Shown one piece after another: positions 1 to 5,041 of a stretch of 5,041 bases of DNA. How positions within the stretch are numbered: position 1 is the stretch's first letter; each line of letters starts with the position of its first letter. The stretch lies in the IMG/VR virus record IMGVR_UViG_3300023487_000049, positions 1 to 5,041 of that record; one strand, written 5' to 3'. This DNA comes from a virus. Taxonomy: Duplodnaviria; Heunggongvirae; Uroviricota; Caudoviricetes. The notes below the pieces were generated by a model. The model was not told where the DNA came from. It was given only the letters and a program-made list of their open reading frames with translations, and made no database searches. The position numbers and the translations under genes were made by a program.

Positions 1-2096
1 CGGGCATTGTCTCCTTGCTGTTGCTGGAACTGTCCGAGCAGTTTCAGAGCCTCGCGGATATCAGATTTCTGCTGGCTATCGGCAGATGCGAGGATTTTCA
101 CAACATTTGCCGCTGCAACCTGAGCATCAGTCTGTGCCTGGAATGCTTTAACCTGAATGGCTGCCTGTTCGTTCTGCGCTTTCTGCAATTCAGCCTGACC
201 AGCAAGAAGCTGACCTTGCGCAGCAACCATAGCCGGATCCGGCTGACTGGCCTGTTGTTGTTTCGCCTGCTCAACCATCTGCTGTTCTTCTGGTGTTCTC
301 GGCTTAATAACGCCAGACAGAAGCAACTGATTGCGGTTGTATTCTTTAAGGTCGTCCATCCCTTCGCCGTCCATATTGTCGAGAATCATCGACGATACAA
401 GGTCATGCTTCGGCGTTCCTGGCGGGATAAGTGCCAGCATGGAAAGCAACGACTTAACCGTTGCATCACGGCGAGTAGCGAACGACTGACCGACATCGAC
501 AGTCACTTCATAGTTACCCTGCGAAAGGTCGTTAAGCGCGATAACCTTCCCTGTCTGACGGTCAACCACTTCACCAGTCATCAGCGCCACGTCATCGCTG
601 CCATCCTCATTAACGATGCGCATTGGCGTATCGCTGCCATAGACTTCACGAGCCATAGAAAGCCACACGACGCCAGCACGGCGCATGGATTTAGCCATGT
701 TGTCCATGTAGATATAGGACTGCGTGTCCATCCGGTTAAAGATGCTATCAACGGTATCGGTAGCGACGTTGCTCGGCATGTTCTCAAGCTGCGACGCACC
801 TGTAATTTGCTGAATAGCCGTTCCGGTGTACTGCAATAGCCCGGCAAGAGCAGGAGGCATTTGTGTCGGAGGTGTCCAGCCAGCAACCTGAGCCTCTGAA
901 ATGACCGTTCCGTTTTTGTCCTTCTTGCTGGTCATGGGAAGAACTGCAGGTCTTTTCTTATTCCTCTCTGCCCAGTGATTCATTAATGGACCGGGAATGA
1001 AATCAACATCCACGATAGGAATGCCATCACCGCCAGCCTGAGTAGCATTATCTGCAATCATGGAAACCATCAGGTTCTCAAGACGCTGTGCATCCATCGC
1101 TTTTGCTGCGTGGCCTTCGATTCGCTCCTGATTATCAACAAATGAACGACGCCCATATACCGGGATGAGAGGAATATGTTCGCCCGGAATACGCTTCGGT
1201 TCTTCCAGCCATTCAGCGCCAGACAGAAGACCGCAATAAACTCGGCGTTTCTTCACCGTTCGCTCGCCAATCAGTTCGAATGCACCATCGGTCAGCTCGT
1301 CGACAATATCTTTGATTTGCTCTTCATCATAGATTGCCGTTTCTCCGCTGACAGGGTTACGCCATGCTGTGAGCTTCACCTTCTCTATGCGGACTTCGTA
1401 GTAGCGTCCAACATAGATGGCATCTGGCGTTGACCAGTCATATTGAGTGCCAGTGTCATCACGAGAAAGGCTTGCCGCGATGGAATCAGGGTATTCAGCC
1501 TCGAACGCTTTAGGCGTCATGGAGAACATTTCCATAGCCCACATAGCATCAGAACGGTCATATTGCTTGCTGTCCTGATCGAAGAAGACGCATGTCGCTG
1601 GGTCGTAAACAGGAAGAAGGCTGATGCGTCGCTGCTCGTTACTCGGATCCATTTCATCTTCGTAATCGGCACACATGCGGAAACAACCGAATCCGCCCGT
1701 TACAGCATCATCAAATGCGTTATCACACGCTTCGCCACCGGATGTTTCCTGATAGTCAGCGCGGAATTTGCCGTTCATCTTTTCGGCTAACGCTTCCGAT
1801 GCCTTATCGTCCTTAGGCCTGAATTTAACGCTGATGCGATTCTGTCGATACTCGCCAATGATGCGATCACATTCACGGGCAATCTTATTCAGTTCAAAGC
1901 GCGGGTAATGCTCAAACCTGCCTTCATCAAATGAGTAACCAGCGTTTGTGCTGCCTTCCCACTGTGCGCCGGACACCCGGACGAAACGTTGAGCCTCAAT
2001 AATCTGCTCACGCATATCCTTCGTTGCTGACCAGGCATTATCAAAGTTGCACAGCACCTTGCGATGCCAGTCAGTCATCTTTCTATCATCAGCCAT
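1..2096 (-). CDS. Portal protein (P22 gene 1 family), N-terminal ~698 codons; C-terminus lies beyond the window start
   Basis: My own minus-strand translation is open with no stop from the ATG at 2096 (in-frame alternative ATG at 2099) down to position 1: [23 protein letters not shown] ... ALKLLGQFQQQQGDNA. Not in the ORF track because it runs off the window. GGAG sits 7 nt upstream of the 2096 ATG. Segments KKRRVY, GEHIPLIPVYG and the Q/A-rich C-terminal helical region (PRTPEEQQMVEQAKQQQ, AQGQLLAGQAELQKAQ) resemble the P22 portal as I recall it (RRRVY, GEHIPIVPV, PETPEEQQWLVEAQQ). Gene order terS-terL-portal supports the call. Confidence 0.85.
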   Translation of the reverse strand, partial: MADDRKMTDWHRKVLCNFDNAWSATKDMREQIIEAQRFVRVSGAQWEGSTNAGYSFDEGRFEHYPRFELNKIARECDRIIGEYRQNRISVKFRPKDDKASEALAEKMNGKFRADYQETSGGEACDNAFDDAVTGGFGCFRMCADYEDEMDPSNEQRRISLLPVYDPATCVFFDQDSKQYDRSDAMWAMEMFSMTPKAFEAEYPDSIAASLSRDDTGTQYDWSTPDAIYVGRYYEVRIEKVKLTAWRNPVSGETAIYDEEQIKDIVDELTDGAFELIGERTVKKRRVYCGLLSGAEWLEEPKRIPGEHIPLIPVYGRRSFVDNQERIEGHAAKAMDAQRLENLMVSMIADNATQAGGDGIPIVDVDFIPGPLMNHWAERNKKRPAVLPMTSKKDKNGTVISEAQVAGWTPPTQMPPALAGLLQYTGTAIQQITGASQLENMPSNVATDTVDSIFNRMDTQSYIYMDNMAKSMRRAGVVWLSMAREVYGSDTPMRIVNEDGSDDVALMTGEVVDRQTGKVIALNDLSQGNYEVTVDVGQSFATRRDATVKSLLSMLALIPPGTPKHDLVSSMILDNMDGEGMDDLKEYNRNQLLLSGVIKPRTPEEQQMVEQAKQQQASQPDPAMVAAQGQLLAGQAELQKAQNEQAAIQVKAFQAQTDAQVAAANVVKILASADSQQKSDIREALKLLGQFQQQQGDNA

Positions 2097-3592
2097 CATC
2101 CAACTCCGCAAGGTATGTTGTAGCTTGAGTAATCAATCTCTTTAGGATCTTTGATGTCTCGCATCTGTATTGCAAAACGCCTCATCATGTAGCCATAGCG
2201 AACAGCAGAAAGGATGTCGTCATTTAGCTTGACGATCTTCCCGTTCTCATCGCGGTGATACAGACGAAACTCTTCAAAGAATGGCTCGCAGGTGTTAAAT
2301 ACCTTGAAACGACCGTCGAGCATCATGTCGCGTATCTCTGCTATCCCGGGTTCGACCGCATTACCTCCATCAGGCCATGTTGCATGATCTGGCAACATGT
2401 CGAACCCAGCTTCGGCGTATTGTTCCTTGAGCTGAGCGCCGCCTCCCTTTTCGTGCTGATGCCCGTCATGAGGCCAAGCCGTAGGGGTGTTTTTGCTCCA
2501 TGCTTTAACAGCACTCCATGCCTCTGTCGCCTTCTTCTGTTTGGCCTTCCAGACGCGAGAAAGATAAATCACGTCCTCGTCTTTATCCCACCAAAGCTGG
2601 ATATGTGCCTGTGGGTGATCCCATCCGAAGTCCATTGCATTGATGACGTAGAAGTGATCAGGACACTCGAACGGCTGACACTTAATCGTCTCTTCCGGTA
2701 TCTGGAAGATTCGACCGCTACCCATCGTAGGAATACCGCGAGCACGCGCCTCTCTCTCATGCTCAGGATAGGATGCGATGATTTGCTCTTTCTGCTCGTC
2801 GGTGTAGTGCTCAGCGTCATAGATGGTCATGTTGACCACTTTCTGCGACTTGCTGGGGTTCTTCAGGAACTTGGTAACAACGTCAGACATCCCCATCAGC
2901 GGGGTAAACGTCAGAATTGAGAATTGCCCGTATTTGTTGGTACGGGTAAGACCTTCGCCATAAATGCTGTATGGTGGCTCTTCGTCAAACCACACGCCGT
3001 GGATTGTGTCACCCTGCCAGCGAGCGCGGCCTTGCGAGTATGGCTTGAAGTAGCAGATTGAAATGCCATCTTCAACGCCATCAGCCGTGTGATGCTTAAC
3101 CAGAAGATGATCAACAAGGTTCGGAAAGAAAGGAGACTTCTTCCAGCTAATGATGTCCTCTTTCGGTATGGAACCGTAGCCCGGCTCGTCATTCTCTTCA
3201 ATACGACCGCACAGGATGCGTTGAGTCGTTTTGGTTACCGTCTCGTTTGTCTCGCCACCAATCCAGAAGACAACAGGCTCATAGAAACGCTTACCTTTCC
3301 ACTCCCCACCATATTTACCATCAGCCGGATAGCCTTTTGTTCCAGGATAACGCCCTGTAAGGTGAAACGCGACTTCAGCAGCACCAGTAAATGACTTACC
3401 AAGCTGGTTGCCAGCCATAAAACATCGCTCTGGATAGTCATGTCCGGCGTCGATGAACTCACGCTGTTTGCTGTATGGCGTAAATTCATATAGCAGGTGT
3501 GTGTTCCGGTAGTTCTCTTCTTCTTCGAGTAGCTCGAGCAATTCGATTTGCTCTTCGTCGCTCAGGTTATCAAGAATCGCGTCCAGTTCCAC
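2096..3592 (-). CDS. terL: Terminase large subunit (P22 gene 2 type), 498 aa, GTG start
   Basis: Track ORF 2096..3592 minus. N-terminus [27 protein letters not shown] matches what I recall of P22 gp2. P-loop/Walker A-like AGNQLGKS is encoded at 3392..3415 and a Walker B-like hydrophobic stretch ends in VWFDEE. Length is close to the 499 aa I recall for P22 TerL. GTG start at 3592 with AAGGAG about 10 nt upstream. Lies immediately downstream of terS and upstream of the portal. Confidence 0.93.
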
Positions 3593-4058
3593 GGCTGAAT
3601 AGCTCCTTGATACGAGAGCGTCGCTTATCGAGATCTCCCTTATCAGGTGTCACGTCTTCAACTTGCGACTGCTCTTTGAGGCCCAAATCACGGGCGATGA
3701 TGTTAGCGTTGAGAAGGTCAGCGGCTGCGCCAGAGAATTTCTGGTCGTAGATGACCTGTTCTGCTCGCGTAACGACTTCAGATAAATCTTCTCGCAGGCG
3801 ATATGTGCGCCATGTTTCAAGCGTCACATCAATGAACAGAGTGAGTCCGGTAATGGTCATCGCTCGCATCTTGGCGATAGGCTCTTGTATCACTTCACCC
3901 TGATACGAGAATGCCTTCATCTCCCATAGCGGGTTAGCTTCTACCCACTCGAAGTATTCACAACAAGCAGCCCACAGCGCCTCGGGCGACTCGAATTTAG
4001 GATTTCGCCCATGACTACTGCGGGCCTCCCAAAATCGGTTGCCCTTTGGTGCTGCCAT
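3570..4058 (-). CDS. terS: Terminase small subunit (P22 gene 3 type), 162 aa
   Basis: Track ORF 3570..4064 ([11 protein letters not shown]...); I prefer the second in-frame ATG at 4058 ([38 protein letters not shown]...) because the GAG-containing purine stretch is only about 3 nt from the 4064 ATG but about 8 nt from the 4058 ATG, and 162 aa matches P22 gp3. The sequence matches P22 gp3 as I remember it. It contains the pac sequence and its 3' end overlaps the terL start by 23 nt in a different frame. Confidence 0.9.
3764..3791 (-). other. pac: pac site (headful packaging initiation site) embedded in terS
   Basis: The minus strand reads GAAGATTTATCTGAAGTCGTTACGCGAG (reverse complement of 3764..3791), encoding residues E90-A99 ([10 protein letters not shown]) of terS. 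This matches the ~22-bp P22 pac site in the middle of gene 3 as I recall it from the literature. Exact boundaries of the functional site are uncertain. Confidence 0.65.
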
Positions 4059-4093
4059 ATTCATCTCACTTAATTGTCATTTCAGGTTGAGCA

Positions 4094-4336
4094 TCATGCT
4101 CCGGTAGTGAACAGGTCTAACGCTTCCTTCGATTTACGCACCGCTTCGATAGTGCGGGTAGTGATATCTGAATTAGCGCCGCCTGACTGGAAGTGAATTT
4201 TGAATAGCTCAAGATTCAGCTCGTCAGTACCAATGAACTGAAATGCTTCCTCTGCAGCTGCGTTCTGGTTCATGACCAGTTTGTAAATCTCTAACTGGAA
4301 TTTCTGTTCTTCAGTCATGGGAATAATCTCTGCCAT
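4094..4336 (-). CDS. Hypothetical protein, 80 aa, immediately upstream of terS (position and length match P22 orf80)
   Basis: Track ORF 4094..4336 minus (MAEIIPMTEEQKFQLEIYKLV...). GGAG lies about 6 nt upstream of the ATG. Same orientation and tight spacing with terS, and the translation is not low-complexity. No recognisable domain by eye. Confidence 0.6.
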   Translation of the reverse strand: MAEIIPMTEEQKFQLEIYKLVMNQNAAAEEAFQFIGTDELNLELFKIHFQSGGANSDITTRTIEAVRKSKEALDLFTTGA

Positions 4337-4357
4337 TGTCGGCTCCGTTTATCCGTT

Positions 4358-4383
4358 AAAAGGGATATCAGTTAAGATATCCC
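4358..4383 (-). terminator. Weak terminator-like hairpin (8-bp stem GGGATATC, 6-nt loop) followed by TTTT on the minus strand, just upstream of the 80-aa ORF
   Basis: Plus strand 4362..4369 GGGATATC, loop 4370..4375, 4376..4383 GATATCCC, with AAAA at 4358..4361 (T-run on the transcribed minus strand). Stem is only 50% GC and the T-run is short, so function is doubtful. Confidence 0.25.
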
Positions 4384-4576
4384 GTGTAGGGTATAAGCCA
4401 TTGTCGAGACCACTCATTGAATGGCCTCTGCAATAACCGATGTCTTTCCATCAGTCCGCCACCACAAAGAATCTTTTTTGCCTTAAGGCAGGAGGTTCAT
4501 CTTTCAGTGGCTGCCAGTGTTATTTCCCCACTTTCTGGCTTGGGTTGTTTCGCTGTACTGCCGCAACTGGTGGTGC

Positions 4577-4596
4577 ACAGATTTAGTTAAATCTGT
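4577..4596. repeat. Perfect 9-bp inverted repeat with 2-bp spacer (ACAGATTTA-gt-TAAATCTGT), operator-like dyad in non-coding DNA
   Basis: Read directly from the sequence: 4577..4585 ACAGATTTA is the exact reverse complement of 4588..4596 TAAATCTGT. AT-rich, no flanking T-run on either strand, so more consistent with a dimeric protein-binding site than a terminator. Function unknown. Confidence 0.4.
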
Positions 4597-4613
4597 TCTC
4601 GCCTGAACTATCT

Positions 4614-4642
4614 TTTACATACCCGGATTGTGGGGATGTAAA
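4614..4642. repeat. Imperfect 11-bp stem / 7-nt loop inverted repeat (TTTACATACCC-ggattgt-GGGGATGTAAA)
   Basis: Read directly from the sequence: 10 of 11 positions pair (one A/G mismatch). No adjacent T-run. Lies in the same non-coding island as the 20-bp dyad. Function unknown. Confidence 0.35.
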
Positions 4643-4689
4643 TCACGGTTTCATTATCAAGCCCACCCGTAGATAGGCTTTGTAATGAC

Positions 4690-4878
4690 TTACCCCAGCT
4701 TTGCTCGCACCAGCGCATCTTTAGCTTCGAGCAGCTTGCGGAGACCTGCTGACTTTTCAGCACTGTCCGGCAGTGATTCATCCATCAGTGTCGCAAGGTC
4801 ACCGATTGGCTTACTTACTTCCTGCAGATGCGCAGGGAGGTGTTGATAAGCGAAATACTTCATGATTGGAGATGACAT
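4690..4878 (-). CDS. Hypothetical small protein, 62 aa, between the spanin gene and the packaging genes
   Basis: Track ORF 4690..4878 minus (MSSPIMKYFAYQHLPAHLQEVSKPIGDLATLMDESLPDSAEKSAGLRKLLEAKDALVRAKLG). GAGGGT Shine-Dalgarno about 8 nt upstream of the ATG. Same strand as the late operon. No transmembrane segment or known motif visible. Not recognised by me. Confidence 0.45.
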   Translation of the reverse strand: MSSPIMKYFAYQHLPAHLQEVSKPIGDLATLMDESLPDSAEKSAGLRKLLEAKDALVRAKLG

Positions 4879-4896
4879 TATTTACCCTCGGGTAGT

Positions 4897-4920
4897 AAAA
4901 AGCCTCGCTATTACGAGGCT
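4897..4920 (-). terminator. Rho-independent terminator-like hairpin between the Rz-like stop and the 62-aa ORF
   Basis: Minus strand reads AGCCTCG-taatag-CGAGGCT followed by TTTTT (plus strand AAAAA 4897..4901, stem 4901..4907 and 4914..4920, loop 4908..4913). Located 9 nt downstream of the Rz-like stop codon (4929..4931). Confidence 0.45.
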
Positions 4921-4928
4921 ATGATTGT

Positions 4929-5041
4929 TCATTTCAGGCACTGCGTGTTGATGTATTCCTGCAGCGCTCTCAGTGATGTTTGGTCGCTGATGATTCCGGA
5001 TCTGATACCGAGAACGTTTCGTCCAGCAACTGGAGAGAGTT
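4929..5041 (-). CDS. i-spanin (Rz-like) C-terminal fragment; gene start lies beyond the window end
   Basis: Minus-strand frame open from the window edge to the TGA at 4929..4931: ...SPVAGRNVLGIRSGIISDQTSLRALQEYINTQCLK*. The C-terminal QEYINTQC resembles the lambda Rz C-terminus (...QKYINEQCR) as I recall it, including the penultimate cysteine. The position, directly upstream of the packaging genes in the late operon, fits a lysis cassette. Confidence 0.5.
   Translation of the reverse strand, partial: LSPVAGRNVLGIRSGIISDQTSLRALQEYINTQCLK

Follow-up and report, generated by a model that had tools for sequence, protein, structure and literature searches.

A P22-type terminase cassette joined within terL to a CUS-3/Sf101-type portal region in an Escherichia coli P22-like phage or prophage

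The window, by which is meant the whole stretch of 5,041 nucleotides that was analyzed, combines terminase genes of P22 type with a portal gene of CUS-3/Sf101 type. The family-level junction between them does not coincide with a gene boundary but falls within terL, 36 nt from its 3' end (window positions ~2134-2137). Most probably, a P22-type terS-terL cassette recombined into a CUS-3/Sf101-type background in an E. coli P22-like phage or prophage, with TerL's C-terminal tail matched to the portal. The window would then cover the end of the late operon devoted to DNA packaging in a P22-like (Lederbergvirus) phage or prophage of E. coli, whose CUS-3/Sf101-type virion-assembly background carries the P22-type cassette with its P22 pac site. 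On the left this cassette is limited by the DUF2560 stop codon and on the right by a point 36 nt before the terL end. TerL itself is a chimera of a P22-family ATPase and nuclease body and a CUS-3-type 12-residue tail at its end.

Mosaic Organization of the Window

The gene order DUF2560/ORF80 - terS - terL - portal, on one strand and with overlapping stop and start codons, is that of the Lederbergvirus (P22-like) late operon and recurs in the annotated records of P22, CUS-3, E212, and HK620; all genes of the window lie on the minus strand (Table 1). A preliminary description had proposed a junction, formed by recombination, within or close to terL or the portal, to be sought as a discordance of identity along the window. 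The comparison bore this out, in that identity is discordant within 5 kb and uniform to neither P22 nor CUS-3, and the breakpoint could be located within terL, 36 nt ahead of its stop codon. Identity to P22 is 92-99% for the terminase vs 33% for the portal, and at the DNA level it falls from about 98% to undetectable in a few hundred bases. P22 DNA matches the window only from q479 to about 2860, and CUS-3 DNA only at q470-946 and q2908-5041. Several junctions are present rather than a single one: at the stop codon of DUF2560, in the TerL interdomain linker, at the tail start, in the first portal codons, and at a patch in the portal clip.

Table 1. Features of the window and their coordinates.
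Feature	Position	Strand	Remarks
Portal gene, CUS-3/Sf101 type	1..2096	-	Truncated at window edge; 698 aa present
Mosaic patch in portal, aa 361-407	876..1016	-	Maps to P22 stalk/clip, residues 344-398
terL	2096-3592	-	TerL residues 1-485 91.8% identical to P22 gp2
terL segment C, 12-codon C-terminal tail, CUS-3 type	2099..2134	-	Stop codon 2096-2098; putative portal-docking peptide
terL segment B, nuclease domain, aa ~305-486	2135..2678	-	Diverged P22-family lineage
Junction J2, ATPase/nuclease linker, aa ~295-305	2678..2708	-	Rise in mismatch density
terL segment A, ATPase domain, aa 1 to ~295	2708..3592	-	Near-identical to P22, IME10, SPN9CC
terS, P22 gp3 type	3570..4064	-	98.8% aa identity to P22 gp3; GP3_package, E 4e-33
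P22-type pac 22-mer GAAGATTTATCTGAAGTCGTTA	3770..3791	-	Inside terS; exact 22/22, 0 mismatches
Junction J1	4091..4096	-	DUF2560 stop codon; CUS-3-type similarity stops, P22-type goes on
DUF2560 gene (P22 ORF80 / CUS-3 hkbM homologue)	4094..4336	-	PF10834, E 1e-42

TerS, the pac Site, and the Left Flank

The terminase cassette is flanked on its left by the DUF2560 gene, which is kept in both parental types, being 93-98% identical in nucleotide sequence to P22 and to CUS-3 alike. Around J1, blastn matched CUS-3 at q470-946 and P22 at q692-950 and q951-3016, with an additional 169 bp on the P22 side. A Pfam search of the small ORFs at window positions 4611-4878 gave no match.

The P22-equivalent start of terS is at position 4058, and the gene overlaps terL by 23 nt, as it does in P22. 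Its product falls in the gp3 family (PF16677 GP3_package, E 3.7e-33), with a score of 114 bits vs a cut-off of 29.4. The pac 22-mer occupies nt 268-289 of terS, an offset equal to that of P22 and of the epsilon34 annotation, and it had 0 matches in 200 shuffles of the sequence; it is a candidate P22-type packaging-initiation site. The preliminary description had recognized a gp3-type terS, a P22-type pac sequence, and a P22-type terL N-terminus. All three assignments held, with 98.8% amino acid identity for TerS, the exact 22-mer at the P22 offset, and 92% identity to P22 gp2 over TerL residues 1-485. TerS would be expected to recognize this pac site and to recruit TerL.

The TerL Body and Its C-Terminal Tail

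TerL has the two domains of a gp2-type large terminase, Terminase_6N (residues 57-302, E 1e-47) and Terminase_6C (from residue 319, E 2e-27), and the nuclease domain of PDB 4DKW aligns to residues 289-486, placing the domain start at residue 289. Segment A is 99-100% identical in amino acid and 90-100% in nucleotide sequence to P22, IME10, and SPN9CC. At J2, mismatches per 30 nt relative to these three phages climb from about 0-2 to 5-14 (q2334-2397), and the ensuing segment B is 65-80% identical to P22/IME10 in nucleotide and 77-89% in amino acid sequence. Three phages, E212, EC.P3, and JEP4, are the only ones with at least 99% identity to segment B; none of the remaining 117 phage records exceeds 80%. 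Among the phage records, this lineage of segment B occurs only beside CUS-3-type tails and portals; a segment B joined to a P22-type tail or portal was sought in the phage collection and none was found.

The last 12 residues of TerL stand in place of the P22 basic tail KKIPAPIRPVRRGR. Over residues 486-498, identity to P22/IME10 is down to 8-15%, the net charge is -1 vs +6 for the P22 tail, and the basic proline-rich P22 tail (480-IRKPKEKKIPAPIRPVRR-497) is absent from the TerL of the window. The P22 tail has been described as a conserved feature of all P22-like phages (PMC5290284); the present sequence shows that it is not universal among them. Apart from the 12-residue tail, the CUS-3 TerL body gave no significant BLASTP alignment to the TerL of the window. 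The two tails agree at 11/12 residues and at 24/36 nt, with 9/11 conserved codons differing synonymously, whereas the portal DNA adjoining the tail is 93-100% identical to CUS-3. Because 11/12 residues were kept with only 24/36 nt, this pattern indicates that the tail is under purifying selection. P22 TerL lacking residues 483-499 loses binding to the procapsid portal (PMC5290284), and the C-terminal tails of the lambda, T3, and T4 TerL proteins bind the portal (PMC5389665).

A Portal of CUS-3/Sf101 Type

The start ATG of the portal gene and the stop codon of terL share 1 nt, and an alternative ATG is found 3 nt upstream. The tail adjoins the portal gene, and this physical linkage alone favours co-transfer. 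The encoded protein belongs to the P22_portal superfamily (PF16510, E 2e-170 to 1.6e-169) and, at 96.7% amino acid identity to CUS-3 and 99.1% to phiv205-1, lies within the CUS-3/Sf101 subtype (at least 95% identity); it is 56% identical to the Sf6/HK620 portals and 33% identical to P22. Among solved structures, the Sf6 portal 7SFS comes nearest to it. With 33% identity to both P22 gp1 and IME10, it lies outside the P22 subtype, for which the portals compared are 77-98% identical among themselves. The portal N-terminus had been described as unlike that of P22, with the remainder homologous, and a portal from another P22-like lineage had been suggested. The P22 N-terminus had been given correctly and the N-terminus of the window does differ, and the other lineage can be named as CUS-3/Sf101. 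The homology to P22 gp1, however, spans the whole length (33% identity, E 3e-111), and the divergence is general rather than local to the N-terminus.

Within the portal, the patch at residues 361-407 is 62-73% identical in nucleotide sequence to CUS-3, E212, JEP4, and Kapi1 vs 95-99% to phiv205-1. The variants differ at 16 of the 47 amino acids, and the window has the phiv205-1 variant. The portal stalk has been described as binding L-terminase and gp4, the tail adaptor, whose gene is not within the window; no covariation was found between clip patch and TerL type, all four combinations occurring.

Covariation of Tail and Portal Across Phages

Across P22, IME10, CUS-3, Sf6, HK620, APSE-2, phiSG1, and about 150 IMG/VR loci, it is the portal class, rather than the TerL body, that the tail follows. 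The Sf6 and CUS-3 TerL proteins are 99.8% identical over 453 residues, nuclease domain included, and then end in EIYVPSSSGW and DYSSYSIPCGVG, respectively, beside portals that are 55% identical; HK620 has the same pattern of a tail going with the portal class. VPSSS(S/G)W tails are found beside HK620/Sf6-class portals in phiSG1, which has a P22-family body, and in APSE-2, which has a third body type. In IMG/VR, where the locus counts are of contigs sharing ancestry and not of independent events, P22-type TerL bodies carrying the 12-residue tail of the window are followed by a CUS-3-type portal in 31/31 loci, and those carrying the KKIPAPIRPIARRT tail by a P22-type portal in 43/43. In 69/69 parsed loci with a CUS-3-type portal, the tail is DYSSY[S/N]IPCGVG, borne by two different TerL bodies. 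About seven independent combinations of body, tail, and portal are documented. A full-text literature search for covariation of tail and portal found nothing relevant.

Origin of the Mosaic

In the explanation favored here, TerL would dock on the procapsid portal via its extreme C-terminal tail. If the tail must match the portal, the only viable recombinants would be those keeping tail and portal together, and the junction would therefore be expected inside terL and not at a gene boundary. On the comparisons above, the tail alone may set docking specificity. The chimera would be old, the DNA of its nuclease segment and that of its tail both having diverged deeply from the closest relatives, and there would have been later re-exchange with circulating P22/IME10-like and CUS-3-like phages, involving terS and the ATPase segment at one end and, at the other, the portal.

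An account without recombination, through a fast-evolving but vertically inherited P22 portal or a chimeric mis-assembly of the window, is close to inconceivable. The sole point for it is the true homology of the portal to P22 gp1 noted above (Pfam P22_portal), against which stand 97-99% identity to the portals of CUS-3, phiv205-1, and Kapi1, whose terminases are unrelated, and the collapse of P22 DNA identity over a few hundred bases. Three phage isolates that were sequenced independently contain this same join, as do at least 54 complete E. coli genomes and 31 IMG/VR contigs. Fast vertical divergence and chimeric assembly were therefore both rejected. A neutral mosaic, in which chance placed the junction 36 nt within terL and the tail hitch-hikes with the portal without functional matching, is very unlikely. 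A crossover slightly upstream would indeed bring the tail along, since it adjoins the start of the portal gene, with 1-4 nt of overlap between terL and that gene, and many of the counted loci come from the same events. Such chance placement fits poorly with a body-to-tail switch at one place in three unrelated or deeply diverged TerL body lineages, with retention of tail residues through synonymous change at most conserved codons, and with the loss of portal binding on deletion of the P22 tail.

It is likewise unlikely, on balance, that the portal is matched by the whole nuclease domain and the tail (segments B and C), with a co-inherited unit that begins at the ATPase/nuclease linker. J2 lies exactly in that linker, the HK97 nuclease domains are positioned directly under the portal clip (PMC10359639), and segment B at 99% identity or more occurs only in phages with a CUS-3-type tail and portal; from this exclusive co-occurrence, the tail may not be the sole matched element. 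The CUS-3 and Sf6 TerL proteins, however, are near-identical through residue 453 and differ only in the tail despite their dissimilar portals, and CUS-3 has the portal type and the tail of the window with an unrelated TerL body. Recombination with matching of tail to portal is thus preferred. The proposal that the last ~12 TerL residues of P22-like phages are a portable "address tag" that alone sets the portal class for docking is itself rather doubtful. If it were true, natural recombination would have grafted tags (basic KKIPAPIRP..., DYSSYxIPCGVG, EIYVPSSSGW) onto unrelated TerL bodies, in contradiction to the published conservation of the basic tail in all P22-like phages, and, were it not already in the literature, it would supply a directly testable rule by which terminases could be redirected to foreign procapsids.

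Relationship to Known Systems

In P22-like phages, mosaicism below the level of the gene, with junctions at the limits of genes or domains, is textbook knowledge. The exchange of terminases between assembly modules of P22, Sf6, and CUS-3 type is said to have been catalogued by Casjens and Thuman-Commike in 2011 (Virology 411:393) and, reportedly, by Leavitt et al. in 2013. The mosaic of the window is real and tidy, but it is known biology, in an ordinary and already-sequenced kind of E. coli P22-like phage. It carries little weight as a discovery, the same chimera being present in GenBank phages and many E. coli prophages; its value is that of an illustration, and the pairing of tail and portal suggests a simple tail-swap approach to re-targeting packaging motors.

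The combination of a P22-type terminase with a CUS-3-type portal is not specific to the window, since E212 (MZ043897), EC.P3 (PQ657771), JEP4 (MT740315), and many E. coli prophages have it. The three phages share the gene order and the same chimera in collinear DNA (94-97%), with TerL 99.6-100% identical in amino acid sequence, the 12-residue tail included, and a portal at 97%. In contrast to the window, whose terS is of the P22/JEP4 type, E212 has a terS that is only 81% identical, with a divergent patch upstream of pac, and E212 and JEP4 have the CUS-3 variant of the portal clip patch. Published values for the E212 portal are 99% identity to Sf101 and 35% to P22; the E212 terminase was reported as closest to IME10 and sal4 (PMC10345575). 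Coverage of the window reaches 80% or more in at least 54 complete E. coli genomes. A search for the exact source gave no identical record, the best matches being an IMG/VR contig (99.1% over q952-5041) and E. coli 1368KP (99.4%, 93% coverage).

CUS-3, along with Sf101, phiv205-1, and Kapi1, resembles the window in its portal (96.7-99.1%), in the upstream DUF2560 region (95-99% nt), and in the TerL tail (11/12), but the terS and TerL body of CUS-3 belong to another, Sf6/HK620-like family. P22, along with IME10, SPN9CC, epsilon34, and ST64T, shares TerS (98.8%), an identical pac in the same position, the ATPase domain (99-100%), and the terS/terL overlap, and differs in the portal (33% identical), the basic tail KKIPAPIRPVRRGR, and the nuclease domain (77-89% identical). 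Sf6/HK620 and CUS-3 offer a parallel natural tail swap, in which TerL bodies 98-99.8% identical switch their last ~17 residues with the portal class; relative to the window, Sf6/HK620 have the other TerL body family and an EIYVPSSSGW tail with an Sf6-class portal. In lambda/phage 21 gpA and T3 gp19, too, a short C-terminal segment of TerL sets binding to the cognate portal, as the prohead-binding specificity work of Yeo and Feiss (1995) and Morita et al. (1995) is summarized in later papers (PMC5290284; PMC5389665). Those proteins are from other phage groups and unrelated in sequence, and their specificity was established by experiment, whereas the corresponding role of the tail in P22-like phages is suggested here by comparison.

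Gene content and junctions of the mosaic

All four genes of the window lie on the minus strand. The preliminary description had proposed a P22-type terS/terL joined to a diverged portal, possibly from another P22-like lineage, with a recombination junction in or near terL or the portal. Junctions were mapped with pairwise blastn comparisons, by multiple alignment across the terL/portal boundary, and from a sliding plot of identity per 100 nt. Both this plot and BLASTP bore out the proposal: identity shifts abruptly, and recombination junctions were located in and near terL.

Genes, segments (A, B, tail C), and junctions (J1–J4) of the terS-terL-portal mosaic. The q coordinates are those of the reverse complement (q = 5042 - window).
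Feature	q	Window	Strand	Description
DUF2560 gene		4094-4336	-	P22 ORF80 / CUS-3 hkbM homologue; Pfam DUF2560
terS		3570-4064	-	Pfam GP3_package
terL		2096-3592	-	GTG start; Pfam Terminase_6N + Terminase_6C
Portal gene		start 2096, off left end of window	-	Pfam P22_portal
J1	~946-951	~4091-4096		CUS-3 similarity (97%) ends at DUF2560 stop codon
Segment A	951-2330	~2708-4091		terS + TerL aa 1-295
J2	~2334-2364	~2678-2708		TerL aa 295-305; abrupt rise in mismatch density
Segment B	2364-2907	2135-2678		TerL aa ~305-486
J3	~2905-2908	2134-2137		TerL body to tail
Tail C	2908-2943	2099-2134		12-residue TerL C-terminus
J4	~2950-2965	~2077-2092		CUS-3-type portal DNA from first few portal codons

TerS is of the P22 gp3 type (98.8% identity to P22 gp3), and TerL is of the P22 type (91.8% identity to P22 gp2 over residues 1-485); the two genes overlap by 23 nt, as in P22. 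The P22-type pac assignment also held: the P22 22-mer occurs at 3770-3791 (-) with 0 mismatches, with 0 matches in 200 shuffles, and corresponds to nt 268-289 of terS, the position that it occupies in P22 and in the epsilon34 annotation. The portal gene overlaps the terL stop codon and has 698 codons within the window. Its product is homologous to P22 gp1 over the full length yet diverged, at 33% identity; the preliminary description had given the P22 N-terminus correctly. Identity rises to 96.7% with the CUS-3 portal and 99.1% with that of phiv205-1. Among solved structures, the Sf6 portal 7SFS is nearest (E 2e-249; P22, 1e-105).

P22 similarity runs on past the DUF2560 stop codon at J1, except for 169 extra bp in P22. 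These bp lie between ORF80 and gene 3 (P22 locus 5079-5247) and are missing from the window, and CUS-3 has only 2 nt from the DUF2560 stop codon to the terS gene. Segment A is 90-100% identical in nucleotides and 99-100% in amino acids to P22, IME10, and SPN9CC. Against every P22-type TerL, identity over Segment B is 65-80% (nt) and 77-89% (aa). E212, EC.P3, and JEP4 are the only matching phage records to reach 99% or more over it; a further 117 stay at or below 80%. J2 coincides with the linker between the ATPase and nuclease domains, Terminase_6N ending at 302 and Terminase_6C beginning at 319, and the P22 nuclease domain crystal structure 4DKW (residues 289-499) aligns to window TerL 289-486, ending where the tail starts. 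Downstream of J4, DNA identity to CUS-3-type portals is 93-100%.

Smaller variable patches were also observed. In terS, nt ~70-320 (window ~3742-3991, -), upstream of and reaching pac, are strongly divergent in E212 and IME10 (58-88% nt identity; E212 TerS is 81% aa identical), while the window, P22, and JEP4 are mutually 95-100% identical there; this adds another sub-genic mosaic patch, in the part of terS around pac. Upstream of the DUF2560 gene, q1-450 (window 4592-5041) is missing in most relatives, with short 88% matches only in SPN9CC, phiv205-1, and Kapi1 and an IME10 match from q352. E. coli prophages carry varied genes at this position, among them Rha, KilA-N, Gp49, and DUF2829, and the small minus-strand ORFs 4690-4878 and 4608-4781 had no Pfam match. 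The region resembles a hypervariable slot separating the lysis genes from the terminase.

Within the portal, aa 361-407 (window 876-1016, -; ~140-250 nt) exist in two variants that differ at 16 of the 47 residues. One is carried by the window and phiv205-1 (95-99% nt identity), the other by CUS-3, E212, JEP4, and Kapi1 (62-73% to the window). The patch corresponds in position to the P22 portal stalk/clip, residues 344-398, which binds L-terminase and gp4. Tracking of the terminase by this patch was ruled out, as both clip variants are found with both TerL types; it may instead track the gp4 adaptor.

The TerL tail and portal class

P22 TerL ends in MRDIRKPKEKKIPAPIRPVRRGR and the TerL proteins of IME10 and SPN9CC in KKIPAPIRPIARRT, whereas the window tail is of the CUS-3 type, the CUS-3 protein ending in CPESAAQP-DYSSYSIPCGVG. 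Net tail charge is +6 in P22 and -1 in the window. BLASTP of CUS-3 TerL against window TerL gave no significant alignment besides the tail. The two tails share 11/12 residues but only 24/36 nucleotides, with synonymous differences in nine of the 11 conserved codons, while the portal gene directly downstream is ~97% identical. The tail is therefore no recent import from CUS-3 but an old segment whose protein sequence has been kept constant.

All 69 parsed IMG/VR loci with a CUS-3-type portal carry the tail DYSSY[S/N]IPCGVG, under which the TerL body (TerL minus tail) is of the CUS-3 type in 61 and the P22 type in eight. A survey of P22-type TerL bodies retrieved 80 IMG/VR loci (six unclassifiable): the window's tail was followed by a CUS-3-type portal in 31/31, and KKIPAPIRPIARRT by a P22-type portal in 43/43. 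Such counts represent contigs rather than independent events, and distinct lineages were therefore compared.

TerL of Sf6 is 99.8% identical to that of CUS-3 over 453 residues, and that of HK620 98% over 458, yet the Sf6 and HK620 proteins end in EIYVPSSSGW and the respective portals are 55-56% identical. In the Sf6 (420-1832) and CUS-3 (2420-3835) terL loci, residues 1-453 match and the last ~17 are wholly diverged. The Sf6/CUS-3 pair provides a second natural tail swap, independent of that in the window. VPSSS(S/G)W-type tails also adjoin Sf6/HK620-class portals (mutually 69-82% identical) in phiSG1, whose TerL body belongs to the P22 family (41% to P22), and in APSE-2, whose body is of a third type (38-39% to HK620). 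Skarpretter and C130_2 have related tails, PDYSGYNVPSNY and PDYSNLRVPSNR, and portals 55-59% identical to the CUS-3 type. Thus, the P22 TerL body family carries three tails with three portal classes, and the Sf6/HK620 portal class accompanies three TerL bodies with one common tail.

Portal docking as a probable constraint on recombination

P22 TerL lacking residues 483-499 loses binding to procapsid-form portal, and the basic stretch 480-497, proposed as the contact, was said to be conserved in all P22-like phages (Lokareddy et al., 2017; PMC5290284). This stretch is missing in the window, E212, JEP4, CUS-3, Sf6, HK620, APSE-2, and phiSG1, a distribution that contradicts such conservation and shows retention only alongside a P22-type portal. 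For lambda, T3, and T4, portal-binding determinants are placed in the TerL C-terminus by work cited in PMC5389665, and in HK97 cryo-EM the nuclease domains lie immediately beneath the portal clip (PMC10359639). Most likely, the last 12 TerL residues would act as a portal-docking peptide, with only recombinants retaining a tail with its own portal surviving; the junction would lie 36 nt inside terL because the tail must stay with its portal.

Secondarily, the nuclease domain may need portal matching too, as Segment B is found only with CUS-3-type portals and J2 falls in the interdomain linker; Sf6 and CUS-3 argue against this, having a common nuclease domain and different portal classes.

History and relation to known phages

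We infer that the genomic background of the window is CUS-3/Sf101-like. In an old event, a CUS-3-type tail and portal would have become linked to a P22-family TerL; Segments B and C would still keep the depth of divergence from that time. In later exchanges, near-P22/IME10 sequence probably took the place of the earlier terS and ATPase domain, and the portal was brought into line with those of CUS-3-type phages in circulation.

E212 has portal, scaffold, and capsid proteins in common with Sf101, and its discordant identities have already been listed (PMC10345575). Coverage of the window is 80% or more in at least 54 complete E. coli genomes (best identity, 99.4%), and an IMG/VR contig matches q952-5041 at 99.1% identity. 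The window and later genomes show that exchange does occur for the terminase. Casjens and Thuman-Commike reportedly analysed exactly these module types and exchange boundaries in 2011, and we rate the mosaic as already known; there is a modest chance that an explicit rule, with the tail as an address tag, is still unwritten in the literature. The preliminary description was right in both observation and interpretation, the mosaic being real, mapped to base level, and mechanistically sensible. It is an ordinary case of the well-documented mosaicism of P22-like phages, and E212, EC.P3, and JEP4 carry the same join, collinear with the window at 94-97%.

What the first reader, a model, noticed from the sequence alone, without database searches (positions are those of the whole stretch)
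4337..4689. Structured ~350-bp non-coding island between the lysis and packaging modules
In an otherwise tightly packed late operon with overlapping genes, this stretch has no convincing ORF on either strand but carries three separate dyad elements: a hairpin plus T-run at 4358..4383, a perfect 9-bp inverted repeat at 4577..4596 and an 11-bp imperfect stem-loop at 4614..4642. It also has a perfect 10-bp palindrome GCCTTAAGGC at 4480..4489 next to an AGGAGG. P22 as I recall it carries a ~200-codon ORF (orf201) in this region, which does not fit here. This inter-module position is a known hotspot for morons and module exchange in lambdoid and P22-like phages. The island could encode a small RNA, a regulator binding site, or be a scar of gene replacement.
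Basis: partly seen in the sequence, partly recalled or inferred. Interest (0 to 1): 0.5.

Follow-up and report, generated by a model that had tools for sequence, protein, structure and literature searches.

The report
Conserved structured RNA in phage operon
The gap between the lysis and DNA-packaging genes of this P22-like phage holds a folded RNA of about 127 bases, probably a divergent relative of an orphan phage RNA family, that is nearly unchanged in 165 phage records and a fifth of complete E. coli genomes; its function is unknown.

Summary
All four dyads and the lack of a credible ORF are confirmed, and the island folds far better than shuffles (z -5.3).

The important part was missed. 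It is a ~127-nt core (4563..4437, minus strand, sense to the late operon), at least 90% identical in 165 phage records (P22, HK97, HK022, HK620, Sf6, L and others). It is also in 1120 of 5426 complete E. coli genomes, unannotated.

Gene content changes on both sides of the core, and new genes enter exactly at its 3' end. Two paralogous 38-nt hairpins bracket it, and relatives without the core keep one hybrid hairpin. It therefore behaves as a cassette.

The core is probably a sub-threshold relative of Rfam Proteo-phage-1 (RF03044: 18.7 bits, cut-off 42). A model I built from full-length Pseudomonas-phage members hits it end to end (15 bits, E about 3e-5). The loop and tail strings, a GAAAGA hairpin and a covarying loop-tail helix are shared.

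No promoter, tRNA or coding signal was found. I read it as an accessory RNA cassette co-transcribed with late genes. Its mechanism is inferred only. Verdict: new variant of a known, function-orphan RNA class.

The parts
4651..4688 (-). Hairpin A: 6 bp, a 2x2 CA/GA internal loop, 9 bp, and a UACG loop. It starts one base after the stop codon of the 62-aa ORF. It is one of two paralogous hairpins that bracket the cassette.
   Evidence: -19.5 kcal/mol, z -6.5. The same hairpin follows different upstream genes in HK620, HK97, Sf6, Louie and Stx phage 2851. It is paralogous to 4399-4435: 27 of 43 aligned positions identical, 0 of 5000 shuffles as good.
4614..4642 (-). Lineage-specific filler.
   Evidence: z -2.4. 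Block B (4566-4650) occurs in only 14 phage records. It is absent from HK97, L and P22.
4577..4596 (-). Other flank classes carry a different small hairpin with a UUAAY-type loop at this place.
   Evidence: (z -3.6).
4437..4563 (-). Conserved RNA core, CGGCAG...GGAAAGACAUCGG: a Proteo-phage-1-like RNA without a recognisable P1.
   Evidence: 165 phage records at 90% identity or more, 155 of them nearly full length. 1120 of 5426 complete E. coli genomes. At least 5 different 5' flank types and at least 5 different 3' flank types join at its edges. Rfam RF03044 gives 18.7 bits at 4572..4509. My own model R1 gives 15 bits, E about 3e-5, at 4573..4436. nhmmer gives E 0.011.
4513..4539 (-). Loop-tail helix: GCCAG (4539..4535) pairs with CUGGC (4517..4513). 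In classical family members this pairing crosses the P2 stem as an H-type pseudoknot. Here the P2 stem is reduced to CCC (4544..4542) and GGG (4529..4527).
   Evidence: The loop string AAGCCAGAAAGUG and the tail GAAAUAACACUGGCAGCC match the family consensus with two mismatches, which are the two sides of one base pair; 0 matches expected by chance. In an unbiased scan the two positions covary: 87 G/C, 10 A/U, 1 U/G and no mismatch.
4458..4511 (-). Long hairpin P3': GCCACU/GGUGGC, AAAGA/UCUUU and UGCC/GGCA.
   Evidence: The CM aligns it to one of the two long hairpins of the Pseudomonas type I RNA. Natural type I variants with only one such hairpin exist: L187 and phage Solano.
4437..4454 (-). 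P5 hairpin CUGAUG-GAAAGA-CAUCGG, preceded by UGGCGGAC (4461..4454).
   Evidence: It matches the type I consensus GGCGGACAGnnGGAAAGAC with 1 mismatch; 0 expected by chance. The stem is paired in all 22 distinct sequences of the combined alignment, and 4 of 5 pairs change on both sides (that alignment was fitted to the model).
4399..4435 (-). Hairpin A': 5 bp, a CA/GA internal loop, 10 bp. The second copy of the bracketing hairpin.
   Evidence: -18.7 kcal/mol, z -4.8. Present in about 70% of core-bearing variants. Where a gene is inserted after P5, A' follows that gene.
4358..4383 (-). Terminal hairpin GGGAUAUC-UUAACU-GAUAUCCC followed by UUUU. At best a weak terminator. It is independent of the core.
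   Evidence: -13 kcal/mol. It fails the terminator scan because it has only 4 U. It is also present in core-less phages 2851 and mEp460.
4094..4346 (-). Shine-Dalgarno GGAG (4346..4343) and orf80, a DUF2560 protein (ATG at 4336). First gene downstream of the island.
   Evidence: PF10834, E 1e-42.
4690..4878 (-). 62-aa ORF of unknown function, the upstream neighbour of the island. An intrinsic terminator precedes it at 4920..4901.
   Evidence: phrog_1761, E 1e-33.

Best explanation
The island is an accessory non-coding RNA cassette inside the late operon. Its core (4563..4437, minus strand) is a folded RNA made of three elements. First, a helix between a conserved loop (AAGCCAG..AGUG) and a conserved tail (GAAAUAACACUGGCAGCC). 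Second, a long hairpin with a CCUCC loop. Third, a hairpin with a GAAAGA loop. It is most likely a diverged relative of the Proteo-phage-1 RNAs of Pseudomonas and Burkholderia-type phages, lacking P1 and with a minimal P2.

It has no promoter of its own. It is made only as part of the late transcript that Q-antiterminated RNA polymerase carries from the lysis genes into orf80 and the terminase genes.

Shown here: conservation as a unit, cassette behaviour between two paralogous hairpins, strand, structure, covariation of the loop-tail helix across the wider family, and absence of coding, tRNA and promoter signals.

Inferred only: the two flanking hairpins mark or protect the ends of an RNA that is cut out of the late transcript, and that RNA acts through its invariant unpaired bases on a conserved host or phage partner, as an accessory (moron-like) function rather than an essential one.
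For: - Conservation as a unit. The core is at least 90% identical in 165 phage records of different head and packaging types, and is in 21% of complete E. coli genomes. Both flanks vary, and recombination joints fall at its edges.
- Cassette behaviour. Hairpins A and A' are paralogous. Phages 2851 and mEp460 have one hybrid hairpin and no core. HK620 has only these two copies in its whole genome.
- Family link. Rfam RF03044 is the only phage family among the weak hits. An independent model, R1, built from 8 full-length Pseudomonas-phage RNAs (97.8% of cells paired, 8 compensatory pairs), hits the window end to end at 15 bits, E about 3e-5; the next hit has E 0.7. It finds every E. coli-type locus tested.
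- Reciprocal search. 11 of the 14 best hits of the E. coli-type model R2 fall on true family members.
- Consensus strings match with 1-2 mismatches and none expected by chance.
- The loop-tail pair covaries: 87 G-C, 10 A-U, 1 U-G, no mismatch. The window has A-U.
- Orientation and context. The element is always sense to the operon. Type I members lie just after a pR'-like promoter and terminator and before the lysis genes.
- No sense-strand promoter was found in the window, HK97 or P22.
- Not coding. P22 has a 2-nt indel and a stop, and only the first four codons, 'MERH', which lie within the P5 hairpin, are kept across flank classes.
Against: - The Rfam score is far below the gathering cut-off (18.7 against 42 bits).
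- CM noise in GC-rich loci reaches 10-13 bits, against 14-19 bits for the E. coli type.
- Pairwise alignment to the closest single member is weak (z 2.8).
- R2 hits on family members are individually non-significant (E 0.15-3).
- Enterobacterial copies are at least 94% identical, so they give no covariation of their own.
- 11 of 126 copies have an A.C mismatch in the loop-tail helix.
- High identity is also what recent mosaic exchange would give without selection.
- Nothing here shows that a discrete RNA species exists, that the hairpins are processing sites, or what the partner is.
- Core-less relatives show the element is dispensable.
Confidence: 0.55

Rival explanations
1. A cis-acting element of the elongation complex. 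The nascent RNA binds RNA polymerase, or a factor riding on it, and promotes read-through of downstream terminators and pauses. It would work like HK022 put RNA or the Bacillus EAR element. It never needs to be released.
For: - The element is always on the sense strand inside long operons, with no promoter of its own.
- In Pseudomonas type I phages it sits between two intrinsic terminators, directly ahead of the lysis and structural genes.
- In Mu-like contexts it follows the ner-like gene at the head of the early operon.
- In the window it precedes a hairpin plus U4 and all the packaging genes.
- The Rfam consensus is two hairpins one base apart with invariant unpaired bases. This recalls the two stem-loops of the ~70-nt put RNA (PMC9378689).
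Against: - These coliphages already use Q, whose modification persists across the late operon (HK620 annotation).
- The enterobacterial form has lost P1 and most of P2, which is the two-hairpin part.
- Core-less relatives run the same operon without it.
- I found no sequence similarity to put, and did not test for it.
Confidence: 0.2
2. A 5' leader for the downstream genes. The folded core stabilises the processed mRNA for orf80 and the terminase genes, or its CCUCC loop pairs with a Shine-Dalgarno sequence to tune translation.
For: - The CCUCC loop at 4495..4491 is conserved. Several other subtypes carry CUCCUUUC or ACCUCC in the equivalent loop.
- New genes with their own GGAG sites are inserted right after P5.
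- The orf80 SD (GGAG) lies about 90 nt downstream.
Against: - The downstream gene differs completely between subtypes: holin, orf80, a Mu-like early gene, or inserted morons. A gene-specific regulator is therefore unlikely.
- Type I loops have only CUCA or CCUCA.
- Simple 5' protection would not need invariant unpaired bases.
Confidence: 0.1
3. A mosaic joint or scar with no RNA function. The sequence is shared only because lambdoid phages exchange modules here by homologous recombination (a 'boundary sequence'), and the hairpins are left-over terminators.
For: - Flanks are highly mosaic.
- HK97 keeps an orf80 fragment, L has a deletion that fuses reading frames, and ES18 and HK75 keep only pieces of the core.
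- Copies are so similar (at least 94%) that selection cannot be measured within them.
Against: - Joints avoid the interior of the core in almost all of about 120 variants.
- The core matches RNAs of distant Pseudomonas phages in three separate blocks, with a compensatory base-pair change. A DNA-level linker does not predict that.
- 1119 of the 1120 E. coli genomes that have it keep at least 80% of it.
Confidence: 0.1
4. A conserved enterobacterial phage RNA that is unrelated to Proteo-phage-1. On this view the resemblance is convergent or a chance result, and the core is a new class of its own.
For: The score is below the Rfam cut-off. There is no P1. The linker between loop and tail is 7 nt here against 10 or more elsewhere. 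The CM score is only a few bits above noise.
Against: - Three consensus blocks occur in the same order, with 0 chance matches expected.
- The CM hit runs end to end with E about 3e-5.
- The reciprocal hits are enriched on true members.
- Natural one-hairpin-less intermediates exist (L187, Solano).
- Other clearly related subtypes also fall below Rfam's cut-off.
Confidence: 0.12
5. A small protein gene. Candidates are the 35-aa CDS annotated in phage Louie, the 27-aa ORF starting at the ATG in P5, and the N-terminus of ST64T/L orf118.
For: Automatic annotations place CDSs here in some records.
Against: - The upstream ATG is absent in the window (TTAAGG).
- P22 has a stop and a 2-nt indel.
- The alternative 3' flanks change everything after the first four codons.
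- There is no Shine-Dalgarno.
- Substitutions are not silent-biased.
Confidence: 0.03

Closest known systems
Proteo-phage-1 RNA motif (Rfam RF03044; Weinberg et al. 2017, PMC5737381)
   Same: The loop string AAGCCnGnnAGUG, the A-rich linker and the tail AACACnGGCAGCC come in the same order on the sense strand of a phage operon. The loop-tail complementarity is kept by a G-C to A-U change. The window also shares a downstream UGGCGGAC plus GAAAGA hairpin with the full-length Pseudomonas versions.
   Different: The score is 18.7 bits against a cut-off of 42. There is no recognisable P1 and the P2 stem is cut to 3-4 bp. There is one long hairpin instead of two. The host range is enterobacterial. 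The position is after the lysis genes rather than before them. It is bracketed by a duplicated hairpin. The function of the family itself is unknown: I found no paper text on it, and the supplement was not available.
HK022 put RNAs (putL, putR)
   Same: A cis-encoded structured RNA on the sense strand of a lambdoid operon, upstream of terminators. About 70 nt, two stem-loops, with no protein cofactor needed (PMC9378689).
   Different: put lies just downstream of the early promoters. This element lies in the middle of the late operon of phages that use Q, HK022 itself included. I established no sequence or fold similarity, and tested no function.
EAR (eps-associated RNA) of Bacillales. From my own knowledge: Irnov and Winkler 2010.
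   Same: A pseudoknotted RNA located inside a long operon, not at its 5' end.
   Different: Different sequence, host and operon. EAR is a shown antiterminator. Nothing comparable is shown here.
Lambdoid morons and moron insertion hotspots; tRNA genes embedded in late transcripts
   Same: Present or absent between otherwise similar phages. It lies in the Rz-to-terminase hotspot beside accessory genes (KilA-N, an annotated anti-CRISPR, Sf6 gene 66). Classical members neighbour tRNA genes.
   Different: Morons are protein genes with their own promoter and terminator. This cassette encodes no protein and has no detectable promoter.

Membership tests
Rfam RF03044 Proteo-phage-1 | Covariance-model score at or above the curated gathering cut-off (42 bits) | tested here: not met
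   18.7 bits, E 1.3, at 4572..4509 minus. Other clearly related subtypes (type III in Mu-like contexts, and L258, L259, L262) also miss the cut-off.
Rfam RF03044 Proteo-phage-1 | P1 hairpin (5 bp, internal loop, 3 bp) one base upstream of P2 | tested here: not met
   The 5' 20 nt of the core align only to the 3' half of P1. The sequence upstream of the core differs between flank classes. A small unrelated hairpin is often present there.
Rfam RF03044 Proteo-phage-1 | P2 hairpin whose ~15-nt loop carries AAGCCGGnnAGUG | tested here: inconclusive
   The loop string is present (AAGCCAGAAAGUG, 4541..4529). The stem is reduced to CCC(A)/(U)GGG.
Rfam RF03044 Proteo-phage-1 | 3' tail GAAAnAACaCCGGCAGCC | tested here: met
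   GAAAUAACACUGGCAGCC at 4526..4509. The combined loop and tail pattern has 2 mismatches and 0 chance matches.
Rfam RF03044 Proteo-phage-1 | Loop-tail base pairing (pseudoknot). Rfam does not annotate it; I inferred it here from covariation. | tested here: met
   GCCAG pairs with CUGGC. In a scan with both positions left free: 87 G/C, 10 A/U, 1 U/G, no mismatch. 115 of 126 E. coli-type copies are A/U and 11 are A.C.
Rfam RF03044 Proteo-phage-1 | Occurs in phages and prophages of Proteobacteria, sense to the surrounding operon | tested here: met
Full-length Pseudomonas-phage 'type I' RNA (defined here: P1-P2-P3-P4-P5; alignment A4, model R1) | End-to-end match to the model, including UGGCGGAC and the P5 hairpin with a GAAAGA loop | tested here: met
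   15 bits, E about 3e-5, model positions 1-198. GGCGGACUGAUGGAAAGAC has 1 mismatch to the consensus and 0 chance matches. E-values are rough, and noise reaches 10-13 bits in GC-rich DNA.
Full-length Pseudomonas-phage 'type I' RNA | Two long hairpins (P3 and P4) between the tail and P5 | tested here: not met
   Only one long hairpin is present (4458-4511). Natural type I variants with one hairpin exist: L187 at 73 bits and phage Solano at 80 bits.
Intrinsic (Rho-independent) terminator, for 4358-4383 | G+C-rich stem followed by at least 5 U within 8 nt | tested here: not met
   An 8-bp stem, but only UUUU follows. The scan does not list it.
Protein-coding gene or decayed pseudogene | A conserved reading frame with coding-type substitutions in relatives | tested here: not met
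   There are frame-breaking indels and stops, and the alternative 3' flanks begin right after codon 4.
tRNA / tmRNA | Cloverleaf detected by ARAGORN | tested here: not met
   0 genes in the window.
HK022 put-type antiterminator RNA | Nascent RNA that makes RNA polymerase terminator-resistant in cis | not testable with these tools
   This needs transcription assays. Only the positional and architectural resemblance is noted (PMC9378689).

The most novel reading that the evidence does not exclude
The core is a functional RNA machine part of the late operon in textbook phages (P22, HK97, HK022, Sf6, HK620). One version is a protein-independent put/EAR-like element acting on RNA polymerase. The other is an excised RNA whose anti-Shine-Dalgarno-like loop and invariant bases target a conserved host factor, for host take-over or counter-defence. 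Either would give the first function for the orphan Proteo-phage-1 class. Either would also add an unrecognised RNA layer to the best-studied late operons.
Probability: 0.2. Interest if true: 0.8.

Novelty: new variant of a known kind. Interest (0 to 1): 0.58.

Why it matters
Proteo-phage-1 is a bioinformatic orphan, known mainly from Pseudomonas and Burkholderia-type phages and metagenomes. If the link holds, a diverged form is present and unannotated in genetically tractable model phages: P22, HK97, HK022, HK620 and Sf6. It is also in about one in five complete E. coli genomes. Even the carefully annotated HK620 record has no feature there.

That makes the function of the class directly testable with standard phage genetics: clean deletions, compensatory mutants of the loop-tail helix, Northern blots and read-through assays.

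It also corrects annotations. Several records place hypothetical CDSs, or an over-long 'orf118', on top of the RNA. Finally, it shows that Rfam's model misses several related subtypes.

Tried and rejected
- ARAGORN found no tRNA or tmRNA.
- No Rfam family reaches its cut-off in the window.
- The sigma-70 promoter scan found nothing on either strand in the window, and nothing on the sense strand upstream of the core in HK97 and P22. An independent sRNA gene is therefore not supported.
- Small ORFs on both strands were checked and rejected.
- Literature. No paper in the library mentions Proteo-phage-1. Weinberg 2017 has no text on it and the supplement is not held. The BTP1 antisense RNA STnc6030 lies at the tailspike, not here. 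The 'orf80 P22' search gave nothing relevant.
- Within-group covariation could not be measured. Enterobacterial copies differ by at most 8 of 130 nt, and the one apparent outlier (L017) is a recombinant.
- The one-genome-per-species scan found the E. coli type only in Escherichia, Shimwellia and a few MAG contigs, so no graded intermediates were found.
- Pairwise alignment to L187 is only weakly significant (z 2.8).
- The reciprocal model R2 gives individually non-significant E-values.
- The idea that hairpin A is a dispersed repeat was rejected: HK620 has only the two copies.
- The idea that the CCUCC loop is universal in the family was rejected: type I has CUCA or CCUCA.
- PHROG and Pfam searches of the genes upstream of type I RNAs did not show whether they are Q-like.
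- BLAST of the type III motif against named phages found nothing.
Full report
**Setting.** The window is a P22-like late operon read on its minus strand. In order it holds the end of Rz (to 4932), an intrinsic terminator (4920..4901), a 62-aa ORF (4878..4690) and the 353-nt island (4689..4337). Then come orf80, a DUF2560 protein (4336..4094), small terminase gp3 (GP3_package), large terminase gp2 and the portal. All features below are given on the minus strand, which is the sense strand.

**Check of the observation.**
- The island folds much better than dinucleotide shuffles: sense z -5.3, antisense z -4.3.
- No ORF of 60 aa or more lies in it.
- The strongest dyads were not listed. These are hairpin A (4651-4688, -19.5 kcal/mol) and hairpin A' (4399-4435, -18.7 kcal/mol).
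- The 'hairpin plus T-run' has only four U and fails the terminator scan.

**Conservation is modular.** BLAST of the island finds 207 phage records, but only 29 cover most of it. It breaks into five pieces.
- Hairpin A follows the stop codon of whatever gene lies upstream: hkbL in HK620, gp73 in HK97, gene 65 in Sf6, an annotated anti-CRISPR in Louie.
- A core of about 127 nt (4563..4437) occurs in 165 records, 155 of them nearly full length and all at least 90% identical.
- Hairpin A'.
- A terminal hairpin with UUUU and the orf80 ribosome site.

The core is also in 1120 of 5426 complete E. coli genomes. It is almost always full length and never annotated there. The thoroughly annotated HK620 record has no feature at this position.

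Among about 120 variants I found at least five unrelated 5' flanks and at least five 3' flanks. They join at CGGCAG on one side and directly after GGAAAGACAUC on the other. Several 3' flanks are inserted genes, such as Sf6 gene 66. In P22, ORF201 ends exactly where the core starts.

**Cassette behaviour.** Hairpins A and A' are paralogues. They share the same architecture: an outer stem, a CA/GA internal loop and an inner stem. 27 of 43 aligned positions are identical, no shuffle in 5000 does as well, and there are compensatory A-U to G-C changes. Phages without the core (Stx phage 2851, mEp460) carry one hybrid hairpin, followed by the same GGCUUAUACCC and terminal hairpin. HK620 has just these two copies in its genome. 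The core therefore sits between direct repeats and is gained or lost as a unit.

**Not coding, not a tRNA, no promoter.**
- P22 has a 2-nt indel and a stop in the candidate frames.
- The window lacks the upstream ATG.
- Across flank classes only the first four codons, 'MERH', which lie within the P5 hairpin, are kept.
- The ST64T/L 'orf118' is an orf80 paralogue whose annotated start has been pushed back into the RNA, because the terminal hairpin is deleted there.
- ARAGORN finds nothing.
- No sigma-70-like promoter lies upstream on the sense strand in the window, HK97 or P22.

The RNA can therefore only be made as part of the late transcript.

**Relation to a known RNA family.** The best phage-related Rfam hit is Proteo-phage-1 (RF03044) at 4572..4509, with 18.7 bits against a cut-off of 42. 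I collected true members from viral contigs by pattern. One scores 77.6 bits.

In lambdoid Pseudomonas phages (phiAH14a, Solano and relatives) the Rfam motif is the 5' third of a longer RNA. It continues through two long hairpins, UGGCGGAC and a hairpin with a GAAAGA loop, often ending in an intrinsic terminator. My alignment of eight such RNAs supports this structure: 97.8% of cells paired and 8 pairs with compensatory changes.

The evidence that links the window to this RNA:
- The covariance model built from that alignment hits the window once, end to end, at 4573..4436. The score is 15 bits and E about 3e-5; the next hit has E 0.7.
- The same model finds every enterobacterial locus tested, at 14-19 bits.
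- A sequence-only profile finds the same place (E 0.011).
- Consensus strings from the Pseudomonas RNAs match the window with one and two mismatches, with none expected by chance.
- The two mismatches in the loop-tail pattern are the two sides of one base pair.
- In a scan that left both positions free, I counted 87 G-C, 10 A-U, 1 U-G and no mismatch, in at least three independent A-U lineages. This supports a loop-tail pseudoknot across the family, and the window conforms to it.
- Natural Pseudomonas variants with a single long hairpin (L187, Solano) bridge the architectures.
- A reciprocal model built from enterobacterial copies puts 11 of its 14 best hits on true members, though each E-value is weak.

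Caveats:
- CM E-values are rough, and noise reaches 10-13 bits in GC-rich DNA.
- P1 is absent and P2 is minimal.
- Enterobacterial copies are too alike to give covariation of their own.
- 11 of 126 copies carry an A.C in the loop-tail helix.
- Rfam's cut-off also misses other obviously related subtypes.

I put the homology at about 0.7-0.75.

**Context of relatives.** The RNA is always sense to the operon.
- Type I lies directly after a pR'-like promoter and short terminated leader, and ahead of the lysis and terminase genes. It is sometimes next to tRNA genes.
- Another subtype lies after a ner-like gene and ahead of the transposase in Mu-like phages.
- A third lies after a LuxR-type gene.
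- The downstream gene is never the same, so this is not a gene-specific leader.

**Mechanism.**
- Shown: a conserved, folded, sense-strand RNA cassette without a promoter of its own, which is dispensable because core-less relatives exist.
- Inferred: how it works.
- I favour an accessory RNA that is co-transcribed late and delimited by the flanking hairpins. It would act through its invariant unpaired bases on a conserved partner. The reasons are its presence/absence polymorphism, its place in the moron hotspot, its company with tRNA genes and its cassette ends.
- The main rival is a put/EAR-like cis action on the elongation complex. The terminators that follow the RNA and its place at operon heads in other subtypes favour this. 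The presence of Q and the loss of P1 and P2 in the coliphage form count against it.
- A leader or anti-Shine-Dalgarno role, a functionless mosaic joint, an unrelated new class and a small protein are less likely, for the reasons given under the rivals.

**Verdict.** The thing itself is a new, sub-threshold variant of a known but function-orphan RNA class, sitting unannotated in model phages.

Noticed in passing
L002 (HK97) about 1795-1890; window 4336..about 4270: HK97 keeps the ribosome site and the first ~70 nt of orf80 (DUF2560), fused upstream of its HNH endonuclease gene gp74. The mosaic joint lies inside orf80.
   Followed up: partly
L006 (phage L) 1647-2003: The annotated 'orf118' of ST64T/L is an orf80 paralogue. 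Its start codon was placed in the P5 hairpin of the RNA core, because the terminal hairpin is deleted and the frame stays open. This is probably an over-extended annotation. Louie CDS0065 and several 'hypothetical proteins' also lie on the RNA.
   Followed up: partly
L003 (Sf6) 1754-2164, and flank classes: Accessory genes are inserted exactly after the last base pair of P5 in at least four independent flank classes. Hairpin A' then follows the inserted gene.
   Followed up: partly
window 4491-4495 (minus strand); L258, L262, L270, L273, L276, L278: The loop of the long hairpin after the tail carries CCUCC here, and CUCCUUUC or ACCUCCUUUC in several other subtypes. This copies the 16S rRNA anti-Shine-Dalgarno end. 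Type I has only CUCA or CCUCA.
   Followed up: partly
L147, L162, L200, L258, L259, L262: Rfam's RF03044 gathering cut-off does not detect several clearly related subtypes: those in a Mu-like context, and the A-U loop-tail lineages. The family is broader than its model.
   Followed up: partly
L187 1638-1784; L257 (phage Solano) 3001-3140: Natural versions of the Pseudomonas type I RNA that lack one of the two long hairpins (73 and 80 bits with model R1).
   Followed up: yes
window 4896-4920: A strong terminator hairpin (AGCCUCGUAAUAGCGAGGCUUUUU on the sense strand; also flagged on the other strand) lies between the end of Rz and the 62-aa ORF. It leaves no room for a promoter, so the 62-aa ORF depends on antiterminated read-through.
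   Followed up: no
L005 (P22) 1729-2080: Between the RNA core and ORF80, P22 carries a 104-aa ORF on the opposite strand with its own terminator. AF217253 does not annotate it.
   Followed up: no
L023 2500-3010: Upstream of a classical Proteo-phage-1 RNA there is a tRNA-like 3' fragment (GGUUCGAGUCCUGG...CCACC) and a terminator. Two tRNA genes follow the RNA. In L131 a tRNA-like T-arm/acceptor stretch also follows it.
   Followed up: no
ES18 (NC_006949) 46594-46639; HK75 (NC_016160) 35752-35780: Rare partial copies of the core: the first 45 nt in ES18 and the last 29 nt in HK75. They show that recombination can occasionally cut inside it.
   Followed up: no
window 4474-4495 (plus strand); L002 1657-1636: The complement of the long hairpin's apex scores as a weak terminator-like site on the antisense strand in every copy. 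This is probably a by-product of the sense-strand structure.
   Followed up: no

What the first reader, a model, noticed from the sequence alone, without database searches (positions are those of the whole stretch)
4690..4878. Unrecognised 62-aa ORF in the moron position between Rz and the terminase genes
It has a good ribosome-binding site, sits on the late-operon strand and has non-random composition, but I cannot place it in any family. The slot between lysis and packaging genes often carries accessory cargo (lysogenic conversion, superinfection exclusion or host-takeover genes). It is soluble-looking, acidic in the middle, with a basic helical C-terminus (LRKLLEAKDALVRAKLG).
Basis: inference. 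Interest (0 to 1): 0.4.

Follow-up and report, generated by a model that had tools for sequence, protein, structure and literature searches.

The report
Probable phage immune-signal sponge gene
The 62-codon reading frame is a real, strongly conserved phage gene from a very large uncharacterised family that most likely helps the phage evade bacterial immunity by soaking up the host's nucleotide alarm signals, but no experiment has tested this.

Summary
The ORF is at 4690-4878 (minus strand) as described, with a GAGGG ribosome-binding site. It lies 50 nt after Rz in the late operon of a P22-like prophage. It is a genuine gene. A search of 1.84 billion cluster representatives found 4169 related clusters. 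Relatives are 80% identical in Vibrio phages and about 55% identical in Gordonia and Brevibacterium phages, and synonymous sites are saturated while pN is only 0.17-0.24. No Pfam, NCBIfam, PADLOC or PDB entry matches it, and I found no paper on it. AlphaFold gives a confident helical hairpin (pLDDT 96.6).

Four lines of evidence point to a counter-defence sponge:
- The domain occurs fused to Sequestin (PF21825), RyR/RyDEP (PF02026) and Acb2/Tad1-hairpin (PF24729) domains.
- Sister phages carry an Acb4-family or a Tad2-like gene in the same slot.
- Acb4-family and Acb5 genes sit beside family members elsewhere.
- It is a remote homologue of short-form PF24729 proteins: Foldseek E 0.037, hhalign E 0.0018, and HMM scores of about 15 bits against at most 5.7 for decoys.

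It shows no detectable similarity to canonical Acb2. The ligand, the oligomeric state and the activity itself are all untested. My verdict is a new variant of a known kind, with moderately high interest.

The parts
4690..4878 (-). 62-aa gene (stop codon included): a helical-hairpin protein and putative sponge for nucleotide immune signals. Invariant or nearly invariant residues are F9, H13, L14, P15, S22, A29, E41, L46, R47, K48, L49, L50, E51, K53, D54, V57 and R58.
4885..4889 (-). Shine-Dalgarno sequence GAGGG, six bases upstream of the ATG
   Evidence: sequence; identical in eight independent prophage loci
4896..4920 (-). Terminator-like hairpin AGCCTCGTAATAGCGAGGCT followed by TTTTT, between the Rz stop and the ORF. 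It would have to be read through by late antitermination; that step is inferred.
   Evidence: conserved
4929..5041 (-). 3' end of Rz (i-spanin, PF03245), with the end of the embedded Rz1. This is the upstream border of the cargo slot, and the mosaic junction lies in the last 40-50 nt of Rz.
4337..4689 (-). Conserved non-coding stretch that follows the ORF in eight prophages with three kinds of packaging module; the related L020 diverges within it. It contains hairpins at 4577-4596, 4474-4495 and 4362-4383. Other cargo genes are inserted in it in Sf6 and L020. Its function is unknown; it may be a recombination landing pad.
4094..4336 (-). DUF2560 gene (80 aa), the downstream border of the slot in P22-like phages

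Best explanation
The ORF encodes a small counter-defence protein of a very large, unnamed phage family. During infection, or after induction, it is made from the late transcript. The roughly 6.8 kDa helix-loop-helix protomers assemble into a homo-oligomer, at least a dimer. Pockets at the protomer interfaces then bind and sequester a nucleotide second messenger made by a host signalling defence system such as Thoeris, CBASS or Pycsar, so that the effector is never activated. The likely pocket residues are the invariant N-terminal aromatic/His motif (F9-x-Y11-x-H13-L14-P15), K23, and the R47/K48/K53/R58 residues of helix 3. What is shown here: the gene is real and under strong purifying selection, the monomer fold, the fusions, the slot and neighbourhood pattern, and remote homology to short-form Acb2/Tad1-hairpin proteins. 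What is inferred: oligomerisation, ligand binding, the identity of the ligand and the timing of expression.
For: (1) Fusions. Among the 150 best cluster representatives the domain is fused to PF21825 (Sequestin, a 3'cADPR sponge) in 3, to PF02026 RyR (RyDEP, which degrades or sequesters cADPR) in 1 plus 1 more in a second set, and to PF24729 Acb2/Tad1 hairpin in 1. Tal et al. (10.1101/2025.07.12.664507) discovered Sequestin using exactly this fusion logic. (2) Slot. In sister P22-like phages the Rz-to-DUF2560 slot holds Sf6 gene 66 (PF13876, the Acb4 family, E 3.6e-35) or Kapi1_043 (PF11195, Tad2-like, E 3.9e-26). An E. coli prophage has DUF2829 there. (3) Neighbours. In L020 the next gene is PF13876. 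In L029 a PF26761 Acb5 gene lies 1.1 kb downstream of family member P0146. (4) Mobility. The gene sits in unrelated genome contexts in phages of Proteobacteria, Actinobacteria and Myxococcus. (5) Sponge-like traits. It is under 100 aa. Five of the 150 representatives (and further members) carry two tandem copies, and the tandem protein P0244 models as a compact unit (pTM 0.76). (6) Remote homology to PF24729. After the family's own members, Foldseek against BFVD lists mostly 'Acb2/Tad1 hairpin' proteins, the best at E 0.037, probability 1.0, TM 0.70. hhalign against four short-form PF24729 members gives E 0.0018 over 50 columns, aligning F9/Y11 with their RFxY motif. An HMM of those four scores 220 single-domain family members at a median of 14.6 bits (window protein 15.1), against a maximum of 5.7 for shuffled and 1.8 for reversed decoys. 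By my reading of the PF24729 coordinates, the Tyr of RFxY corresponds to T4 Vs.4 Y8, which aligns with PaMx33 Acb2 Y11, the base-stacking residue needed for cGAMP binding (PMC10312549; PMC12393519).
Against: There is no experimental evidence of any kind. The identifiable fusions are a small minority: about 6 of some 214 representatives scanned have known anti-signalling partners, and most fused regions are unknown. Neighbours in most distant phages are uninformative. The Pfam PF24729 HMM does not hit the family. Canonical Acb2 shows no profile similarity (hhalign probability 0.3; HMM scores equal to decoys). No solved structure matches beyond generic helical hairpins. The hhalign probability for the short-form comparison is only 14.7%. 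I could not model an oligomer or inspect a pocket. The protein has no net positive charge (pI 6.7). Late-operon placement is not the early expression that many anti-defence genes show.
Confidence: 0.55

Rival explanations
1. It is a counter-defence or host-takeover protein that works by binding a host protein directly, for example a defence sensor or effector, or a conserved housekeeping protein, rather than a small molecule.
For: An almost invariant 14-residue helix (G45-R58) could be a protein-binding helix. Many small phage inhibitors act in this way. The slot, mobility and neighbourhood evidence fits any anti-defence function. Single fusions to HTH, RMF and zinc-ribbon domains exist.
Against: The family is 45-55% identical across phages of Proteobacteria, Actinobacteria and Myxococcus. 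A protein target would have to be equally conserved across those hosts, whereas a small-molecule ligand explains this naturally. The recognisable recurrent fusion partners that have a known function all act on nucleotide signals. There is remote homology to a sponge hairpin family.
Confidence: 0.22
2. It is a lysis-module or packaging-module accessory, such as a regulator of spanin or holin timing or of terminase, which would explain its fixed place after Rz.
For: In the eight enterobacterial prophage places shown it sits 50 nt after Rz on the late strand. In Brevibacterium phage AGM1 it directly follows the holin gene, and in Vibrio phage phiV208 it comes before two unannotated genes that I take to be the terminase genes.
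Against: In other phages it lies in an early or replication region (T4-like ZZ1, between the topoisomerase and RnlB genes; Erwinia jumbo phages, next to a primase gene), between capsid genes (Acinetobacter Acba_4, SU10-like contigs), or after tail genes (Gordonia Puppers). Most P22-like phages lack it and carry other cargo instead. The enterobacterial prophages that have it use three different packaging modules.
Confidence: 0.05
3. It is a prophage-expressed lysogenic-conversion or superinfection-exclusion factor.
Against: The consensus scan found no sigma-70 promoter-like site in 4000-5041. The gene is co-directional with the late operon and lies behind a terminator-like hairpin. The family is common in strictly lytic phages. 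The protein has no signal peptide or membrane segment, and the model is a soluble helical hairpin.
Confidence: 0.05

Closest known systems
Short-form Acb2/Tad1-hairpin proteins (Pfam PF24729), e.g. Gordonia phage Schomber gp23, Gordonia phage Anon gp46, Arthrobacter phage Jasmine gp9
   Same: The size is similar (about 60-100 aa) and the layout is the same: an N-terminal aromatic motif followed by a two-helix hairpin. The shared sequence pattern is F-x-Y-(x)-H-(x)-P ... P-x-x-x-E-K-x-x-x-[LI]-x-K-L-x-E-A ... [VI]-x-R. The similarity is detectable by Foldseek (E 0.037), by hhalign (E 0.0018) and by HMM (about 15 bits against decoys of at most 5.7). Both are phage accessory genes in variable contexts.
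   Different: The family falls below the PF24729 HMM threshold, with no hit even at E<=1. Relative to these proteins it has a shorter helix 1 (5-residue gap) and, by eye, two fewer residues in helix 3. It has its own invariant block, GLRKLLEAKD(C/A)xVRA. The two domains occur side by side in one protein (P0265), so they are probably not redundant. As far as I could find, these short-form proteins are themselves untested.
Canonical Acb2 (PaMx33 p26, T4 Vs.4; PDB 8H2J, 7UQ2): a hexameric sponge for cyclic di- and trinucleotides, with some members binding 3'cADPR
   Same: It is a small helical phage protein. It has a Tyr near the N-terminus followed, 12-15 residues later, by a conserved basic residue (Acb2 Y11/K26; here Y11/K23). 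The helix ends in a similar ...RA motif. The genes are mobile.
Sequestin (PF21825, e.g. T4 Y16O): a dimeric or tetrameric helical 3'cADPR sponge
   Same: It is 60-80 aa, all-helical, phage-borne and stand-alone or fused to other sponges. It is fused to this domain in at least three cluster representatives.
   Different: The PF21825 HMM does not hit this domain, and the conserved residues are different (Sequestin R8/E12/Q47/R61). Because the two are fused in one protein, they probably bind different ligands.
Acb4 family (PF13876, Sf6 gene 66) and Tad2 (PF11195/DUF2829)
   Same: They occupy the same Rz-to-DUF2560 cargo slot in sister P22-like phages. Acb4 is the adjacent gene in L020.
   Different: They have unrelated sequences and are longer (Sf6 gene 66 is 126 aa, Kapi1_043 is 173 aa).

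Membership tests
Acb2/Tad1 hairpin (Pfam PF24729) | Scores above the Pfam gathering threshold (27 bits) with the PF24729 HMM | tested here: not met
   The window protein has no hit at E<=1. None of the 150 + 64 family representatives hit PF24729 within this domain; only the separate N-terminal domain of P0265 does. Positive controls (T4 Vs.4, JBD67, 7t3, Schomber, Anon, Jasmine) score 60-78 bits.
Acb2/Tad1 hairpin (Pfam PF24729) | Remote homology, by profile and by structure, to bona fide members | tested here: inconclusive
   For short-form members the signals are positive but weak: Foldseek E 0.037-1 with probability 0.8-1.0 for many PF24729 proteins, hhalign E 0.0018 with probability 14.7%, and an HMM of four members giving a median of 14.6 bits against decoys of at most 5.7. 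For canonical Acb2 the result is negative.
Acb2/Tad1 hairpin (Pfam PF24729) | N-terminal base-stacking Tyr plus a downstream basic residue (PaMx33 Y11 and K26) | tested here: inconclusive
   hhalign aligns Y11 with the Tyr position of the RFxY motif, and K23 lies one position from the conserved Arg/Lys column. The register is uncertain and no ligand was modelled.
Acb2/Tad1 hairpin (Pfam PF24729) | Homo-hexamer with ligand pockets at protomer interfaces | not testable with these tools
The natural tandem P0244 gives pTM 0.76, but its coordinates could not be inspected.
Phage nucleotide-signal sponges (functional class, as characterised by Tal et al. 2025) | Short (<100-200 aa) phage protein of otherwise unknown function | tested here: met
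   62 aa, with no Pfam, NCBIfam or PADLOC hit. It is phage- or prophage-borne.
Phage nucleotide-signal sponges (functional class, as characterised by Tal et al. 2025) | Found fused to members of known sponge families | tested here: met
   Fusions to PF21825, PF24729 and PF02026.
Phage nucleotide-signal sponges (functional class, as characterised by Tal et al. 2025) | Homo-oligomer with positively charged pockets between protomers | not testable with these tools
   There is only indirect support: recurrent tandem duplications and invariant basic residues K23, R47, K48, K53 and R58.
Phage nucleotide-signal sponges (functional class, as characterised by Tal et al. 2025) | Binds and releases an intact immune signal, and cancels the corresponding defence system | not testable with these tools
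   This needs biochemistry and phage assays.
Sequestin (PF21825) | Match to the PF21825 HMM and the conserved R8/E12/Q47/R61 residues | tested here: not met
   The window protein has no hit. In the fusion proteins PF21825 maps to the other half of the protein.

The most novel reading that the evidence does not exclude
The family is a new, ancient branch of hairpin sponges whose ligand is not one of the signals already known to be sequestered by its frequent partners. Candidates are a Pycsar cyclic pyrimidine, a type III CRISPR cyclic oligoadenylate, His-ADPR or N7-cADPR, or a signal from a defence system not yet described. Its exceptional conservation (about 55% identity between proteobacterial and actinobacterial phages over 60 residues) would then reflect an invariant small-molecule target. 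The family could be used as bait to find that signal and the system that produces it.
Probability: 0.2. Interest if true: 0.85.

Novelty: new variant of a known kind. Interest (0 to 1): 0.6.

Why it matters
If this is right, it adds one of the largest phage counter-defence families that still lacks a name. The family has 4169 clusters at 50% identity and spans phages of at least three bacterial phyla, including T4-like and jumbo phages. That would help explain how many phages escape signalling immunity. It also marks the Rz-to-terS slot of P22-like and lambdoid prophages as an exchangeable site for anti-defence cargo. The protein is 62 aa, soluble and predicted with high confidence, so binding screens and co-crystallisation are straightforward. 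Its fusion partners (the WDGH domain and three recurrent unnamed domains) become candidates for further anti-defence families.

Tried and rejected
- **Acb2 identity from memory.** The Y11/K26 pattern suggested Acb2. Direct tests were negative: phmmer against the PDB found nothing, and hhalign against T4 Vs.4 and against a 10-member Acb2 alignment gave probabilities of 0.2-0.3.
- **Sequestin, Lockin and TadIV-1.** Sequestin: no PF21825 HMM hit. Lockin is mostly beta-sheet and hexameric. TadIV-1 (T4 Vs.3) is 92 aa and restricted to Straboviridae. All were rejected.
- **Profile search of the PDB.** The one hit, 8jaj Gp22 (E 0.009), is the phage P1 tail sheath. I judged it a chance local match.
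- **Recurrent unknown fusion partners.** P0258, P0299 and P0338 found nothing in the PDB.
- **Neighbours in ten distant phages.** Pfam scans gave nothing relevant to defence.
- **RNA and promoter scans of 4000-5041.** There was no Rfam family above threshold, no tRNA and no sigma-70-like promoter.
- **Literature.** Searches for PHROG numbers, peptide motifs and 'WDGH' found nothing. The supplements of the two Sorek-lab preprints are not held.

Full report
**The observation.** The window is the late region of a P22-like (Lederbergvirus-type) prophage, read on the minus strand. The order is: the end of Rz/Rz1 (stop at 4929-4931), a terminator-like hairpin with a T5 run (4896-4920), GAGGG (4885-4889), the 62-codon ORF (4878 down to 4690), 353 nt without a convincing ORF (4337-4689), a DUF2560 gene (4094-4336), terS gp3 (PF16677), terL and the portal gene.

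**It is a real gene.** The exact protein is on record in 191 blocks of public assemblies. In the eight places shown it starts 50 nt after Rz in lambdoid prophages of Enterobacteriaceae, and these prophages have P22-like, HK97-like (HNH + Terminase_4) or Mu-F-like packaging modules. The 90%-clustered database holds 2201 relatives. An exhaustive phmmer search of 1.84 billion 50%-cluster representatives found 4169, of which 774 have E<1e-10.

tblastn against 50,697 phage genomes found 321 records, none above 90% identity. Identity is 80% in Vibrio phages, 74% in Acinetobacter phages, about 70% in Erwinia jumbo phages, about 55% in Brevibacterium and Gordonia phages, and lower in roseophages and Myxococcus phage Mx4. 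Against the Vibrio and Acinetobacter genes synonymous sites are saturated (pS about 0.8) while pN is 0.17-0.24. Alignments give invariant or nearly invariant F9, H13, L14, P15, S22, A29, E41 and an almost unbroken block G45-R58, GLRKLLEAKD(C/A)xVRA.

**What the databases say.** Pfam, NCBIfam, PADLOC and the PDB sequences give no hit. PHROGs places the protein in families 1761 and 5120, both of unknown function. Searches for the peptide motifs and PHROG numbers found no paper.

Against BFVD the first six hits are family members. Ranks 7-34 are then dominated by proteins annotated 'Acb2/Tad1 hairpin domain-containing'. The best is a 71-aa protein with E 0.037, probability 1.0, TM 0.70 and 30% identity.

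**Context.** The gene is mobile cargo. In T4-like Acinetobacter phage ZZ1 it sits between the topoisomerase and RnlB genes. In Acinetobacter Acba_4 it lies between capsid genes, in Brevibacterium AGM1 after the holin gene, and in Gordonia Puppers after the tail genes. In Erwinia jumbo phages it is the C-terminal half of a 144-aa protein.

In the window's own phage group the same slot holds other cargo. Sf6 has gene 66, the namesake of PF13876, which Tal et al. equate with the Acb4 anti-CBASS sponge family. Phage Kapi1 has a 173-aa Tad2-like protein (PF11195). Another E. coli prophage has a DUF2829 gene there, and only about five of 5426 complete E. coli genomes carry the 62-aa gene at this place.

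In locus L020 the 62-aa gene is immediately followed by a PF13876 gene. In a metagenomic phage contig, family member P0146 lies 1.1 kb upstream of a PF26761 (Acb5) gene.

**Fusions.** Many representatives are longer proteins with the domain at one end. A Pfam scan of the 150 best representatives found these partners: PF21825 in 3 (crAss001_48, i.e. Sequestin, a 3'cADPR sponge), PF25311 WDGH in 3, PF02026 RyR in 1, PF24729 Acb2/Tad1 hairpin in 1, and single HTH, RMF and zinc-ribbon hits. A second set of 64 added one more RyR fusion.

RyR-domain phage proteins (RyDEP) were recently shown to degrade or sequester 2'/3'cADPR (PMC13232231). Sequestin itself was discovered because it is fused to Tad2 and Acb4 (10.1101/2025.07.12.664507).

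Five of the 150 representatives, and further members found, contain two tandem copies of the domain, often with one degenerate copy. The tandem protein P0244 models with pTM 0.76. That fits a domain which normally works as a dimer or higher oligomer. I could not inspect the coordinates, so this remains an inference.

**Relationship to Acb2.** Canonical Acb2 is not detectably related. hhalign of the family profile against T4 Vs.4 and against a 10-member alignment (PaMx33, T4, JBD67, Vibrio, Aeromonas, Burkholderia, Salmonella 7t3, Zuri, B8b, MQM1) gives probabilities of 0.2-0.3.

The short-form PF24729 proteins of actinophages do resemble the family. These are Jasmine gp9, Schomber gp23 and Anon gp46, confirmed as PF24729 at 1e-17 to 1e-22. 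hhalign gives E 0.0018 over 50 columns. It pairs F9 and Y11 with their N-R-F-x-Y-H-P motif and L-P-D-x-x-E-K-x-x-G-L-R-K-L-L-E-A with P-x-G-R-E-K-A-T-A-[IL]-T-K-L-E-E.

An HMM built from these proteins plus the N-terminal domain of P0265 scores 220 single-domain family members at a median of 14.6 bits (maximum 20.8, window protein 15.1). About 1000 shuffled decoys reach at most 5.7 bits and about 190 reversed decoys at most 1.8. The canonical-Acb2 HMM scores the family no better than decoys.

By my reading of the PF24729 coordinates, the Tyr of R-F-x-Y corresponds to T4 Vs.4 Y8. That residue aligns with PaMx33 Y11, which stacks on the nucleobase and is required for cGAMP binding. I conclude that the family is a remote homologue of the short-form hairpin proteins. 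It lies outside the Pfam family boundary and has its own invariant signature.

**Mechanism.** The best-supported reading (confidence about 0.55) is a homo-oligomeric sponge that sequesters a nucleotide immune signal. The broader statement, that it is a counter-defence accessory protein, I put at about 0.75.

The target cannot be named. The partners are mostly directed against Thoeris-type ADPR signals. If fusion combines complementary specificities, as Tal et al. argue, this domain may bind something else. Its co-occurrence with Acb4 in L020 likewise argues against plain redundancy with Acb4.

The main rival is direct binding of a host protein (about 0.2). This is disfavoured because such a target would have to be conserved across three phyla. 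A role in lysis or packaging, or prophage-expressed conversion or exclusion, is unlikely given the variable contexts, the presence in lytic phages, the lack of a promoter-like site and the soluble fold.

**Novelty and limits.** No database entry, structure or paper names this family. It may already be included in large 'Acb2-like' sets collected by HHpred (Hadary et al.), which I could not check. It is best called a new variant of a known kind, the small helical phage sponges. Everything about oligomerisation, ligand and phenotype is inference. The decisive experiments are simple and are listed separately.

Noticed in passing
window 4337-4689 (minus strand): A 353-nt stretch with no convincing ORF follows the gene. 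It is nearly identical in seven other prophage loci whichever gene comes next (DUF2560, HNH or Terminase_2), and 93-97% identical in HK620, Sf6 and APC_JM3.2. It contains hairpins at 4577-4596, 4474-4495 and 4362-4383; the last is followed by TTTT on the late strand. Three loci carry a 58-nt deletion. It is the place where the Acb4-family gene is inserted in Sf6 and L020. There is no Rfam match. It could be a recombination landing pad, a processing site or an sRNA.
   Followed up: partly
window 4896-4920 (minus strand): An intrinsic-terminator-like hairpin with a T5 run lies between the Rz stop and the ribosome-binding site of the 62-aa gene. It is conserved in all eight prophage loci. This implies that expression depends on Q-type antitermination or on terminator leakiness.
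   Followed up: partly
P0338, P0351, P0361 (family members fused to PF25311): The WDGH domain (PF25311, for which I found no literature) is fused to this domain three times, as often as Sequestin. By the same fusion logic it is a candidate anti-defence domain.
   Followed up: no
P0258/P0301/P0369; P0255/P0350/P0338; P0299/P0381: Three further recurrent fusion partners have no Pfam family (the three queried, P0258, P0299 and P0338, also found nothing in the PDB). One carries the motif GYLV.YPDGY.SWSPK..FEE.Y. One is a helical domain with the motif CGASPELT. One carries FLGWKLPEDFYPD...WPTGTNLF. All are possible additional anti-defence modules.
   Followed up: partly
P0322, P0421, P0427, P0437, P0262 (tandem two-copy members): In most natural tandem duplications one copy has lost the F-x-Y-x-H-L-P motif while keeping the KLLEAKD helix. 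This suggests an asymmetric pseudo-dimer with fewer functional sites.
   Followed up: no
L004 2752-3186 (Erwinia phage pEa_SNUABM_32 gp026) and P0324: The jumbo-phage version carries an 80-aa N-terminal extension with a Walker-A-like motif, GDVGSGKS. One member (not identified individually, probably P0324) gave a weak nSTAND_NTPase5 hit.
   Followed up: no
window 4094-4336 (minus strand): The DUF2560 gene (80 aa, PHROG 571) sits directly upstream of terS in P22-like phages. It is highly conserved and its function is still unknown.
   Followed up: no
window 3570-4064 and 2096-3592 (minus strand): The mechanical terS ORF is 164 aa (MNMAAPKG...), whereas gene calls in related prophages give 162 aa, so the true start is probably the second Met (4058). 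terS and terL overlap by 23 nt (3570-3592).
   Followed up: no
L033-L037 (metagenomic phage contigs carrying P0183): Here the family member lies in a block of small genes downstream of a PNP_UDP_1 (nucleoside phosphorylase family) gene and upstream of an endonuclease VII gene. The phosphorylase could be relevant to nucleotide or NAD metabolism during immune evasion.
   Followed up: no
family alignment, window residue A55: Most family members have Cys at the position where the window protein has Ala (KD-C-FVRA against KD-A-LVRA). The Cys is therefore not essential, and the enterobacterial clade is the exception.
   Followed up: no
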